A stretch of DNA of 64,000 nt from Bdellovibrionota bacterium (GTDB taxonomy: Bacteria; Bdellovibrionota_C; UBA2361; CALJRW01): positions 64,001 to 128,000 of the forward strand of contig JBGSMD010000006.1 of NCBI GenBank assembly GCA_041740355.1. The letters are read 5' to 3'. The notes below the pieces were generated by a model. That model saw only the letters and a program-made list of their open reading frames with translations, ran no database searches and was not told the origin of the DNA. Both the position numbers and the translations under genes were made by a program. Numbering within the stretch: position 1 is the first letter of the stretch; the number at the start of each line of letters is the position of its first letter. Shown here in pieces: positions 1 through 64,000 of the stretch.

Positions 1-1584
1 ACGATCATTGTTGCCAGTGTTAGTTGTATTTATGGTTTGGGAGCTCCAGAAGAATATTTTAACTTAATGCTTTTTGTGGAAGATGGGGATCAAGTTGAAC
101 GCGATCAAATCGTTCAGCAATTAGTTTACATGCAGTATCAGCGAAGTGATTTAGAATTTAAACGAGGTACTTTTAGGGTTCGCGGAGATGTAATTGATGT
201 TTTCCCGGGAGATCAAGACACACTAGCCATCAGAATTGAATTATTTGGTGATGAAGTGGAAAGTCTTAGTTACATCGATCCACTCACTAGTAAGTTTTTA
301 AAAAAAGTAAAAAAAGTTGCCGTTTATCCCCTAAGTCACTTCTTAACAAGTCAGGAGTCGGTGAAGAAAGCAATTGTAGCTATTAAGGATGAACTAAATG
401 CTTGGCTTCCAGTCTTTCGAGCTCGCGGTAAAGGATTTGAAGCAGAGAGAATTAAACAGCGAACGCTTTATGACTTAGAATTATTTCAAGAAGTAGGATT
501 TTGTCCGGGAGTTGAAAACTACAGCCGACATTTAGCTGGAAGGGATGCGGGGGAATCACCAACGACTTTAATCGATTATTTTCCCGATGACTTTTTAGTC
601 ATTATCGACGAGTCTCATGTTACAGTCCCACAAATTGGTGGAATGTTTGCCGGAGATCGAGCACGGAAAACAAATCTTGTGGAGTATGGGTTTCGTTTGC
701 CATCCGCATTAGATAATCGACCCCTAAATAGTGACGAGTTTTGGGATCGTGCAAAACAAGTAATCTTTGTCTCGGCAACTCCTGGGGATCGAGAATTAGA
801 AAGATCTCAAGGCAAAACCTTTGCTCAGATTAATCGACCAACCGGATTATTAGATCCCGAAATTTCCATTCGTCCCGCTAAAAATCAAATTGACGATCTG
901 ACCCATGAGATTCGCCTAACAATTGAAAGAGGGGAGCGAGTAATTGTTACTACGCTTACCAAGAAAATGGCGGAAGATTTAGCTACCTATTTTCGGGAGA
1001 TAGATATTAACTGCCGTTATTTACATTCCGATGTAAAGACAATTGAAAGGGTCGAGATCATTAGGGGTCTTAGAAAAGGGGACTTTGATGTTTTAATAGG
1101 AATTAATTTACTGCGAGAAGGACTAGATTTAGTTGAAGTAAGTTTAGTCGCGATTTTAGATGCCGATAAGGAAGGCTTTTTAAGGTCAGAACGTTCTTTA
1201 ATTCAAACAGTTGGAAGAGCAGCTAGAAACTTAAATGGTCGAGCCATTCTTTACGCGGATAAAATGACGGGATCAATTCAGGCAACCTTAGATGAGACAA
1301 ATCGCCGGAGATTAATTCAGGCGAAGTATAATCTGGAGAATAATATTACACCAGTTTCTGCTAAAAGTTCAGTAGATGCTTCTATTTTTGAATCATTAGC
1401 TGACCTATCAGATCTTGTAAATGATCATCAAGAATTACCAAAAGATCCGAAAGAAATTTTAAAATTAATTAATCTGCAAAGAGAAAAAATGTTTCAGTTT
1501 GCCGCCAAGAAAGAATTTGAAGAAGCTGCAAAGGTACGGGATTTGATCTTTAAACTAGAAGAACTTTTATTAATTGCCGAGTAG
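1..1584 (+). CDS. uvrB: Excinuclease ABC subunit B (5'-truncated by window)
   Basis: Frame open from base 1 (TIIVASVSCIYGLG); motifs DESH, SATPG, GINLLREGLD, QTVGRAAR; C-terminal UVR domain (FEEAAKVRD). Confidence 0.98.
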   Translation, partial: TIIVASVSCIYGLGAPEEYFNLMLFVEDGDQVERDQIVQQLVYMQYQRSDLEFKRGTFRVRGDVIDVFPGDQDTLAIRIELFGDEVESLSYIDPLTSKFLKKVKKVAVYPLSHFLTSQESVKKAIVAIKDELNAWLPVFRARGKGFEAERIKQRTLYDLELFQEVGFCPGVENYSRHLAGRDAGESPTTLIDYFPDDFLVIIDESHVTVPQIGGMFAGDRARKTNLVEYGFRLPSALDNRPLNSDEFWDRAKQVIFVSATPGDRELERSQGKTFAQINRPTGLLDPEISIRPAKNQIDDLTHEIRLTIERGERVIVTTLTKKMAEDLATYFREIDINCRYLHSDVKTIERVEIIRGLRKGDFDVLIGINLLREGLDLVEVSLVAILDADKEGFLRSERSLIQTVGRAARNLNGRAILYADKMTGSIQATLDETNRRRLIQAKYNLENNITPVSAKSSVDASIFESLADLSDLVNDHQELPKDPKEILKLINLQREKMFQFAAKKEFEEAAKVRDLIFKLEELLLIAE

Positions 1585-1587
1585 TTA

Positions 1588-3441
1588 GTGACTGAGTCAA
1601 TGACCTTACTTTTTGACCAATTTAATGCCGGTGAGCGGGCCTTCTTAAATAACATGCCACGATCCTCCGGAGTTTACCTGATGAAAGATCAGGAAGCTAA
1701 AGTGGTCTATATTGGGAAAGCTAAAGATTTAAAAGTTCGTTTGAGTAGTTATTTTTTTGGAAGGGATGATCGCTATCAAATTAAATTTTTAATGCAGCGT
1801 GTCTATCAAATTCAAACGATTGTAACAGAAACTGAAGAGCAGTCGCTAATTTTAGAACGTGATTTAATCAATAAATATAAACCCCGTTATAACATTAGGC
1901 TAAAGGATGATAAAAATTACCTGAGTATTCGAGTTGATACTAATGCTGAGTGGCCGAGGGTAGAATTAGTGCGCCGAGTTGAAAATGATGGGGCAAAATA
2001 TTTTGGACCATATAGTTATAGTTATGAGGTTAGAGAATTAACGGAACTAATTCATCAAACAATTCCACTACGGACCTGTACTGATACGGTTTTTCACAAT
2101 CGTCAGCGTCCTTGTTTGGAATATCAAATTAAACGCTGTGCGGGGCCTTGTTGTTTAGCGGTTGATCCAAATCAATATGCTGATTGGGTGAAGCAAGCGA
2201 CTGCCTTGTTAAACGGACAAATCCAACCAATTGTGAAACAGTTAGAAACGCAAATGGAGCAGGCTAGTCAAAACTTATTTTTTGAAGATGCTGCTGTCGC
2301 TCGTGATCGAATTGAGATTTTAGAGAAGTTTAAACAAGGTCAGAAGTATATTTCTTCGGGGACTGAGAATCGCGATATCTTTGCCTTGTATCGCGAAGAA
2401 GGTTTGGCGGTAGTTGCTGTAATGCAGGTTCGTAATGGCAGAATTGCTTATAACAATAATTATCCTTTTGAATTAGTGGATTTGCCAGATGAGGATTTAA
2501 TGCAGTCAGTGATTGAGCAATATTATCTTGCTGGAAGGGATGTTCCAGAGGAGATTGTTTGTAATATCTTACCACTTAGTCCTGACTTTATTCAAAATCA
2601 TTTAAAGATTATTACTGGGCACAAAGTGCCAATTACAGAACCACAAAAAGGCTTGAAATTTCGTTTAGTTAATTTAGCTAAATTAAATGCTCAGAAATAT
2701 TTTGAGCTTAGATTTAACTCGGAGGTTGAATATCAAAATTTAGCACAAGAGTTAACAAAGCTTTGTAAACTAAAACAAGTACCACGCAGAATTGAGTGCC
2801 TCGATATTTCTAACTTGCAGGGGAGTGATATTGTCGGAGCAATTGTGAGCTTTTATGATGGCAAGCCAGATAAACAAAATTACCGCAAATATAAAATTAG
2901 CTTTCAGGATCAACCAAATGACTTTGCCGCCGTTAAGGAAGTGGTTAAACGTCGGATGCAATCAGCCATGGAAAATACTGATTTTCCAGATCTGCTAATT
3001 ATTGATGGTGGCCAAATCCAGCTTAAATATGCCATGGAAGCCTTGGATGAGTTAAAGATAAATCAGGAAATTATCTCCTTAGCTAAGGAGCGAGTTACTG
3101 AAGTTCGTAAATTTCGTGTTAGTAAGCCCGAAAGGATTTTCCTACCATATGCAACTACACCAATTGAACTACCAGCAGAACGTAAATTAACTAAGCTGAT
3201 TGCAGGTATTCGTGATGAAGTTCACCGATTCGTAATTACTTTTCACCGTACGCAAAGAGCTAAGCGGGTTTTTTCTTCAGCCTTGGATAATATTCCTGGA
3301 ATTGGAGCAAAGCGTAAAACATTACTGTTAAAAGCTTTTGGAAGTATTGAAGAAATTAAAAATGCTTCAATCGAAGAAATAGCTCAAACTGGTCGAATGA
3401 ATTTACAACTAGCGGAAACTTTACTGCAAAAATTGCGATAA
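1588..3441 (+). CDS. uvrC: Excinuclease ABC subunit C
   Basis: GIY-YIG (GVYLM..YIGKAK), Cys-rich CLEYQIKRCAGPC, RIECLDISN, DLLIIDGG, C-terminal HhH (IPGIG); follows uvrB. Confidence 0.98.
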   Translation: MTESMTLLFDQFNAGERAFLNNMPRSSGVYLMKDQEAKVVYIGKAKDLKVRLSSYFFGRDDRYQIKFLMQRVYQIQTIVTETEEQSLILERDLINKYKPRYNIRLKDDKNYLSIRVDTNAEWPRVELVRRVENDGAKYFGPYSYSYEVRELTELIHQTIPLRTCTDTVFHNRQRPCLEYQIKRCAGPCCLAVDPNQYADWVKQATALLNGQIQPIVKQLETQMEQASQNLFFEDAAVARDRIEILEKFKQGQKYISSGTENRDIFALYREEGLAVVAVMQVRNGRIAYNNNYPFELVDLPDEDLMQSVIEQYYLAGRDVPEEIVCNILPLSPDFIQNHLKIITGHKVPITEPQKGLKFRLVNLAKLNAQKYFELRFNSEVEYQNLAQELTKLCKLKQVPRRIECLDISNLQGSDIVGAIVSFYDGKPDKQNYRKYKISFQDQPNDFAAVKEVVKRRMQSAMENTDFPDLLIIDGGQIQLKYAMEALDELKINQEIISLAKERVTEVRKFRVSKPERIFLPYATTPIELPAERKLTKLIAGIRDEVHRFVITFHRTQRAKRVFSSALDNIPGIGAKRKTLLLKAFGSIEEIKNASIEEIAQTGRMNLQLAETLLQKLR

Positions 3442-4128
3442 CTGATTCACTGCTAACTGAAATTTTAAAAATTGTTGATTAGCACCTGCTAATCGATAGC
3501 TCACATTCTTAGGAATTTGATTTAAGTTTTTGAGTCGTGTTGTTTGGCTAGGATGCTCTGAAACCCCATGTCCTGGTTGTAGTTCATAAAGACGATTAAT
3601 TGCGGAATAAGCAGCAGATATCGGACGATTAGTTGCAACCAGTAAGTTACTAGCCATTAAGTCAGCATTAAGCTCTTGTTCTAAATTTCCCTGTCTATTG
3701 GGATTGGCGCGCAAATCGCAATTCGTAATATGAGCATTTTCGTGTGCTAAGACAAAAAAGAGTTCGTCTTCTGAATTTAGTTTAGAAATTAAACCACTCG
3801 AAATTAAAATTTGTGCTTTGTTTGTTGTCAGAGCAAAAGGCTGTCGGCGGTCGGCAATTACGACGTTTGAAGGTTGTACGCACTTATGAGAATAAATTCG
3901 GGATAGTTTTTCTTGGATTTGTTGATTTAAGGCAAAAAGATAGCGCTTGGTCTCATAGTCATTAATAAATTCAAAACTTTTTTGATAAAATGCTTCTTCT
4001 GCTAGTGCGTTTGCAGATGTTGATTGGGCAGCGTCATCTTGAGTTGTAATATTAGTACAGGCGAAGAAATATGTAAGTATGGAACAGAATAAAATTAGTG
4101 GAAGAAAACGAAGAGGGGAGTGTCTCAT
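3421..4128 (-). CDS. M48 family metallopeptidase, probable lipoprotein
   Basis: HExxH (AHENAH), ELNAD and SEHP motifs; lipobox-like FFAC after a hydrophobic stretch; start moved to ATG at 4128 (MRHSPL). Confidence 0.8.
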   Translation of the reverse strand: MRHSPLRFLPLILFCSILTYFFACTNITTQDDAAQSTSANALAEEAFYQKSFEFINDYETKRYLFALNQQIQEKLSRIYSHKCVQPSNVVIADRRQPFALTTNKAQILISSGLISKLNSEDELFFVLAHENAHITNCDLRANPNRQGNLEQELNADLMASNLLVATNRPISAAYSAINRLYELQPGHGVSEHPSQTTRLKNLNQIPKNVSYRLAGANQQFLKFQLAVNQLSQFLQ

Positions 4129-5633
4129 TGTTGCGTAAGATTTACCTTGTGTTCCAGAGAATAATATTAAAAGCGAAAAGACGCTATCCCTTGATCCTAC
4201 CAATTATACTGCTAGTTCTAATTCAGGAAATCAGTATTTCCGATCAGTGGACATTAATTTTATATATTGTCTCATTAATCTTCTTGCTTGTTCTTGTACG
4301 AACGGCCTACAGATTCGTCTTTATATTTGGCTTGCTACTTTTCGGATGGCTGACTGCTGAACATAGTAATCCAAATTTTGTTAGGCATTCTGCAAGCGGA
4401 GTGTTGGTTAAATTGGAAGCAAGTCCCAAGGTCCAAAAAGTTCGTGACTTGCAATTAAGTTTTCAGGTAATAGATCCTGGATCAGATTTGCAATTAGTAA
4501 AGAATGCGCGACTTTTTTGCCAAAGTGTTAGCTTAGTTGATAATAATGCTAACTTATTAGAGGCTAAACAACATTATTTAATTTCCGGCCAATTTGAGCC
4601 GTTAAGTTTAAATGCTGACAATGCCTATGAGCGAAATTTAATTCTCCGGGGCTATCAAGGCAAGTGTCGGATTAATTATTTAGCTCCACTAAGAGTAACA
4701 AATCGATCTGCTATTCAAAGAGTCAAAGATCGAATTCTTTTCCAAGCAGTTAGTAATAATATAATTGATGATTCACAAGCGCTGTTTTTATCAATGTCCA
4801 TTGGATTTGATGCCCAATTAAGCTTATCGCAGATTCAAACTTTTAAAGAGCTTGGTTTGGCCCACTTGTTGGTTGTTTCTGGATTTCAAGTCACTTTAAT
4901 TTTTTATTTCATTCAAGTAATTTTTTTAAAAATCTTACTAATCAGTCGCTGGTTAGCGTCTCATTTCAATCTAGCCGCATGGTCCAGTTGCGTAGCAATA
5001 ATTGTTAGCTATCACTATGCACTGCTAGTTGGCTTTGATAGTGCCTCAACTAGAGCAGTCATCGCCTTAGTCTTACTCGTGGTTACAAAAGTATTAGATC
5101 GCAATGTAAGTTTTCAAAATGTAATTCTTAGTACGTTTTTTATTGATTTAATCTTGAATCCCTACTGCTATCGACAGCCAGGATCTCAATTGACTTATTT
5201 TGCCTTGCTAGGGATTGCCTTGGGGCATCAGCCAGGGCTTGGAACTATTGCAAATTTAATACGTGTAAATTTCTGTACGACTATTTCCACAGGAATAATT
5301 AGTATAATCTGGTTTAATCAGTTTTACTTAGTAACTTTTTTTGCAAATTTACTAATTGCACCAATTGCTACCCTGGTAAGCTGCCAGCTAGGTTTTATAG
5401 CATTAATCTTACTTTATTTTGGTTATCATTGGCTGTTTGATTTCTGTGTTTTTTTAACTTCATATCTAAGTGAAGTTTCTAAAGTAGCCAGTGAGTTGTT
5501 TTCTCGAAATATTAGCAGCAGCTATCTTTTGTTAGGTTTAATTCTTCTTTGGTTTTTTATTTGTGGATATCGGATAGTACTTTATTATCGTACTTGTTTG
5601 TTGCGTCCGCACCTTTTTGGAAGCGCTAAATAA
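4098..5633 (+). CDS. comEC: ComEC/Rec2 family competence channel (no C-terminal metallo-beta-lactamase domain)
   Basis: GLAHLLVVSGFQV, ASTRA and QPGSQLTY competence-domain motifs; many TM segments. True start probably downstream of 4128. Confidence 0.85.
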   Translation: MEENEEGSVSLLRKIYLVFQRIILKAKRRYPLILPIILLVLIQEISISDQWTLILYIVSLIFLLVLVRTAYRFVFIFGLLLFGWLTAEHSNPNFVRHSASGVLVKLEASPKVQKVRDLQLSFQVIDPGSDLQLVKNARLFCQSVSLVDNNANLLEAKQHYLISGQFEPLSLNADNAYERNLILRGYQGKCRINYLAPLRVTNRSAIQRVKDRILFQAVSNNIIDDSQALFLSMSIGFDAQLSLSQIQTFKELGLAHLLVVSGFQVTLIFYFIQVIFLKILLISRWLASHFNLAAWSSCVAIIVSYHYALLVGFDSASTRAVIALVLLVVTKVLDRNVSFQNVILSTFFIDLILNPYCYRQPGSQLTYFALLGIALGHQPGLGTIANLIRVNFCTTISTGIISIIWFNQFYLVTFFANLLIAPIATLVSCQLGFIALILLYFGYHWLFDFCVFLTSYLSEVSKVASELFSRNISSSYLLLGLILLWFFICGYRIVLYYRTCLLRPHLFGSAK

Positions 5634-5680
5634 CGCTTTTGTTAACAATTTTCTTTGGTTTACGAAAAGGGAAGAATGAA

Positions 5681-6637
5681 TTATCTAAAACTTAATTTAG
5701 AATGAAAGCTAAGTGGGGCAGCTTTTGGCGCAGCTTGTTGTTCAGATGGCTTGGAACACATGGCGTTAAAAAGATCATCGATTGAATTAATCTTATGATT
5801 TTTTACAGTAAAATGTTGAAAGTCATAATTAATTAAAACATTTTCCGGGCTAATTTGAGAAGCAATAATTCTGATTTTATTTTCATAGAAAGCACTCATC
5901 ATATTATCCAAAACGATAATTGTTTCTCCACTTGGAGAATGAATTACGGGGTAATTAGGAGGCAATACCTGTTGAATTAGACGTTGCATCTTTTGGAAGA
6001 TAGAAAGCGTTTGAGGAAAGCCAACTTCTTTTTCTAAGTCGCTAGAATTGATTAGTTTTAATCTTAAGATTTCCACTGAGCTAGCGCCAAGTTTATTTAA
6101 TAATTTTTCGGCACGAACGTAGAATTCAGCAAAATCTAAATTTTCAATTTTATTGGCATTGGAATTTTTTTCAAGCTCAATCACGCTAGAAATTAGTCCA
6201 GAAGCTTTTTGTAATGAAGCGCGAAGTTCCGTCGTAAAGAAATCTAAAGATGGACTGTCGCAATACAGCACAGGTGAGGCATCCAAGTTGTAAGTATCGG
6301 CATTCTCTCTTAAGATCGGTAAACCGATAATGCTTTGAACGGGACAATCGTAGTGATAGAAGCCGAGTGATCGAGCAGTATTGTTAAATGGTGAGGCACT
6401 TGCAGGCTGGTGGTTTTTAGAGATCCAACCAATAAATCCCGCTCCTGACTTGGAGAGGAAGCGACGATCTACTTTTTGGTCTGAAGCTAGGCCAGCTAAG
6501 CTAAGAACAGTGGAAGATTCTGCCTGTTCACCTTTTGGGTTTTTGATTGGATTGAAAATTAAGACACTCTGAGCGCCAGAGAAGTCCTTAATAAGTTCGG
6601 CAATTTGATCTAAATTATTGTTTAACTCTTGAGCCAT
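5681..6637 (-). CDS. GAF domain protein with degenerate GGDEF-like C-terminus
   Basis: GAGFIGWISKNHQP..SIIGLPI..VLYCDS is GAF-like; C-terminal pattern follows the GGDEF fold but has SPSGE instead of GGDEF. Confidence 0.6.
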   Translation of the reverse strand: MAQELNNNLDQIAELIKDFSGAQSVLIFNPIKNPKGEQAESSTVLSLAGLASDQKVDRRFLSKSGAGFIGWISKNHQPASASPFNNTARSLGFYHYDCPVQSIIGLPILRENADTYNLDASPVLYCDSPSLDFFTTELRASLQKASGLISSVIELEKNSNANKIENLDFAEFYVRAEKLLNKLGASSVEILRLKLINSSDLEKEVGFPQTLSIFQKMQRLIQQVLPPNYPVIHSPSGETIIVLDNMMSAFYENKIRIIASQISPENVLINYDFQHFTVKNHKINSIDDLFNAMCSKPSEQQAAPKAAPLSFHSKLSFR

Positions 6638-6752
6638 CGAAAAACTAAAAAAACCAATAGTACAAAAAATATTTATACTACAAATAGTTTAAAGTAAAAA
6701 GATGGTATTTAAAAAAAAGTGAAATTTTTTAATTAGATAGAAGCTGTTAACA

Positions 6753-6782
6753 CCTGAATTGATCATTTTGGATCAATTCAGG
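6753..6782 (-). terminator. Perfect hairpin downstream of rne
   Basis: cctgaattgatc-attttg-gatcaattcagg, 12-bp stem just after the rne stop; weak U-tract. Confidence 0.5.
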
Positions 6783-6790
6783 ATCTGGAA

Positions 6791-8341
6791 TTACTCTTCT
6801 TCTTGTTCTGCCAGTTCAATTTCCTGTTTTACAGGAGCTGATTTTGGAGGAGTCGGAGCCGATTCCATTTCAAACTCAACGGAATCTGGTAACAGACTGT
6901 TATCTGCTAAAATGTAGATCAGTGCACCGTATTGTTCTTCAAGTGCAACCAACTCTGATTTTTTATTATTCAAAATAAAAAGTGCCGGAGATGGGGAAAG
7001 ACGACATTTTACAATTCGAATTCCACCAACGATGATTGCCGACTGAATTTTTCGAAGTACCTCAAGCGCTACTACGCTGGCACTCTTGATAAATCCTCGC
7101 CCTTGGCAGTGTTGGCAGGTGATTGTGCTTTTTCCGATAATCGAAGCCCGGAGTCTCTGGCGAGACATCTCCAGCAAGCCAAATTTAGATAATTGTCCCA
7201 ATTCAATTCTGGCTTTATCGATCTTAACTGCCTCTTGCAGTTCTCTTTCCACCGCGGTGCGATTTTTTAGGCTAATCATATCAATAAAATCGATAACTAT
7301 TAGTCCACCAAGATCTCGTAGGCGCAATTGTCGAGCAATTTCGCGTGCAGCTTCTAAATTAGTACGGTAGGCAGTTTCTTCGATACCATCTCCCGAAGTT
7401 GACTTTCCGGAGTTAACATCAATTGCCACTAAAGCTTCAAGGGAATCAATCACAATTGAGCCCCCAGATTTTAAAGCTACTTCTCGCTTCATGGTATTCT
7501 CAACCTGACTATCAATGTTGTGTGTAGTGAAGATTGGTTGAGTATTGGCATAATGCTTCACACGGGAGCGATAGCGGGGCATGGTTTCACCAACGAAATT
7601 TTTCACTCTTTCATAAGTGTTATGATCGTCAATTAGGATTTCCCTGATTTCAGGAGTAAAATAATCTCGAATTACACGAATCGCTGAATCGCTTTCCTGA
7701 TAAAGCAGTGCAGGCATATCTTTGCTCTTAGAGTTGGTAATAATCTTCTCCCAAAGCTTTAATTGGATATCTAAGTCACGGCTTAAATCAGTTAATGATC
7801 GATCTATTCCAGCAGTACGGATAATCATACCCATGCCAGTTGGAAGCTCTAATTCAGAGTAGATCTTATTTAGTCTAGATCTTTGGCTAGATGATTTAAT
7901 TTTTTTAGACATTCCCGAGCTGTCTGAGCCAGGCATTAAAACGATATATCTTCCAGGAAGGGAAAGGTAAGTAGTAAGGGTGGCACCTTTAACTCCTCGT
8001 TCTTCTTTTACAACTTGAACAATAATCTCTTGTCCAGTTTTTAAAACTCTTTGAATTGGAATCTTCTGGTGTCGTTTTTTCTGGTAACTCTCATCTAGAA
8101 AGTAAGAGGGGTGAACATCATTGATTTGTAAGAAAGCATTACGCTTGGTTCCAATATCTATGAAAGCGGCCTGCAAACTAGGTTCAATTCGGGTAATTCT
8201 AGTTTTATAGATATTACCTTTAAGTTTTTTGTTAGCATTTATTGAATCTGATTGCAGTTCAACAAGTTCTTTGCCTTGCACGATAGCAATTCGCATATCT
8301 TCCGGGTGCAATGCATTAATAAGCATTTTTTGTGCGTCCAT
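6791..8341 (-). CDS. rne: Ribonuclease E/G family (catalytic domain only)
   Basis: GNIYK..EPSLQAAFIDIG S1 region, AIDVNSG, LRDLGGLIVIDFIDM, Zn-link CQHCQGRG. Confidence 0.95.
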   Translation of the reverse strand: MDAQKMLINALHPEDMRIAIVQGKELVELQSDSINANKKLKGNIYKTRITRIEPSLQAAFIDIGTKRNAFLQINDVHPSYFLDESYQKKRHQKIPIQRVLKTGQEIIVQVVKEERGVKGATLTTYLSLPGRYIVLMPGSDSSGMSKKIKSSSQRSRLNKIYSELELPTGMGMIIRTAGIDRSLTDLSRDLDIQLKLWEKIITNSKSKDMPALLYQESDSAIRVIRDYFTPEIREILIDDHNTYERVKNFVGETMPRYRSRVKHYANTQPIFTTHNIDSQVENTMKREVALKSGGSIVIDSLEALVAIDVNSGKSTSGDGIEETAYRTNLEAAREIARQLRLRDLGGLIVIDFIDMISLKNRTAVERELQEAVKIDKARIELGQLSKFGLLEMSRQRLRASIIGKSTITCQHCQGRGFIKSASVVALEVLRKIQSAIIVGGIRIVKCRLSPSPALFILNNKKSELVALEEQYGALIYILADNSLLPDSVEFEMESAPTPPKSAPVKQEIELAEQEEE

Positions 8342-8441
8342 TTGTGTAATCCTATGTGGTCGAGCAGATCCCTAGATGCCAAGCATTTGAGTTGGAATTT
8401 ATAATTTCTAGAATGAATATTAAGCGGGAAAGAAATCATTA

Positions 8442-8586
8442 TAAACCTTCTTGTTATCATTTTTGAAAATATCAAATAAAACATAGGAGGGTTTGGTGTT
8501 ATTTTCTACGGCAAAAAATGGCTGAGCCATTATTTTGCTCGCCCACTGGCATTCATTTTTGTCAAAAATGAACGCCAGTGGGTTTA
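8442..8586 (+). repeat. Intergenic palindromic element, family B copy
   Basis: TAAACC..GGTTTA ends; core ttctacggcaaaaaatggc..gccattattttgctcgccc nearly identical to the core of 37475..37616. Confidence 0.8.
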
Positions 8587-8625
8587 CACTAAATTTCAAA
8601 AATCCTTACCAAGCATATTAAATAT

Positions 8626-8740
8626 ACGGCGAGTAAAAATACTCGGACTGTCCTCCAAAGCTTTCTTGTCCTCCAAAGCCTTAGCGACGGAGGAAGCGAC
8701 GGAAGATTTCCAGTTTTGTACCGCTAAAAACAACATAAAT
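8626..8740 (-). repeat. Diverged family B copy carrying a self-nested 30-nt palindrome
   Basis: Minus strand gttgtttttagcggtacaaaa..tttttactcgcc; cttgtcctccaaagccttagcgacggagga (8665-8694) sits inside a second copy of itself. Confidence 0.65.
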
Positions 8741-8988
8741 AGTGTTTCTTTCGATGCTTGATAAAGGCAAAGACTCTTTGATAACACTAAAATTGTCTAA
8801 CTATCGTGGAAACTGATCAACCAAAGATGTAACCATCCAAATTTCTATCGAAATTTAGCTATAAGTTACAATAAAATCTGTTAGTTAGCTTAATCTGATA
8901 AGCCAAACATAATCATATATTAAATGCACTGTTTAGACAAATGTTTTCTTTTTTGGAGTATTAATCCCCCGGAAAAGACAATTATACT

Positions 8989-9130
8989 TAATAAGTCCCC
9001 AAAGTAATTTCCGTTCAGAATTACTTTTTGGGGCTTACTATCTTCCTGAGGGGTAATAAAATCATATGGTTATGATAAAAAACGCTAAAATTACTTTTAA
9101 ACATTTGGAAATCATTTTTTCATAAATATA
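8989..9130 (+). repeat. Intergenic palindromic element, family A copy
   Basis: aagtccccaaagtaatttcc..gaattactttttggggcttactatc plus two further hairpins; matches 50365, 60747, 46727, 42094, 29712. Confidence 0.85.
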
Positions 9131-9205
9131 AATGTCGATTTCGTGTTACATTTTGCATCTTTTAAAGCATAATTTTGTTTGATACCATATTTTTATGTCG
9201 TTAAT

Positions 9206-9601
9206 ATGTCATTACAATCCGAAGGATACTATTTCATGAATACTTTGCCTGTTAACCAAAAGCGGGTAGATACTTTCAAATTGGTTGTACAGTTTGGAGA
9301 GCATAAAGGTAAGGAATTTATTCTTCCCAAAGGAGAAATTATCTTAGGTCGTTGGGATCCTGAATCGGGTTCGTTTCCTGAAATTAACTTGGAATTAGTC
9401 GATGTCGAAGCACGTATTTCCAGAAGACATGCACGAATTCAGGTTGAGCCAGGTAGAGTCTTGCTAGAAGATTTAAATAGCCTAAATGGTACCTATGTTA
9501 ATCGAGGTGATAAATTAGCTCCAGGGATACGTTGTAGTTTACAATTAAATGATGAAATTATTTTAGGAAAAACTATTTTTAAATTGAAATCGGCAGATTA
9601 A
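9206..9601 (+). CDS. Single FHA domain protein
   Basis: LGR..ISRRHA..EDLNSLNGTYVN FHA signature; start uncertain (9179/9206/9236). Confidence 0.9.
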   Translation: MSLQSEGYYFMNTLPVNQKRVDTFKLVVQFGEHKGKEFILPKGEIILGRWDPESGSFPEINLELVDVEARISRRHARIQVEPGRVLLEDLNSLNGTYVNRGDKLAPGIRCSLQLNDEIILGKTIFKLKSAD

Positions 9602-9809
9602 TTCTAATCCTAAGGCAACAGAAATTTGATAGTTTTTGTGATGTCGCCTGTTTTTCTTCTTTCTCTTTAGCCCATGCTTTCTTATTTCTTTGTGGACAAT
9701 TAACTTAAAGTTACTTATAGTAAGTCTCAAGTTTTGGTGGAAGTTTCGGTGCTTATATTAATCTTCCTAACCAATCGAAACAATTAATCTTTCTAGCATG
9801 TAAGTTCGT

Positions 9810-10622
9810 ATGATCTTAAATTCTCTTTTTGACCGTAGTTCCTTTATTCTTGAAATGCAGAGCTTTGAAGGCCCAATCGATCTGCTCTTACACTTAGTAA
9901 AAAAACGCGAACTAGAATTAAATAAATTTTCCTTAGCCCAAGTTTGTGAACAGTATTTAGGTTATATCAATTTAGCTAAAGAGTTAGATCTCGATTTAGC
10001 AAGTGAATACTTAGTGATTGCTGCCACTCTAGTTTCAATCAAAAGTAACCTTCTTTTAAATAATCCAGTTGAATTTGTAGAAGATGAGGATGGAAATTTT
10101 GTCGATCTGCATGAAGAGTTACTCCGCATGTTAAGAGAGGCGGAAGTTTATAAGCAAGCTGTAAATCTAATCAGCAACAGTAAGAAAATTTTAGGGGATG
10201 ATGTTTTTGCCCCGGTATCAGCACTCGCTGATTTTGATGCTCCGGAAGAAGGTTTCATGGAACACGATTCTTATTTACTTGTGAAGGCTTTTAGAAAGGC
10301 ACTTTCTCGGATTAAAGATCAAAAAACTTATCAGATTGTTCTGGAGTCAGTTTCAATTGTAGAGAGAATGTCCTTGGTTTTAAGTTTCCTAGAAAAAACC
10401 CCACAGGTAGATTTCCAAGAACTGTTAGGTGAGTCATATACAAAGAGCCAATTAGTTGGTACCTTCTTAGCGTTATTAGAGCTGAGCAAGCGTCAAGTTA
10501 TTCGTGTTAGCCAAACTGACGACGTAATAACTCTAACCTTGGCTGGTCGAGCTTTCGATCAGTCTGAATCCTTAGATTCAGAATTTGACCAACAACTTGA
10601 GCCGATCAGTTTGAAAGCTTAA
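9810..10622 (+). CDS. scpA: Segregation/condensation protein A
   Basis: FEGPIDLLLHLV, ASEYLVIAATL..KS, VGTFLALLEL. Confidence 0.95.
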   Translation: MILNSLFDRSSFILEMQSFEGPIDLLLHLVKKRELELNKFSLAQVCEQYLGYINLAKELDLDLASEYLVIAATLVSIKSNLLLNNPVEFVEDEDGNFVDLHEELLRMLREAEVYKQAVNLISNSKKILGDDVFAPVSALADFDAPEEGFMEHDSYLLVKAFRKALSRIKDQKTYQIVLESVSIVERMSLVLSFLEKTPQVDFQELLGESYTKSQLVGTFLALLELSKRQVIRVSQTDDVITLTLAGRAFDQSESLDSEFDQQLEPISLKA

Positions 10623-10638
10623 TTTATTCGTAACTAAG

Positions 10639-11331
10639 ATGTCTGAAGAAAATAATCCAATCGAGACTCAGGATGTTGTAGAACAACCGGAAAATCAAAA
10701 TCAGTTTAATAGCAAAGAAGAAGTCGTTCCTGTTTTAGAAGCACTATTAATTGCACATGGTGAACCACTTTCCCTGAAGCAATTAGGTGCTGTTTTAGAA
10801 ACAAGTGACGACTTAATTAAAGAAGCACTGGATCTTCTCCAAGCTAGATATCAAGAAGATTTTTCTGGTGTGGAGTTAGCATTAATTGCTGAGCAATATC
10901 AAATTAGAACTAAAAATCTTTACAGCGCATATATTCAAAAACTAAAAGCCAGTAAGCCCAAAAAACTAAGCCCAGCAGCCCTCGAGACATTAGCTATTAT
11001 CGCCTATCGACAGCCTGTTGTTAAGTCGGAAGTTGAGAAGATTCGGGGAGTTGATGTCAGCCCAACACTAAAGACATTATTAGATCGAAAGTTGATTAAA
11101 ATTGCTGGGCAGCAAGCGACTCCCGGGCAGCCTTCACTGTATGCAACTACTGATGAATTTTTAAAAGTGTTTGGCCTAAGCTCACTGGCCGACTTACCAA
11201 ATCTAAGAGAAGTGGAAGAAATTGAAAACTCGGTGGGAGAGTTACTGGCAAATAGCTTAGAAGCTGTGGAGGATTTTGAAGAATCTTTATTGGAAGAGCC
11301 AACTCAGGAACAGACTGAATGTCAGGAGTAA
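10639..11331 (+). CDS. scpB: SMC-Scp complex subunit ScpB
   Basis: LSPAALETLAIIAYRQPV..IRGV, PGQPSLYATT..FL..FGL..L.DLP. Confidence 0.96.
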   Translation: MSEENNPIETQDVVEQPENQNQFNSKEEVVPVLEALLIAHGEPLSLKQLGAVLETSDDLIKEALDLLQARYQEDFSGVELALIAEQYQIRTKNLYSAYIQKLKASKPKKLSPAALETLAIIAYRQPVVKSEVEKIRGVDVSPTLKTLLDRKLIKIAGQQATPGQPSLYATTDEFLKVFGLSSLADLPNLREVEEIENSVGELLANSLEAVEDFEESLLEEPTQEQTECQE

Positions 11332-12092
11332 AATCTAAATTAGGGACAGGCAATACTGAAGCAATTGTCCGAATCCAAAAATATATTGCGGAATGTACTA
11401 ATATCTCTAGGCGACAAGCAGAAAGGCTAATTACTGAAGGTGAAGTGACCTTAAATGGTAAGATTGTCACCGAGCTTGGCACGAAGATGAATCCTGCAAG
11501 TGATAGTGTTAAAGTTAAAAATCAATTGTTACGTGCTCCAGAAAAGGGCCTGTTAATTCTACATAAGCCCTTACGTTTCATTACTAGCAGAGAAGATCCA
11601 GAAGGTCGTCCGACCGTATACGAATTGCTGACTCCAAAATATCGAGAATATATTACTGTCGGACGCCTTGACTATAACACTACGGGACTTTTAATTTTAA
11701 CTAACGATGGCGATTTAGCGAATCGTTTAATGCATCCGCGCTATGAATTTGTTCGGACTTATCAAGCCTTAGTAAAAGGATCGATGCCAGACGAAATCTT
11801 AAATAAAATCGAACGGGGAGTTCGCCTAGCAGATGGAAATATTATTGGAGAAGGAAGAATTGTCGCTCAAAAAGGCCCTAATACATTAATAAATTTAGAG
11901 CTTTCGGAAGGACGCAATCGGATCGTTCGGCGCTTAATGGCACATCTTGGCTACCCAGTGGTCGAGCTTAAGCGACTTTCTTACGGACCATTTCAGCTCG
12001 GAAGTTTAGCCGTGGGTAAATTTGAGAAGTTGAACCAGGGAGATTATGCCAGACTTCGGCGCCAGATTTTTGCAGAGAATCCAAGATCTTAA
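11319..12092 (+). CDS. rluB: rRNA pseudouridine synthase RluB/RsuA family
   Basis: S4 domain (RIQKYIA..SRRQAE), VGRLDYNTTGLLILTNDG, EGRNRIVRR; scpAB context. Confidence 0.92.
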   Translation: MSGVKSKLGTGNTEAIVRIQKYIAECTNISRRQAERLITEGEVTLNGKIVTELGTKMNPASDSVKVKNQLLRAPEKGLLILHKPLRFITSREDPEGRPTVYELLTPKYREYITVGRLDYNTTGLLILTNDGDLANRLMHPRYEFVRTYQALVKGSMPDEILNKIERGVRLADGNIIGEGRIVAQKGPNTLINLELSEGRNRIVRRLMAHLGYPVVELKRLSYGPFQLGSLAVGKFEKLNQGDYARLRRQIFAENPRS

Positions 12093-12161
12093 GTCAATAA
12101 AGATTAATTTTATACTAGTCTAAAAAGTTTTTTTACTTTAATATACTTAAAGTTAGCATAT

Positions 12162-12267
12162 CCGTTCACAAGGCAATAGGATTTTGTATTGCAAAGATTT
12201 GGAAGGAGATAACGCTGATTTATTCCTTGGTCAAAATCTGAACGATTTTGACCAGTAGTGTGAACGG
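12162..12267. repeat. MITE/REP-like element with terminal inverted repeats
   Basis: ccgttcaca..tgtgaacgg ends; inner hairpins gcaata/tattgc and tggtcaaaatc/gattttgacca. Confidence 0.5.
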
Positions 12268-12432
12268 CTAATGTCTCCACCCCCAATTTACTTTGTAAAT
12301 TAACCCCTTTTGTAGGGGTATTGTGGATAGATGTCTACCAAAACTAAAGTTAGCACTTTAGCTTCCTTTAGTAATCTTTAAGAATGCCCTAATTTTTATG
12401 GCGTTCCCTGTTCAAATTAACAATTTGTTGTT

Positions 12433-13794
12433 ATGAGTAATAATCTAAAGTTTGATTTTGATAAGCCGTTGGGTAACTTAAATAATTCCAGAGAGTCTGA
12501 AAATCTTGTAATCCAATGTCAGTATTGTGAAACTCGTTATTCCATTCCAAGTGAGAGTGTTGTTAATTCAGCAGCATCTAAATTTCATTGTTTTTCTTGT
12601 GATAATATTTTTGAAGTAGAAGTGGGGAGTAAAGTTCCACAGGCAGAAGCAGTAATCGAGCAAACGGGTTTTAATTTTAATTCAGAGTTAAAGTCTTCGA
12701 CGACCTCAAGCTTGCCATCTTTCCAAACAAAAGTGACAACTACTAACTTGTCATCTCCAAATCCAGCATCAGCTGTTTTACCTGCACCAGCATCAACAAA
12801 ACCTTCTTTTGGATTTAATTCTAGTCTCAAGGTGACCTCTGAGCCGCTTGTTGCTGTTCGAACTAAGAAAGAAGAATCCAGTGTCGCTGAGAAAATGAAT
12901 TTTGCGATTAGTAATAAAGCCCCCGATCTTTCAGCTCGTAATATAGATTCTAATCAACCACGCAAATCTTTTGTGTTTACTGAGTTTCAAAAATCCATTT
13001 CGAGTAAACCTGAGCTCCAACTACCAGAAGCAAAATCAAATTCTTCATGGATGGTTGGTTCTGAGTCAGCAGGGATAAAGTTACCAAATGTTTCGGTAAA
13101 GGGTTTGTTTGCTAAATTCTCTTTACCAAAAATTGATCCTAAAAAATTTACTAATAGCTTGCCCGATCTCTCCTTTCCAAAAATGTCCTTACCTAGTTTT
13201 TCTGCGCCACGATTTACATCAAAAAGATTCTCTTCCGAAAGTTTTGCAAAGCTTAATCCGGGACGTGCCAATTTTGGAGCATCAACAAGATTGATGGTTT
13301 TAGTTGCTCCGATTTTGTTAGTGTTAATATTGTTATATTTATTGACTAGTATTATTTTAACCTCTCCTCAAAGTTTTTCTGGTTACTTTGGATTCGCTAC
13401 GCAATCTTCCCGAAGTTATCCACTTCCCGGTGTTGGAGTAAAAAGCCTAGAATTAAAACTTGTTAAGTTAGACAATGGGGAAAATTTGCAGCTACTTACA
13501 GGGGAGTTTTATAATAACAGTACTAAGTCGATTAATAATCCAGTAATTGAAGGTGTATTGTTTGATACTAAAGGACAAGTTCTCTCTCGTTCTTTACACA
13601 CCCTTGATAAAGATATTTCTAAGGTTCAATATGCTTCGTTAGACCGTAAAACCCTAACTGAATTGCCTATCTCTAAAGAAAAGGATAAGTTTGTTCTGTT
13701 ACCTAATCAGAAACAAAGCTTTTCTTTTGCTTTGTCCACTGATTCTGAAATCCAGCCGACATATTATGCTGGAAGAGTTTATTCAATAAGTTAA
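12433..13794 (+). CDS. Zinc-ribbon (MJ0042-type) / TM / DUF3426-like protein
   Basis: IQCQYCETRY..FHCFSCDNIF; long Ser/Pro-rich linker; one TM; C-terminal LTGEFYNNS..PVIEGVLFD. Confidence 0.75.
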   Translation: MSNNLKFDFDKPLGNLNNSRESENLVIQCQYCETRYSIPSESVVNSAASKFHCFSCDNIFEVEVGSKVPQAEAVIEQTGFNFNSELKSSTTSSLPSFQTKVTTTNLSSPNPASAVLPAPASTKPSFGFNSSLKVTSEPLVAVRTKKEESSVAEKMNFAISNKAPDLSARNIDSNQPRKSFVFTEFQKSISSKPELQLPEAKSNSSWMVGSESAGIKLPNVSVKGLFAKFSLPKIDPKKFTNSLPDLSFPKMSLPSFSAPRFTSKRFSSESFAKLNPGRANFGASTRLMVLVAPILLVLILLYLLTSIILTSPQSFSGYFGFATQSSRSYPLPGVGVKSLELKLVKLDNGENLQLLTGEFYNNSTKSINNPVIEGVLFDTKGQVLSRSLHTLDKDISKVQYASLDRKTLTELPISKEKDKFVLLPNQKQSFSFALSTDSEIQPTYYAGRVYSIS

Positions 13795-13798
13795 AGAA

Positions 13799-13999
13799 AT
13801 GTTTGGATTAAGTGTTACTGAATTAGCAATGATCGTAGGCGTTGTTGTTCTATTATTTGGTTCTAGAAAATTACCGGAATTAGGATCAGGCTTAGGAAAA
13901 GCAATCAGCAATTTTCGTCATTCTTACAAAGCTTCTGAGGCAATAGATATTACCCCCAAAGAAGAAGAAAAAACAGACGACAAAGATAAACAGAAGTAA
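13799..13999 (+). CDS. tatA: Twin-arginine translocase TatA/E
   Basis: MFGLSVTEL..LLFGSRKLPELGSGLGKAI.NFR. Confidence 0.95.
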   Translation: MFGLSVTELAMIVGVVVLLFGSRKLPELGSGLGKAISNFRHSYKASEAIDITPKEEEKTDDKDKQK

Positions 14000-14730
14000 T
14001 GCCTTACTTAGTAGGTAAAAATTCTATTATTGAGTTACTAAAAGCTCAGCCTTCACGTATTAAAAAAATCCATTGTTCTTTAGATTTAGGCAAATCATAT
14101 AACTCCCTGCTTGCTGAGTTAATTAATCAGAATTCAATCAAAGTTCTGAGTCAAGATAAGTTTGCTCTAGATCGCTTAGCCCCCAATAGTCAACACCAAG
14201 GAGTAGTTGCTGAAATAACGGAGCGAAAAATTTATAGCTTATCGGAGTATTTAAATACGGCACGAAACCAACATGAACTAATTTTAATTTTAGATCAGAT
14301 TAGCGATCCACATAACTTTGGTGCAATCTTGCGCGCCGCGGAGTGTTTTGGTGTATCAGCAGTACTTTGGAGTAATGTCCGTAATTCAGGTATCACCGAT
14401 GTTGTGACTAAAGTTTCGGTCGGTGCTTCGGAATTAGTTAATTTAATTCAAGTTACTAATATTTCTCAAGCACTTAAAGAATTGAAGAAAAATAATTTTT
14501 GGATCGCGGCAACTGCCATTGATGAAGGGGCTGAACCGATTCAGAAATTCAAATTTCCTGAAAAGACCGCATTAATCTTAGGATCTGAGGGTGAGGGTAT
14601 TAAGCATATCTTATTAGAAAATTCAGACTTTAAAGTTTACTTACCAATGTACGGTCAGATTGATTCATTAAATGTCTCTCAAGCTGCCGCAGTATTTCTA
14701 ACCTATTGGCGTGATGCCATCGCCTCTTAA
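13999..14730 (+). CDS. rlmB: 23S rRNA Gm2251 methyltransferase
   Basis: HQGVVA, LDQISDPHNFGAILRAA, LGSEGEG, IDSLNVS. Confidence 0.93.
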   Translation: MPYLVGKNSIIELLKAQPSRIKKIHCSLDLGKSYNSLLAELINQNSIKVLSQDKFALDRLAPNSQHQGVVAEITERKIYSLSEYLNTARNQHELILILDQISDPHNFGAILRAAECFGVSAVLWSNVRNSGITDVVTKVSVGASELVNLIQVTNISQALKELKKNNFWIAATAIDEGAEPIQKFKFPEKTALILGSEGEGIKHILLENSDFKVYLPMYGQIDSLNVSQAAAVFLTYWRDAIAS

Positions 14731-14750
14731 TTACTGAAAGGCTAAAAGAA

Positions 14751-15134
14751 TTAATTTAGTTCAACGGCAACTAATAATTTTCTAACTTCGCTCAGTAATA
14801 TATCCGGTTTGCATGGTTTAACTAGGACGCTGTTACAACCAGCACTGATTGCTTCTTGATGAATCTCTTCTTCGTCCATTGCGGAAAATGCAATAATTGG
14901 ACATTTAACTCCCAGGGTTCTCAGTCGTTTTACTGTTTCAGTTCCTGATAATTTTGGCATCATCAGATCCATCACAATTAAATCGGGATGATCCTTGTTC
15001 TTTTCCAGCTCACTTATAGCTAGGAGTCCATTAATCGCCTGATCTACCTGAAAACCATCATTTTCAAATAGTATTTGAATTAGATCTAATTGAGATACGT
15101 TATCATCCACTAGTAAAATCCGTTTTCTTTTCAT
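14751..15134 (-). CDS. Single-domain response regulator (CheY-like)
   Basis: ILLVDDN, DLIVMDLMMP, KP. The ORF track labels it +, but the sequence has cat at 15132-15134 and tta at 14751, so it is on the minus strand. Confidence 0.93.
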   Translation of the reverse strand: MKRKRILLVDDNVSQLDLIQILFENDGFQVDQAINGLLAISELEKNKDHPDLIVMDLMMPKLSGTETVKRLRTLGVKCPIIAFSAMDEEEIHQEAISAGCNSVLVKPCKPDILLSEVRKLLVAVELN

Positions 15135-15481
15135 AATTGCCTTATCTAAAAGATGCCATTCTAAGATGCCTACTTAACTGAAACCTGTTCAAGCCTAGTG
15201 TCCTCACCAGATTAATATGCTAGATTTATCATATTTTAGATAGAGATCTGAATGATTTGGAAACACGATTTGTTTTTTGTTCAGTAGTCCGAAAGTTACA
15301 CATAAGCTAAAAATAACGTTGAATTCTTATTTTTAGCATTTTACAATCTTTTTTGTAACATTTAATAAGTTATCTTAATCATAGTAAGAGCAGCAGGGTG
15401 ATTTGAAATGAAAACCTGAAGGTTGCTGATTATTTTTTCAGATGAAAGCTGAAAAATTCGCTAACGCAAAGTTGAACAAAT

Positions 15482-16936
15482 ATGTTTGCTATAGATATTT
15501 TACCTTTAGTTGATTCCGAGCATCATTTGCCTGAAAGGTTTTTTCGTGGGCAACCATCTGTGATCATTGGCAGTGATCTTGAATGTCAGTTGCAACATCC
15601 CTTATTGAGAAATTTAAATTTTAACGTTTTAATTCAGAAGTTAGCTGGAAGTCAGTTTGAATGTCGCCAAATTTTTCATGAAAATTCTGATCGGGTTGGT
15701 TTTCAAGATATTTACGAATCTACTGCTAAGCTTAATCTTGGAACTGTCAAGATTCTGATAACAAGTATTGATGCTGATTTACTAGTCAAGGAGAACGAGG
15801 CTCCGGATCAAGCAGGCTATCGCTTGTTAAAACAGGCCGTCACTTCACAACTTACGACATTTCCCGCCTTAGAAATTAATAAACCATATAAAGCTGTAGT
15901 TTCTTTCAATCCCGATCAAGTACTAACTGTTGGTCGAGCGGATTATCATCATTTAGTGATTGAACAGTTCGATGTTTCTTCCGATCATGCCAGATTTGGC
16001 TTTGCAAATAATAAATATTGGGTTGAGGATTTAGGTTCTACCAATGGAACCTTTCTTAATAATCAACAAGTCTCTGGGAAGATATTTTTCGAACCGGGAG
16101 ACTCTGTTTTACTTGGAGCTAGCACAAAGATCACGGGATTGAAAAAAGTTGTTCAAAAAATAGTGGAGTCAGTGATTCCAGAACAAGTTTCAGTTAATAT
16201 CCCTCAAGAATCAGATCAATTACAGACCAACTCGTTACAAACATCTTATCCTGAGACTGAAGTGGAAGATCATCTTCCGACGGAAGAGCTTTCACTATCA
16301 CGGGTAGAAGAACTATTGGTCGATGTCCGTTATCCAGTATTGCTGGCTGTCAATAAGATTGCTCGTCCAGGGCGTTTAATTTTAAAGAAAGATCAAACTG
16401 TTTTAATTGGTCGTGATGCAAAATCAGATTTATGGCTAGGGGCACCCTATGTTTCTCGTGAGCATAATCAAATAACTTATTTAGGGGATGGTGAAATTCG
16501 AATTCAAGATCATAGTTCTAATGGTACTGCATATTCCGAAGGTATGATTCCGGCTGGCGGCGAATTACTTGTTAGTAATAAGTCTGAGATTTTACATTAT
16601 GGTTCTGGTTTAGCAGTTGCACTATGTTTTAACCAAGAAGACGAAGAAATATTTGTAGCTTCTGGTGGTCGTGCCGATGCTTTTATAGAAAATTTGCCAA
16701 CACCAATCAAGGAGCAAGTTTCTCCGCTGATGGCACCAAAGACTGCTACTTCCTCGAAAGAGAAGACATACCGTCCGTTACGTTCAAATGACGTTGTAAA
16801 AAATGGAGTAGTAGGAAAAATTCTTTATCGCTTCCTCAGTTTTGACATAAAAAGAAAGGTTTTCATTTGTTGTTTAAGCCTGCTAGTCATTGCGATATTT
16901 GTCTTATTAATATCAATAATCTTAACGTTTTTGTAA
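15482..16936 (+). CDS. Multi-FHA domain protein with C-terminal membrane anchor
   Basis: VGR..VSSDHA..EDLGSTNGTF and IGR..VSREH..QDHSSNGT FHA domains, a degenerate FHA-like N-terminus (IIGS), and a hydrophobic C-terminal TM. Confidence 0.85.
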   Translation: MFAIDILPLVDSEHHLPERFFRGQPSVIIGSDLECQLQHPLLRNLNFNVLIQKLAGSQFECRQIFHENSDRVGFQDIYESTAKLNLGTVKILITSIDADLLVKENEAPDQAGYRLLKQAVTSQLTTFPALEINKPYKAVVSFNPDQVLTVGRADYHHLVIEQFDVSSDHARFGFANNKYWVEDLGSTNGTFLNNQQVSGKIFFEPGDSVLLGASTKITGLKKVVQKIVESVIPEQVSVNIPQESDQLQTNSLQTSYPETEVEDHLPTEELSLSRVEELLVDVRYPVLLAVNKIARPGRLILKKDQTVLIGRDAKSDLWLGAPYVSREHNQITYLGDGEIRIQDHSSNGTAYSEGMIPAGGELLVSNKSEILHYGSGLAVALCFNQEDEEIFVASGGRADAFIENLPTPIKEQVSPLMAPKTATSSKEKTYRPLRSNDVVKNGVVGKILYRFLSFDIKRKVFICCLSLLVIAIFVLLISIILTFL

Positions 16937-16994
16937 TTTTTGTAATTTTTGTGATTTTTGGTGTTAATCGCACCTTTTGATGCAAAAATTCCAC

Positions 16995-17021
16995 TAAAGT
17001 TTCTAAATAGAGAGTCGATAT
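16995..17021 (+). promoter_or_regulatory. Sigma28 (FliA)-type promoter
   Basis: TAAAGTTT-N11-GTCGATAT versus consensus TAAAGTTT-N11-GCCGATAA (14/16). Confidence 0.7.
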
Positions 17022-17195
17022 TCTAAATAGCCAAACGATGTTAAGAGGCGTTTCATAATCTTTCCTAGTAAGGGTTAGTTATGATTAGCAATTGAAAAGA
17101 TAGATTTTTTGTCACCAATGAAAGTTTTTATTTTGCAGATTACTGCTGCAAAATTTACTTAGTGGCATTGTTAGCTTAATTTTATAATATTAAAT

Positions 17196-18263
17196 ATGTC
17201 AGCAGATAGTACAGAATTAACTTTTATTAGATGTTCATCATGTCGTAGCTTAGTGCCCGCAATGTCTACACGTTGTCGTATGTGTGGCGCAGATTTGCAA
17301 GCTAAGAAACCAACAGCTACTCCCGAGGCAACAGCCCCCAAGGAGAAAATTGAAGCAAAAGCACCAGCGATAGTTGCCAGCACGGAATTAGATCCCTTGA
17401 ATGAATTTTTAAGTGAAGAAGATCAATTCGATGATGTTGATATTGTTGATGATCAATTAGAAGCTTCAGATAAAGAATCTGATGAAGAATTCTCCGCTGG
17501 CAATCCTTCTGAATTTAGGGATGACTTTGAGGATGATTTTGATGAGGAACAAGCTATCAAAGAATTAGATAGTTTATTAGAAGAATTAAATGCGACTTCA
17601 GTTGCCACGGCAGTACCTATTCCAGTGGTTGCAACTCCTGTAGTACCAGTTGTAACTAAAGCAACAAAGTCTGAGCTGATTGATGTTTTAGAGCCAAAAG
17701 TTGTTCCGAAAAAAACCGAGACGAAAATCGAACCTGTCAAAGTTATGACTCCGGTTGCAGCTTCAGTAATTCCGCAAAATTTTAGTTCACCTGAACCAAA
17801 AATTCCAACAAAAGCTGAGATTAAAGAAGATATTATAAAAGAGGAGAATATTATGGAAAAAGAATTAAGAGCAGTGGAGAGTAAGGTAACTTCCATTAAG
17901 TCTGCTGGTATTAAACAACAACCTGATAAGCAAACAGCTTTATTCGGCTGGTTTGTTAGTTATCAAGAAGCGGTGGGCGTTTCTCGTGAAATTCGCGAAG
18001 GTAAATTTTTTGTTACCGCAAAAAGTTTAAAACCAAATGACCTAATTATCGAAGATGATAGTGTGTCTACGCCCCATGCGATGATTACAGTAAGTCATGA
18101 ACTTGGCTTTCAAATTCAAGATTTAATGAGTGAACATGGGTTGTATATAAAAAAACATGGATCTAAGAAGTATGAAGTGATTGATGATATTGAAGTTGTG
18201 GAGAATGGGGACTGGATTAGGTTCGGTAATATAGAATTCATGGTAGTAATAATGCCCGTCTAA
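17196..18263 (+). CDS. Zinc-ribbon / acidic linker / FHA domain protein
   Basis: CSSC..CRMCG N-terminus, D/E-rich middle, C-terminal VSTPHA..QDLMSEHG..DWIRFG FHA-like domain. Confidence 0.8.
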   Translation: MSADSTELTFIRCSSCRSLVPAMSTRCRMCGADLQAKKPTATPEATAPKEKIEAKAPAIVASTELDPLNEFLSEEDQFDDVDIVDDQLEASDKESDEEFSAGNPSEFRDDFEDDFDEEQAIKELDSLLEELNATSVATAVPIPVVATPVVPVVTKATKSELIDVLEPKVVPKKTETKIEPVKVMTPVAASVIPQNFSSPEPKIPTKAEIKEDIIKEENIMEKELRAVESKVTSIKSAGIKQQPDKQTALFGWFVSYQEAVGVSREIREGKFFVTAKSLKPNDLIIEDDSVSTPHAMITVSHELGFQIQDLMSEHGLYIKKHGSKKYEVIDDIEVVENGDWIRFGNIEFMVVIMPV

Positions 18264-18266
18264 AAA

Positions 18267-18424
18267 GTACAACCCAGCTTTTGGCGAATCTCGAATTTAA
18301 AACTAAGCTAAATTACTTCCCGCGGCGCCCTCTGGGCTTTGGGGGACAAGCAGCTGTACTCCAAGTACAGCTGCTTGTTTACCTTAGTTTAAAATCCGAC
18401 CTTCACTCAAAATCTGAATGGTAC
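18267..18424. repeat. MITE-like element with ~46-bp imperfect terminal inverted repeats
   Basis: gtac-ended arms pair along their length; internal perfect 15-bp stem acaagcagctgtact-cca-agtacagctgcttgt (18346-18378). Confidence 0.65.
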
Positions 18425-18555
18425 GGAATGCACACCAAACTTCTTTATGATTATATGGAGATAATCTGATTTTAATAGCTATCAGTTAATAACCAAAAGT
18501 AGAGAGTTTCAAAATCAGTGTGCTTATGTAAGAATAGCGGTAAGCTTAAAATCAA

Positions 18556-19398
18556 ATGAAAATAATTAAACTTACTTTTTTACTATTAATTCTTCTTTTT
18601 ACTAGTAGCTGTCGTGACGTCCAAGTCGCTGAAAATATTAATCAGTACCAGGCACATCAAATTATCAATAAGTTAAACTCAGCGGGAATAGACTCCAAGT
18701 ATTTTGCCAGCAATAACGGCAAATCTTATTCAGTTTCCGTGACCCAAAGAAATTATTTACCAGCAGTGGGAATTATTGCTTCTTCCGGAATTTTACCCAA
18801 GGTTGATTCAGATTTTAAAGAATTAACCGAGCCTAAAGGGTTCTTATCAAGCAATAAATCTTTTGATTTATTAAGACTAGACCGTGCTATCGCTGTAGAG
18901 TTGGAAGATGCTCTGCTAGGAGTTCCAAGTATCACCAACGCAAAGGTTGTTGTCCGTTTAAATAGTTTACCTGAAAACCAAATGCCCTCTGTCTCGATTA
19001 TTGCTGGAACACGTGATCAACAAACTGATCTTAGTTACATTACAGATTTAGTAAAAAATGCTATTCCCGGAATCCAAGACGATCATATTAAGCTAATCAT
19101 AGAGCGACTACCTGAATCTGAAGCTGATTTTTCGCTGATTGGAACAACACAGGCTCAGGGGAAGTTGTTGGCTGTCCCCTTAGTTCCGTTTTTAATCTGG
19201 CAGGTCCCTGCCGGGGTTGAATTAGAATTAGCTTGGACGGCAATTATAATTCTGATTTTTGCATTACTAGTGGGTTATTTTTTTGCAACACTTTTTCGTA
19301 AGCCGAAGTCTCGCGAACGTAATTCACTAAGTTTGCCAGAGTCAAGCTCTTTAGCGATAGGATTACAAAAAGATTTGAATGAGGAGGATTTTCGATGA
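18556..19398 (+). CDS. sctJ: Type III secretion inner-ring lipoprotein SctJ (YscJ/PrgK family)
   Basis: Lipobox TSSC, QAHQIINKLNSAGI, GILP, AIAVELEDAL..ITNAKV, PSVSI, LVKNAIPGI..IKL, C-terminal TM. Confidence 0.85.
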   Translation: MKIIKLTFLLLILLFTSSCRDVQVAENINQYQAHQIINKLNSAGIDSKYFASNNGKSYSVSVTQRNYLPAVGIIASSGILPKVDSDFKELTEPKGFLSSNKSFDLLRLDRAIAVELEDALLGVPSITNAKVVVRLNSLPENQMPSVSIIAGTRDQQTDLSYITDLVKNAIPGIQDDHIKLIIERLPESEADFSLIGTTQAQGKLLAVPLVPFLIWQVPAGVELELAWTAIIILIFALLVGYFFATLFRKPKSRERNSLSLPESSSLAIGLQKDLNEEDFR

Positions 19399-19640
19399 GC
19401 CCAGAGAATCAAGGAATGGTTTTCAATAAATTAGCTCCAGAGCAACAAGCTTTAGTCGCAATAGCTGTCTTGCTTGACGGTTTTGATAGTCCCTTTTTTT
19501 TAGGAGAGGATTTTAAGTTTGAGGATCAATTGCGGAAGGCCGCAGAAGAAATTGTAAAAGATGCTCCTGCGCAAAGGTTGCCATATGTGGCAACGTTACT
19601 GCGTCGAGCTTTAAATGAGTTAAGGAATCAAGATGAGTGA
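19395..19640 (+). CDS. Small helical protein, FliG N-terminal/SctK-like (tentative)
   Basis: KLAPEQQALVAIAVLLDG resembles the FliG N-terminal helix; translationally coupled between sctJ and the FliM/SctQ-like gene. Confidence 0.4.
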   Translation: MSPENQGMVFNKLAPEQQALVAIAVLLDGFDSPFFLGEDFKFEDQLRKAAEEIVKDAPAQRLPYVATLLRRALNELRNQDE

Positions 19641-20628
19641 GAATTGGCAATTAGCTGACGAAATTGAAGAACTTGATCCCAAGATAATTAAATATGGAAT
19701 TGGTTTTCTAAAATCACGTCCCCAGAATTGGATTCCTAACTTCTCAACTTTTTGGACTCCATTACTAGATCTTTTAAATTTCGAGGTAGCAGTATTAGAT
19801 ATTCAGCCAACATTTGAATTCCCATTAAGTGGAAGTGGAGTTTGGTTAGGAGCCTTTGAAAATAATAAAATTGGAATTAGTTGTGAACCCTTTGTCGCTA
19901 AATATTTAGCTAGTCTTTTTATTACAGATATTGATGCGGAGACAAGTAAGATTTTAGAGGATTATCTTGCTAGACGATTAATGCGTTCGCTCGTTGCTTC
20001 CTGGACTGGGCCGTCACTAAGTAATTTTAAATATTTTGGTGCCAGTTCCATTAAAGATTTCGATCCAAGTGCTGGTATTAAAATTACAATGTCGATAAAC
20101 GGTAGGCAAGTAACGCTTTGGTTATTAATTGAAGAGCTTTTACTCAAAAAATTGGATAATTTGTGGAGAAGGCAAACCACAACATTTAATATTAAAAAAT
20201 TAGAGGCTAGAAAATACCAATTAATTCTATTTACACAGCAAATCCAACTAGACGATTTAGAGTCATTATTGGTAATAGGAAATAAGATTTACCTTACTGG
20301 CTTGGATCCTAAGTATTTAGCAATGCGGGATGTGATTAATGACTCCACCTGGAAAGTTAAGCTTTACAGTAGCACCGATCAATTAGTAATGAAGATTCTT
20401 GAATCAAACGTTGCATATCAATTAGATCTAAGAGATTTATTAATGCGGGTGACGTTGCCTGAAATTACATTAAGTACTGAACAGCTACAGTTAAATAGTA
20501 GCGAATCATTCTTGCCTACTGGCTTAGCCCTGGGAACAGAGCTTATGATTAAGGTTTCTGATGAAACTGTGGCCCAGGCTAAGTTAGGCAAAGATACAAA
20601 CGGTTACTATGCTGAAATTCTAAACTAG
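19633..20628 (+). CDS. Divergent C-ring protein, FliM/SctQ-like
   Basis: Position between sctJ and sctR; ILEDYLARRLMRSLVASWTGP resembles the FliM middle domain; SpoA-like LDDLESLLVIGNKI and VAQAKLG segments. Confidence 0.5.
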   Translation: MSENWQLADEIEELDPKIIKYGIGFLKSRPQNWIPNFSTFWTPLLDLLNFEVAVLDIQPTFEFPLSGSGVWLGAFENNKIGISCEPFVAKYLASLFITDIDAETSKILEDYLARRLMRSLVASWTGPSLSNFKYFGASSIKDFDPSAGIKITMSINGRQVTLWLLIEELLLKKLDNLWRRQTTTFNIKKLEARKYQLILFTQQIQLDDLESLLVIGNKIYLTGLDPKYLAMRDVINDSTWKVKLYSSTDQLVMKILESNVAYQLDLRDLLMRVTLPEITLSTEQLQLNSSESFLPTGLALGTELMIKVSDETVAQAKLGKDTNGYYAEILN

Positions 20629-20698
20629 CTATCTTTATCAGGCGTTAGTTGAAAATTCCCCCTAGAATGCTTGAGGTAACTCAGTTATACTCCACAGC

Positions 20699-21271
20699 AT
20701 GTTAGAATTAGTGTTTATTATGTTGGTGTCCAGTGCTTTTATTAAGCTTGTAACGACACTCAGTATTTTTCAGTACGGATTAGGGCTTAAGAATTTTTCC
20801 TTTAGCATTATAGTTTTTCTATTTAGTCTAGTTTTAACCCTTTTTGTAATGCAACCTACCTGGGATAATTTGGGAGGTTGGCAAGGAGTAAGTAAAGCTA
20901 CCCCCGAACAAGTTGTTATCTTTCAAAGTCAAATTGATCCATTTGTTACTAAGCATAGTGATCCTGAAACGCTTGCAAAGTTACAAGCAATCTATCAAAA
21001 AAATCAGCCTGAAGTTTCAGTGACAGTTATTCCTTGGTCAGTAAAGATTACGGCCTTTATGATTACGGAACTAAAAGAAGCTTTTTATATTGGACTTTTA
21101 TTAATCATACCTTTTATTTTCCTAGATTTACTGACAGTTAATATTTTAATGGCGCTGGGAATTACTCAAATTTCAGCTTTAACTGTAGCACTACCCTTCA
21201 AATTGTTAATTTTTTATCTTTTCGATGGGTGGCAGTTATTAACTGAGAAATTGCTAAGCTTTTACAATTAA
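20699..21271 (+). CDS. sctR: Type III export gate protein SctR/FliP
   Basis: SAFIKL..GLG, LFVMQP, AFMITELKEAF.IG..IPF..LDL..NILMALG, LPFKLLIF..DGW. Confidence 0.92.
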   Translation: MLELVFIMLVSSAFIKLVTTLSIFQYGLGLKNFSFSIIVFLFSLVLTLFVMQPTWDNLGGWQGVSKATPEQVVIFQSQIDPFVTKHSDPETLAKLQAIYQKNQPEVSVTVIPWSVKITAFMITELKEAFYIGLLLIIPFIFLDLLTVNILMALGITQISALTVALPFKLLIFYLFDGWQLLTEKLLSFYN

Positions 21272-21276
21272 ATAAA

Positions 21277-21525
21277 ATGACTCCAGACTTATTAATTGAA
21301 TCATTAATTTATGCTGTACGTATTTTTTTATTGGTAACAATTCCACTTTTAGCCATCTTGACCTTGGCTGGTACTATTTCAGGAATGCTCCAAGCAATAA
21401 CAGGGATACGGGAAAGTTTACTGAATTATTTGACTAAGCTAATTGCCTTGTTTGCTGTGTTTTATTTCTTTTTGCCAAGCTTCTTACAAACTTTGGAAGA
21501 AATGTTTAATAACTACTACTTATGA
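21277..21525 (+). CDS. sctS: Type III export gate protein SctS/FliQ
   Basis: 82 aa; IPLL..AG..SGMLQAITGIRE..L.Y..KL matches the FliQ/SctS LQA.TQIQE motif; follows sctR. Confidence 0.88.
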   Translation: MTPDLLIESLIYAVRIFLLVTIPLLAILTLAGTISGMLQAITGIRESLLNYLTKLIALFAVFYFFLPSFLQTLEEMFNNYYL

Positions 21526-22097
21526 CACCATTAGTACTTAGTGGAGTAATAGTTTACTGTTGGGGACGGATTGGTTTTCTCTTGGGGTTAATATTTCTAA
21601 TTAGCTTACTTATTTATTTTACAGGCGAGCTGGGACTTTCGATCACACCTTTAGAAAGGCTCTTGTTAGTATCTTCCGTAATGAGCCTTCCGCTCAGTTT
21701 TTATTTAGCTGGTTCATATCTAGATAATTATTTAGCGGATAAATTTTCTTTCCAGTTACCTTTCGCGCTGGTGTTTCTTTTGTCTGGTAGTTATCTTTTA
21801 TTAGAGCAAGGACTTTTAATAGATCAACTTGACCATACATTAAATTTAATTAATGCCGCAGCTGATAATTCCTTCTTAATGATTCTGTTCGAAATAATTA
21901 GTAAGATAATTATGACAACCACAGGCCTAATGCTAATTGTTTTATTAATCGCGCTAATTTTTATTGTGCCACTTGCTTGGCTGATGAAAAATTCTCAATT
22001 GAATTTTAGTTGGAGTATCCCCAGTCTTAATTTCATATTGATATTATTTTTTTTAGCATCCGGCTACCAGTTAATTTTATCTAAATTATTATCCTAA
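21522..22097 (+). CDS. sctT: Divergent, shortened export gate protein SctT/FliR
   Basis: Very hydrophobic; between sctS and sctU; FYLAGSYLD and WLMKNSQLNFSWSIPS echo FliR AG..ID and RAAPQLN..P motifs. Confidence 0.6.
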   Translation: MTPLVLSGVIVYCWGRIGFLLGLIFLISLLIYFTGELGLSITPLERLLLVSSVMSLPLSFYLAGSYLDNYLADKFSFQLPFALVFLLSGSYLLLEQGLLIDQLDHTLNLINAAADNSFLMILFEIISKIIMTTTGLMLIVLLIALIFIVPLAWLMKNSQLNFSWSIPSLNFILILFFLASGYQLILSKLLS

Positions 22098-22772
22098 ATG
22101 GCTTTTAGCTTTCTAAATAACAGGCAGCTGCAAGACCTTCGTCGGCAAGGAATTTTCCAATATTCTTCTTGGACTAGTCGGCTTATTGTCTTAGTCAGTC
22201 TCTCTGGTTATTTTTATTTTTCTGGGGATAAGTTAATTCCTATGCTATTAAGTTTTTATCAAAATCTTTTCTCAATTCATGATTTAAACTTAATGGTAGT
22301 GGGGCAATTTTGGAGTAAGCTGTTATTTGATTTTATATTCATCCCAACATTACTTTTAATACTGTCAATTTTAATTGGGGGGTTATTACAGACTAAGTTT
22401 TATTTAAGATTTAATAGTCTGGCATTTGACTTGGGGCAACTTGGATTAAAGGCACAGTTGCAAAAAATTAAGCCAATTAAACGAATTTTATTTGGGCTAG
22501 CATTTCCGATACTATTTTTTATTCTATTAATGTTAACAATAAGTTGGGTAAAAAATCTACTTATTGCTTTTTCCTGGGCGCAGGAGGAATCTCTCGTTCA
22601 GTACTTATCTCTCTTCAAATCAATTGCTAGTCAAATTGCCATCGTTGCTGTATTATTAATATTCTTAGCAACGATCCTCAACTGGTTCTATTTCCGGCTT
22701 GAACATCGAAATATTGATCATGATTTGGCAGAAGATTCTGCCAATCAGAGTGCTATTGATAGTATTAGATAA
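22098..22772 (+). CDS. sctU: SctU/FlhB membrane domain only (cytoplasmic NPTH domain absent)
   Basis: RQLQDLRRQG..S, GGLLQTKF..AFDL..L, four TM segments; ORF ends shortly after TM4. Confidence 0.75.
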   Translation: MAFSFLNNRQLQDLRRQGIFQYSSWTSRLIVLVSLSGYFYFSGDKLIPMLLSFYQNLFSIHDLNLMVVGQFWSKLLFDFIFIPTLLLILSILIGGLLQTKFYLRFNSLAFDLGQLGLKAQLQKIKPIKRILFGLAFPILFFILLMLTISWVKNLLIAFSWAQEESLVQYLSLFKSIASQIAIVAVLLIFLATILNWFYFRLEHRNIDHDLAEDSANQSAIDSIR

Positions 22773-23014
22773 TGCCATACCCAAAAAAAGACTTAATATC
22801 GCATGCTCCTTTATTCTTGTTATTACCAGAACGTCGCTCTTTGGATGGCTTTGAGAAGTATCTGTCTGCTTTTTATTTAAGGCTGGAAAAACTTAAACAG
22901 TTAGAGCAAGAAGGGGATCAGTTATCAAGCGAAGATTTATCTGAACTAACAATGCTACGGCAAGTCGTCGATTGGCTTACACTCCATTCAGAAATTGAAA
23001 GTAATAGGAATTAA
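22772..23014 (+). CDS. Small hypothetical protein in T3SS-like operon
   Basis: 80 aa, helical, coupled to sctU (taatg overlap). Confidence 0.7.
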   Translation: MPYPKKDLISHAPLFLLLPERRSLDGFEKYLSAFYLRLEKLKQLEQEGDQLSSEDLSELTMLRQVVDWLTLHSEIESNRN

Positions 23015-23019
23015 TAAAA

Positions 23020-23439
23020 ATGAGTTTATTAGATGCTAAGTCCAGTAGTTATTCCGAGGAAGAGTTGGACTTGCTTTACTCTTTGGGTCTTTTTTATTTA
23101 GAAGCGGGACATTATCGTTCGGCAGAAATGATCTTTCAGGGCTTAACCGCAGTAGCCCCCAGTTTTGCTGATAGTTGGTTAGCAGCTTCAGCTACATTCT
23201 TTATGTTAGGTAATTTTGATCAAGCTAAACGCCATGCGCATCAAGCAATGCGTCTAAATCCCCATGATATTCAAGTACAATTACTTTATGTGACAATCTT
23301 ATTGTCTCAAGGTGAATTATCTGAGGCAGGAACTTTACTTGGTGAAATTAAAGAGCAGATTGATACTCGGGTGATTCAGAATCCCGATCAGATACGTTAT
23401 TTTAAAGCACAGTTAGCAAGATTCGAATTTGGTCAGTAA
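23020..23439 (+). CDS. TPR protein, T3SS chaperone-like (SctY/SycD type)
   Basis: LYSLGLFYLEAGHYRSAEMIFQGL..AP followed by two more TPR units; last gene of the operon. Confidence 0.75.
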   Translation: MSLLDAKSSSYSEEELDLLYSLGLFYLEAGHYRSAEMIFQGLTAVAPSFADSWLAASATFFMLGNFDQAKRHAHQAMRLNPHDIQVQLLYVTILLSQGELSEAGTLLGEIKEQIDTRVIQNPDQIRYFKAQLARFEFGQ

Positions 23440-23499
23440 GCATTTAGACTTTGGCAGATCTCAAAAGAAAAAACTATAAATATTTACGTAGGTCAGTAG

Positions 23500-23850
23500 T
23501 TACAACTTTTCTTTGTCATCATCTTCATCATTGTCACCCGAGTCAACTAATGCTGCATCGATAGTTTGCTTTACAGCTAATTCAATTGCCTCGCGTTGAG
23601 CTTGAGGTATTTTTGAGTTAGAAAAAAGCTTTTCAGCTTCTTGCTCTACCATTTGTAATAATTCGCTACGTTCTTGGAAAGACATTTCCCTCGTAGGCAT
23701 TCGACTAGTGCTAGAGACGCCAGTAATTGCTCCAACTTTAGAAGTTTTATTAACCTGAGAAATTGCTTCGGATTTACGTACCGAATTTAAGGCATCAGTT
23801 TTATTAATACCCTTAATTTTTTTATCATTTGAATCAACACCATCAACCAT
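23500..23850 (-). CDS. Hypothetical protein downstream of sigma factor (possible anti-sigma or secreted substrate)
   Basis: 116 aa, low-complexity S/K/T-rich N-terminus, helical C-terminus; GGAGA RBS upstream. Confidence 0.7.
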   Translation of the reverse strand: MVDGVDSNDKKIKGINKTDALNSVRKSEAISQVNKTSKVGAITGVSSTSRMPTREMSFQERSELLQMVEQEAEKLFSNSKIPQAQREAIELAVKQTIDAALVDSGDNDEDDDKEKL

Positions 23851-23878
23851 TTTATTCTCCGTTCATTTAGAAATCTAT

Positions 23879-24664
23879 TTAGTACTGTCCTGAAAATTCT
23901 GAAACTTTTTTTGTAAATATTCCAAAATCTTCTTGATTTGCTAAGACCATATTGGCATCTTTTAGTCCTGGCCTAATACGCGGGCAATCTAATTCTTTAC
24001 CTGTAGAAACACTTTTTTGTAGATACTCCATGATGACTTTGTGTTCTCGAATTACATTTAACTCATCGGTATTCCATTCCGTTGCAACACCACGAAGCGA
24101 TAGTCCTTCCCAGTAGACCTTCCAGACTAGTAATTGATGCAGAGGTTGTAGATCGGAGAGATTGATGATCAATTGTTTAAACTCAGTTGCTTCTTCCGGA
24201 TTGGAATCTTGAATTCCATGTTTAGTAGATATTAAACAGGCACTAATTAACAACTGTTGAATTCCAACGCGGACACCTTGTTCCGAATCATCATCACTCG
24301 GCAAAACACCTGATCTAATTTGAGGATATAATTCAAATAACTCAGCAGAAATTGCGCGGGCTAATCTTTCTGTGCGTTTAGAATTGCGACTATCTTTTTC
24401 CCAAGATTTACTATTACGGGCAGCTTCAGTAGATGCTTCATGAATTCTGCGGCGGGCATAACTCTTAAATGGCACACCTAAATTAGGATCAAATCTGCGA
24501 GCACAAAAAATTAATGCTTCAAAAGCAGCTCCATCTAGTCCATCATCTTGCCAATGTAAACTCCATCCCCGAGCAACCGATTTGGCAATTTTCTCTGCCC
24601 AAATTTGGTGTTCAAGTACTAACTCATTGGCTTCATCCATGCTTAAAATCGTTGTTTCGGTCAT
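23879..24664 (-). CDS. Divergent sigma-70 family factor, FliA/group 3-like
   Basis: Region 2 AAFEALIFCARRFDPNLGVPFKSYARRRI; region 4 LQPLHQLLVWKVYWEGLSLRGVA. Confidence 0.8.
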   Translation of the reverse strand: MTETTILSMDEANELVLEHQIWAEKIAKSVARGWSLHWQDDGLDGAAFEALIFCARRFDPNLGVPFKSYARRRIHEASTEAARNSKSWEKDSRNSKRTERLARAISAELFELYPQIRSGVLPSDDDSEQGVRVGIQQLLISACLISTKHGIQDSNPEEATEFKQLIINLSDLQPLHQLLVWKVYWEGLSLRGVATEWNTDELNVIREHKVIMEYLQKSVSTGKELDCPRIRPGLKDANMVLANQEDFGIFTKKVSEFSGQY

Positions 24665-24986
24665 CTTAAGTATTTTACATTAAAAATTTAGAATTCGCCA
24701 TAAGTTTATAGAAGCAGTTCCCTAAGAATCCACGACAATTACTTATGTGCAATGCACTAATCGCAGACTGGCTATTCAAATCTTGGCTAAATCCCAAGTT
24801 TGAGTTCCTAAAAACAATAAGCTTAGTAAACCCAAGGGAAATTCCTGAAATGTTCTTCAGAAATTATTTTTGAATTTACTATAAATTTTAAGCTGTTCAA
24901 ATTTAATCGAAGTGATTTTTGAACCAGCCGTGGATTCCAAAAGTTAATGTTGCTATACATTTCCTTTTGGAGTCCACTCATAAGGG

Positions 24987-25772
24987 ATGTTTGTTATGAG
25001 TAATAGTCGTTCAGAAGAAGCTAAAACTAAAGCTAAAATATATGATTTCGCAAAAATAGTTGAGCGTAAGGAATCAATTGCGACCCACCTAAGTATCCAT
25101 GAAAAGAATGGTTTAATCATGAAAAACAGAATTCAGGGCCGTAAATTAGCCTGTAGCATGCTAAGAAAATGGAACTGTCGACTAGATTTAGAAGAAGTTG
25201 ATAGTATCGTAGACTTATCTCTCTGCGAAGCAGTAAAGTATTTTGACCCGGCCAAAGGAGTGAATTTTCTAACTTTCCTTTTCTATCATTTACGTGGAAA
25301 TTTAATTCGTACAATTAAAATCCAAGCGAATCAAACTGCTATTCCTTTAGAGTTTACCGATGAGAATATGGAAAGTGGCTATATCGGTCATGAAAGAATT
25401 AATACTGCTGATGCTTTTGAAACTTTTGGAACTGTCCAGAAGTCTCCCGACCAGCAATTACAAGAAGGCCAATTTTTCGAATTAACAAAACTTGCTTGTG
25501 AAAAATTAACGGATCTGGAGCGAGAAATTATCAAAAATGTTTTTATTCATGAGGAGCAGGTAACCCAACTTGCACAAGATTTAAATTATAGTCGCTGTCA
25601 TATTTCCAGATTAAAAACAGCTACGATTAATAAATTAAGATCAGAGATCGAAAAAATTACAGGCGAGAAAATTTCTGTATCGGAAGGAGTAGATAGTCCT
25701 CGTCGAGCACTAGATGTTAGACATCGAGTTCGTGTGCACAAGGTTAGGAAGGTAAAAAAGATAGCTGCTTAA
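24987..25772 (+). CDS. Sigma-70 family factor, FliA/group 3-like
   Basis: SLCEAVKYFDPAKGVNFLTFLFYHLRG; LTDLEREII..TQLAQDLNYSRCHISRL HTH. Confidence 0.88.
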   Translation: MFVMSNSRSEEAKTKAKIYDFAKIVERKESIATHLSIHEKNGLIMKNRIQGRKLACSMLRKWNCRLDLEEVDSIVDLSLCEAVKYFDPAKGVNFLTFLFYHLRGNLIRTIKIQANQTAIPLEFTDENMESGYIGHERINTADAFETFGTVQKSPDQQLQEGQFFELTKLACEKLTDLEREIIKNVFIHEEQVTQLAQDLNYSRCHISRLKTATINKLRSEIEKITGEKISVSEGVDSPRRALDVRHRVRVHKVRKVKKIAA

Positions 25773-25782
25773 TCTTAAATTA

Positions 25783-25810
25783 AAGGCATCACTGTATTAG
25801 GTGTTGCCTT
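25783..25810 (+). terminator. Hairpin after sigma gene
   Basis: aaggcatcac..gtgttgcctt stem about 10 nt after the stop. Confidence 0.45.
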
Positions 25811-26268
25811 CGATTTAAATATTCACAAGTTATAGTAAGCACGAAGTTCTGGAAGTGACCCACCCCCAAGGAACGCCTTATCCAAGGTTGGAGGAAATTC
25901 TTAATGGATTTGCTATAATTGTTGTTTTTAGGAATTCAAAGTAAATATCCTCCTTCGCTTAAGCTCTGGCATGAGAGGAGTTCAAGATTTGAAAAGCCGA
26001 TAAATATTGATTTTTACAAATTTAATATTATAAGCGAGGCTCCCGAGTCCTAAAAATAATTTCCTTCAAGGAAATCGTGTTTAGGACGCTCTATATTACT
26101 TTAGTAATATAGAAAGAAGCTAACGTTCCATTCTTTTAAATGATTTAAATCCTATCACAATTGAGTCGTCTCAGACTTGAATTTTATCTTGCAACTAACT
26201 AAGATTGCCCAGCTGTTAAGTCATTTCAGTCAGAAATTACTAGCACTATTTTATTAATCACCAATTTA

Positions 26269-27147
26269 ATGTTTTTGGCATTTATTAAATTACTGTTACT
26301 GATTCTCGGGGCTTCGGCCATAATTACACCGATTAGCTATTATCTGTTACCTAAGATTTTTGTGATGGAATCAATGTGGCCGTATTCGCGAGTATATGAT
26401 CGGGTAGCTTTAGTTGTCTTGATCGTGGGGCTTTATTATTATCGCAAAGAATTTAAGCTTAGTGAGCTAAAGGCTGATTTTGCTCTTTGGAAAGAAAATT
26501 TAAAATGGCGTAAGTTTTTCCTAGGATTTTTCATCGCTTTAATTCCAGTCCTTTTAGTTTTGCCTCTGAAAGTCCAGCTAGGGGATTTGAGTTGGAGAGT
26601 TGAAGACTTTTCTTATTACTTATTTCGAACAGCAAAACTAATACCAACTATTTTTGTTGTTTCTTTTCTAGAAGAACTAGTATTTCGGATTTTTATTTTC
26701 TGGACGCTTTATAAATCATTTGGACTCTTAAAAGGTGTAGTTTTAAGTAGTGTTTTTTATTCTTTTGTTCATTTCATTGCTCCTGTGAAAACCTTTAAGG
26801 TTGAGGGATATGATTTTTGGGCAGGATTTGAATATTACTTAATTGTAACCGAAAGAATTTTATCGTTCGAGATGATTTCTGCCCTAATTGTTTTAATCAC
26901 CATTGGTGGTTTTCTTGCCCTGTTACTTAAGCAAACTCGCTCCTTGTTTTTATGCGCAGGATTTCATGGAGGATGGATTGCTGCAATAAAAATTGCTAAA
27001 TTTTATACAATTTTTAAGGAAACAGGCGTTAGTAAACTTCAAGAACAGTATTTTTTATTAACCTTTCCGGCCACTTGGTTGGCATTAGCAACCACACTAT
27101 TTTTTGCCTACTTAATTTTCTTTAGAAAAAAACTATGGAATTATTAA
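26269..27147 (+). CDS. CPBP/Abi (CAAX) intramembrane metalloprotease
   Basis: EELVFR, FYSFVH and GFHGGW motifs; multi-TM. Confidence 0.88.
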   Translation: MFLAFIKLLLLILGASAIITPISYYLLPKIFVMESMWPYSRVYDRVALVVLIVGLYYYRKEFKLSELKADFALWKENLKWRKFFLGFFIALIPVLLVLPLKVQLGDLSWRVEDFSYYLFRTAKLIPTIFVVSFLEELVFRIFIFWTLYKSFGLLKGVVLSSVFYSFVHFIAPVKTFKVEGYDFWAGFEYYLIVTERILSFEMISALIVLITIGGFLALLLKQTRSLFLCAGFHGGWIAAIKIAKFYTIFKETGVSKLQEQYFLLTFPATWLALATTLFFAYLIFFRKKLWNY

Positions 27148-27752
27148 TTGCTAGTAATAATGCGGGAAAGGTTCAGGAAATTAAGTCGTATTTATTACAT
27201 CCTAACCTCAAAATATACAGTTTGCAGGATTGGCAGACGGCTAAAAAACTTAAGGGTTCTGTGCCAGATCCAGAGGAAACAGGGCAAACTTACCAAGAGA
27301 ATTCCTTAATTAAAGCTAAGGCAGCTTACCAGTGGGCAAGAATACCTTGTTTAGCGGATGATACAGGTTTAGAGGTTGAAGCCTTGGATAATGGACCAGG
27401 ATTATACACTGCTCGCTATGCAGGAGTAAACGCTAGCTATGCTGATAACATTGCCAAAATGAAAAATGATTTAAGTGGAGTTGTAAATCGCCGTGCAAAA
27501 TTCAAAGCATGTTTAGTATATTTTGATGGGGATCAGCAAGTAGTATTTAATGGAGAAATCTCTGGGGAGATTTTAACAGTAGAGCAAGGGGCTGGTGGTT
27601 TTGGTTACGATCCGATTTTTAAGCCTGATGGGAGAGACGTGACTTTTGCTGATTTAAAAATTTCTGAGCCGCAATATCCAACCCATCGAATTCAAGCACT
27701 AATTAAATTTAGAGAATTTTTACTTGCTTCAAAGCTTCATACAGCACAATAG
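27135..27752 (+). CDS. rdgB: Non-canonical purine NTP pyrophosphatase
   Basis: IASNNAGKVQEI, ADDTGL, GFGYDPIF, THR. Confidence 0.95.
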   Translation: MELLIASNNAGKVQEIKSYLLHPNLKIYSLQDWQTAKKLKGSVPDPEETGQTYQENSLIKAKAAYQWARIPCLADDTGLEVEALDNGPGLYTARYAGVNASYADNIAKMKNDLSGVVNRRAKFKACLVYFDGDQQVVFNGEISGEILTVEQGAGGFGYDPIFKPDGRDVTFADLKISEPQYPTHRIQALIKFREFLLASKLHTAQ

Positions 27753-28164
27753 AAACAGCGTTACTTAAATTTAAACTTCGTACACCAGTTTCTAACATTG
27801 GAATTTGTAGTAATTGTTCGTTAGGAAACTTATTCATGAACTCTGATCCAAGTCCTTTAGTCTCACTTCCAAAGACCAAACAATCTTCTTTTCCAAAATC
27901 AGCTTGATAATATGCCTTGCTCGCAAATTTGCTTAGGAGCCAAATTTTCCTAGGGGCATGTTTTTCTTGATAATCTTCCCATTCTAAATATTGTTCTAAA
28001 TGGACATAAGGCCAGTAATCAAGTCCGGCACGTTTAACAGTCCGATCTGATATTTCAAAAGCGGGCTGTCCTATAATCATTAGTGGTGTTTTAGTGGCAG
28101 CGCAAGTTCGGGCGATAGAGCCAGTATTTTGGGGAATTTGGGGGTTAACTAGGGCTACGTGCAT
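27709..28164 (-). CDS. trmL: tRNA (cytidine34-2'-O)-methyltransferase
   Basis: PQIPQNTG, KRAGLDYW, FGSETKGL, RSLNLSN; start set at ATG 28164. Confidence 0.95.
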   Translation of the reverse strand: MHVALVNPQIPQNTGSIARTCAATKTPLMIIGQPAFEISDRTVKRAGLDYWPYVHLEQYLEWEDYQEKHAPRKIWLLSKFASKAYYQADFGKEDCLVFGSETKGLGSEFMNKFPNEQLLQIPMLETGVRSLNLSNAVSIVLYEALKQVKIL

Positions 28165-28244
28165 GACTAGGACTATACCCAAATACTTTAATTATTTCAA
28201 TTTTGTGCTATCTATTACGGGGCAAAATTATTAATTTATAAAAG

Positions 28245-29018
28245 ATGTTAAACGCAACCTTAGTTAAAAAAATAGAAATTACAGAGCATTTATTAATTTA
28301 CCGAGTTAAGCCTGATGAGGAGATCCCAGACTTCACCGCAGGGCAGTATGTAGCCTTGGGTCTCATGCCTGAAAATCTTCGTCCAAGTCATTTTCCTGTC
28401 GAATTACACCCTCAAAAACCAGAAAAATTGATTAAACGAACCTATTCAATTGCTTCCTCGCCGGTAGAAAAAAATTATTTTGAATTCTATTTAGCGATAG
28501 TTCCTGATGGAACACTCAGTTCTAGACTTTGTTACTTACAAGAAGGCGAACGCTTATATTGTGCACCAAAAGTAACCGGAAAATTTACACTTGATGTTGT
28601 GCCTCCAGAAGCCAACGTTGTGATGGTTGCCACAGGGACTGGTTTAGCTCCGTTTTTATCTATGCTTCGAACCCCAAGTACCTGGGAGCAACCTGGAAAG
28701 ATTACATTAGTTTATGGTGTAAGATATCAAACAGATGTTGCTTATTTGCAGGAATTACAAGATTTAACTAAAGAACATGAAAACTTTACCTTTGCAGTGA
28801 CAGTTAGTCGACCTAGTGAGGATTGGCCTGGGCATAAAGGCTATGTGCAAACATTGTTTGAGTCAAATCAAGTTATGCTGGATTCATTAACAGATCATTT
28901 GATGTTGTGTGGTAACCCCGCTATGATTGATGATATGCAAAAGTATTTAGAGTCAAAAGGCTTTATTGAAAATACGCGTAAATTACCGGGGAATATTCAT
29001 TTAGAAAAGTATTGGTAA
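28245..29018 (+). CDS. fpr: Ferredoxin/flavodoxin-NADP reductase
   Basis: RTYSIAS, ATGTGLAPF, LCGNPAM, C-terminal EKYW. Confidence 0.93.
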   Translation: MLNATLVKKIEITEHLLIYRVKPDEEIPDFTAGQYVALGLMPENLRPSHFPVELHPQKPEKLIKRTYSIASSPVEKNYFEFYLAIVPDGTLSSRLCYLQEGERLYCAPKVTGKFTLDVVPPEANVVMVATGTGLAPFLSMLRTPSTWEQPGKITLVYGVRYQTDVAYLQELQDLTKEHENFTFAVTVSRPSEDWPGHKGYVQTLFESNQVMLDSLTDHLMLCGNPAMIDDMQKYLESKGFIENTRKLPGNIHLEKYW

Positions 29019-29023
29019 ATAAA

Positions 29024-29350
29024 ATGGAAGAAAATCAAAGTAAGCAAAACGTAGGAAATCCATGGTCAAAGTTAGTAGCTTGGATTAATAGCACTAGCTT
29101 ATTTAAGTTCATCAAGTTGAAAACCAGAAATGAATGGTCTAATGCCTTCAAAACCCAGATAAGTGCGACTTACCAAACATTAACAAATTCATCTGAGAAA
29201 TCACTACTAATCGGATTTCTTGCTGGTGTGTTAGTTGTTATTTTTCCAATGCTAATTTTTAAATTACTTCTACTTCTTCTGTTAATAGCATTGTTGATCT
29301 GGTTTATTGCTGATGAGTCTAGAGAGGAAGCCGAAGATCATATAGAGTGA
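29024..29350 (+). CDS. Hypothetical membrane protein
   Basis: Two hydrophobic segments near the C-terminus; ATG at 29024. Confidence 0.6.
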   Translation: MEENQSKQNVGNPWSKLVAWINSTSLFKFIKLKTRNEWSNAFKTQISATYQTLTNSSEKSLLIGFLAGVLVVIFPMLIFKLLLLLLLIALLIWFIADESREEAEDHIE

Positions 29351-29383
29351 TACACCATTAATATTCATGTATCTGTAAAACAG

Positions 29384-29585
29384 CTAATAATTGCATTTTT
29401 TAGCTATAGAGCTTGGATTTTCTACCGTCCAAGCTTTCATAGCAGACTGAAGTAAACTAAGTGCGATTGTATCATAGGCTTTTGCTCGATATTCTTTATA
29501 TAAAGCAGCAGAAATAGAAGCTAAAATTCCGACAATAGTAACGGTTACTAATAATTCAACCAGAGTGAATCCCGTTTTTTTTCAT
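29384..29585 (-). pseudogene. Short type IV prepilin, frameshifted in an A8 tract right after ATG
   Basis: Minus strand ATG-AAAAAAAA-CG GGA TTC ACT CTG GTT GAA; removing one A gives MKKTG/FTLVELLVTVTIVGILASISAALYKEYRAKAYD..CNY* (66 aa). Not in ORF track. Confidence 0.85.
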
Positions 29586-29594
29586 TTGCAATAC

Positions 29595-29621
29595 TTCTCG
29601 GCATTATATTAAAAAAATTAA
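29595..29621 (-). promoter_or_regulatory. Sigma28-like promoter before the pilin
   Basis: Minus strand TTAATTTT-N11-GCCGAGAA (13/16 to consensus), 9 nt upstream of the ATG. Confidence 0.5.
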
Positions 29622-29711
29622 AATCCCCCCACAATTTCAAGTTAATAAAACATTGGCAATACATTTTTAGGTAAAATACTACTGAAAGATCTGTCATAAA
29701 CCTAATAAAGC

Positions 29712-29797
29712 TAACTATATGATTTGATTATCCCTACGGGGGATATTAAGCCCCAAAAAGTAATTCCCAATGGAAATTACTTTTTGGACTCACTATA
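29712..29797 (-). repeat. Family A palindromic element
   Basis: Reverse complement tatagtgagtccaaaaagtaatttccattgggaattactttttggggctt is nearly identical to 50365. Confidence 0.85.
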
Positions 29798-29935
29798 TAC
29801 AAGTGATAATTTGGAATACTTATTCTAATCTTTGATCCAAATTAATCTTTTTTAATCAAAATATTTAATGACTTACAAGTATAGATACGATTCCTTATCT
29901 TGTTAGTTAGTTTATTTTGGTTAAAGCTGAAGGTT

Positions 29936-30322
29936 ATGAACAAAGAAGAAGACTTTACTCAGATATCGTTTGAATTAGAAGAAGCAGGACTTATTTGGCA
30001 ACCTTCCTTTGGTGACGAAATCGTGGTTAGGAAAGAGCCCGTGCGAGTCTCGATCTTAGTGGATTCAGCCGGACTTACGCCCGATGAGTTAAGAGATGTT
30101 TATATTTGGCGTCCATCAGTCGAACAGATGGTTCTTCAGGTTGAGGTAAGGCAAGCAATTTTAAAGCATAGTGGTCTTGAACTAAGCGAGAAGATGATTC
30201 AGTATTTAACTATTTTGGATACTCATTATGGGAAGATAGAAGCTCGAGCTCAAAGCTTAAGAGATTCAATTGGCTTAGGCTTAAAAGATTTACTTTTAAT
30301 CAGTTCAAGTCCGATTCACTAG
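29936..30322 (+). CDS. Hypothetical protein
   Basis: 128 aa from ATG 29936; GLIWQPSFGD and YIWRPSVEQ look conserved but family not recognised. Confidence 0.65.
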   Translation: MNKEEDFTQISFELEEAGLIWQPSFGDEIVVRKEPVRVSILVDSAGLTPDELRDVYIWRPSVEQMVLQVEVRQAILKHSGLELSEKMIQYLTILDTHYGKIEARAQSLRDSIGLGLKDLLLISSSPIH

Positions 30323-30926
30323 TATTTACTAACACCTTTTGATTTTTTCTGTGACGATAGTACCAGTAAAGTCCACCGAGTACTAAAGCGATCGCTAAAA
30401 TAATTTCAGTCTTTTGGATATAACCTCTAATTGATTCATAATTCTCAGAAGCGTAATACCCAATGGTAATCATGATTGTCGAGCTAATTAAAGCAGCCAT
30501 CATATCCGCCAGTAAGTAACGTAAAAACTTCATTTTCACAGCGCCACAACAAATGAAAGTAATTGTCCGTAAATAGAATAGATGTCTTCCTAAGAAAATT
30601 GCAGCAATAAAATTTTTGTCTAGTCTGGCCCGAACAGCTTTAATCTTTGCTGGTGGAATTCTGTTTCTAAACCAGCGCTTACTGAATAGGTTAATTCCAA
30701 AGCGCCGACCAATTCCGTAAAGAATCATATCTCCCACGATGATCGAACTGTAAGCTAAAGGAAAAGCCCATTCTAGTTCGACAAGTTTTCTTTGAACTAA
30801 TATACCAATAATAATCAGGATTAAATCTTCGGGAAAAGGTAAGAAGAATGCTCCCCCGATGAGGGTTAAACAAATCATTAAATATAAAAACTGACCCTCT
30901 TGGGCAAGAAACCAATCTGTGAACAT
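30300..30926 (-). CDS. dedA: DedA family membrane protein
   Basis: LPFPEDLIL, GDMILYGIGRRFG, AIFLGR..LR..G..KM..RY. Confidence 0.9.
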   Translation of the reverse strand: MFTDWFLAQEGQFLYLMICLTLIGGAFFLPFPEDLILIIIGILVQRKLVELEWAFPLAYSSIIVGDMILYGIGRRFGINLFSKRWFRNRIPPAKIKAVRARLDKNFIAAIFLGRHLFYLRTITFICCGAVKMKFLRYLLADMMAALISSTIMITIGYYASENYESIRGYIQKTEIILAIALVLGGLYWYYRHRKNQKVLVNTSESDLN

Positions 30927-31198
30927 AAGGTGGAGTAGTCTAGTACTTTTTCGTAATGAAGGAAAGTAAGTAAGACCTGCAAGAAATTAATTAATGTCTT
31001 TATTCTATGATCGATCATGGGCCTGAAGCAGTAATCGTAGTTCGATAATTAATCTAAAATGAACAGATTTGACATTCTAGGAATGAGTGTATTTGCTTAA
31101 AAATCCGATTTGATTAGACTCCAGTCAGAGGATTGGGTAATCAAAAGCCATTTACAGTTTAAACTATAATCTCTTATTAGCAGTACAGCAGTTTCAGT

Positions 31199-33160
31199 AT
31201 GAATGAGTTACTCACTAAAATTCAAAAAGGGGATCTTGGTTATTTAGAATCTTCGCAGCTTTTCATTCAGACTCACTTTCAAGATCTAACATATTATGAG
31301 AAAGTATTTTTAGTAGCCGCCTGCATGACCTTAGCGTTTCCTGAACGGAATGGAGAAGTGCCTGGGCAACCTGAGCTATATTTGGATTTTGCGACTGCTC
31401 GAATCTCGCAGTTAATTTTAGAAGTGCAAGCAGATAAACTTCCTGTTATTCCTCGTAAGGCGCTTGATATCTATGCCGTTAATTTCCAGGAAATTTTTGA
31501 TGCCCGAGGTAGGTTTATTGATCCAGCCGAGATTCTTAAGGAACTGACTGATGTTGGTTTGTTAATAGAAAAAGAAGGAAAACATTACATTCTAGGTAAG
31601 TTTGATGTTGGAATTATTCATTATGGAGACTGTGATTTTTTATTAGATGATGGGGTGTTACTTCTCGAAATTAATGGAATCCGCTATTCTCGAATTTTAA
31701 GTTCTCAGTCGGACCTGGAAGTAAAGAGGTTGATAGTCGAATTTCCACATGGTACTTATCCAGTTATTAATCAACAAATTATCAGCCAGATTGGCGATGT
31801 TTTTCCAGATCAGTTTGTGGATGTTAGTTTCAATTTTCAAAATGAATTAATTGGGGTGTATCAAGACGGTGAGAAATATCATTTGTTTCATGGAAAAGAT
31901 ACGCTATTTACGTTTGAATCCCAACCCAAGACATGCTTTTTTTCTGATGCCTTTGCAATTCCTAGTGGGTATGTCATTACTGCAGATGAGATTTATTACT
32001 TTATTCAAGGAGAATTAAAATTTCAAAATAAATTAGATAATTACAGTGTTTGTGAGATTAACTTCTCATATTTTCAAGATTCAGAGCAGGTATTTAATGC
32101 TTTTTTTTGGGGAACGATCCAAAAAAACTCGGCACAGGTTCCTTTTATGCTAGAACCTATTGAGACTTTGCCGACTTATGGAGATATTAAAGCGACACAT
32201 CAATTCCTGCATTACTGTGGCGAACCTTATGGAAAGTATGAGACTGACGTGGGGATCGTTTACGCCTTTGGTGCTAAACTTTTCCAGTCCCTGCGAGGTA
32301 AAAAAATAACAGAATTTATACCTGATCCTAATTTTGAACAAAGTGGTCTGGGGATAATAAAGACTACTGATGCGAGTTTTCCAATAGTTAATGGGCAAAT
32401 CTTAGCCCAGCTATTAGGCGAACGAATTGAACATTTTATCCCAATTGAAACCGCGCGCTCTTATGACAAGCTGACTGGGTGGGTTGTGACTAATTTAAGT
32501 ACACATTTAGTAATCAATGGCACAACGATGCTGCTAAATAGTGATCACGACTTTCATTATGATTTCCAGAATCCACCGCAAACTTTCATTGATCATTATG
32601 ATAAAATATATTTTGTTGGGTCGGCAATTGATCAGCAGCAACAAGTTCTACCTTTAGTTTTATTAGCTAGTAAGGAAGTATCGAGGCCAGAGATTTTAGG
32701 TTATCGTGATTTGTATGTAAGTGCTAAAGGTGATTTTAAGTGCATTGTTAAGTCGCCCGAACACGAACGATTAATCATTGGGATTCGACGTGAGGATGAG
32801 CAGTATCAGCTTGGTATCGGAGATTATGATGCTAGCAACTTAAGTCTGGTAGGATTTGGCTTATTTGGTGAGTTCATTCATGATGGAAAATTACATCCAT
32901 ATTTGGGTCAAGAAATGCTAGGTCGAATGGCTGGAATGGAAATAGATCAAAAAGTAATAATTAATGAAAATACTTATTTAGCCACATTTCATACTAAGCG
33001 GCAGAGCGGTTTATATCTTGGCAACCAGGCTTTATATGAGGGGCCGCAATATCAAGATTTTGACCTAAACAGTCATGATAATGGTTCAGAGTTAAAAGTG
33101 GGTTTCTCCTTTACTAGGGATAAAATCAGACATAAATATGGATTTAGTTTGAAATATTAA
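31199..33160 (+). CDS. Large hypothetical protein with beta-rich degenerate repeats
   Basis: 653-aa open frame; recurring segments such as YPVINQQIISQIG, FPIVNGQILAQLLG, HPYLGQEMLGRMAG. Confidence 0.75.
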   Translation: MNELLTKIQKGDLGYLESSQLFIQTHFQDLTYYEKVFLVAACMTLAFPERNGEVPGQPELYLDFATARISQLILEVQADKLPVIPRKALDIYAVNFQEIFDARGRFIDPAEILKELTDVGLLIEKEGKHYILGKFDVGIIHYGDCDFLLDDGVLLLEINGIRYSRILSSQSDLEVKRLIVEFPHGTYPVINQQIISQIGDVFPDQFVDVSFNFQNELIGVYQDGEKYHLFHGKDTLFTFESQPKTCFFSDAFAIPSGYVITADEIYYFIQGELKFQNKLDNYSVCEINFSYFQDSEQVFNAFFWGTIQKNSAQVPFMLEPIETLPTYGDIKATHQFLHYCGEPYGKYETDVGIVYAFGAKLFQSLRGKKITEFIPDPNFEQSGLGIIKTTDASFPIVNGQILAQLLGERIEHFIPIETARSYDKLTGWVVTNLSTHLVINGTTMLLNSDHDFHYDFQNPPQTFIDHYDKIYFVGSAIDQQQQVLPLVLLASKEVSRPEILGYRDLYVSAKGDFKCIVKSPEHERLIIGIRREDEQYQLGIGDYDASNLSLVGFGLFGEFIHDGKLHPYLGQEMLGRMAGMEIDQKVIINENTYLATFHTKRQSGLYLGNQALYEGPQYQDFDLNSHDNGSELKVGFSFTRDKIRHKYGFSLKY

Positions 33161-33169
33161 AATATAATT

Positions 33170-34213
33170 TCAATATGCCAAGTCTGGGCTTTTGTTAATC
33201 TGTCCAGCTCCATCGCAAGTATAAATTAACCTTTGCTTTACTCTCCAAAGATATGTTGGAACCTCAATCATTGCGGAATCAAATTTTCTCTTCTTACATT
33301 GTTTTGTTAAGTAATTCTCAAAACTAAAAATGCTGGAATGCGGAAGCGTTTTGACTTGATCGTAATAATCCTGAGAGTACGATTTCTGATCAATCGTGAA
33401 ATTAATCTCACTACCTGTATACATTCGGTAGCTCAATGGTTTAGTGAAGGTTGTCAGAGTATGAGTTAGGGGCATGATTGTTAGGATAATTAAAATGATT
33501 ATCTGGGAATAATTTATCCCTGCCCATTTAGGAATTTCCCATAAATAAAAGACTCCAATTAAAATAAGAATTAATAAATTCCATGACCAAACAACTTCAG
33601 CATAGCCAAGAAAGAAGCAAAGTAAGCCAATAGCTGAACCATGAATTAAAAAAGTTAGGACTGTTGTGATTTTCCATCGAAAGATAATTCCCAGCCCAAT
33701 TAATATTTCCAGAAGCGGTGCTATGATTGCTCCTGCCATGACAATCGTTTGAACTGTAGGATAATTTGTAAATGGAGAGCCGAATAAGACTACTATTTTT
33801 GCATAACCAAGATTTAATTTATTTAATCCGGCCCAGATCTCCTGAATTGCAATTAACCAAAGTGAAAGTCGGAGAGTTCGATCGACTCCTGAAAAAATTA
33901 ATAATAGAAAATAGTTGTAAGTATATTCTGTAAGAGAATTAATATCTAGCAACACAGAACAAGAGATCAGTAATGTTAGAATTGGCCAAAGTTTTGGTAG
34001 GAAGATTACTAATCCAGCAAAAGTTCCATGCAGGATCATAAATGCCAAATAAAAACTTTGTGGCAAGCTGAAAAAAGAAACCATCAAATCGGGGTGAAAC
34101 CATTGTCGCCAAGTGCAGATATGACTCCAGAGTAGAGCAATAGCAGTTAATCTAATTATGAAATCAGCTCGATTCGAAAAAATTATTTTTAATTTATTTT
34201 TATTTTCAAACAT
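33170..34213 (-). CDS. Multi-pass membrane protein (HTTM-like)
   Basis: Many TM segments; WAGLNKLN, LEILIGLG, FLIHG, WSWN, LSYRMYTG. Confidence 0.6.
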   Translation of the reverse strand: MFENKNKLKIIFSNRADFIIRLTAIALLWSHICTWRQWFHPDLMVSFFSLPQSFYLAFMILHGTFAGLVIFLPKLWPILTLLISCSVLLDINSLTEYTYNYFLLLIFSGVDRTLRLSLWLIAIQEIWAGLNKLNLGYAKIVVLFGSPFTNYPTVQTIVMAGAIIAPLLEILIGLGIIFRWKITTVLTFLIHGSAIGLLCFFLGYAEVVWSWNLLILILIGVFYLWEIPKWAGINYSQIIILIILTIMPLTHTLTTFTKPLSYRMYTGSEINFTIDQKSYSQDYYDQVKTLPHSSIFSFENYLTKQCKKRKFDSAMIEVPTYLWRVKQRLIYTCDGAGQINKSPDLAY

Positions 34214-34292
34214 TTAGTGGTTTGAAGGTGAAGTGTAATAAACATTAATTTATTTGACTTTACGACTCATCAGACGGCCCTTCAAGATAGCT

Positions 34293-35864
34293 TTAATCAG
34301 GTGAGAATCCCCGACGCATAGTATTTTCTGTAATAACCTTGGGTACTACAAATTGTTTAAGATAATCAGGTCCTCCTGCTTTGGAGCCAATGCCAGAAAG
34401 TTTAAAACCTCCGAAAGGTTGTCGGCCAACAATCGCTCCCGTGCAAGCGCGGTTGATGTAAAAATTACCAACACGAATATCTGCACTAACTTTAGCAATA
34501 TTACTTGGACTGCGAGAATATAAACCAGCGGTTAAACCAAATTTAGTACCATTTGCTAAGCTTATAGCTTCAGCTAGACTTTTGGCTTGCTTGATCGCTA
34601 GTACTGGACCGAAGATTTCTTGTTGCCAAAGATCGGAGTTAGTATCCTGACATTCGAAAATTGTTACGGGCACAAAAGTACCTTCACTAGGTACATTGCT
34701 TTTATATTTCAGGGAATGCAACTTGGTATTAGCTTCAATCAGTTTAAGAAGGCGCGTTTGGGCTTCGTGATCAATAACGGGACCAACAAATGATTTTGAT
34801 TGAAAGCTTAAACCAATTAATAGATCTTTAGCCGCTGGAATTAGTCGATCCATTAATGCTTGATGGGCGGAGCCAATTGTAATAACACGCGAGCAGGCCG
34901 AGCATTTTTGACCGGAGTAAGCAAACGCTGAATAGAGAATTCCTTTAATTGCTTCATCTAGATCAGCATCCTCATCAACAATAATGGCATTTTTCCCACC
35001 AAGTTCTAGAATGCATCTCTTGATAAAAGTTTGTTCAGGGTTAATCTTTGAACAAGCGCTCAAGATTTTTTGTCCAACAGCAAGAGAGCCAGTAAAGCAG
35101 ATTAAGTTTACATCGGAAGATTCCAATAAAAGAGGACCAATTTCTTCACCATCCCCGGGCAAAAAAGCCAAGGCTTCAGTTGGTAGTCCTGCTTGAAAAA
35201 GAATCTCGACTAATTTTTGAGCAATTAATGATGATTGTTCCGCCGGTTTTAAGATTGCGACATTTCCAGCGACTAATGCTGCTACTAACATCCCGCAAGG
35301 TATAGCTAGTGGAAAATTCCAAGGGCTAATCACAACTGCGAGGCCGACAGGTTCATAGAAATAAGTATTATTTTCTCCAGGTAAAACTTGAGTAATAAAG
35401 GGAGCTAAAGATTCCAATGCTAGCTCGGCATAATAATTGCAAAAGTCGATTGCTTCCACCACATCGCGATCCGCCTCATACCAATTTTTACCAGTTTCGC
35501 GAACGATTAAAGCCGATAGTTCCATTTGATTTTCTTGCATTAACTTTGCTGTGCGACGTAAGATGTTAGCTCGCTCGCTTAAGCTGGTTTTTTGCCAGGT
35601 TGGTAAAAACTCCTTAAGTTTTTTAATTGCGGTAGTTGTTAATTCCTTATTAGCAAAATGCACTTGAGCAATAACTTGTTTGCCATTGTTGCAATCAAGA
35701 CGCGAATACACATTGGACGAAATATGTTTTTCCCCTTGAACGATTGGCTTGACGCTTATCTCGGAGTCAATTAATTGGTTAACTGCTGTTAAGACATTGG
35801 CAAAATTTGTTAAATTTTCTGGAATTGTAAAATCAATTGGGGAAGAGTTTTTAAAGTTAATCAT
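34293..35864 (-). CDS. pruA: Glutamate semialdehyde (P5C) dehydrogenase, C-terminal half of PutA
   Basis: EAIDFCNYY, SPWNFPLAI, FTGS, ELGGKN, GQKCSACSR, EIFGPV, ENTMRRGF. Confidence 0.93.
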   Translation of the reverse strand: MINFKNSSPIDFTIPENLTNFANVLTAVNQLIDSEISVKPIVQGEKHISSNVYSRLDCNNGKQVIAQVHFANKELTTTAIKKLKEFLPTWQKTSLSERANILRRTAKLMQENQMELSALIVRETGKNWYEADRDVVEAIDFCNYYAELALESLAPFITQVLPGENNTYFYEPVGLAVVISPWNFPLAIPCGMLVAALVAGNVAILKPAEQSSLIAQKLVEILFQAGLPTEALAFLPGDGEEIGPLLLESSDVNLICFTGSLAVGQKILSACSKINPEQTFIKRCILELGGKNAIIVDEDADLDEAIKGILYSAFAYSGQKCSACSRVITIGSAHQALMDRLIPAAKDLLIGLSFQSKSFVGPVIDHEAQTRLLKLIEANTKLHSLKYKSNVPSEGTFVPVTIFECQDTNSDLWQQEIFGPVLAIKQAKSLAEAISLANGTKFGLTAGLYSRSPSNIAKVSADIRVGNFYINRACTGAIVGRQPFGGFKLSGIGSKAGGPDYLKQFVVPKVITENTMRRGFSPD

Positions 35865-35890
35865 GATTATATAATTATTAAAACTATTGC

Positions 35891-37285
35891 TTAAAGTCTT
35901 ACTTGATTAAGTTTGTTTAATGTTATTGCCGGATCTTCTAATAGGTGATCAACATTTTTTTGATCATAAAAAGTATGTCGTAAAAATGAATCATTGGAAG
36001 TGTTCTCCAGGAGCCGACGAACTAAATAGCCCATGCCCGGAAGAATTTCTCCTAAGGGTACATAGAGCCGAACTAAATAACCTTTAGAGGCAAATGCTAG
36101 GGCAATTGGTTGAGCCATGCCATATAGCATTTGTAATTCAAAAAGATTTTTGCTAATTCCTTTTTCTTCAGCGTAACAACAAATTTGTGATAATGAGCGG
36201 ACATTATGCGAACCAAAAGCAGGATAGCAATGTTCGATATTATCTATTAATAAACAACTAAGTCTTTCATAATTCAGATCGCTTTCTGCTTTGATTTGGA
36301 ATAGTGGACTTTTCCAATAGTTTTGAGCAGCGCCGGCATTCTCTTGATCCCAATAAGCACCTTTCACTAAACGAATCGCGATTGGTCGCTTATTATCTTT
36401 AGCCCAGTCCAAGAGATCTACTAATAACTCTTCCGAATGTTTAGCATAGGCTTGAAGTACTACCCCGGGAAACTTTAGTTCGGCGAGTTCGGGATCACTA
36501 AAAACCTTTTTAAAAGTAGCATATATAATCGGGTTATGTGCCGTATCCTCAGCATCAACGTAAATTCCGGAACCAAGTCGAAGAGCTTCTAGGGCAATTT
36601 CTTTTAATCGAGCAGAAAGAATTTCAACAGATTGATCAAGGTTTAAAATACTAGTTTGTGAATAGAGCGCAGTTAACTTCACACTAATATTACAATTTTG
36701 TACTAGACCCAAATGGTTGGGATCAGTTTTAAAGTTTTTCTTCCAACCAGGAGCTTCTTGGGCGATTACAGTAAGCGCTTCTTGGTAGCGACTTAGGTAG
36801 GCAAGGCTTTCTTGATCGCTAACAGAGTACTCGCCGAGTAGATCGACTGTGTAAGTCAAACCTTGGGAATAAAGCTTTTTTAAAGCTGGCAGGGCAGCTT
36901 GCGGATTTTCACCAGCAATAAAAACTTTGGACATTTGTTTAATGGATGTCCTAACAGCAATTTTGCTAATTATTGCAGGAATAAAGTTGTAACTGGGTAA
37001 TTTGAAGAAATATTTTAGTAGGGGATTAATCTTGCCCGCAGATTCACTAAGATATTCACTAATATGTTTACCAACAGAGTCTGCTGTTTTTAGTGTGGGC
37101 AAAACATCCACTAGTCGAAAAAGACTATTCTTAAAGTCAGGTTCGTTAAGTGTCCAAGCAAGTAACTTAGAGTTGATAAAGTTCTTTTGAAAGGCGGAAG
37201 GCTGAGAACTACCGATTAATGTAAAAATTTCGCGTCCAAAATCTCTAATTTTATTATTGGAATTAATCGTGCTTTCTTGTGTCAT
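35891..37285 (-). CDS. Proline dehydrogenase, N-terminal half of PutA
   Basis: FRLVDVLP, VDLLGE, ISVKLTAL, IRLVKGAYWD, GSHN, QMLYGM, YLVRRLLENTSNDSF. Confidence 0.93.
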   Translation of the reverse strand: MTQESTINSNNKIRDFGREIFTLIGSSQPSAFQKNFINSKLLAWTLNEPDFKNSLFRLVDVLPTLKTADSVGKHISEYLSESAGKINPLLKYFFKLPSYNFIPAIISKIAVRTSIKQMSKVFIAGENPQAALPALKKLYSQGLTYTVDLLGEYSVSDQESLAYLSRYQEALTVIAQEAPGWKKNFKTDPNHLGLVQNCNISVKLTALYSQTSILNLDQSVEILSARLKEIALEALRLGSGIYVDAEDTAHNPIIYATFKKVFSDPELAELKFPGVVLQAYAKHSEELLVDLLDWAKDNKRPIAIRLVKGAYWDQENAGAAQNYWKSPLFQIKAESDLNYERLSCLLIDNIEHCYPAFGSHNVRSLSQICCYAEEKGISKNLFELQMLYGMAQPIALAFASKGYLVRLYVPLGEILPGMGYLVRRLLENTSNDSFLRHTFYDQKNVDHLLEDPAITLNKLNQVRL

Positions 37286-37474
37286 AGAGTTAAATTAAGG
37301 GAAATAAGTATGCTGTGTAGTTAGACTTTAAATCATGATCAATGTTTTCAAAATACGTTCCTTTTTCGGCAGTATTTTTTGGCGACAGTGGCATTCTTGC
37401 CAAGCCGGAACCTTTCTTTAAAAAGTTGCATCTTTTCTTTATAAATTGGCATCTTACCTAGAGTATTTGGTTTT

Positions 37475-37616
37475 TAAACCCTCCGCCGATCGTTTTAGTA
37501 ATAAGAAATATAATCAAGGCGGTTTTGGTGTTTTTTCTACGGCAAAAAATGGCTTAACCATTATTTTGCTCGCCCACCACCATTGTTTTTGTAAAAACTA
37601 AATGATGGTGGATTTA
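37475..37616 (+). repeat. Family B palindromic element
   Basis: taaacc..ggtgttttttctacggcaaaaaatggcttaaccattattttgctcgcccacc..ggtggattta; core matches 8495-8545. Confidence 0.8.
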
Positions 37617-37629
37617 TTTAAGGACAATC

Positions 37630-38082
37630 ATGGCCAGTAACTCAGCAGAGTTTTATCAAAGTTGGTATAGTCAATTTTATATAGCAGAAAATGAATTTGC
37701 TGAGAATCGAGACGTGTCATTACAACAAGGATTCTCAGTTTTTAAATTTGCCAATCTTTTGCACTTAAAATTTGAAGTTTTTGCTAAAGATGCTGATAAT
37801 GTTTTATCAAGTGAGGAAGTTGCCGAAGCTCGAATCAAAGCTCAAACTACTAGATTTTTAAATTTTCTCAATACATCCTCAATTGTATTACAAAAATTAG
37901 TTGCAAAGATTAAATCAGAAGACACCTTAATTTTTAATCGCATTCATAAATTAGTAAGCTTTTTATTTGAACAGATAGACCGCTTGCGAGTTCGTTGCTT
38001 AAGACTGCTTAAAAGTAAACTAGGGATTAAATTTCAATTTCTTGGAATAATTAAGCAAGTCACTAAATGTGTTTGTTTATAG
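37630..38082 (+). CDS. Hypothetical protein
   Basis: AAGGA RBS before ATG; 150 aa; 3' end overlaps the PPTase gene. Confidence 0.55.
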   Translation: MASNSAEFYQSWYSQFYIAENEFAENRDVSLQQGFSVFKFANLLHLKFEVFAKDADNVLSSEEVAEARIKAQTTRFLNFLNTSSIVLQKLVAKIKSEDTLIFNRIHKLVSFLFEQIDRLRVRCLRLLKSKLGIKFQFLGIIKQVTKCVCL

Positions 38083-38663
38083 AAACCGTATTCTAAAGTA
38101 AGCAGGGGTAGGGCTTCTTTTTGATTAATAACAATTGCTTTTAGTTTCCCTTTTTCTTCCCAAATTTCAATATTCTGATACGAAAACCGATCAATTTTAG
38201 TACTACAAGCCTTATAAACCGCCTCTTTAGCAGAAAAAATGATAGTTGCTACGAGCAATCGTTCAGCAGGGTACTTATTGATCAGTTCTCGTTCTAGTGG
38301 AGTTGTAATACGAGTAATAAATTTTTCAGTTAAGGGGCGTGCCTGAAGTTCCAAGTCAATTCCCATACTAAGATATTTTTCTTTTGGACCAACAATTGCT
38401 GCAGCAACATGTTTGGAATGGGAAAGCGAATGGATTAATTCCTCTGGTAAAACTACCTTTTTATTAATACCACTAGGATCATATGCAAACGTTAAGTCTA
38501 GGCTTTTACAACAGGCAGCTAAGCAGGCTCTGGAAAGCAGATACTCATTTTGACGTTTTTCAGCTCCATTAAACTTGGACCTTTGATCGCCGCTATCTTG
38601 GATGATTAAGCGACAGTCCGAGGGGATCTGTGTTACTTCAAATTTTTTTGCGAAATCCAACAT
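38034..38663 (-). CDS. 4'-phosphopantetheinyl transferase (EntD/Sfp-type)
   Basis: KRQNEYLLSRACL, SLSHS, GIDLE, FSAKEAVYKA. Confidence 0.9.
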   Translation of the reverse strand: MLDFAKKFEVTQIPSDCRLIIQDSGDQRSKFNGAEKRQNEYLLSRACLAACCKSLDLTFAYDPSGINKKVVLPEELIHSLSHSKHVAAAIVGPKEKYLSMGIDLELQARPLTEKFITRITTPLERELINKYPAERLLVATIIFSAKEAVYKACSTKIDRFSYQNIEIWEEKGKLKAIVINQKEALPLLTLEYGFYKQTHLVTCLIIPRN

Positions 38664-38696
38664 GACAACTCATCATATTTGTATTACAACAATTAT

Positions 38697-39467
38697 ATGT
38701 CAAGGATTATCATTAAATCGCCAGCAGAGATTGAGTTATTAAAAACTGCCTGTCAGGTTACGAAGGACATTTTAGATCAAATGAATGACTTTGTGCGTCC
38801 TGGTATTTCTACTGAAGATATTAATATTTTTGTGCATGAATTAACAATTAAGGCTGGTGCTAGACCCGCACCATTAAATTATCGGGGGTACCCCAAATCC
38901 GTCTGTACTTCAGTTAATGAAGTAGTTTGTCATGGTATTCCTAATCCTAATATAATTCTGCAAGCAGGTGATATCATCAATATTGATGTAACTTCTATAA
39001 AAAATGGATTTTATGGCGATTCTAGTCGGATGTATTTTGTAGGTGGACGGGAGGCCTGTAGTGCCGAGGCTGTTCGCTTGGTAGATATAACCAAAGAAGC
39101 GCTGATGGTGGGTATTAATGCCGTTGAAGTTGGCAAACAAGTAGGTGATATCGGCTATGAGATTAAAAAATTTATTCATCATTTACCTCAGCAATATGGA
39201 ATTGTGCGGGATTATACAGGACATGGAATTGGGCGTAATTTTCATGAAGATCCGCAAATTATTCATTCAGCCAAGCAATCTACTGGTGCAAAGTTCAAAG
39301 TAGGGATGACCTTCACTGTTGAGCCCATGATTAATTTAGGTACTGCTGATACAGTTCTTTCCAGTCAAGATGGTTGGACAGTTAGGACAGCTGATAATAA
39401 ATTATCAGCACAATGGGAACATACAGTAGCAATTACTGAGAATGGCATTGAGATTTTAACAGCATAG
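38697..39467 (+). CDS. map: Methionine aminopeptidase type I
   Basis: CTSVNEVVCHGIP, DIINIDV, GHGIG..FHE.P, TVEPM, SAQWEHT. Confidence 0.97.
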   Translation: MSRIIIKSPAEIELLKTACQVTKDILDQMNDFVRPGISTEDINIFVHELTIKAGARPAPLNYRGYPKSVCTSVNEVVCHGIPNPNIILQAGDIINIDVTSIKNGFYGDSSRMYFVGGREACSAEAVRLVDITKEALMVGINAVEVGKQVGDIGYEIKKFIHHLPQQYGIVRDYTGHGIGRNFHEDPQIIHSAKQSTGAKFKVGMTFTVEPMINLGTADTVLSSQDGWTVRTADNKLSAQWEHTVAITENGIEILTA

Positions 39468-39655
39468 TACTTGATTTTAGGTGTAATGGTTTTTGAATTA
39501 CTCCCAACCTAGCAGAATTTTTTACTGTATAAAATTATCCCAATTAAGTGGTACAGTTTTTTCTAGATTGTATTGAAAGGCATTGCTTACATAGCAACTA
39601 TATAACTTATTTGAAAGTGTTTTAAGGGCCATAATCTGTATGTCAACTAAAGTGA

Positions 39656-42079
39656 TTAGTTAAATAGTAAATCTAAAAGCCCATTTCGTCGCTTATTATT
39701 AGACACCGGCAAGCTTGTAGCTCCTTCTGGCACATTTTCATGATAATTGGAGCAATTTCCAGGAGGTTCTGTTCCTGTCACGAAAATTTCTTTGATTGGC
39801 TCACCAGCACAACTTTCGTCATAAAGGCGACCTGTTGCCGAATCGATATCTAAATATTCTACACCACTGGGCTTAATGAAGCCTTCGTCAGGCAAGACAG
39901 CCTGAGCACAAGTCATGTATCGGGCCCAAATAGGAGCAGCTACTTGTCCTCCCCCAACACCAATCGGATCATTATTATCTAGACCTAACCAAACTCCAGT
40001 CGTAAGACGAGGTGTATAACCAACAAACCAGGCATCTCGCGCATCATTTGTGGTGCCAGTTTTGCCAGCTGCCGGTAGCGTAAAACCAAGTTTGCGAATA
40101 CTATTACCAGTTCCTCTTTCAATCACTCCCTGCAAGATGTTGCTTAGCACGTGAGTGGCTTGTTCGGTGGCAAGATAATGTTCTTCTGCTTGGTTAGTAG
40201 CAACTAATTCTCCATCTTCAGTAATCAGACTAGTATACAAACGAGGTGCAATTAATAGACCACCATTTGCTAGAGCGGAATAGGCGGTAGTTAATTTGAG
40301 CAGGTTAGTCTCTAAAGCTCCCAGTGCTAAGGAAGGAATGGCCGGAGCTTTTTCTACTAAGCCAAAATCTTCAATAGTTTTAGCAACGTTGTTTAAACCA
40401 ACTTTTTGACTAACATAGACAGCTGGAATATTTAGCGATTTTTCCAAGGCGTAGCGTAATGTTACCGCTCCGCGAAAGTTACCATCGTAATTTTTGGGAG
40501 TCCAAGGATCTTTACGATTTGATTGTTTAATTGCTAGTGGTTCATCACTCAAAATAGTAATTGGAGTCGCCACGCGATAATCATTAAGTCCTTGATCTAA
40601 AGCTGTAAGATAAACAAATGGCTTGATCGTAGAGCCCACCTGTCGATTAGCCTGACTGACATGATCAAATTGGTTTTTGCTGTAGTCACGACCGCCGATC
40701 CAAGCTTTAATTTTACCGCTAAAGGTTTCCATCGAAACCAAGCCAACTTCGAGTTTACGTTTATTAAGTGCGGGGTAGGTTTTGGCAATCTCTGTAAAGC
40801 TTTGATTAATTGCCTGTTCCGCACAATCTTGAAGATACTTACTAAGGCCTGTTTGAATTCGGAGTGAAGTGTTCTCCAGAGATTTTAGACTATGGGTCGA
40901 ATCTATATTCTTAGCTAGCGCTTGCATAAAAAATGGAGCTTTCGTTTTATATAATTTAGAATCAGAAATTTTGGGAGAATAAGCTTTGGCATTAAGATAT
41001 TCAGAATTCGTAATAATTTCATTATCTAATAATTTGCTTAGCACTAAATCTCTTCTTTCTATTGCTCGCTCAGGATGTCTACTTGGATTATAGTAAGATG
41101 GTGCTTTAATTAAACCAGCCAGCAGTGCTGCCTCAGAAAGATTCATTTGGGCTAAGGGTTTATTAAAGAAAAATTGACTTGCTGCTGGAAAACCATGAAT
41201 CCCAATTGCTCCAGATTGTCCTAAGTAAACTTCGTTCAAATATAGTTCCAAGATTTGATCTTTGGTCAGATTTTTTTCTAGACTAAGTGCCGCAAACGCT
41301 TCTAAGAATTTTCTTTTAAAAGTTTTTTCTGCCGAGAAAAACAGGTTTTTTGCTAATTGCTGATTGAGTGTACTGCCACCTTGTGCCAAGCGACCTTGGA
41401 GGATGTTAGTTGTTGTTGCTCGCAGGATTCCAATTGGATCTACTCCAAAATGCTTAAAGAATCTTTCGTCTTCGGTATTAACAACTGTTTGAATTATAAA
41501 CTTTGGAAATTTTTCTAAGCTTATAAATTTTTTTGATTTTCCATTTGCTTGATTAAGTGGCGCAATCGGTCGAGGTTCAATCAGGATGTTACGACCACTA
41601 ATAATTTTATTATCCTGATTTATTTCGTAACTTTCGGTCTTTGGGGAAATTAGCCGGGCACTTGGGCTAATAAATTCCCGTGTTCGAATCACAAGTTGAT
41701 TTTTTGAGAGATGGAATTCCCCTGAGGCAAGGTCATTAGTTTTTGCTTCGTGATAATCATAGGAAGTCAGGATTTTTTTTGCAGAAATACTTGATAAGTT
41801 TTTCTTAGGGGGAAAAATTTCGGAATCACTATATACCATTAGGACTTTAGTGGCATTTCCACGCTTGAGGAACGTTTTAACTTTTTTATTGATGTGAGAA
41901 AAAGTTACGGCACTGCCAATACTTCCAATTATTGTGAGGATTATAAATATTTTTAATAACAACTTAATTCCCGGATGAAGTGATCGCTGCTTGCGGGCGC
42001 GTGCTTTCTTAGTTGGACTTTTAGCTTGTCTTTTTTTGGGGCGCTTAATTGTAGGGGTGGATGCTTTGCTTTTGGGCAT
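39656..42079 (-). CDS. mrcB: Class A penicillin-binding protein (PBP1B-like)
   Basis: EDERFFKHFG, QGGSTLNQQLAKN, SxxK (GSTIKP), SLN, GKTGT; UB2H-like insert after TM. Confidence 0.9.
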   Translation of the reverse strand: MPKSKASTPTIKRPKKRQAKSPTKKARARKQRSLHPGIKLLLKIFIILTIIGSIGSAVTFSHINKKVKTFLKRGNATKVLMVYSDSEIFPPKKNLSSISAKKILTSYDYHEAKTNDLASGEFHLSKNQLVIRTREFISPSARLISPKTESYEINQDNKIISGRNILIEPRPIAPLNQANGKSKKFISLEKFPKFIIQTVVNTEDERFFKHFGVDPIGILRATTTNILQGRLAQGGSTLNQQLAKNLFFSAEKTFKRKFLEAFAALSLEKNLTKDQILELYLNEVYLGQSGAIGIHGFPAASQFFFNKPLAQMNLSEAALLAGLIKAPSYYNPSRHPERAIERRDLVLSKLLDNEIITNSEYLNAKAYSPKISDSKLYKTKAPFFMQALAKNIDSTHSLKSLENTSLRIQTGLSKYLQDCAEQAINQSFTEIAKTYPALNKRKLEVGLVSMETFSGKIKAWIGGRDYSKNQFDHVSQANRQVGSTIKPFVYLTALDQGLNDYRVATPITILSDEPLAIKQSNRKDPWTPKNYDGNFRGAVTLRYALEKSLNIPAVYVSQKVGLNNVAKTIEDFGLVEKAPAIPSLALGALETNLLKLTTAYSALANGGLLIAPRLYTSLITEDGELVATNQAEEHYLATEQATHVLSNILQGVIERGTGNSIRKLGFTLPAAGKTGTTNDARDAWFVGYTPRLTTGVWLGLDNNDPIGVGGGQVAAPIWARYMTCAQAVLPDEGFIKPSGVEYLDIDSATGRLYDESCAGEPIKEIFVTGTEPPGNCSNYHENVPEGATSLPVSNNKRRNGLLDLLFN

Positions 42080-42093
42080 GTTTATATACTATA

Positions 42094-42237
42094 TATAGTT
42101 ATGACAAAAACTGATTTCCGTATATTTAAAATTAGTTTAGTAATTTTTGTCATAACTATAAGATTTTATTGTCCCTTTGGGGAATAGTAAGCCCCAACAA
42201 ATAATACAATACGAATTTAATTTTTATACTTACTATA
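42094..42237 (-). repeat. Family A palindromic element (diverged)
   Basis: tatagttatgacaaaaa..tttttgtcataactata hairpin plus atagtaagcccc..acttactata. Confidence 0.75.
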
Positions 42238-42273
42238 ATATCATCAATCTAAAATTTATTGTTTATAAACACA

Positions 42274-42993
42274 ATGGCAGGGCATTCTAAATGGGCGAAA
42301 ATCAAGCGCCAAAAAGCAGTTACCGATGGTCGTCGCAGTCAGACCTTTACTAGGTATCTTAGAGAGATTCAAGTTGCAGCCAAAATGGGTGGAGGGGAGT
42401 TCGTGGGTAATTCCAGGCTGAAACGTACAGTTGATGCTGCCAAGTCGATTGGAGTTCCTAATGATAATATTGATAAAGCAATAAAACGTGGCACTGGAGA
42501 TTTAGAAGGTGTAGAATACGAAGAAGTTACTTATGAAGCCTATGGGCCTGCCGGCATTGGTTTAATTATAAAAACACTAACTGATAATAAGAACAGAACC
42601 GTTGGTGAGGTACGGAATGTGCTTAGTCGTAAAGGTGGCACCTTAGCTGCTAATAATTCTGTTTCCTACCAATTCTCAGAACAGGCTGTCTGTACCTTGC
42701 CAAAAGCTATTGGTACAGAGGAGGATCTTTTAGGGATTGTTTTAGATGCTGGCGCTAATGATTTACAGGACGCGGAGGATTCATGGGAGATATATGCGGA
42801 TATGGCAGCATTTGATACCATGATGCAAGCACTCTCTAAGTTTGGGGATCAGCTTAGTGGAGAAATCCGAATGGTTCCAAAAAACTCCCTGATGGTTTTG
42901 GGGGATGATGTTGAAAAAGTAATGAGCTTACTCGATGCCTTGGATGGACTAGATGATGTTCAAAACGTCTTTACAAATTTTGATACAGAATAA
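42274..42993 (+). CDS. yebC: YebC/PmpR family protein
   Basis: MAGHSKW, YEAYGPAG, LTDNKNRT, DDVQNVFTN. Confidence 0.96.
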   Translation: MAGHSKWAKIKRQKAVTDGRRSQTFTRYLREIQVAAKMGGGEFVGNSRLKRTVDAAKSIGVPNDNIDKAIKRGTGDLEGVEYEEVTYEAYGPAGIGLIIKTLTDNKNRTVGEVRNVLSRKGGTLAANNSVSYQFSEQAVCTLPKAIGTEEDLLGIVLDAGANDLQDAEDSWEIYADMAAFDTMMQALSKFGDQLSGEIRMVPKNSLMVLGDDVEKVMSLLDALDGLDDVQNVFTNFDTE

Positions 42994-42995
42994 CA

Positions 42996-43583
42996 ATGAT
43001 TGCTGGACTTACTGGAATAATTCAAAATATTAGTGGACAAGAAGTCGAGGTAAACGTTCATGATGTGACTTACCTTGTGCATTGCACAACGGAATGTATT
43101 TCTAATTTTACATTAGGGAAATCAGCCACCCTTACAATACATACTGATGTACAAGAGACCAGCATTCGATTATTTGGATTCGGCGATCGCTTAGAGTCAC
43201 AAGTATTTAAACTATTAATTGGTGTTAATGGAATTGGAGCAAAGTCGGGAGTTGAGATTTTATCCCGTGTACCAAAGTTAGAATTATTAAAGTTACTAAG
43301 TTCAGGTGATGCTAACGGACTAAAAGCAATTAAGGGTGTTGGGGCCAAAACTGCGGATCGCTTAATCTTAGAATTAAAAGATAAGGTTTCCCAATTTATT
43401 GATGCTAGTCGTTTGCAAATTAAATCTGGAGTTAAAAATGTGCAAATGGAAGAAGCGACTCTTGCCTTACAAGCTTTGGGGTTTAGTTTAAAGATTGCCA
43501 CTGATGCTTTAAATAGGATCTCTACGGAAAAGTTACCGAAGGACAGTGGAGAAATTGTTCGTTTGGCCTTAGCTCGAATTTAG
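42996..43583 (+). CDS. ruvA: Holliday junction branch migration protein RuvA
   Basis: MIAGLTG, LFGF, LIGVNGIGAK, GVGAKTADRLILELKDK, ALQALGF. Confidence 0.95.
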   Translation: MIAGLTGIIQNISGQEVEVNVHDVTYLVHCTTECISNFTLGKSATLTIHTDVQETSIRLFGFGDRLESQVFKLLIGVNGIGAKSGVEILSRVPKLELLKLLSSGDANGLKAIKGVGAKTADRLILELKDKVSQFIDASRLQIKSGVKNVQMEEATLALQALGFSLKIATDALNRISTEKLPKDSGEIVRLALARI

Positions 43584-43858
43584 CTTTTACCAACAATCTT
43601 TTTATAAACATTAAATTTATGTTTACAAGAAATGCATTGTTGTTTTTCTTCGGAATTAAAAAGAGAGGGAAATGCGATTAGTAGGGTTATCGGTAAAATT
43701 GCTATAAAATTAAATCCTAAAAAAGAAGCATAATAATTTAGTAAGACCCAAATAACTGTAAAATTAAGACTTGTTTTAAAAGTGCAACGCAAAACAAGTA
43801 GCCGATCTGACTCGGAATAAGACTTACAACAGGGACAAGGCTGGGCTTCTTGTTTCAT
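43580..43858 (-). CDS. Small membrane protein with CxxC pairs
   Basis: CPCC..CISCKHKF flanking two hydrophobic segments. Confidence 0.55.
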   Translation of the reverse strand: MKQEAQPCPCCKSYSESDRLLVLRCTFKTSLNFTVIWVLLNYYASFLGFNFIAILPITLLIAFPSLFNSEEKQQCISCKHKFNVYKKIVGKS

Positions 43859-44168
43859 ATTGTATGATCCAACTAATAAATACTTTTGCTTCCGAATATT
43901 TTCAGATATATTAGAGTCATTAGGTAGTTATTTAGAATTTGGCTGATCTTGCATCTAAATATTGGTAAACTAATTGCTCTTTGGTGCAGCATATCTCCGT
44001 TTTGCCAGTATTTTTATTGCGACCTCTACTCAAACTCTATAATGTTACATAAATAAAGCTTTTCAATCGTAGGGTTGATTTGCTAAAATTGTCACCAATA
44101 GTTAACCCATAAAAATCCTTGATAGTTTTAGGGGAAATGTTTACTGGGTTTACTATCTTTGTTCCTAA

Positions 44169-44588
44169 ATGGAGTATAAAATGTATAAATTTCTTAAAGT
44201 TAGTTTTCTTTGTTGTTCTTTATCAATGATTGTTGCTTGTTCTGGTAACTCATTATCCGGACGTGATAAAGGTGTATTAGGTGGAGCTGCAATTGGCTCG
44301 GGGTTAGGTGCAATTATTGGTCACAAGACTGGCTCTACTGGAGCTGGGATTGCAATTGGTGGCGCTGCAGGAGCAATCTCCGGTGGTTTAATAGGTAATG
44401 CGCAATATGGTGCTACGAATCGTGCCAATGAACAAGATGAGCGTTTGAGAAGACAAGAGTTGGAGATGGAAAGACAAAAAAGAGAGTTAGAAGAACTACG
44501 TCGACAAGGATCCGGAGACACTTATCGCAGTGATACCTACCGTGAAGATACTTCCCCACGTGATGACAGTTATTACGATCGTTATTAA
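44169..44588 (+). CDS. Glycine-zipper lipoprotein
   Basis: Lipobox IVAC; GxxxG repeats GGAAIGSGLGAIIG..GGAAGAISGGLIG; coiled-coil tail. Confidence 0.85.
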   Translation: MEYKMYKFLKVSFLCCSLSMIVACSGNSLSGRDKGVLGGAAIGSGLGAIIGHKTGSTGAGIAIGGAAGAISGGLIGNAQYGATNRANEQDERLRRQELEMERQKRELEELRRQGSGDTYRSDTYREDTSPRDDSYYDRY

Positions 44589-44602
44589 TCAAATCAAATC
44601 CT

Positions 44603-44627
44603 GTTCTCTGGCTTGAGTCCAGAGAAC
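44603..44627 (+). terminator. Hairpin after lipoprotein gene
   Basis: gttctctgg-cttgagt-ccagagaac. Confidence 0.45.
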
Positions 44628-44874
44628 TTCCAAATTTATTAGTGTTCCTATTCTAATGTAGAAAATCCAAGCTGTAATTTCCCAAACTCAGGTCAAAATT
44701 TTTTCTAAAATTACTTGCTGAGAATACTACATTTTACCATGCCAGTCTGATCATACACCATAAACATGGAAAATTGGAAATTGGATAAAACAGTCATTTC
44801 ACTAGACTGTTAATTCTTTGTGCATCTGTTACTGTCTACTCCGAAAACGAATCATTTATTTTTTTTAAATTTAT

Positions 44875-46716
44875 ATGACAAATACAAAACCAACTTCATT
44901 TGAAGCATTAAATAACTGGGTTAATCAAATCACTACTCTTTGCGAACCAAAGAATGTTCACTGGTGTACTGGCTCCGAATCCGAATGGCATAATTTATCA
45001 GATTTATTAGTTAAAAATGGCACCTTTATTAAATTAAGCCCAACTAAGAGACCTAATAGTTTTTTAGCGCGCTCCGCGACTTCTGATGTGGCACGAGTTG
45101 AAGATCGCACCTACATTTGCTCACGTCGGAAATCTGATGCCGGCCCAACTAATAATTGGCACGAGCCAGTCAGCATGAAAAAGAAAATGCTGGAAGTATT
45201 TCAAGGTTCAATGAAAGGACGCACGATGTATGTGATTCCATTTTGTATGGGACCACTAGATTCACCACTTGCTCAAATTGGAGTTGAGATTTCAGACAGT
45301 CCATATGTTGTGCTGAATATGAAAATCATGTGCCACATGGGGGAGAAAGTTTTGAATCGTTTACAGGACGAGGCTGCCGGGACTATTGATAAAAAAAGAT
45401 TTTCACATGGAACTTTTATTCCCTGTGTTCACTCAGTTGGTATGCCATTAGCAGATGGAGATGTAGATGTAGCCTGGCCTTGTAACGAAGAAAAATACAT
45501 TGTTCATTTTCCAGAAGATCGTGAGATCTGGTCTTATGGTTCTGGCTATGGAGGAAATGCACTTCTTGGGAAAAAATGTTTAGCACTGCGTATTGCATCT
45601 AATATTGCCCGTGAGAATGGTTGGCTTGCTGAACACATGCTGATCGTTGGGGTTCATTCTCCAAAAGGAAAAACTAATTACTTAGCAGCAGCTTTTCCTT
45701 CGGCTTGCGGCAAAACTAATTTAGCAATGTTAATTCCTCCTAAAAAGTTTTTGGATGAGGGTTGGAAAACAACAATTGTTGGGGATGATATCGCCTGGCT
45801 TTGGCCTCATGAGGATGGCAAGTTACATGCCATCAATCCTGAAACAGGCTTTTTTGGAGTAGCTCCAGGAACATCTTACGATACTAATCCGATTGCCATG
45901 GATTCTATGAAAGAGAATACTATTTTTACAAACGTGGCTTTAACGGACGATGGAGATATTTGGTGGGAAGGAATGACGAAAGAGCCACCTGCTCATTTAA
46001 TTGATTGGACGGGACTGGATTGGACTCCTGATTGTGGTCGCTTATCATCACATGCAAATTCTAGGTTTACAGCTCCGGCCATGCAGTGCCCAACGATTGA
46101 TGCCAATTGGCAAAATCCTGATGGAGTCCCGATTGATGGGATCATGTATGGTGGAAGACGGGCAACAACAATGCCTTTAGTTTTCCAAGCTTACAATTGG
46201 AGTCATGGAATTTATTTGGGAGCCACTATGGGGTCTGAGATGACCGCTGCAGCAGCTGGGCAAATTGGTAAGGTCCGTCGTGATCCGATGGCGATGTTGC
46301 CATTTTGTGGTTACAACATGGGTGATTACTTTGGTCACTGGTTAGATATCCGAAAACAATTGAAACATTTGCCTCGTTTCTTTCATGTCAATTGGTTCCG
46401 TAAGGATCAAAATGGAAAGTTCCTCTGGCCTGGATTTGGGGACAATATGAGAGTCATTAAATGGGTAGTTTCTCGTTGTAATGGTGAAGCTGTTGGTTAT
46501 GAAACTCAGATTGGTTGGATGCCTAAATTTGAAGACTTTGACATTGAAGGTCTGAATAATTTTGATGAAAATAAATTCAATCAATGTATGGAATTTAAGC
46601 GTGATGAGTGGAAAGCGGAGCTTGCTAGTCAGACTGAATTCTTCATTGATCTCTACGATCATTTGCCAAAAGAAATAGTCTTTCAAAAAGAATTATTAAT
46701 AGCAAGATTAACGTAG
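44875..46716 (+). CDS. pckG: Phosphoenolpyruvate carboxykinase (GTP)
   Basis: [46 protein letters not shown]. Confidence 0.97.
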
Positions 46717-46726
46717 ATGTTTATTT

Positions 46727-46802
46727 TAGTAAGTCTAAAAAGTAGTTCCCCTAAGGAATTACTTTTTGGGGCTTACTATCCCCCCAGAAGGATAAAATAT
46801 AG
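46727..46802 (+). repeat. Family A palindromic element (first two hairpins)
   Basis: tagtaagtctaaaaagtagttcc..ggaattactttttggggcttactatccccc. Confidence 0.8.
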
Positions 46803-46874
46803 GAACGCAAGAAAATTCCATAGAGTTATATTAGCTATTATCTTGCCAGTTCTGGTAAAGTCTTACTAGTCAGA

Positions 46875-48176
46875 TTAGCTATCGCTTAGTGCGAGCTCAG
46901 CCTCAACTTCGGATCTTCTACTGAGCGCTGCAGAGAAAGCCTTGGCATGATCTACTGCTGGTTTGCGTGTTTCCTTTGTTGTATTTGGAATTGCATTTTC
47001 TAAATCTACTTCTACTGGTTTAGTTAAATTGATTTGTGGCTCTTCTTTAAGTGCCGTAATTGTATTTAGCGTTTCTGTTAACTTAGTAGATTCTAGACTA
47101 GAATGGGGGACATCGGTAGCTACCCTACTAGAAGTATTGGCAATCGGGTTAGCTATTTCTTGTTCTTGCTGATAGCTACTCTCTAAGGGAGTTGCTACTT
47201 TTAATTCATTAACAGTATTTAATGTTTCGGATAATCTAGATGCTTGCTGAGCAGATATCGACAAGTCGGAATCCAATTTAACACTTGTCGTGTTAAGTAT
47301 AGGATTTGCAAGACTTTGTTCTTGTTCAAGAGTTGTTGCAGTTCTTAAACCCGTAACTAACTCAACGCTCTCTGCTAATTTTGTAGCTTCTTGATTTGCA
47401 ACAGAAATACCAGTATCTAATTTCACAGCGGAGGAATGAGCAATTGGATTAGCTTGCTCTAGTCCTTGTGCTTCAGCATTTGTCCCTTGAATTCCATTAA
47501 TTGTTCCAATACTTTCGGCAAGTTTAGTAGCCTCCTTAGTTGATAAGCCATTTGCTTCTTTCCAAGGCATACCAAGACCTAATTCATTGGCAGCAGCAAG
47601 TTTTAAATCATCTTTAATTACAATTGTGCTCTCTAGAAAAGCTTTATTTGGATCAATTAATACCCCAAGCTTTTCTAGCTCAATATTAATATTACCCATT
47701 AATTTTTTATGGGCCTCAGGATCCAAGACTGGAACTTCAGGATTAGGTGCAGATCTGACAGATTCTTTTTCAACTTTGGAATTTAGTTGCATTGCAGGAT
47801 CTAGTTCTTCTAATTGTCTAATTACCTGGCTGGCAACATAATGAGCATCTCGCTCTTGCTGATCTCTCCAAGTCATTTGCTTTTCAAAAATCTCTGATTG
47901 GGTGGCAGGCTGTGCTAACATTGATTCCACATTAGCTCCAACCTGACTGCTATTAGTCGTAATAGTTTGACTGCCACTAATATCACTTCGTTGTAGATTT
48001 TGTGCAGAAACTGTTAGCCCTTGCAGACTATTCTGTGTTGCCTGCATGTCATAGGGATTAGATCTAATTTGGGCGATCGTATTTTGAATAGCTGTAGATA
48101 ATTCTGGGTCAAACTGCCGGCTAGTTGTTTCGGAAACTGATTTTTCAACAGGTTTATCAGGTGCAAATAGTGTCAT
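46875..48176 (-). CDS. Hypothetical protein with four ~48-aa imperfect repeats
   Basis: EATKLAES/EATKLAES/QASRLSET/ESTKLTET at aa 215, 263, 311, 362; ANPI at 242, 290, 342. Confidence 0.8.
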   Translation of the reverse strand: MTLFAPDKPVEKSVSETTSRQFDPELSTAIQNTIAQIRSNPYDMQATQNSLQGLTVSAQNLQRSDISGSQTITTNSSQVGANVESMLAQPATQSEIFEKQMTWRDQQERDAHYVASQVIRQLEELDPAMQLNSKVEKESVRSAPNPEVPVLDPEAHKKLMGNINIELEKLGVLIDPNKAFLESTIVIKDDLKLAAANELGLGMPWKEANGLSTKEATKLAESIGTINGIQGTNAEAQGLEQANPIAHSSAVKLDTGISVANQEATKLAESVELVTGLRTATTLEQEQSLANPILNTTSVKLDSDLSISAQQASRLSETLNTVNELKVATPLESSYQQEQEIANPIANTSSRVATDVPHSSLESTKLTETLNTITALKEEPQINLTKPVEVDLENAIPNTTKETRKPAVDHAKAFSAALSRRSEVEAELALSDS

Positions 48177-48277
48177 CGGAATCTTAACTAAAGAAATAAC
48201 TATTCTACCTATCGATCAAACCCTAAAGTTTGCTTCTATTTTTTTTGAAATATTTTAATAGGGACAACTGATTGAAA

Positions 48278-50248
48278 TTATTCAAAAAATTCTAGTTCAG
48301 CAATCGACCAATCAAAAAATGGGTCATTTCCTCCTTGTTCCAAGCGTATTTGCTTTACTTTGATTGGGTTAAAATAAAAGGAATAACGACTCTCACTTCC
48401 TAGGAGATAACGAATAAAGTAGTAATCGCTCCCTGAGATTAGTGGCCTCCTATTGTCCTTCTCATCAATAATCCAGATTTGTAATTCCCGAGGATAGTCC
48501 GTAACCCAATCTGCTAGGTGGTAGGTGAAGGCGCGTAAACTTTGTGGCTCTGGAAAATTAATTTCCATAAACATTGTTTGGTTCTGAGGACTAGCCGATC
48601 CCCAGCGAGTTTTAAGATCTTGATCCAGTACTTGCTTAGCAACAGCCTGGTTATAGTTTGTCTTAAGCACTACATTTTCAAAATTAGTTAATTTAAGTAG
48701 GTCGGTTTGTTTAGGTTTGATTTCATAAAAAACAAAATATTCGGAAAGTATTTTTTCTTGATATGTATACCCTTGGATCTCCAAAGATTTTCGCAACATT
48801 CCAGCCTGAGATTTTACCAAGACATAGGGAGCTTGACTCCGATGCGGTTCTCCTTCCTTCTCATACTCCGGCATACGACTTCGAAAAGGTTCATCAAAAA
48901 CTAGAAAACGAATCTTTTCTTTGGTTTCAAATGCTAAACGATAGCCAATCCAATAATTAGTTTTAACCCACTGGAAGTTATTCTGATCTAACCAATCAAT
49001 TAACTCTTGGTGATTGGCACTGGCACGATCAAGTGCTTTGATTAGCGGTTCTTTGGCATTGTTTCTTTCGGGATAATAGGTTGAAACTAAATTAATGCTT
49101 ATCAGCAAGGTTAGGAGAAGGTAAGCAGGTACTTTTAAATTTTGTGACAATTTGGCAAGGATACAGCCTGTTAAAACAATTAGTGGGAAGTAAATTGGTA
49201 AGAGGTAACGAGGAGCTTCTGCTAAGTGTCCATAACTACTAAAGGCTACAATTATAGCCATTAGAACGATCATTAAGAAAAGAATCTCCTGTGGTTTTTG
49301 CCAGTCAAATTTTAATATTGTAAGTTTGAGAAGATCTAAATAACGATATCCAATATAAAGTAGCGTTAAAAGAAAATAAATTAAGATCACGAAAGTGGTT
49401 GATCCAAGATAGGAGTCCTGAAAAGAGGCAAAGTTTCTAGCCCCAAGTAAAATTGGCAGAGAAATGTCAAAAAATTTCACCAAATATTCCCAGCTTTTTC
49501 CACCTTCGGCGGAGGAGAAAATTTCCTTACTAGCAAAATTGTTTTGGAGATTATAAATCCAAAAAGGTAAGGAGCCCAATAAAAAACAAAGAACTGACCA
49601 GAAAAATAGTTGGATTGTTTGTAAAAATCTCAGACGGTGGATGGCATAACCCAGAACACTGAGAAATACAGGAACCATAAAGTAGATGACTTGGTTATTT
49701 ACCCACCAACCAAGTCCGAGAAGTACTGCAATTAGACCAAGATTTTTAGCATTTACTTGATCATATTTAAAAGATCGAATTAGCAATAAAATTGCTAAAC
49801 TTCCAATCACAATAACTTCAATAAAACCACCACGAGCTTTTGTGCTCCAAAGTACTAGTGTTAGTGGGGGAATGGCAGCAAGTAATCCAGCAAAACGAGC
49901 AGCAAGTTTATTACTAACTTCAAATGCAGTTAGGTAAGTTATTAAAACTAAGGCTAAACTAAAAGCGAGTGGAACATATTTTAAGGTGTAATTTTCCAAG
50001 CCTATAAAAAGACCAAGGAAGCTAATAAGAATTGCTTCTAAACTTCCCATGTAATGTTGGCCATAATAGAAGATTGGCCAGGGTTTCCCTTCGCTAATGT
50101 GCTTGGCCATCAGGCCAACGATTGCTTCATCTGATTCGATGGCAAAATGACTGGCAATGACCAAATCCATTCGTAAAATAACTGCGTAGATTAGAATCAG
50201 AGTAATAAATAGCCAGTCTTGTTTGATGATTGTTTTAAGTGGCAGCAT
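48278..50248 (-). CDS. GT-C (PMT/ArnT-like) membrane glycosyltransferase with C-terminal discoidin-like domain
   Basis: SDEAIVGLMA..FYYGQHYMG, many TMs, PRYLLP; DQDLKTRWGS..YPR..WSIAEL F5/8-type tail. Confidence 0.8.
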   Translation of the reverse strand: MLPLKTIIKQDWLFITLILIYAVILRMDLVIASHFAIESDEAIVGLMAKHISEGKPWPIFYYGQHYMGSLEAILISFLGLFIGLENYTLKYVPLAFSLALVLITYLTAFEVSNKLAARFAGLLAAIPPLTLVLWSTKARGGFIEVIVIGSLAILLLIRSFKYDQVNAKNLGLIAVLLGLGWWVNNQVIYFMVPVFLSVLGYAIHRLRFLQTIQLFFWSVLCFLLGSLPFWIYNLQNNFASKEIFSSAEGGKSWEYLVKFFDISLPILLGARNFASFQDSYLGSTTFVILIYFLLTLLYIGYRYLDLLKLTILKFDWQKPQEILFLMIVLMAIIVAFSSYGHLAEAPRYLLPIYFPLIVLTGCILAKLSQNLKVPAYLLLTLLISINLVSTYYPERNNAKEPLIKALDRASANHQELIDWLDQNNFQWVKTNYWIGYRLAFETKEKIRFLVFDEPFRSRMPEYEKEGEPHRSQAPYVLVKSQAGMLRKSLEIQGYTYQEKILSEYFVFYEIKPKQTDLLKLTNFENVVLKTNYNQAVAKQVLDQDLKTRWGSASPQNQTMFMEINFPEPQSLRAFTYHLADWVTDYPRELQIWIIDEKDNRRPLISGSDYYFIRYLLGSESRYSFYFNPIKVKQIRLEQGGNDPFFDWSIAELEFFE

Positions 50249-50364
50249 TATTTATAGTGTGTTGCAAAGTCTTTGCCGTAACCTAGCCATAGCAAGTCTA
50301 TCCATTATGGTTTTTATGGTGAAAAATTGAAGTTTTTTCAGCAAGAATTTTTTGAAATTTAATA

Positions 50365-50509
50365 TATAGTGAGTCCAAAAGGTAATTTCCATTGGGAATT
50401 ACTTTTTGGGGCTTACTATCCCCCGGAGGGATAATAAAATCATATAGTTATGACAAAAAATACAAAACTTACTGTTAAACATTCGAAAATACTTTTTGTC
50501 ATAACTATA
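50365..50509 (+). repeat. Family A palindromic element (full, three hairpins)
   Basis: tatagtgagtcc..ggggcttactat / atcccccggagggat / tatagttatgacaaaaa..tttttgtcataactata. Confidence 0.88.
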
Positions 50510-50523
50510 TATATTAAATAATA

Positions 50524-51495
50524 ATGTCCTCTATATTAGTCTCAATTATAATTCCTGTCTATCATTCGGAGTTAACGCTTCCCGGCTGTTTGGAGTCGAT
50601 TAATAATCAGGATCATAATAATTTTGAGGTCATTATCATTGACTCGGAGAGCTCACTAGATACTCAGGCAATTTCCAGAATTCAAAAGGCTAGTTACTAC
50701 AATATCGAGTTTAACAATATCGCGGCCAAGCGTAATTTTGGAGCGTCAAAAGCTGAAGGTAAGATTCTATTGTTTTTAGACTCAGATTGTCTTTTACCAG
50801 AAGGTTTTTTTGATAGCATTCAAAGTATCTTTCAAGATCAAGAGATTGTCGCAGCTGGCTCTCATGATTTTGATTTACCAGCAGATAGTCACTGGATTAA
50901 TTATGCTTGGCAAGTTCATTTTCAAGTCTGGTCCAAGCAGAATACTTCTTGGATCCCAACTCGTTGCTTAGCTGTCCGGCGCAGTTCCTTTGAGCAAGTA
51001 AAAGGATTTAATGAACAGTTGATTACCTGTGAAGATGTTGATTTAGGATATCGTTTGAATAATTATGGTCGTATCCTTAATTCAGATCGTTTGAAAATTA
51101 CCCATGTTTTAAATCCCAAAAATCTTGGTCAGTTTTTTATGAAAGAACTTTGGCATGGACTTAATAGCTTATCAATTAGTATTAAAAATCGATCCAATTA
51201 TAAAGAAATTATTTACTTAATAATTCCAGTTTATTTTGTAGGAATGTTTTTACTTTTATTGCTTACAGTTTATCAGTTTGTATTTTTGTTCAGTTATAGT
51301 GCTTTAGTATTATTGGTAATTGGTATGCTGCCGGCAGTTATAATGTCACTTTATACCGTAGCAAAGCGAAAACAATTTCAGTATTTTCCAGGTCTTTCAA
51401 TTGCTTATTTATTATACTTAATGGCTAGGGGAGCGGCTGCTTGCAAGTTATACTCACCGCTTTTCATTTTTGAGAAAAAAAGAAAAGAAAGGTAA
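50524..51495 (+). CDS. Glycosyltransferase family 2
   Basis: VSIIIPVY, FLDSD, GFNE..CEDVDL, C-terminal TMs. Confidence 0.92.
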   Translation: MSSILVSIIIPVYHSELTLPGCLESINNQDHNNFEVIIIDSESSLDTQAISRIQKASYYNIEFNNIAAKRNFGASKAEGKILLFLDSDCLLPEGFFDSIQSIFQDQEIVAAGSHDFDLPADSHWINYAWQVHFQVWSKQNTSWIPTRCLAVRRSSFEQVKGFNEQLITCEDVDLGYRLNNYGRILNSDRLKITHVLNPKNLGQFFMKELWHGLNSLSISIKNRSNYKEIIYLIIPVYFVGMFLLLLLTVYQFVFLFSYSALVLLVIGMLPAVIMSLYTVAKRKQFQYFPGLSIAYLLYLMARGAAACKLYSPLFIFEKKRKER

Positions 51496-51713
51496 CCCGA
51501 AGGGGGAGCGAGGATAACGAGTCCCGGCGAGCAAAATCCTGGCGCCTTGTCCGCCGTAGCTTTAGCGAAGGTGGAAGACAGGTTTTGCCGTAGAAAATGA
51601 CACCTAAACCCTACGCAGTTAAGTGGTGAGTATTGGTTTTGTCTTTTACGGCGTAACTTGGCTATCGCCAAGATTACGCTCGCCCTTGGCAAATTTCATT
51701 TGCGAAGGGTTTA
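51493..51713. repeat. Two interlocked family B elements plus a 30-nt palindrome insert
   Basis: Minus copy ggtgtcattttctacggcaaaa..ttttgctcgcc carrying cttgtccgccgtagctttagcgaaggtgga (51546-51575); plus copy taaacc..tttacggcgtaac..gattacgctcgccc..ggttta (51605-51713). Confidence 0.75.
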
Positions 51714-51736
51714 ATTTTCTTTGGAAAAACTAAGCC

Positions 51737-52786
51737 TTACAGAGCGGCTAAATTAATGGCACGGCCTTTTTTGATGGTGATCATATCTTCAATCCTTATT
51801 TTGAAACCATCAACAGTTATTTGAGGTTCTAGGCAGAACACATTAGTTTCTTCAAATTTCTGATTATTACTTTCAAATGTAATAAAAAACGGAGGTTCAT
51901 GTAGCTTGAGGCCAATAAAATGTCCTAAGTCAACAATGTTTAGCGTTTCTGCAGGGAGTTTTTGGCGGGTCAGCTCTCGTTTATAGTGCGTTTCGAGATC
52001 AGCACAAAGCATTCCTGCTTTAATCGAAGATATTACGTTTTGATGGGCAAGTTGAAAGCGGAGCAGTACTTCGGAAGTTTCTCCGCCGACTTGAAACATT
52101 CTTGTACAATCAGTAAATAAACCATCTTTAACTATGCCAGCATCAATACAAACATACTCTCCAAGTTTTAATTCACGATGGCTGGCAGATAAAAAAGTTG
52201 ATTCTATTAATCTGTCGCCAGAACAGACAATCGGATCGAATGCTAATGAGTCGGCATTTTCTAAGAGTCGTAGTTTTAAAGTTTTTTCAAGCTCAAGTTC
52301 GGTCATGCCTGGTTGGATCCAGCCGACAGTTGTTTCTAACATTGACTTGAGGCTTTTATAGATTTCGGAGAGTTGTTTAATTTCCTGAGGATTCTTTTTC
52401 CTTAACATTGGCCAGACAGTTTCGGTTAGGTCTAAAATTTCTGCCGGAAGCCCAAGAAAATGGGAGAAAGGAGCTGAGCCTAATACTCCAATCTTTTTCC
52501 AATTATTACCAATTTCATTTAGAAAATTTCCATAGACGTTTTCATCAGAGACAGCGATCACTTTCATTTTGGATCGTTCCTTAAGGTCGGCAACCTTATA
52601 TTCTACTTCAAAAAAACCGTGATCATCTAATGTGCAGAAAAAATAATGACCAGCGGAACGACAAGTGGTGCCAGTAAACGCTTTGGACATTGATGTTTCA
52701 AAACGAGTTGAATAAGCCAGGATAATATCTAATTTATGAGTAACGAGGATTGCTTTTAGAACTTGAATTCTTTCTGGGTAATTCAT
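51737..52786 (-). CDS. M24 family (Xaa-Pro) peptidase
   Basis: IDAG..TDCTR, LGHFIGLKLHEPP, LEP, IRIEDM. Confidence 0.9.
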   Translation of the reverse strand: MNYPERIQVLKAILVTHKLDIILAYSTRFETSMSKAFTGTTCRSAGHYFFCTLDDHGFFEVEYKVADLKERSKMKVIAVSDENVYGNFLNEIGNNWKKIGVLGSAPFSHFLGLPAEILDLTETVWPMLRKKNPQEIKQLSEIYKSLKSMLETTVGWIQPGMTELELEKTLKLRLLENADSLAFDPIVCSGDRLIESTFLSASHRELKLGEYVCIDAGIVKDGLFTDCTRMFQVGGETSEVLLRFQLAHQNVISSIKAGMLCADLETHYKRELTRQKLPAETLNIVDLGHFIGLKLHEPPFFITFESNNQKFEETNVFCLEPQITVDGFKIRIEDMITIKKGRAINLAAL

Positions 52787-52957
52787 GTTGAGAACTTCAA
52801 TCTTGGATATGTTAGATAGATCTTAAAAAATAATTTGACTAAAGAAAATTATATTATCCACATATTGCTTTGTTAAGTACATACTGACAATAGTAATTAC
52901 AGGTTTTAGTAAAAGAGTTAGATCTTGAGCCAAATGCGAGCAATGCGAAATGCATTT

Positions 52958-53647
52958 TTACATAATTATAGATAAAGGGTCGGGATGAATTATTTGCAGA
53001 TTTTCTAATAAATCCAAAGAACAATATCCATCAAGATCTACGAGTAAACGTTCCTCTTGAATTAGTTTGTTTAGGTAAATTAGTTGAACTGCCTGAATAT
53101 GAAGATGTGGCCACCAATTGCCATTCCACGGAGCGGCGCCAATTTCTCCAATAATTTGTCCTTCTCTAATATTTTCACAAAGACCTACTGAAATATTTTG
53201 CAGGTGTGAGAAGATCATGGCGAATTCATTGTTTTTCTCAGGTTGAATGATTAGCCTTGGTCCCCAACCTCCGTTATAATCTTTTTCATCATCAATCAGT
53301 AATGCTTTTCCATTAAATGGGCTGAACACCTTAACTCCCACGGGCAGGTTAATATCAATACCCAAGTGTATAAAAGAAGATGTTTCCTTTTGATATCCAC
53401 CAGCAAGTAAGATTGATCTGTCTTCGAGGTATCCACCAAAAGACCATTCGGCATCCATTGATTTATGAGCTTCTTTGATCATTTCCCAGCTAATCAAGGG
53501 ATTTAATAATTCAGCTTGGGCTAATTTAGGGTTTTGTTGTGTTAGCCATCTTCTAGCAAAGGTATCCAAGTTTATTTCACAAATCTGTTTTTGAGCAAAA
53601 TCAGGAAATATCTTGAATAGCTTCTTTTGGTTAGGGTTCTTCGCCAT
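52958..53647 (-). CDS. M23 family metallopeptidase
   Basis: HLGID (HxxxD), FSHL, GNWWPHLHIQ (HxH). Confidence 0.85.
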   Translation of the reverse strand: MAKNPNQKKLFKIFPDFAQKQICEINLDTFARRWLTQQNPKLAQAELLNPLISWEMIKEAHKSMDAEWSFGGYLEDRSILLAGGYQKETSSFIHLGIDINLPVGVKVFSPFNGKALLIDDEKDYNGGWGPRLIIQPEKNNEFAMIFSHLQNISVGLCENIREGQIIGEIGAAPWNGNWWPHLHIQAVQLIYLNKLIQEERLLVDLDGYCSLDLLENLQIIHPDPLSIIM

Positions 53648-54775
53648 TTAATATTCGTAAATATTACTGCTAAAATGTAATAGTCCTAATTCGCAAGCAA
53701 TGTTCTTTGAAAGATGATAGTTGCGTCGGCAGAGTTGATCTTCGCTATCATCGGGGAAAACAGGTGTGCAGGCAACTTCACATAAAATTGGGCCACTATC
53801 GATTCCTCGATCAGAGAAATGAAATGTGGCTCCGGTGTATAGTTTTGGTGACTTACTCAGATTAAAGCTTGCGGAGGATGTTTCGTTATCTAAACCTTGA
53901 ACTAATTTTATAATATCATTATAGGGGTCTTTCCCTCTACAGGCAAAAGCATAATCTTCTCGGATTATTCCTGGATGAGTATTCATAACAATCGTAGACA
54001 AAGGAGATTTCGGATCGACTAAGTAATCCAATTTTGCCATATAATGATCAGTAACTAAGACGTCAGCATTTAGTTCTAACAAAAGATTTGCTACGCGTGT
54101 TTCAAAATCTAATTTTCTTTCTTGGCGTGCTAGCGAATCTTGCATGGGCAATTTCCGAAAGTCAGAAGGTAAATTATAGCAAAGATCTCGCGCATTCTGG
54201 TGTTCGCTGGCGCGTAGGTTCTTGGGAAAGATCCATTGCCCAGCACTGGGCAATTCGCCAAAAGGAGATTGTTGAAGATCAATCGGCAGATCGTCGCTTA
54301 TTATTCCTACCACTTCACAGAATCCATTTAATCTGCCAGAAGTTGTGGAGCGGAGGATATGCTCAATTGTTCCTTTTAGATAACGAGCATATTTGATTTC
54401 TCCATTTCGGAGCCCAACTTTTTCATCGGCCCCGACATCTCGAATTGAAGTTAAAAAGGCAATCCTTAAAGGGCGAGATGGAACTTTAAATGTTGGTGTA
54501 GACTCGGAATAAAATAGTGTAATTCCAGTACTGATTGTAGCAAAGGATTTAGGCGCTGAGAGAAGTAATCTAGAGGATTCTGAGTGTATTTGACGGAAGC
54601 TTGCCCCATTTAAGGGATGTTCCAAGAATGAAGGATCTGGTTCTGTTGGTGTTTCTGCAGCGAGATGAAGTTCATGACTGACCTTTGACAATCGTCCTAA
54701 ATCTGGATGGTTTAGGCAACAATAATCTGGGGAAGAGATGATTCCAGATTCAAAATCTTGAGCAGTGTTGTGCAA
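53648..54775 (-). CDS. Formyltransferase family protein (PurN/Fmt fold) with insertions
   Basis: RIAFLTS, MNTHPG, TGATFHF..GIDSGPIL; start uncertain. Confidence 0.75.
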   Translation of the reverse strand: MHNTAQDFESGIISSPDYCCLNHPDLGRLSKVSHELHLAAETPTEPDPSFLEHPLNGASFRQIHSESSRLLLSAPKSFATISTGITLFYSESTPTFKVPSRPLRIAFLTSIRDVGADEKVGLRNGEIKYARYLKGTIEHILRSTTSGRLNGFCEVVGIISDDLPIDLQQSPFGELPSAGQWIFPKNLRASEHQNARDLCYNLPSDFRKLPMQDSLARQERKLDFETRVANLLLELNADVLVTDHYMAKLDYLVDPKSPLSTIVMNTHPGIIREDYAFACRGKDPYNDIIKLVQGLDNETSSASFNLSKSPKLYTGATFHFSDRGIDSGPILCEVACTPVFPDDSEDQLCRRNYHLSKNIACELGLLHFSSNIYEY

Positions 54776-54865
54776 TTCCTTTAGTTTTCCTCAAAAGTGT
54801 AAAAATCAAAAAATCCTTATACCAAAAATCTCAGAGTATGCAAGGGGTTAGGGGTTTTTAATTTA

Positions 54866-57085
54866 CTATATCCCATAGCGTTTACCACCACTAATCTTTT
54901 CTTCAACCGGCAGTTCAATTACAAAGCGGGTTCCATGTGGTTGATTTTCAAAAACCTTAATTTTACCCTGATGATCAGCCACAATCGTCGCCACGATGGC
55001 TAGGCCTAAACCACTGCCATCAGCTTTGGTTGTAAAGTAGGGGTCAAAGATCCGTGTGCGATCTTCGGGAGTAATGCCTGTCCCATTGTCTGAAATTTCT
55101 AAGACAGCAAGGCGTGCAGTGGATTGTTTGGTAGTAATTTTTACTAAACCATTTTGTGGTTTCTTTAATTGTACTGCGGAGATGGCATTATCAATTAGGT
55201 TAGTCAGGCAACGACGAAACTGTGCCGTGTCTAAAGCGACTGGCTTAAGTCGGGGGTCGGTGTCTAAGGCTATTTTGAAATTAATTTGCTTATTTTCATA
55301 AGACTGGAGAACTTCGACGATTAGTTCGTTAAGATCGGAACTTGTTAGTTCTGCTAATGGTAAACGAGCAAACTTGGAGAACTCATCAATTAGAACTCTG
55401 ATCACCTCAGTGTTTTGCAGAATTGTTTCGGCTGCTTTTTCCCTTTGTTCTAAATTAAGCTTGTCACCTTGTTGGATAATTCTCTGTGCTGAAAGTTTAA
55501 TGGGAGTTAAGGGGTTTTTGATTTCATGAGCCAAGCGTCTCGCTGCTTCACGCCAAGTAGCAATTTTCTGAGCATGAATCAAATCGCTGATATCGTCAAA
55601 TAAAATTACTGTGCCTAATTCTTGTTCATTTTGATTAATAACCTTACCAATCGTTACAATGATTTCTTTAGGCTGATTATTGATCTGACAAGTAATTTTT
55701 TTCTGAACAATATCAGAAGTAAGATCTTGATAGCGTTGCTTTAACAAAAAAGGGACAATAAAATCATGAATTTTTTGAAAATTAGCAGCACTAAGTAATT
55801 GCTGCATGTTTAGATTCTCGGACTGTTCCAAATGATAATCCGGGAAAAGTCTTCGAGCGGCTTGGTTAGCAGCAATCAGTAAATTATTTTGATCGAGTCC
55901 AATAACAGCAACAGATAAGTTATCTAAAATAGTTTCCGTGTAAATTCGGCGGAGATTTAACTCTTCTTCGCTCGTTCTTAAATCTTGGACCATCTCATTA
56001 AATGATTCTGTGAGTTCACTAAGTTCATCATCCCCTTGAGTTGTAATTTGAATTTGATAATTGCCAGTTGCAACCTCTTTTGTCCCGGCAGAGAGTTGTC
56101 TTAGTGGCTCGGAGATTTCTCTTGCTAAATAAAATCCAATCCAAATGGCTGAGAATAAAATAATTCCAGTAATAATTGCTAATGTCAGCAGGTAGCTAGC
56201 TTTAAGCGGTGTTTTGAAAGTTTGAAGCTGGCCGTATTCTTTAAAGCCGCTTTGAATTGCCTCTAAGCTGCTAGTGATTTCCGGATCGATCCTCCTTGTT
56301 AAAACGACGACAATCTCTTGACTATTATGAGTGACTTGTTGATAGAGGCGAATAAATTGGTTGCTACCACTATTCTCAATTAAGATTCGTTGAATATTCT
56401 TGGTATCGGGAAAATTATTTTGATTTATTTTGGGCTCAGCTAGATCTGGAATCTCATTGACGATACTTCGATCGCTTGTAAGCTCTAAACCTTCCAGCGT
56501 ATAAATTCCAAAGGAGAATAATTGTTGTTTATTCCGTAATTCGGCTAATAGTTCTTTAGTCGACTCTTCGTTATCAAGTAGGTTGAAACTATTCTTGACG
56601 ATCGAAATAATTTGTTGCGAATCCTCGAGCAAGCTTTGTTCTTCTTGTTTAATATATGTTTGTGAAATAAATAAAGCATTGGTAACGACGGAAGAAACTT
56701 GAGCATTAAACCAACCGGAAGTTGCCCTAGAGATTAGGCCTGTTGCCAAGAAAAACATAATTAATGTTGGGATGAAGGTTAGCAATAAAAAAGCACTAAC
56801 AAGTTTTTGTCGCAGTTTTGATCCAAGGATTTTATTGCGGCGATCTAAGAAAAGTTTAATTAAATTTCTTCCAACAACAAAACCTAAGGCAATTAGCAGT
56901 AATAAGTTGAAGTTAAATAGACCAACAATAAATATGCTTTTGGATGATGTGCCAGTTAAACTTTCTGGTTGGAGGAAAAGAATTGAGAGCGCGACTACTA
57001 ATGTTAGTAAAATAAAAATTGACCAGCGCTTAGTCAGGCTCATACGGAGCCAACGCAGAAAAGTTTGCAGTGCGTTTTTAATCAT
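54866..57085 (-). CDS. NtrY-like sensor histidine kinase (HAMP-PAS-HisKA-HATPase)
   Basis: LGSKLRQKLV..GWF, HAMP, WREAARRLAHEIKNPLTPI, DNGTG, FDPYFTTK..GSGLGL. Confidence 0.92.
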   Translation of the reverse strand: MIKNALQTFLRWLRMSLTKRWSIFILLTLVVALSILFLQPESLTGTSSKSIFIVGLFNFNLLLLIALGFVVGRNLIKLFLDRRNKILGSKLRQKLVSAFLLLTFIPTLIMFFLATGLISRATSGWFNAQVSSVVTNALFISQTYIKQEEQSLLEDSQQIISIVKNSFNLLDNEESTKELLAELRNKQQLFSFGIYTLEGLELTSDRSIVNEIPDLAEPKINQNNFPDTKNIQRILIENSGSNQFIRLYQQVTHNSQEIVVVLTRRIDPEITSSLEAIQSGFKEYGQLQTFKTPLKASYLLTLAIITGIILFSAIWIGFYLAREISEPLRQLSAGTKEVATGNYQIQITTQGDDELSELTESFNEMVQDLRTSEEELNLRRIYTETILDNLSVAVIGLDQNNLLIAANQAARRLFPDYHLEQSENLNMQQLLSAANFQKIHDFIVPFLLKQRYQDLTSDIVQKKITCQINNQPKEIIVTIGKVINQNEQELGTVILFDDISDLIHAQKIATWREAARRLAHEIKNPLTPIKLSAQRIIQQGDKLNLEQREKAAETILQNTEVIRVLIDEFSKFARLPLAELTSSDLNELIVEVLQSYENKQINFKIALDTDPRLKPVALDTAQFRRCLTNLIDNAISAVQLKKPQNGLVKITTKQSTARLAVLEISDNGTGITPEDRTRIFDPYFTTKADGSGLGLAIVATIVADHQGKIKVFENQPHGTRFVIELPVEEKISGGKRYGI

Positions 57086-57632
57086 TTAGATTTAGGTGAA
57101 ATTTTTTCCAACCAGTACTAAAACCACTCAGTCGTAATAAGCCAAAGCTTAGGTAATAAGACAGTTCCTCTAGTGTTTTACTATATTCACCTCGACATTC
57201 AGAAAATGCTCTTGTCTCCAAATAAGAATTAGACGTTAGTTTTATTTTAGGAAATTGTTCTAAATTTAAATTTTTGATTGCTCTTAGCGCAGTTAAGGCA
57301 TCTTCTCGCTGGTCATAAGTTTGTCCTTCGGGTAGTCTTTGATCGCGATGCAAATCAGTGATCATCTGATAAGAGTTACTAATTGGATTCCAAGATAAAA
57401 AATGAGTTTCAACAATTTCCTCGGAGCAGTCATTCCAAAATGAATCTGAGTCGCAAATTTTTAATTCAAATCGATAACGAATTTCTTGTCCATTATTAAG
57501 GCAATCATTTACAATCTCATCCTTGCCACTGACTTCTAATGAGAATACTTTTGGATTTTGATTAGAATGTTGGACTGTTAGTTCAGGGCTAGCAAATAAA
57601 ACAATTAGTGGGAAAACGAGGTAGGCTAGCAT
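57078..57632 (-). CDS. DUF4390-like periplasmic protein
   Basis: N-terminal signal, LSWNPISNSY, C-terminal FSTGW; usual position upstream of ntrY-like kinases. Confidence 0.6.
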   Translation of the reverse strand: MLAYLVFPLIVLFASPELTVQHSNQNPKVFSLEVSGKDEIVNDCLNNGQEIRYRFELKICDSDSFWNDCSEEIVETHFLSWNPISNSYQMITDLHRDQRLPEGQTYDQREDALTALRAIKNLNLEQFPKIKLTSNSYLETRAFSECRGEYSKTLEELSYYLSFGLLRLSGFSTGWKKFHLNLND

Positions 57633-57641
57633 TAATATAAT

Positions 57642-58700
57642 TTAAAAATTTTCATTAAATGAGTTTTTAGGAAGAACTAAGCCCAAGTGGGTATATGCTT
57701 CTTCGGTCACGACTCGTCCACGAGGCGTTCGTGCTAGTAATCCAGCTTGAATCAAGAAAGGTTCGTAGACATCTTCGATTGTTTCTCGCTCCTCGGAGAG
57801 TCCAACTGCTAGGGTTTCAAGTCCAACCGGACCACCTTTAAAGTTTTCTATAATAATTTTTAATAGTGCCCGATCCATTTGAGTCAGACCCAGCTGGTCA
57901 ATCTCTAATAAGGACATTGCGCCTTGTACCGCACTGCTATTAATTTCTCCAGTTCCTTTTTCTTGTGCAAAGTCACGGACACGTTTTAAAATCTTATTGG
58001 CAATTCTTGGGGTTCCTCTTGAACGTTCACCAATTTCCAAGGCGGCATGTTCTTCAATACTAATTGCTAGTAACTTAGCAGATCGTAGCACAATCTGTTG
58101 CAGTTCTGTAGGAGAGTAGAATTCCAGCCGTGCAGTAATACCAAAGCGATCGCGCAGCGGGGAAGTCAGCATGCCAGATCGTGTTGTCGCGCCAATTAAG
58201 GTAAATGGTTTAAGGGGAATCTTAACTGACTTTGCCGCTGGACCTTGGCCAATTAAAATATCTATTTCAAAGTCTTCCATTGCCGGATAAAGCACTTCTT
58301 CCACAATTCGAGGTAAACGATGAATTTCATCAATAAATAAAACTGAATTAGCTTCCAGGGAAGTTAGCATTGCAGCTAGGTCTCCTGGTCGCTCAATCAC
58401 TGGACCTGATGTGCTTTTAAAATTTGTACCTAATTGGTTGGACACTATCCGGGCAAGAGAAGTTTTTCCAAGGCCGGGTGGTCCATAAAGTAAGACGTGG
58501 TCTAGTGGTTCAGAACGATTTTTTGCAGCTTGGCAGGCGATTTGGAGATTTTCTTTGGTTTTATCTTGACCAATGTAATTATCAAATGCTGTTGGGCGAA
58601 GTTTAATAAAGGTAGCTTCTTCAGAATTAAGAGGAAGATCGTCGACAAGGTCAGTGCTTAGCCAAGTGTTGATCTCTTCTGAATTATTATTAGTACTCAT
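57642..58700 (-). CDS. ruvB: Holliday junction helicase RuvB
   Basis: [41 protein letters not shown]; start set at ATG 58700. Confidence 0.98.
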
Positions 58701-58808
58701 TTGCAGAGTATACACTGAAAAGTAGAAGCTTTTCCAGCTACCAAAGAATCCAGCCCGCATAAATCATCCTTATCACTGATGAATTATGCGGGCTAGGCAA
58801 AGTTCAAA

Positions 58809-58836
58809 TTGACTTAGGGTTAAATCTCAGTATTCT
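58809..58836 (+). promoter_or_regulatory. Sigma70-type promoter, probably leaderless
   Basis: TTGACT-N16-TATTCT, 6 nt before ATG 58843. Confidence 0.5.
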
Positions 58837-58842
58837 GATCTA

Positions 58843-59079
58843 ATGATCTACCATACCCCAGGTACTGAATATTGCCCAAGTGACTACAAGCAGTTGCTGG
58901 CCTTGTTTGATAATAAAATGAGTATTGATCTTTACTTGTTTAAAGGACCAGAAAGTGTTGTTTTGCTAAAAAAAGCACTCGATGAGGGCCATTTACAGGA
59001 AGCTTCAACCAGTGGAGGAGCCAGAAAATTACTTTATATGACTAAAATGGGCCGTGAATATTGGCAGTCGACAAAATAG
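58843..59079 (+). CDS. Small hypothetical protein, winged-helix-like
   Basis: ALDEGHL..RKLLYMTKMG resembles a wHTH wing. Confidence 0.55.
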   Translation: MIYHTPGTEYCPSDYKQLLALFDNKMSIDLYLFKGPESVVLLKKALDEGHLQEASTSGGARKLLYMTKMGREYWQSTK

Positions 59080-59213
59080 CCCAAGGTATAGCATTATATG
59101 GTAACCTCCACAGTGTAAGAAATAATTTCTCTTACTTGGGAAAGTGCCCTCGGTTAGTTTCTCCTGATTTTGGTTTAATATGCCCCTGTTGTTGTTATCA
59201 ATTTATTAAAGAC

Positions 59214-59837
59214 ATGAAGCGAGTTAGTTTTTTTATTATTACAATTCTAATTTCAGCTAATGCCTGGGCTGCGCCAATTTATGTCTATCGTGAGGCAGAC
59301 GGAACAAAGCGTTTTACAACACAGAAACCACCTAGCAGTTTTAATGCTGAAGTCTATAGTGCTAGTGGTAAGTTCTCTAGGTATAAAGGGAATGGAGTTC
59401 GTTACTCATACTCTCCAGCATCTGCCTATAACTATTCCAAAGTTCGAGCAGTAAATAATAAAAAATTTGATCAGATTATAGCTGATGCTTCAGAAAAACA
59501 TGGATTATCAACTAATTTAATAAAAGCAGTAATTCATGCTGAATCTGGCTTTAATCCTCATGCCGTTTCTCCTAAAGGAGCATTAGGTTTGATGCAACTA
59601 ATGCCATTTAACCTTAGGACTTACGGGGTCAAGGATCCATATTCTCCCGAACAAAATATCAACGGAGGAACAAAAATGCTTTCTAAGCTTCTAAATCGAT
59701 ATTCAGGCAATCTGAGTTTGGCACTTGCTGCTTATAATGCGGGAGAAGGCGCCGTGCAAAAGTATCGAGGTGTTCCACCATATGCGGAGACGGTAAACTA
59801 CGTGAAGAAAGTGATGCGGCTAAAAGCAATGTATTAG
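59214..59837 (+). CDS. Lytic transglycosylase (SLT) with DUF4124-like N-terminus
   Basis: Signal peptide ending AWA; IYVYREADG..FT; AES, GALGLMQLMP, AAYNAG, PPYAETVNYV. Confidence 0.92.
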   Translation: MKRVSFFIITILISANAWAAPIYVYREADGTKRFTTQKPPSSFNAEVYSASGKFSRYKGNGVRYSYSPASAYNYSKVRAVNNKKFDQIIADASEKHGLSTNLIKAVIHAESGFNPHAVSPKGALGLMQLMPFNLRTYGVKDPYSPEQNINGGTKMLSKLLNRYSGNLSLALAAYNAGEGAVQKYRGVPPYAETVNYVKKVMRLKAMY

Positions 59838-59936
59838 GTAGCTAAAAGATTAATCATCTATTATAAACTTATTAGTAGTAAATTCTGAAACTGACCACTA
59901 ACTGACAATCTAATAATTGGCTAAAATAATTTCTTC

Positions 59937-60536
59937 ATGATTCGTTATAAATCAAATTTGCCAAATAATCTTACACTCCTAAGACTTATTCTGATCCCTG
60001 TGTTTGTAGTCTTAATTGAATTTGATCAGTATGTATGGGGAGCTGCATTATTTGGTATCGCTGCTTTTACTGATTATTTGGATGGTTATTTGGCTCGTAA
60101 ACTAAAGTTAGTCAGTGATTTTGGTAAATTAATGGATCCCTTAGCAGATAAACTTTTAGTAATGTCTGCTTTAATTATGCTAGTTGGCCAACGAGATATT
60201 TTTAATGCCAATCCTTATGTTCCTGCTTGGATTGTCGTATTGATTCTAGCAAGAGAAACCTGGGTTACCGGATTAAGAGGACTAGCTGCAAATTCTGGCA
60301 AAATCGTAGCAGCAAGCAGCGCTGGTAAAATTAAAAGCTTCTTACAAATGGTCGCAATTGTCCTCTTGCTGCTACATCGTCATCCGCTTTTTGAAATAGC
60401 ATCTTACGAGATTAATGCTAGTTTTATTGGAATGCGCTTATTAATTGTTTCTTTAGTTTTTTCCTATTGGGGGGCTTTGGAATACACCTTTTTAATTCTT
60501 GGCAATCAAGAGAAAGATCAAGATTCCGCGCAATAA
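59937..60536 (+). CDS. pgsA: CDP-diacylglycerol--glycerol-3-phosphate phosphatidyltransferase
   Basis: NLPNNLT..R, TDYLDGYLAR..FGKLMDPLADK, ARE..GLR, GKIKS. Confidence 0.95.
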   Translation: MIRYKSNLPNNLTLLRLILIPVFVVLIEFDQYVWGAALFGIAAFTDYLDGYLARKLKLVSDFGKLMDPLADKLLVMSALIMLVGQRDIFNANPYVPAWIVVLILARETWVTGLRGLAANSGKIVAASSAGKIKSFLQMVAIVLLLLHRHPLFEIASYEINASFIGMRLLIVSLVFSYWGALEYTFLILGNQEKDQDSAQ

Positions 60537-60746
60537 CTAAGTATTTCAGCTAATTATCCGTCATTAGATTCACGCCCTCACAGTTTAGCTTAAGGTGAAT
60601 ATCAAAAGAAAAAAACTTGTAAAATACTGGCAAAATCACTAATTCCAGGACGTTTGAATGCCAACTTCACAAAAATTATAAACTTTATGTGGTAATGAAA
60701 ACATTTCAAGTTAGGGCTGAACGCTCACGAATTGCAATAATACAAT

Positions 60747-60893
60747 TATAGGAAGTCCAAAAAGTAATTTACGTAAGGAAACTACTTTTTGGGGCTTTCT
60801 ATCCCCCGGTGGGATAGTAAAATCATATAGTTATTACAAGAAGCAAGTTGTTCTATTATATTTAAATGTAATTTATTTTTTGTAATAACTATA
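60747..60893 (+). repeat. Family A palindromic element (full)
   Basis: tataggaagtccaaaaagtaattt..actttttggggctttctatcccccggtgggat..tatagttattacaa..ttgtaataactata. Confidence 0.85.
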
Positions 60894-61060
60894 ATTATTG
60901 GTAATTTTTATTGTTAGGATACTTTAAAATACTTGAAGTAAAGAAACATTCTCGCTATAACATTTTATTAATAAATTTTGTAAATCCAAGCATTCTTTTC
61001 AAAAAAGTTTTGAAAACCTGAGTTTGGGCTTGTTATCTGTTTTGTAATTAAGATTATCTA

Positions 61061-64000
61061 ATGCAAGTAAGTCGTATCGAAATATTTGGGTTTAAGTCCT
61101 TTATGGACCGGTTGGTTTTGTCGCTTGATTCTGGTGTTACTGGAATTGTCGGACCAAATGGTTGTGGTAAATCGAATATCGTAGATGCGGTGCGTTGGGT
61201 ATTAGGTGAAACCAGAGCAAAAAATCTTCGTGGTGGTGTACTTGAAGACGTTATCTTTAATGGTACGGAAAAACTCCGACCGCTGGGTTTAGCTGAGGTT
61301 TCCTTAACTCTTAAGGCAGAATCGGATAATTTCTTACAGGATTTAATGTCGCCTGACTTAGAAGCGCAGATGATTGCGGAAATGGCTAATCAGGAAATGG
61401 TTGTGGATGCGGAAGAAGATTTTGATTTACCAGAGACAGAGGTTAATGAATTAGGTCTGGAGTTAACAGCTGGTGGATTTAAAGAAGATCTTTCAGAAGA
61501 AGAAGCCACGATGGATTTACGTTCTAAGATGGAAGTTTCTCGAGCTAATATTACTAGCCTTAGCATTGGAAGCTTGCTTGAAAAGTTTTCTTGGTTAAAA
61601 AGTGCTACTGAAGTTCAAGTTACAAGACGCTTATATCGTAGTGGCGAATCAGAGTTTTTTCTTAATCGTGTTCCTTGCCGATTAAAAGATTTGAAAGATT
61701 TTTTTAGAGCCGTTGGTTTAAGTGCTAAGGGTTTTACAATTGTGGCGCAAGGTGAGATTTCCAATATTATTACTTCAAAACCAGAGCAACGACGTAAGTT
61801 ATTAGAAGAAGCTGCCGGAGTTCAAGGTTTTCGTGATCGAATTAACTCCACACAGTCAAGATTAAATGAGACTACTGTTAATATTGAAAGATTAGATGAC
61901 ATTATTAAAGAAGTTAGTCGACAAGTCACGTCACTAAGAAAGCAAGCGATTCGTGCTGAGAATCGGGAAGAATTAAAAGCCGAAATTTTAGATTTAGACT
62001 GGCAGATTTATAAGCATCAATTAGTCACTTTACAGCAAAGGGGACAACAGATTCAGGCTAAGCTAGCGGAAGCTTTGGCTGCGGAAGAATTGGCCGATAA
62101 AAATTTCCAAGAGTCTCGTGGAAATGATCAATCATTAAGAGATGAATTAGTTGAGCTAGATAATCAAAGTGATTTATTCCGGGCGCAACTTGATCAATTT
62201 CGCAATCAATTAACTTCCATTGTTAATGAGCGCGCCAAGCGCGCCAATCGTTTAAGCCAACTTAAGAGTAATTTAAATTCTGCTGAAAATGAAAAAGGTT
62301 CTTTTGCTGAAAGAGTTCAACTTTTAACCGAGCGGGAAGAGCAAGCCCGTGCCGGGCAAGAAGAAATTAAAAAGCAGCGCGCTGAATTACAGCATGAAAT
62401 CGATCAGGTGGATCAAAAATCTAATCAGGCTGCCGAAAATTCCTATCAGAATCTTAAAACAATCAGGGAAAAACTGCAGGAGAAAGAAAAAGAGTATCGC
62501 CGTCTCCGGGAGTCTTCAGTTTCCTATAATACTGAATTTAACACGCTTTCTAAACAAATTGAGTCCAACCTAAAACCCCATGAGCTAAAAAACTTAGCTC
62601 GCGAGCTTGGCCTAGGACAGGATATTAAAGTATTACTTGATGGTATTAAAGTTGAGAAGCAGTATGCAGAAGCATTAGAAGCCGTGCTAAGTGACCGTGC
62701 ATCATTTATTATAAATGATAATCCTGAAGCTTTAGCAAAAAGTTTTGCTAGTAAAAATCTTAAATCTAAAATTTCTTTAGGAATTATTAAGTCCGAAGTG
62801 ATTACGGCTATTAATCCAACTGTAACGCCTTTCCCCGCATTATTTTCGTTAATTTCTTGTGAGCCGGAGTTTGCCAGTGCCGTCTGGAGTGTTGTTAAAG
62901 ATTATTACTTAGTTCCTAGCCTAGAAGAAGCTTGGGCTTATTTTCAAAACAATCAAGACTCTCAAATTTGCTTAGTAACTCCAGAAGGTGTTCTGGTTCA
63001 ACCTAATTTAGTTTACTTTGCTTCTAAAAGCAGTGGACTTCTAAAAATCAAAGCTCGAATTGAAGAACTTAGTGAATTTATCGGCAAAAGTAATTCTGAA
63101 CTTGAGATTACTAAGTCGGCCCAAGAGCAGCTAGCGCTTGATCTGAAAAATGCTCAGAAAGTTTATGATGCTGAGCAAGCTGAAATCCGTGCTAACCAAG
63201 CTAAGACTAGAGAATTAGTTAATCGCTTGGGTGCGCTAAATGGACGCTTACAAGCTGAGTCGCGGGTAATTGATCAAATCACTTTTGACTTATCGAAAGT
63301 CAGATCAAGTATTGAGGCTAATAAACAGAGAATTGCACAATTTACAGGGGAGTTAAATGATTTTGAAACTCAACCCGGAGTTGATTCTGAACAAGAAGTA
63401 AAGTTACAAGCCGAGTTAGAAAAAGTTACTGCGCAATATCAGGAGCACGAGCAAAAACATAAGGCTAAAAGGCAAGAATATCAGGCTGTAAATAATCAAA
63501 TTAATGGACTTCGCGATCGTTTAGATGTTGCTAGGAGAAATACCTCTGAAGTTCGCTTGATGGAACAAAAACGCGATCTAGAACAATTATCTACAGTGGA
63601 AAGAATTATTGCGGATTACGGGGTTGACTATGCCGAAACATATCAAGTTAGCGAATTAAGTGAAGGGTCGCTACTGGAGTTAAATACATTTAATGCCGCT
63701 CGTGAAAAACTAAATCAACTAAAATCTAAGCTTCTTCGTGAGGGTGAAATTGATCCAGAATCAATTCTTAGATATCAAGAAGAGAGTCAGCGATTAGAAG
63801 ATTTAGAGTTGCAACGTAAAGATTTATCCGATGCCCTTCGTACGATAAAACAATCATTAGAGCAGCTAACAATTACTTCAGTTAAACGATTTCAAGAAAC
63901 ATTTGCTAAGGTTTCTGATAACTTCTCTCGTTTAATTCCAAAATTATTCGGTGGTGGAATGGGTAGTTTAGAATTAACAGATCCAAATAATCCTTTAGAT
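61061..64000 (+). CDS. smc: Chromosome segregation protein SMC (3'-truncated by window)
   Basis: Not in ORF track. MQVSRIEIFGFKSF, Walker A GPNGCGKSN, TRRLYRSGESEF, EEAAG, coiled coils, hinge, and LFGGG near the window end in the same frame. Confidence 0.97.
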   Translation, partial: MQVSRIEIFGFKSFMDRLVLSLDSGVTGIVGPNGCGKSNIVDAVRWVLGETRAKNLRGGVLEDVIFNGTEKLRPLGLAEVSLTLKAESDNFLQDLMSPDLEAQMIAEMANQEMVVDAEEDFDLPETEVNELGLELTAGGFKEDLSEEEATMDLRSKMEVSRANITSLSIGSLLEKFSWLKSATEVQVTRRLYRSGESEFFLNRVPCRLKDLKDFFRAVGLSAKGFTIVAQGEISNIITSKPEQRRKLLEEAAGVQGFRDRINSTQSRLNETTVNIERLDDIIKEVSRQVTSLRKQAIRAENREELKAEILDLDWQIYKHQLVTLQQRGQQIQAKLAEALAAEELADKNFQESRGNDQSLRDELVELDNQSDLFRAQLDQFRNQLTSIVNERAKRANRLSQLKSNLNSAENEKGSFAERVQLLTEREEQARAGQEEIKKQRAELQHEIDQVDQKSNQAAENSYQNLKTIREKLQEKEKEYRRLRESSVSYNTEFNTLSKQIESNLKPHELKNLARELGLGQDIKVLLDGIKVEKQYAEALEAVLSDRASFIINDNPEALAKSFASKNLKSKISLGIIKSEVITAINPTVTPFPALFSLISCEPEFASAVWSVVKDYYLVPSLEEAWAYFQNNQDSQICLVTPEGVLVQPNLVYFASKSSGLLKIKARIEELSEFIGKSNSELEITKSAQEQLALDLKNAQKVYDAEQAEIRANQAKTRELVNRLGALNGRLQAESRVIDQITFDLSKVRSSIEANKQRIAQFTGELNDFETQPGVDSEQEVKLQAELEKVTAQYQEHEQKHKAKRQEYQAVNNQINGLRDRLDVARRNTSEVRLMEQKRDLEQLSTVERIIADYGVDYAETYQVSELSEGSLLELNTFNAAREKLNQLKSKLLREGEIDPESILRYQEESQRLEDLELQRKDLSDALRTIKQSLEQLTITSVKRFQETFAKVSDNFSRLIPKLFGGGMGSLELTDPNNPLD

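Follow-up and report, generated by a model that had tools for sequence, protein, structure and literature searches.

Among the described systems, the closest to the locus analysed here is the T3SS* of Myxococcus xanthus (mxan_2434-2464) together with the Tad-like Kil system, when the systems are compared by gene content and not by sequence. The T3SS* kit is reported to comprise SctD, J, I, Q, RSTUV, N and L as well as LcrH-like chaperones; it is described as devoid of secretin, needle and translocon and as having been recruited together with Kil (PMC10433427, PMC12075869, PMC12428579, PMC3459982). The co-occurrence of Kil and T3SS* was called apparently 'restricted to the Cystobacterinae' in that work (PMC12428579), and the lineage here is a different one. 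The 'Myxo' long and short NF-T3SS loci (Abby & Rocha 2012, PMC3459982) are also alike, being described as two paralogous incomplete loci per genome with vertically conserved order and content and a deep position relative to injectisomes; however, these loci are reported to keep an ATPase, which is lacking in the present genome.

The locus lies in a stretch of 64,000 nucleotides (the window) from a metagenome-assembled genome that is 97.3% complete. As far as the published accounts describe T3SS*, the present system has in common with it the absence of secretin, needle and translocon (PMC10433427, PMC12075869, PMC8460266), the presence of an SctD-like protein, SctJ, SctQ, SctRSTUV and an LcrH-like TPR protein (with SctL and SctN in relatives), and a co-occurring Tad-like machine rich in FHA proteins. 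In our reading, to which we give a probability of roughly 0.68, the window contains the core operon of a conserved non-flagellar T3SS*-like machine, needle-less and secretin-less, which is one of two paralogous sets and is linked to a Tad system.

Genes of the window locus

The ORFs that the sequence-only reading had placed between positions 15482 and 25772 were confirmed at their coordinates, and its FHA pair, sctJ, sctR, sctS and TPR gene were recognised by Pfam and NCBIfam profiles (Table 1).

Table 1. Genes of the locus in their order along the window, with the upstream response regulator
Feature	Positions	Strand	Evidence
Receiver-only response regulator, 127 aa	14751..15134	-	Pfam Response_reg E 5.9e-26; divergent from operon
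FHA1, tail-anchored SctD-like	15482..16936	+	FHA E 9.5e-25, two FHA domains; Yop-YscD_cpl E 7.6e-13, above cut-off
FHA2	17196..18263	+	C-terminal FHA E 3.6e-6; position conserved
SctJ, inner-membrane ring lipoprotein	18556..19398	+	YscJ_FliF E 2e-9; TIGR02544 III_secr_YscJ E 7e-17, below cut-off
orf81, small helical	19395..19640	+	No Pfam match; conserved between SctJ and SctQ
SctQ (FliM/FliN-like), cytoplasmic platform	19633..20628	+	FliMN_C in orthologues; AF2/Foldseek; Atlas lead
SctR (FliP family), export gate	20699..21271	+	Pfam FliP E 9.8e-36; NCBIfam EscR/YscR/HrcR E 7.7e-34, below cut-off
SctS (FliQ family), export gate	21277..21525	+	Bac_export_3 E 2e-10
Positional 'SctT', polytopic membrane protein	21522..22097	+	Position, size and membrane topology only
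SctU', membrane domain of SctU/FlhB only	22098..22772	+	Bac_export_2, positions 10-205 of 335
orf80, small helical	22772..23014	+	No Pfam match; directly upstream of TPR gene
TPR, class II chaperone-like (LcrH/SycD or SctY-like)	23020..23439	+	TPR_19 E 2.7e-12
orf116, candidate FlgM-like anti-sigma	23500..23850	-	No Pfam match; predicted sig1 partner
sig1, sigma-70 family	23879..24664	-	Sigma70_r2 weak; TIGR02937 E 1.4e-9 and FliA_WhiG E 2.6e-7, below cut-offs
sig2, sigma-70 family, divergent from sig1	24987..25772	+	Sigma70_r4 and r2; SigB/F/G- and FliA-like, below cut-offs

FHA1 has one transmembrane helix at residues 462-480. Since only 4 residues follow it, the protein has no periplasmic ring domain, which sets it apart from the SctD proteins of the canonical injectisomes and probably from that of Myxococcus T3SS*; a tail anchor with a 2-10 residue tail was found in 13/13 copies checked (the window genome and 12 relatives). 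FHA2 consists of an N-terminal Cys-rich segment, the residues of which suggest a zinc-ribbon-like fold, an acidic linker and the C-terminal FHA domain. SctJ has a lipobox near residue 18 and a C-terminal transmembrane helix. The TPR protein matched the NCBIfam models T3SS_chap_SctY (E 2.2e-9) and LcrH_SycD (E 2.5e-9), both below cut-off. In 18 relatives a conserved ORF of 74-103 aa directly precedes the TPR gene, and orf80 may be cargo or an SctX-like partner of the TPR protein. The other small protein, orf81, was 88% identical in the congener; identity was 36-46% in 14 loci of relatives from other genera, and three genomes from other orders gave 40-46%.

The SctQ protein of the window genome gave no direct match to Pfam or NCBIfam HMMs. 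Its earlier naming as FliM/SctQ-like nevertheless held, because FliMN_C was found in 14/16 orthologues (best E 4.6e-15) and because the AF2 model (pLDDT 82) matched FliM chains in Foldseek (FliM 8umd_C, E 2.7e-7; FliM(SpoA)::FliN 4yxb). In this genus the SpoA domain has thus diverged so far that HMMs no longer detect it.

The naming of sctT fared less well. The protein in this slot had no Pfam or NCBIfam match and no PDB sequence match, and its hhalign probability against two FliR/SctT profiles was below 1%; Foldseek and VIA yielded weak FliR rows, and in 18 relatives the slot is occupied by an ORF of 168-230 aa. If the slot protein is not SctT, the window set would be without the canonical R5S4T1 core.

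The sctU gene had been called truncated. It is short indeed, since the profile alignment covers only FlhB/SpaS residues ~1-250 and the linker and NPTH autocleavage domain are absent, with no such motif in the window's own sequence. However, this is not a local truncation. The NP[TE]H motif was absent from every ORF in 18 relatives' window-type loci, while flagellar FlhB had NPTH at residue 271 in 5/5, and the best 150 global representatives of the short SctU were all 193-254 aa long. The short SctU is therefore a conserved, diversified family trait, and the lack of the cytoplasmic, C-terminal domain distinguishes it from the SctU of canonical injectisomes and probably from that of Myxococcus T3SS*.

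SctV, the Tad operon and the missing parts

No SctV, SctN, secretin, rod or flagellin gene lies in the window, as had been noted before. For SctV this did not extend to the genome, in which two SctV genes, a second R-S-T-U set and a second SctJ were found, the T3SS genes being spread over four contigs. The second set is made up of P-like-R-S-T-U'-HK (C64) and sigma-J-(Q2)-small ORF-V-TPR (C20). The remaining SctV gene is in a Tad-type operon (C30) with the order FHA-STK-TadZ-CpaB-CpaF-TadB-TadC-SctV-kinase-like, the signalling genes of which encode, besides another FHA protein, a Ser/Thr kinase and a kinase-like protein of receptor type. TadC adjoined SctV in 16/16 relatives' loci. Furthermore, the Tad cluster was contiguous with FHA1-FHA2-SctJ-orf81-SctQ in 3/5 genomes examined from other orders, and in those three genomes the Tad and T3SS genes are one collinear supercluster, whereas the Myxococcus clusters are described as separate. 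The cluster here includes kinase genes; the main text of the Kil paper does not contain the word 'kinase' (0 occurrences). Four Flp pilin genes were found in the window genome.

The SctV of the window gate is probably the C30 copy; this pairing of V, J and Q with R-S-T-U follows gene neighbourhood, and G040, a relative, has its window-type R-S-T-U beside the C20-type J-V cluster. In the SctV tree, the C30-type (17 rows), C20-type (11) and flagellar-type (5) sequences formed separate clades with an SH-aLRT of 100 each. Both non-flagellar types grouped with the NF references (SH-aLRT 96), and thus with the canonical injectisomes rather than with flagellar FlhA. The five named injectisome SctVs and one atypical copy formed a clade of their own (97) that excluded the C30- and C20-types, a position which, in a tree containing no Myxo sequences, does not amount to a sister relation.

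Compared with canonical injectisomes (Ysc, Inv-Mxi-Spa, Hrp, Rhizo), the system has homologous SctJ, Q, R, S, U (membrane part), V, L and N, and the cytoplasmic FHA fold of SctD is common to both; in contrast, there is no SctC, and no needle was detected by a search that was uninformative. The genome-wide search of the window genome for flagellin, Flg_bb_rod and FliI/SctN was negative, and the only secretins were GspD and PilQ, with neither a T3SS-type nor, as a further difference from Myxococcus, a Tad-type secretin. As for the ATPase, 28 of the 41 genomes of the order searched with profiles had a second match to FliI/SctN that exceeded the cut-off (389-465 bits) and lay in a MurJ-SctL-SctN module; none was found in the window genome or its congener. 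Beyond MurJ of the window genome there is, after 78 bp, an opposite-strand gene and no SctL-SctN, and tblastn for SctN in this genome returned only F/N-ATPase subunits and Rho. This genus has lost SctL and SctN as well as the second SctQ and the flagellum; most relatives keep SctL-SctN, and it is this genus, not its relatives, that departs from the Myxococcus kit in this respect.

The dispersal of the T3SS genes over four contigs, and the full flagellar gate, full-length FlhB and flagellar FliI of relatives, could be taken for a canonical flagellum or injectisome with its other parts elsewhere, as in Chlamydiae. This explanation is extremely improbable and largely refuted by the missing flagellin, rod, SctN/FliI and T3SS secretin. 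Moreover, the flagellar genes of relatives are a distinct third paralogue set, neither the flagellar clade nor the group of five named injectisome SctVs includes either of the non-flagellar SctV types, and neither non-flagellar SctU has an NPTH domain. The earlier view of a remodelled gate akin to that of Myxococcus, neither a flagellum nor a canonical injectisome, was supported by the SctV inside a Tad-like operon, by the contiguity of that operon with the window-type locus in other orders, by the predicted FlgM-like partner of sig1 and by the conservation of the locus with low dN.

The nanotube-type CORE model, in which the gate seeds intercellular membrane nanotubes for nutrient exchange, a role put forward for FliP/Q/R/FlhB/FlhA of other bacteria, likewise needs a minimal gate that lacks filament parts, and other T3SS family members have been reported to be involved in nanotube formation (PMC9380563). 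The linkage to a Tad-type pilus, to FHA and kinase genes and to a chaperone-like gene points to a T3SS*/Kil-like device instead. The CORE model was reportedly built on flagellar genes, whereas the genes here are non-flagellar paralogues, and we consider a nanotube gate very improbable.

Conservation and selection

The gene order of the locus was kept across the order (20 relatives' loci) and into other orders. Every genome of the order (41/41) had FliP homologues, in most cases three of them. The FHA-J-Q block adjoined R in 15/20 relatives' loci, the TPR gene was downstream in 18/20, and sig1 adjoined in 11/20 of the stretches. An orthologue of sig1, which is the most conserved gene of the locus, was found in 113/124 genomes of the phylum; its identity was 96% in the congener and 49-57% in 10 relatives' loci outside the genus. 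The position of sig2 beside sig1 is conserved in relatives and in other orders. Between the window genome and its congener, dN was 0.03-0.17 for most locus genes, against 0.16-0.19 for CAAX and Ham1, which are neighbours of the locus.

The sequence-only reading had called the locus degenerate. A relic left over from flagellar or injectisome export and now decaying, in this genus if not elsewhere, would agree with the loss of SctL-SctN, Q2 and the flagellum in both congeners, with an SctQ SpoA domain beyond HMM detection, with the high dN of SctT and SctU (0.41-0.43), with the long branches of the two congeners in the SctV tree and with a stop codon inside the second ATPase match of two relatives (G025 and G005). 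However, all locus genes are intact and of equal length in the two congeners although dS between them is saturated (>=1.4), and only T and U have a higher dN than the housekeeping genes on the flanks. The preserved gene order, the presence of sig1 in nearly all genomes of the phylum and the diversification of the short SctU likewise argue against decay, which we regard as improbable. Given that the locus is conserved and probably evolves under purifying selection, the word 'degenerate' is misleading.

Sigma factors, FHA signalling and possible function

Both sigma genes had been described as FliA-like; they belong to the sigma-70 family, but their likeness to FliA/WhiG is weak and below the curated cut-offs. 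In relatives the orf116 gene abuts or overlaps sig1, and the alignment showed a disordered N-terminal half and a conserved helical C-terminal half. The predicted sig1-orf116 complex scored 0.75, the best of 3 controls being 0.31; the mark for this score is attained by 58/80 solved complexes and 2/110 mismatched pairs. At least 58% of contacts agreed between runs, and the partner pLDDT was at least 52. These models predict that orf116 binds sig1 in a FlgM-like way, and the score may reflect likeness to solved sigma-28/FlgM complexes. In the flagellar checkpoint, FlgM is exported. The present pair resembles FliA-FlgM in that a sigma gene stands by a T3SS gate and has a small, half-disordered predicted binding partner; it differs in that sig1 is below the FliA/WhiG cut-off and orf116, the export of which is putative, has no FlgM Pfam match.

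The proposed control by FHA proteins and alternative sigma factors is consistent with this predicted partner and with the two kinase genes and the FHA gene that accompany SctV in the Tad operon. The T6SS PpkA-Fha1 pathway serves a different machine but likewise has genes for a membrane kinase and an FHA scaffold beside those for secretion. The Kil authors propose T6SS Thr phosphorylation as a model for contact-triggered assembly (PMC8460266).

We propose that SctR, SctS, possibly SctT, SctU' and SctV would form an inner-membrane export gate inside the SctJ ring, to which the cytoplasmic domains of FHA1 would dock SctQ. Thr phosphorylation downstream of the membrane kinases, read by the FHA domains, may switch assembly or firing. 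The cargo would be small proteins chaperoned by the TPR protein, and since the machine has no needle or secretin of its own, it would be delivered to the periplasm and then passed on to the co-encoded Tad-type pilus or loaded onto it. Pilus-loaded cargo could act on other cells upon contact, as proposed for Myxococcus Kil/T3SS*. Export of orf116 would free sig1 and so couple gene expression to gate activity. A flagellar T3SS can export on proton-motive force, and the loss of SctL-SctN in this genus therefore suggests export powered by proton-motive force through SctV. Prey killing, nutrient siphoning and nanotube formation, the roles put forward by the sequence-only reading, are putative, as is any function of the machine.

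A device for assembly or signalling and not a weapon, which would export into the periplasm no more than its own regulator orf116 and some components of the pilus or envelope, as a Tad loader or checkpoint or as a sig1/sig2 switch, and would deliver no effectors to other cells, appears rather unlikely. It would fit the lack of a detected needle (in the uninformative search), translocon or dedicated secretin, the tight linkage of a sigma/anti-sigma-like pair to the gate, SctV inside the Tad operon and an SctU whose missing substrate-switch domain suits a single substrate class. However, these observations are equally compatible with effector delivery. Class II-like TPR chaperones usually escort secreted proteins, and the Myxococcus analogue is reported to be needed for prey lysis (PMC12428579, PMC10433427).

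Upstream of the operon, the response regulator gene had a counterpart at the matching position in 11/20 relatives' loci (43-50% identical); in a twelfth locus, a match of 323 aa (33% identical) occurred only elsewhere in the stretch.

Gene content and conservation of the locus

The locus lies in an assembly of 3.27 Mb (74 contigs, GC ~37%, 97.3% complete, 0.4% contaminated). The sequence-only reading had described it as a type III export-gate operon running from SctJ to a TPR chaperone, with FHA genes upstream and sigma genes downstream; the parts of the locus were confirmed except SctT, for which homology was not demonstrated. SctR and SctS were identified by Pfam, and the gate proteins all scored far under the NCBIfam equivalog cut-offs, leaning slightly towards the non-flagellar models.

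Features of the locus, of the related gene sets in the source genome and of relatives' stretches
Feature	Coordinates	Length (aa)	Position and character
Whole locus	window 14751-25772		response regulator to sig2
Response regulator			first gene; receiver-only; divergent from operon
FHA1		484	two FHA domains; YscD-cytoplasmic-domain match above cut-off; single C-terminal TM helix
FHA2		355	after FHA1
SctJ			after FHA2; lipobox and C-terminal TM helix
orf81			after SctJ, ahead of SctQ; no Pfam match
SctQ		331	after orf81
SctR		190	consecutive with SctS and slot protein
SctS		82	consecutive
Slot protein	window 21522-22097	191	consecutive; SctT position; polytopic membrane protein
SctU		224	matches membrane half only of FlhB/SctU profile
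orf80			downstream of SctU; no Pfam match
TPR protein		139	after orf80
sig1			sigma-70 gene; opposite strand to operon
orf116			after sig1; opposite strand to operon
sig2			sigma-70 gene; last gene
ORF outside locus	window 12433-13794 (+)	453	upstream of SpoU-type rRNA methyltransferase gene
Segment with metagenomic copies	window 18556-22772
C64 cluster (source genome)			second gate operon: small ORFs, 257-aa ORF, SctR, SctS, SctT, 245-aa SctU, histidine kinase
C20 cluster (source genome)			sigma, SctJ, small ORF, SctV (613 aa), TPR
C30 cluster (source genome)			FHA, Ser/Thr kinase, TadZ, CpaB, CpaF, TadB, TadC, SctV (693 aa), kinase-like protein
Second ATP synthase operon	G000:C64:~65000-72200		source genome; beta-epsilon-two small ORFs-a-c-b-alpha-gamma
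Interrupted SctN-type gene	G025:C93:8557-9852		one in-frame stop
Interrupted SctN-type gene	G005:C3:49705-50988		one in-frame stop
orf81/SctQ gap	L047:8106-8457		relative's locus
orf81/SctQ gap	L049:8646-8979		relative's locus
Joined half-loci	L052 (G040:C31:1-19800)		relative's locus

FliP homologues were found in all 41 sampled genomes of the order, the source genome included and mostly three per genome, and three FlhA/SctV types were found across them. Among 20 relatives' loci, the block of FHA genes, SctJ, orf81 and SctQ adjoined SctR in 15, the TPR gene lay downstream in 18, and 11 of the fetched stretches included sig1. Where the upstream block was missing (five loci), only the half running R-S-T-U-orf80-TPR-orf116-sig1-sig2 was present. 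The gene sets of the C64 and C20 type were also syntenic among relatives. In the latter, a second SctQ was present, the ORFs in its slot matching FliMN_C in 7/7 cases; the ORF upstream of the C64-type SctR was weakly FliK/SctP-like (Flg_hook match in 5/11, best E 5.5e-4). Furthermore, a sig1 orthologue (E <= 1e-20) was detected in 113 of 124 genomes of the phylum, and the 11 genomes lacking it were mostly incomplete, one being 94% and another 93% complete.

Since dS between the source genome and its congener was saturated or undefined, dN/dS was of limited use and dN was compared with that of the flanking genes instead. The dN was 0.03-0.17 in most genes of the locus, and 0.16 and 0.19 in the flanking CAAX-protease and Ham1 genes, respectively. 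The exceptions were the slot protein (0.41) and SctU (0.43), and the length of every ORF was kept. The low dN relative to the flanks, the kept lengths, the synteny and the spread of sig1 indicate that the locus is probably under purifying selection and not in decay. The term "degenerate" used in the sequence-only reading was therefore withdrawn in its sense of decay.

In most relatives' loci, a gap of ~300-400 bp separates orf81 from SctQ, which is space for one extra small ORF; the gap is missing in the source genome, its congener and a few others. Near-identical copies of the segment from window 18556 were present only in three "hot springs metagenome" runs of one study, with no RNA run among them. 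One of these runs may be the source of the window DNA, so they are not independent support and say nothing about whether the operon is transcribed. The 453-aa ORF near the locus gave weak zinc-ribbon and DUF3426 matches, both under the cut-off, and has no evident tie to the type III genes.

Proteins of the gate and of its ring

The slot protein had no match in Pfam or NCBIfam, and its profile retrieved no PDB sequence at E <= 1. With its AF2 model, Foldseek gave nothing at E <= 0.001, and FliR chains ranked 26 and 33 (TMq 0.37-0.38); in the wide VIA search, FliR 6s3s_F (Z 5.7) ranked 38, amid generic helical bundles. When the profile was aligned by hhalign with those of C64-type SctT and flagellar FliR, the probability was 0.1-0.2%, and pairwise BLASTP found no similarity to the C64 SctT. 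The paralogous C64 protein itself does match Bac_export_1 (E 4.1e-12). The earlier label "sctT" was thus left without demonstrated SctT/FliR homology by every test (Pfam, NCBIfam, PDB, Foldseek, VIA, hhalign), and it is retained for the 191-aa protein by position only.

The SctU of the window comprised the membrane domain only, with no NP[TE]H in its own sequence. In 18 relatives, the window-type SctU was 173-242 aa long, and its profile aligned to approximately residues 1-250 only of FlhB and SpaS, which are proteins of 342-415 aa. No ORF in the window-type loci of these relatives and none of 10 C64-type SctU proteins (245-290 aa) contained the NP[TE]H motif. As a control, all five flagellar FlhB proteins examined in relatives carried NPTH, at residue 271, and were 363-370 aa long. 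Therefore, in the window and the 18 relatives, the autocleaving (NPTH) cytoplasmic switch domain was not found in window-type SctU. When the short-SctU profile was searched against 1.84 billion representative proteins, 6472 matched at E <= 0.001 and 136 at E <= 1e-30, and the best 150 of the 6472 were 193-254 aa, every one. A large family of SctU proteins devoid of the switch domain is hereby defined.

The ring component SctJ was present, and FHA1 carries the cytoplasmic FHA module of YscD. In all 13 copies checked, FHA1 terminated 2-10 residues past its TM helix and the periplasmic ring-building domains of SctD were missing; with this C-terminus, FHA1 has no periplasmic ring. The 331-aa protein had no HMM match of its own, no SpoA match was found anywhere in the source genome, and pairwise BLASTP showed no similarity to the 257-aa ORF of the C64 cluster. 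The FliMN_C/SpoA domain was detected in 14/16 orthologues, and the AF2 model (pLDDT 82) matched whole FliM chains and FliM(SpoA)::FliN. Since the orthologues carry FliMN_C and the fold is FliM-like, we regarded the 331-aa protein as an SctQ that diverged in this genus.

ATPase, flagellar and secretin genes

The FliI/YscN model gave a match above its cut-off in 37 of 41 genomes of the order. A flagellar-type ATPase (573-609 bits) was present in 36, and a second FliI/SctN match (389-465 bits) in 28. In three further genomes, such a match reached ~370 bits, and an internal stop interrupts it in two of the three. These two interrupted genes, in the relatives G025 and G005, are both SctN-type and lie just under the cut-off; the ATPase may be eroding there, independently of the window's genus. 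G002, a non-flagellate member of the window's family, carried the second ATPase type only. In 8 of 10 relatives' stretches, the second ATPase lay within a module of MurJ, SctL (FliH family) and SctN; in the other two, MurJ was not adjacent or not detected.

No FliI/SctN was found in the source genome or its congener, the top matches being F1 beta subunits. In the source genome, the next gene after the MurJ orthologue lay 78 bp away on the opposite strand, and no remnant was recovered by tblastn with SctN and SctL of four relatives. Since both the SctN match and any tblastn remnant were lacking, the genus was concluded to have lost SctL-SctN. The second SctQ and the flagellar set were lost as well, and the remainder is kept. 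The lineage is therefore a case in nature of a type III-like gate kept under selection after loss of its ATPase.

The ATP-synt_ab proteins of the source genome were an F1Fo pair, an N-ATPase-type pair and one 417-aa protein, with no others; from its size and weak match, the 417-aa protein is probably Rho. The second ATP synthase operon is additional to the standard F1Fo operon on contig C26 and shows a gene order typical of N-type ATPases.

The sequence-only reading had stated that the window contains no SctV, SctN or secretin gene. Across the whole genome, this held for SctN and for a type III secretin; two SctV genes were found, both outside the window. They scored 524.7 and 424 bits on TIGR01399 (hrcV), both below its equivalog cut-off of 692 bits. 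A search for secretin domains returned two genes only, GspD (TIGR02517, 516 bits) in a gspC-D-E-F operon and PilQ (TIGR02515, 341.6 bits), with neither SctC nor a dedicated Tad secretin (RcpA/CpaC/KilC). The needle profile PF09392 had no match in the source genome; it was equally silent in 14/14 control genomes and is hence uninformative. A Chlamydia-like scattered injectisome, to which low GC and FHA genes had first pointed, was dropped, since no SctN or SctC and no needle match turned up in the genome and its SctV is Tad-linked.

As to the flagellum, the source genome lacked Flagellin_N, Flg_bb_rod and FliI, and both FlhB homologues were short. In most of the order there is also a third gene set, flagellar and complete, with full-length FlhB. 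In the window's family (the source genome, its congener and G002), only the two non-flagellar FlhA/SctV types occurred, and the flagellum looks to have been lost at the family level.

The Tad-linked SctV and a possible composite machine

The Tad parts TadZ, CpaB, CpaF ATPase, TadB and TadC were identified by Pfam and NCBIfam matches, and four Flp pilin genes (Flp_Fap) lay away from the C30 cluster. In 16/16 relatives' loci, TadC, SctV and the kinase-like protein were adjacent; the latter has, in the source genome, a TM helix and ~460 extracytoplasmic residues. Five genomes of the class but of other orders were examined (G051, G067, G050, G054 and G057), and in the first three the Tad-SctV cluster was directly continuous with FHA1-FHA2-SctJ-orf81. 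SctQ followed in G051 and G067, and the G050 stretch stopped at orf81; in G051, the run went on through SctR, orf80, TPR, orf116/sig1 and sig2. The fetched stretches of G054 and G057 held only the sig2/sig1 pair, with orf116 after it in G054, and a C20-type cluster. On this contiguity, gene neighbourhood settles on the C30-type SctV as the predicted partner of the window's gate. The contiguity also shows that the genes for pilus, kinase/FHA, gate, chaperone and sigma factors make up one inherited unit, now divided in the window's order.

The relative's locus L052 shows the window-type half from R to sig2 back to back with a C20-type sigma-J-small ORF-V-TPR run, and the two paralogous sets may exchange or share parts. 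The C30 Tad-like operon (L009) contains no secretin gene through which a Flp pilus could cross the outer membrane.

We propose, at a probability of only about 0.3, that the Tad pilus and the needle-less gate are halves of one composite trans-envelope machine, ancestrally encoded in one supercluster, with cargo loading via the pilus, firing by kinases and FHA proteins, and anti-sigma reporting. Chaperoned cargo would be loaded by the gate, whose SctV comes from the pilus operon, into the periplasm and onto the Tad pilus or through it; the pilus would stand in for needle and secretin. Contact would set off the machine by way of receptor kinases and FHA proteins, and its activity would be reported through the export of a FlgM-like anti-sigma factor. 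If this machine is real, the window's genus would be a natural proof that a gate can run without any ATPase. The sequence-only reading had taken the locus as a remodelled export-gate machine, neither injectisome nor flagellum, under FHA and alternative-sigma control and possibly for contact-dependent killing or nutrient siphoning; its structural and regulatory parts were supported, and the function is still conjectural.

As for the reporting step, the FliA_WhiG model, whose cut-off is 189.6 bits, gave sig1 a score of 30.6. The orf116 gene abuts or overlaps sig1 in relatives; its product had no Pfam match and thus none to the FlgM family. The N-terminal half of orf116 was disordered and Gly/Ser/Val-rich, and the C-terminal half helical and conserved. 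The predicted sig1-orf116 complex scored 0.75, a score reached by 58/80 solved complexes and 2/110 mismatched pairs, and the best of three controls scored 0.31; at least 58% of the contacts agreed between runs, with partner pLDDT of at least 52. The prediction supports, but does not show, that orf116 binds sig1, and the pass may reflect likeness to the sigma-28/FlgM complexes that have been solved. In a FlgM-like circuit, orf116 would be exported via the gate and sig1 would thereby be released.

The closest known counterpart is T3SS*, the needle-less type III system of Myxococcus xanthus. In the consulted portions of four papers (PMC10433427, PMC12075869, PMC8460266, PMC12428579), its kit comprises SctD, J, I, Q, RSTUV, N and L with LcrH-like chaperones, without secretin, needle or translocon, and it acts together with Kil, a Tad-like system rich in FHA proteins. 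The present lineage shares this parts list; its kit is conserved in order and content, and the secretin search was negative. However, it differs from T3SS* in having SctV within the Tad operon, one supercluster in sister orders, kinases embedded in the cluster, SctU without the switch domain and an SctD-like protein without the periplasmic domain. Moreover, it is a different lineage, the source genome has no Tad secretin, and the genus has naturally lost the ATPase pair. The Kil hallmark, per an extract of PMC8460266, is an FHA-rich cluster whose KilF ATPase has a fused N-terminal FHA domain; here, FHA proteins flank the Tad cluster and the CpaF homologue has no FHA domain at E <= 0.01.

The cooperation of T3SS* with Kil/Tad is, in the portions consulted, an open question on which this lineage bears. 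An answer appears in the gene order, SctV being fixed in the Tad operon and the genes from pilus to sigma forming one block in sister orders. [quoted passage not shown] Candidate partners can be named, namely SctV with TadB/C, the kinases with FHA1/FHA2, and sig1 with orf116. Together with the short SctU family and the ATPase-less gate, these points bear on the evolution from flagellum to injectisome and on how small a type III export gate can be and still work. In the openly available main texts searched, no description of an SctV inside a Tad operon or of this lineage's system was found. Supplementary file 2 of PMC8460266, on Kil-like clusters of Bdellovibrionales, could bear on prior description.

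In a SctV/FlhA tree of 41 rows (LG+G4, quick search, SH-aLRT support only), the three types formed clades of 17, 11 and 5 rows, all supported at 100. Both non-flagellar types grouped with the named injectisome references (96) and stood separate from flagellar FlhA. The named SctVs (Hrp1, Inv-Mxi-Spa, Ysc, Rhizo-type and a Burkholderiales copy) and an atypical Rhizobium plasmid copy formed a clade (97) excluding both types; the tree leaves the branching order of these three non-flagellar groups unresolved, and the branches of the source genome and its congener were long. In the present tree, which contains no Myxococcus sequence, the position resembles the deep one published for "Myxo" loci in the consulted part of PMC3459982. 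The atypical copy (L124; NZ_CP021027.1, Rhizobium sp. TAL182 plasmid) is 643 aa long, carries the annotation "flagellar biosynthesis protein FlhA" and is neighboured by a pectate lyase gene and a gene of the EscU/YscU family; in the tree it sits among the injectisome SctV references, beside the Rhizo-type copy, rather than among flagellar FlhA.

Follow-up and report, generated by a model that had tools for sequence, protein, structure and literature searches.

A universal seal during fast export has been proposed for type III secretion systems (T3SS), consisting of a methionine gasket (M-gasket), a plug formed by FliR, and salt bridges of FliQ (Husing, 2021; PMC8239009). In the canonical gate described there, each of the five SctR/FliP subunits carries a Met-rich M-loop, FliR/SctT bears the R-plug, a bulky loop of ~17 residues (residues 106-122 in Salmonella), and FliQ/SctS forms an inter-subunit salt bridge of the E46-K54 type. 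The same source reports that polar residues (S/T/N/Q) at M-loop positions 2-3, or deletion of the plug, result in ion leakage in Salmonella, that flagellar function is intact despite plug deletion, that a standing leak costs fitness (Fig. 8 legend), and that an Asp in FliQ goes together with polar M-loops. Needle-less machines have also been described, i.e., the "Myxo" NF-T3SS of Myxococcus xanthus (Abby and Rocha, 2012; PMC3459982). Here, we compare with these systems a gate encoded in a 64,000-nucleotide stretch of the draft genome of a Bdellovibrionota bacterium (hereafter the window; features lie on the + strand unless stated otherwise), where it belongs to an operon whose 15 genes recur as a conserved module within an order of Bdellovibrionota-like bacteria.

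The pore subunit of this gate (20699..21271) belongs to the SctR/FliP family. It matched PF00813 with 123.9 bits (cut-off 26.9), covering profile positions 10-191 of 191, and a phmmer search of PDB chains returned eight distinct sequences headed by FliP (6s3r_A; E 3.8e-23). The ELK, PF..D, and DGW motifs are retained. The initial annotation, made from the sequence by a model, had called this SctR well conserved, which holds at the family level but not at the level of NCBIfam equivalogs, where its scores lay below all SctR/FliP cut-offs (108.5 vs 208.6 and 117.3 vs 179 for SctR, TIGR01102/NF009438; 109.8 vs 217.45 for FliP, TIGR01103). It had also read LGITQ in place of the usual LGMMM and LGLKNFSF in place of LGxQQxPPN, and alignment to FliP/SctR bore out both readings. 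The Ile-Thr-Gln triplet that replaces Met-Met-Met (21161..21169; SctR residues 155-157) lies within "lmalgitqis", opposite "lmamgmmmls" or "lmalgmmmvp" of FliP in the phmmer alignment, while the hairpin-1 loop (20780..20803) pairs as "glglknfsfs" with "alglqqtpsn" or "algtpsappn". The Met gasket required in the canonical T3SS pore gate is, therefore, absent from the SctR of the window. A search for loci with the SctR protein by itself gave nine loci of flagellar type and a single close relative.

To describe the lineage to which this SctR belongs (clade A), a profile search was performed that collected 3952 proteins at E ≤ 0.001, of which 604 also passed E ≤ 1e-30, and motifs were counted in its best 150 cluster representatives. 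Among these 150, none had MMM and 13 had any Met in the M-loop; 148 had a hydrophobic residue at position 1; at position 2, 79 had Thr and 108 had any of S/T/N/Q; at position 3, 97 had Gln and 131 had a polar residue. The ITQ of the window thus reflects a clade-wide consensus of hydrophobic-Thr-Gln. The hairpin-1 loop behaved likewise in the same best 150 representatives, with QQ in one, PP in one, and a consensus of G-L-G-L-x-G-x-G-F-G. Every ortholog examined carries the altered motifs, which removes chance as an explanation. In an SctR tree of 65 rows, from which 20 of the 30 flagellar rows were omitted, clade A was monophyletic (SH-aLRT 100) and stood apart from flagellar and injectisome sequences as well as from those of cluster B, a further gate gene set of the same genome. 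When sequences are clustered at 50% identity, the clade comprises no fewer than 150 clusters, and the module was found at ≥167 bits in 61 of the 91 genomes of the order. Our search of the literature on Bdellovibrionota/Bdellovibrio type III secretion and on non-flagellar SctR yielded no account of clade A or of a methionine-free SctR; the supplementary M-loop variant tables of Husing (2021) lay outside this search and may list such variants.

The SctS/FliQ subunit (21277..21525) matched PF01313 with 40.9 bits (cut-off 25) and was under the NCBIfam equivalog cut-off (43.2 vs 88.9). When aligned with FliQ of E. coli, AscS, and an SctS from Rhizobium, it proved to retain the salt-bridge pair, with the Glu in ...GIRE... 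and the Lys in ...LTK.... The inter-subunit pair (E/D + K/R) is present in all 24 clade-A SctS proteins, of which 13 have Asp and 11 have Glu. SctU/FlhB (22098..22772; 224 aa) is represented by its membrane domain only: the match to PF01312 (41.8 bits; cut-off 24.4) is confined to profile positions 10-205 of 335, corresponding to the four-helix membrane domain, and the protein stops ~20 residues after TM4, so that the cytoplasmic NPTH autocleavage domain is absent. The same truncation occurs throughout clade A, since 14 of 14 SctU proteins stop just past the post-TM4 linker and have no NP[TE]H, and no separate FlhB-C gene was found in the genome. This loss of the SctU/FlhB switch domain had escaped the initial annotation.

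Between SctS and SctU lies a gene for a 191-aa membrane protein with five long helices (21522..22097), placed as SctT by gene order and architecture. The small size noted initially is real; the ORF cannot be longer, because it begins at the first start codon after the upstream stop and abuts SctU. It is 50-70 aa shorter than FliR/SctT, and its counterparts measure 182-209 aa in 22 of 22 clade-A orthologs, in all of which the gene sits between SctS and SctU with frames that overlap or abut. The AF2 model (pLDDT 82.1) has an all-helical hairpin architecture, and DSSP of the model predicts a loop of eight residues (73-80; 21738..21761) after the AGSYLD-bearing helix, where FliR has the 17-residue R-plug. 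In 20 of the 22 orthologs, the helix that follows the G-x-LLD motif begins after no more than 10 residues, whereas the corresponding segment of E. coli FliR spans ~18 residues and contains SFATFVDP, the motif of the plug. The profile alignment with FliR, which is collinear but at E 0.21 not significant, places a 10-residue gap at the plug position and sets the A-G-x-x-L-D motif opposite the G-E-L-x-D of the FliR family. A segment shorter than the plug, as the initial annotation had tentatively suggested, is consistent with the modeled loop and with the orthologs, but is not proven by a FliR alignment of that significance.

Searches with the 191-aa protein gave no match in Pfam, NCBIfam, or PDB sequences (PF01311, none at E ≤ 0.1), and the profile of its 22 orthologs retrieved no FliR from the PDB, chance rows only. 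With hhalign, this profile reached E 0.21 against canonical and cluster-B FliR, compared with a probability of 99.2% between cluster-B and E. coli FliR. A database search with the profile found nine proteins, and since none of them has a Pfam domain, they provide no bridging sequences to FliR. Foldseek of the model against the PDB returned nothing at E ≤ 0.001. VIA placed eight collinear FliR/SpaR-type chains among its top 15 rows, with Z values of 5.0-6.0, a range expected of any helical bundle (a GPCR scores 9.6), and in the Atlas, Bac_export_1 is the annotation of the three clusters that lie nearest, although their scores are low (0.76-0.78). When the 191-aa protein was modeled together with four copies of SctR, the predicted complex scored 0.00 in two runs performed without controls, an outcome that is neutral as to binding. 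A six-frame search of the genome with PF01311 found the cluster-B copy of FliR only. Homology to SctT is, therefore, based on gene order and architecture, not on statistically significant similarity.

The gate genes are accompanied by genes for ring, platform, and regulatory proteins. A stand-alone response-regulator receiver (14751..15134, - strand; PF00072, 91.3 bits) is divergent from the operon, and 10 of the 16 loci from relatives have a homolog in the corresponding place. It is followed by an SctD-like inner-ring protein (15482..16936) that carries two FHA domains and is anchored in the membrane by its C-terminus (PF00498, 87.3 bits in two stretches; PF16697 Yop-YscD_cpl, 49 bits vs a cut-off of 33.2), and by a second FHA protein (17196..18263) that has a zinc-ribbon-like N-terminus, an acidic linker, and a C-terminal FHA domain (27.7 bits); its Yop-YscD_cpl score (22.9 bits) is under the cut-off and its synteny is conserved. 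An SctJ-like lipoprotein of the inner-membrane ring (18556..19398) matched PF01514 (YscJ_FliF) with 38 bits vs 24.4, and TIGR02544 with 61.7, under the cut-off of 161.95. Next are a conserved 81-aa protein (19395..19640; ortholog in 13 of 16 loci) and a FliM/SctQ-like protein (19633..20628) with a CheC-like middle domain and two SpoA domains. The profile of the latter matches YscQ-C (3uep; E 7.4e-4) and FliY/FliN, and Foldseek of its AF2 model (pLDDT 82.3) led to FliM (8umd_C; E 5.6e-7, prob 1.00) and to the FliM(SPOA)::FliN fusion 4yxb. Downstream of SctU are a conserved 80-aa protein (22772..23014; synteny conserved) and a TPR protein resembling class II T3SS chaperones (23020..23439; TPR_19, 47.2 bits), which is under the chaperone cut-offs (SctY, 37.8 vs 70; LcrH_SycD, 37.0 vs 104.8). 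On the - strand, a 116-aa protein (23500..23850), conserved beside the sigma gene with which it is transcribed and by inference a candidate anti-sigma factor, perhaps exported in the manner of FlgM, accompanies a divergent sigma-70-family factor with a weak FliA/WhiG-like N-terminus (23879..24664; Sigma70_r2, 17.2 bits; TIGR02479, 30.6 bits, under the cut-off) that is 96% identical between two species of the genus. A second divergent sigma-70-family factor is encoded at 24987..25772 (Sigma70_r4, 27.8 bits; TIGR02937, 57 vs 42.9). Pfam and NCBIfam searches with the 81-, 80-, 116-, 96-, and 126-aa proteins found no families. Across relatives, J-81-331 lie upstream of R in 13 of 16 loci and the TPR gene lies downstream in 15 of 16.

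All module reading frames are intact in every genome examined, and the module is under purifying selection. For most of its genes, dN was 0.03-0.17 vs a dS above 1.3 (saturated or undefined), while SctT and SctU had dN values of 0.41-0.43 and evolve ~4x faster than the other module genes (identity within the genus of 53% and 50%, respectively, vs 84% for SctR). Relaxed constraint could account for this faster evolution.

Absences from the remainder of the genome were assessed in one draft that is 97% complete and depend on HMM sensitivity. Within it, no FliI/SctN ATPase scored above cut-off (best TIGR01026 match, 244.6 vs 379.5 bits), the ATPase-type matches being an F1 operon and a second ATP-synthase-like operon; the FliH/SctL stator (PF02108) and the flagellar rod (PF00460) had no match either. 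Relatives carry a separate, complete flagellar set beside the module. The needle protein SctF (PF09392) likewise gave no match, but 0 of 14 control genomes were over the cut-off, hence this search had no positive control. Two secretin genes (PF00263) are present on contigs C54 and C46, neither of which carries the gates or the SctV genes. Two FHIPEP/SctV genes (527.6 and 380.4 bits) lie outside the module. One SctV paralog forms part of a Tad operon, as seen in 10 of 10 relatives examined; two Ser/Thr kinase genes flank this operon. Co-occurrence is uninformative for pairing the gate with an SctV, because nearly all of the 41 genomes carry every paralog. A single adjacency, in one genome, points to the 613-aa SctV as the partner of the gate, and the FHA/kinase logic points to the 693-aa SctV.

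With the flagellar FliPQR-FlhB gate (PDB 6F2D, 6S3L), clade A shares membership of PF00813 and PF01313, the ELK/PF..D/DGW motifs, the salt-bridge pair, the P-Q-R-B gene order, and an FlhB-type membrane domain. It differs in having ITQ for MMM, a Gly-rich loop for LGxQQxPPN, no FlhB cytoplasmic domain, an R-position subunit ~70 aa shorter with a loop of ~8-10 residues compared with the 17-residue plug, and no FliO/FliH/FliI/FliJ, rod, or hook associated with it. Cluster B (contig C64) is likewise a non-flagellar, non-injectisome P-Q-R-B set that forms its own module in the order (20 of 20 loci) and has a shortened FlhB (~245-290 aa). However, cluster B retains GMMM or GM[YFH]M together with the QQxP loop, its FliR is recognizable (PF01311) with a loop of plug length, and its FlhB extends up to where the NPTH site would lie, whereas clade-A SctU ends just after TM4. 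Departures from MMM also occur in established systems. The Hrp system of Ralstonia is an effector-secreting injectisome. In the HrcR of Ralstonia solanacearum (one sequence), the M-loop is of a hydrophobic-hydroxyl-Gln type, as L-S-Q stands opposite I-T-Q within an otherwise conserved N-x-L-M-A-L-G ... P-F-K-L-L, but this protein retains LGVQQVPPN, groups with injectisome references, and belongs to a complete injectisome. The M-loop of a Rhizobium SctR aligns as M-Q-M, and the flagellar FliP of the same order as the window reads M-I-T in 30 of 30 relatives. Given L-S-Q in this one HrcR and M-I-T in the flagellar FliP of the order, MMM is dispensable for protein export.

These comparisons bear on whether the clade-A complex still exports protein. 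The Met gasket, the SctU switch, and apparently the plug are altered together across the clade, polar residues at M-loop positions 2-3 and plug deletion make the Salmonella gate leak ions (PMC8239009), and the T3SS ATPase, FliH, and needle were not found in the 97%-complete genome; protein export might, therefore, have been lost, leaving either a membrane scaffold or a conduit that is always more open, or selective in another way, and that passes ions, small molecules, or peptides. We consider such a loss distinctly unlikely. HrcR and the order's flagellar FliP, as above, argue against it, and in the best 150 representatives the conserved hydrophobic position 1 (148) and Gln at position 3 (97) indicate a selected motif and no loss. 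Moreover, plug deletion spared flagellar function in Salmonella and a leak is reported to cost fitness (PMC8239009), yet the module is under purifying selection, and the FliM/SctQ-like, TPR, FHA-SctD, and SctJ proteins are without an obvious role in a small-molecule channel. The proposal in the initial annotation that the complex is possibly not a protein exporter thus found no support, given the M-loops of HrcR (L-S-Q), Rhizobium SctR (M-Q-M), and flagellar FliP (M-I-T), the export accessories that are kept, the salt bridge in 24 of 24 SctS proteins, and purifying selection. Its companion proposal, a differently gated pore, fared better, as the M-gasket, the SctU/FlhB switch domain, and probably the full length of the R-plug loop are replaced or missing clade-wide. 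Decay of a flagellar or injectisome gene set, with the odd motifs as products of drift, is highly improbable: many canonical parts are indeed missing, and SctT (53%) and SctU (50%) have diverged within the genus further than SctR (84%), but frames are intact in every genome examined, dN is far under dS for each gene with an estimable dS, conservation extends to the new motifs (of the best 150 representatives, 79 have the Thr and 97 the Gln), the module is found at ≥167 bits in 61 of 91 genomes, and relatives hold a complete flagellar set alongside. Intact frames, dN << dS, and conserved replacement motifs led us to set decay of the module aside.

A different question is whether the 191-aa protein is an SctT at all. 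It might be an unrelated small membrane protein that replaced SctT and never had a plug, in which case another subunit or stoichiometry would close the gate. The lack of a sequence or profile match in Pfam, NCBIfam, and PDB, an hhalign E of 0.21 to canonical and cluster-B FliR set against 99.2% for cluster-B to E. coli FliR, the nine database relatives that have no Pfam domain, and the empty Foldseek result at E ≤ 0.001 would all fit such a replacement. Nevertheless, we regard it as unlikely, since the gene keeps its SctS-SctU position in 22 of 22 loci with overlapping or abutting frames, the product has a helical hairpin architecture and the right order of size, and the genome offers this gate no alternative FliR-like gene (the cluster-B copy is the sole PF01311 match). 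The eight FliR/SpaR-type chains in the VIA top 15, collinear at a non-decisive Z of 5-6, the Bac_export_1 annotation of the three nearest Atlas clusters (low score, 0.76-0.78), and the collinear profile alignments with A-G-x-x-L-D opposite G-E-L-x-D point in the same direction.

The pore-holding motifs, the salt bridge, the ring and platform proteins, and the chaperone-like TPR protein are kept; therefore, we read the complex as a working protein-conducting gate, and it is rather probable that SctR-SctS-SctT are the central part of an export apparatus that resembles type III secretion, has no needle, and is specific to this lineage. Judging from the Salmonella data (PMC8239009), Thr/Gln at M-loop positions 2 and 3 and a shortened plug could each make such a gate leak ions, so that an open or leaky pore is conceivable. 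In such an apparatus, the M-loop, the hairpin-1 loop, the SctT-position subunit (~190-210 aa), and SctU would have been remodeled as a set, and five Ile/Val residues together with a Thr/Gln ring, instead of fifteen methionines, would surround the substrate. Export would presumably be driven by the proton-motive force via one of the two SctV paralogs, with no dedicated ATPase. A single class of substrate might be handled, since the switch domain is absent, and delivery would probably be into the periplasm, since no needle gene was found and no secretin gene lies near the cluster.

On the best reading, the clade-A gate would be functionally closest to the needle-less T3SS* of Myxococcus xanthus (cluster mxan_2434-2464), whose known phenotype is prey lysis. 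By gene content only, the two are alike in having inner-membrane rings and a platform protein, as well as in a cluster that lacks genes for a secretin, needle, or translocon, and T3SS* also comes from a lineage with bacterial-predator relatives and is linked to a Tad-like pilus, as far as the published accounts go (PMC3459982; PMC12075869). They differ in that an SctN ATPase is present in M. xanthus, where it served as a fluorescent marker (Herrou et al., 2025; PMC12075869), whereas none was found here. A fuller reading can be built on this likeness, which we put forward as speculative and, taken as a whole, doubtful. In it, clade A would be an undescribed lineage of T3SS-type gates that lacks the M-gasket, R-plug, switch domain, and ATPase, i.e., a minimal protein-conducting core, and it would work with the SctV paralog inside the Tad-pilus operon that is flanked by the two Ser/Thr kinase genes. 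Phospho-signaling from kinase to FHA-SctD might then open the gate upon prey contact, and effectors might pass via the periplasm to the Tad machinery, making the system the equivalent, in Bdellovibrionota, of the Kil/T3SS* complex with which Myxococcus preys.

Clade A would represent a large natural exception to the proposed universal seal, of which only the salt bridges are kept. Its sequences, consequently, let one ask which elements of the gate serve export and which serve sealing alone, and they offer a test of a polar Gln ring as a stand-in for the methionines. Needle-less machines of the T3SS-like kind have so far been studied in Myxococcus; clade A would add a second lineage that probably preys on bacteria, one within which an SctV gene has been incorporated into a Tad-pilus operon.

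The analysis placed SctR within a single gene module spanning positions 14751–25772 of the window. In order, it comprises a response-regulator receiver divergent to the rest, an SctD-like protein carrying two FHA domains (PF16697, 49 bits vs. a cut-off of 33.2), another FHA protein, a lipoprotein resembling SctJ (PF01514, 38 bits), an 81-aa protein (19395–19640), a 331-aa protein (19633–20628), SctR (20699–21271; PF00813, 123.9 bits), SctS (PF01313, 40.9 bits), a 191-aa membrane protein in the SctT position without any family match, a 224-aa SctU, an 80-aa protein and a TPR protein whose matches to SctY and LcrH/SycD chaperone models fall below threshold. Next, encoded on the opposite strand, are a 116-aa protein and a sigma factor; a second sigma factor completes the module. 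None of the module's T3SS-type proteins reached NCBIfam equivalog cut-offs; the module is a distant relative of flagellar and injectisome sets alike. The 331-aa protein is a FliM/SctQ-like one, with profile matches to YscQ-C (E = 7.4e-4), FliY and FliN, and its structural model (pLDDT 82.3) matched FliM chains (E = 5.6e-7) and a FliM(SPOA)::FliN fusion. The 116-aa protein, which has no family match, is transcribed with a FliA-like sigma factor (23500–24664, minus strand) that is 96% identical within the genus, a layout reminiscent of FlgM/FliA, a pair whose anti-sigma factor leaves the cell by way of the export gate.

The initial annotation had SctR lacking both its Met gate and its QQ motif, and phmmer alignments to FliP chains in the PDB agreed. 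The window's "lmalgitqis" aligned with "lmamgmmmls" and "lmalgmmmvp", placing ITQ (21161–21169) at the Met-Met-Met loop (M-loop), and "glglknfsfs" aligned with "alglqqtpsn", placing LGLKNFSF (20780–20803) at the QQ-type hairpin loop. FliP-family genes were found in 41/41 relatives' genomes searched, mostly three each, and an alignment of 85 sequences resolved them into three groups: the window's orthologs (clade A), with M-loop LG-[IVM]-[TQ]-[QN]; a second non-flagellar set (cluster B), with GMMM or GM[YFH]M and the QQxP loop kept; and flagellar FliP, with M-I-T in 30/30 (context S-M-S-M-I-T-L-P-P; loci L047–L076). In a 65-row tree that included 10 of the 30 flagellar rows, clade A formed one branch (SH-aLRT 100), parted by long branches from cluster B and from a joint flagellar and injectisome reference group (SH-aLRT 98). 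When 1.84 billion representatives were searched with a profile built from 25 clade-A sequences, 3952 proteins matched at E ≤ 0.001, 604 of them reaching E ≤ 1e-30. Among the best 150 matches, MMM occurred in none and any Met in 13; M-loop position 1 was hydrophobic in 148, position 2 was Thr in 79 and position 3 Gln in 97. In the hairpin-1 loop of these 150, QQ and PP occurred once each, with consensus G-L-G-L-x-G-x-G-F-G. The orthologs share the replacement of MMM, and the changed motifs are the mark of a clade. Across 124 phylum genomes, matches of clade-A strength (≥167 bits) occurred in 61 of the order's 91 genomes and in one genome outside it. The SctS Glu/Asp and Lys/Arg pair was kept in 24/24 sequences, with Asp in 13; the available text of a Salmonella gating study ties the Asp variant to polar M-loops (Husing, 2021; PMC8239009).

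A further change, missed by the initial annotation, is that SctU lacks its entire cytoplasmic autocleaving domain. The FlhB/SctU profile matched at positions 10–205 of 335 only, clade-A SctU (206–242 aa) stopped just past the post-TM4 linker in 14/14 and carried NP[TE]H in 0/14, and no separate FlhB-C gene was found in the window's genome (G000). A gene annotated as EscU/YscU/HrcU-family on the Rhizobium etli reference plasmid p42d (locus L078, 4739–5536) has a 265-aa product that likewise lacks NPTH.

Elsewhere in G000, searches returned no match for flagellar rod genes (Flg_bb_rod), FliH or, in a search that had no positive control, the needle, and no FliI/SctN above cut-off. The ATPase-like matches belong to an ordinary atpHAGDC operon on contig C26 and to a second ATP-synthase-like operon (C64:64000–72300, L121). 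The latter encodes a 496-aa beta-like and a 509-aa alpha-like subunit, separated by small genes, in a layout that may resemble N-type ATPase operons. Both of the genome's secretin genes are located on other contigs. Of two FHIPEP/SctV genes, the 613-aa one lies in a module (C20:70739–75774, L117) with a FliA-like sigma factor, a second SctJ-like lipoprotein, a 96-aa protein and a TPR lipoprotein; in relative G040, a module of this type stands back to back with clade-A RSTU genes (L114). The other SctV, full-length at 693 aa, occupies the seventh position in a Tad-pilus operon (C30:42628–54777, L119), following a Ser/Thr kinase, TadZ-like ATPase, RcpC/CpaB, CpaF, TadB and TadC and preceding a second kinase-like protein; the order from TadZ to the second kinase was kept in 10/10 relatives examined (L123–L132), the leading kinase gene being absent from two loci. 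Cluster B (C64:18366–25200, L118; relatives' L081–L100) encodes 126-, 96- and 257-aa proteins, a FliP-like protein, FliQ, a FliR recognisable as such, an FlhB cut short at the NPTH cleavage-site position and a GAF/PAS histidine kinase of ~1000 aa. The FliP-like gene and kinase occur together in 19/20 relatives' loci, a contig end cutting the twentieth. In G000 and its two closest relatives, G001 and G002, the FliP family is represented by only two genes and a single FliR is recognisable; most other genomes of the order have a third, flagellar set; the family of G000 has apparently lost the flagellum and retained both odd gates.

The shortness of the SctT-position protein was confirmed, since its 191-aa reading frame cannot be extended; a membrane protein of 182–209 aa lies between SctS and SctU in 22/22 orthologous loci. 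A shortened plug had tentatively been proposed as well. The R-plug comprises FliR residues 106–122, including SFATFVDPGSHL, and occupies the place of the FliP M-loop, according to the available text of Husing (2021; PMC8239009). An AlphaFold2 model from a 22-sequence alignment (five long helices, pLDDT 82.1) has an 8-residue loop (residues 73–80) after the helix bearing AGSYLD (21708–21725, in the gene next but one after SctR). E. coli FliR has ~18 residues from its A-G-E-I-I-G motif to the next helix, and the matching clade-A stretch is ≤10 residues in 20/22 orthologs. A collinear profile alignment to cluster-B FliR, itself aligned to E. coli FliR with 99.2% probability, left a 10-residue gap at the plug site, but this alignment was not significant (E = 0.21). 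A short plug is consistent with these data provided that the protein is a diverged SctT. No sequence, profile or fold search established homology to FliR/SctT, Atlas returning weak Bac_export_1 leads only, and replacement of SctT by a non-homologous protein, which would touch only part of the claim, is unlikely. Decay of the module is very improbable. The SctJ-like, 81-aa and 331-aa genes lie upstream of SctR in 13/16 relatives' loci, and a TPR gene downstream in 15/16. Between the genus's two species, most module genes showed dN of 0.03–0.17 against dS >1.3 or saturated, and therefore the module is under purifying selection; the two most reduced subunits, SctT and SctU (21522–22772; dN 0.41–0.43), change faster, being 53% and 50% identical compared with 77–96% for the others.

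The proposal of a differently gated pore stands; its extension, that the pore may not export protein, was not borne out. One Ralstonia HrcR sequence aligned L-S-Q to I-T-Q, a rhizobial SctR reads M-Q-M, and the order's M-I-T loop belongs to a flagellar FliP that must export flagellar subunits. Moreover, the module keeps export-type ring, platform and chaperone-like proteins. In the available text of Husing (2021; PMC8239009), polar residues at M-loop positions 2–3 favour leakage, as an open conduit would have it, and plug deletions in Salmonella leak ions while flagellar function is kept. An open or non-protein conduit is improbable. By gene content alone, the closest known system is the needle-less "Myxo" NF-T3SS, or T3SS*, of Myxococcus, which lacks secretin, needle and translocon and acts together with a Tad-like pilus in predation, according to the available text of PMC3459982 and PMC12075869; SctN is present there, unlike in G000, where none was found above cut-off. 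Our literature search, which covered main texts, found no published description of clade A or of a methionine-free SctR. The seal of the clade-A gate would be a conserved ring of Ile/Val and Thr/Gln; a precedent for polar gating cited in the available text of Husing (2021; PMC8239009) is the four-glutamine gate of MacAB-TolC. On balance, the clade-A gate is probably a working, PMF-driven protein gate that would deliver a single substrate class to the periplasm.
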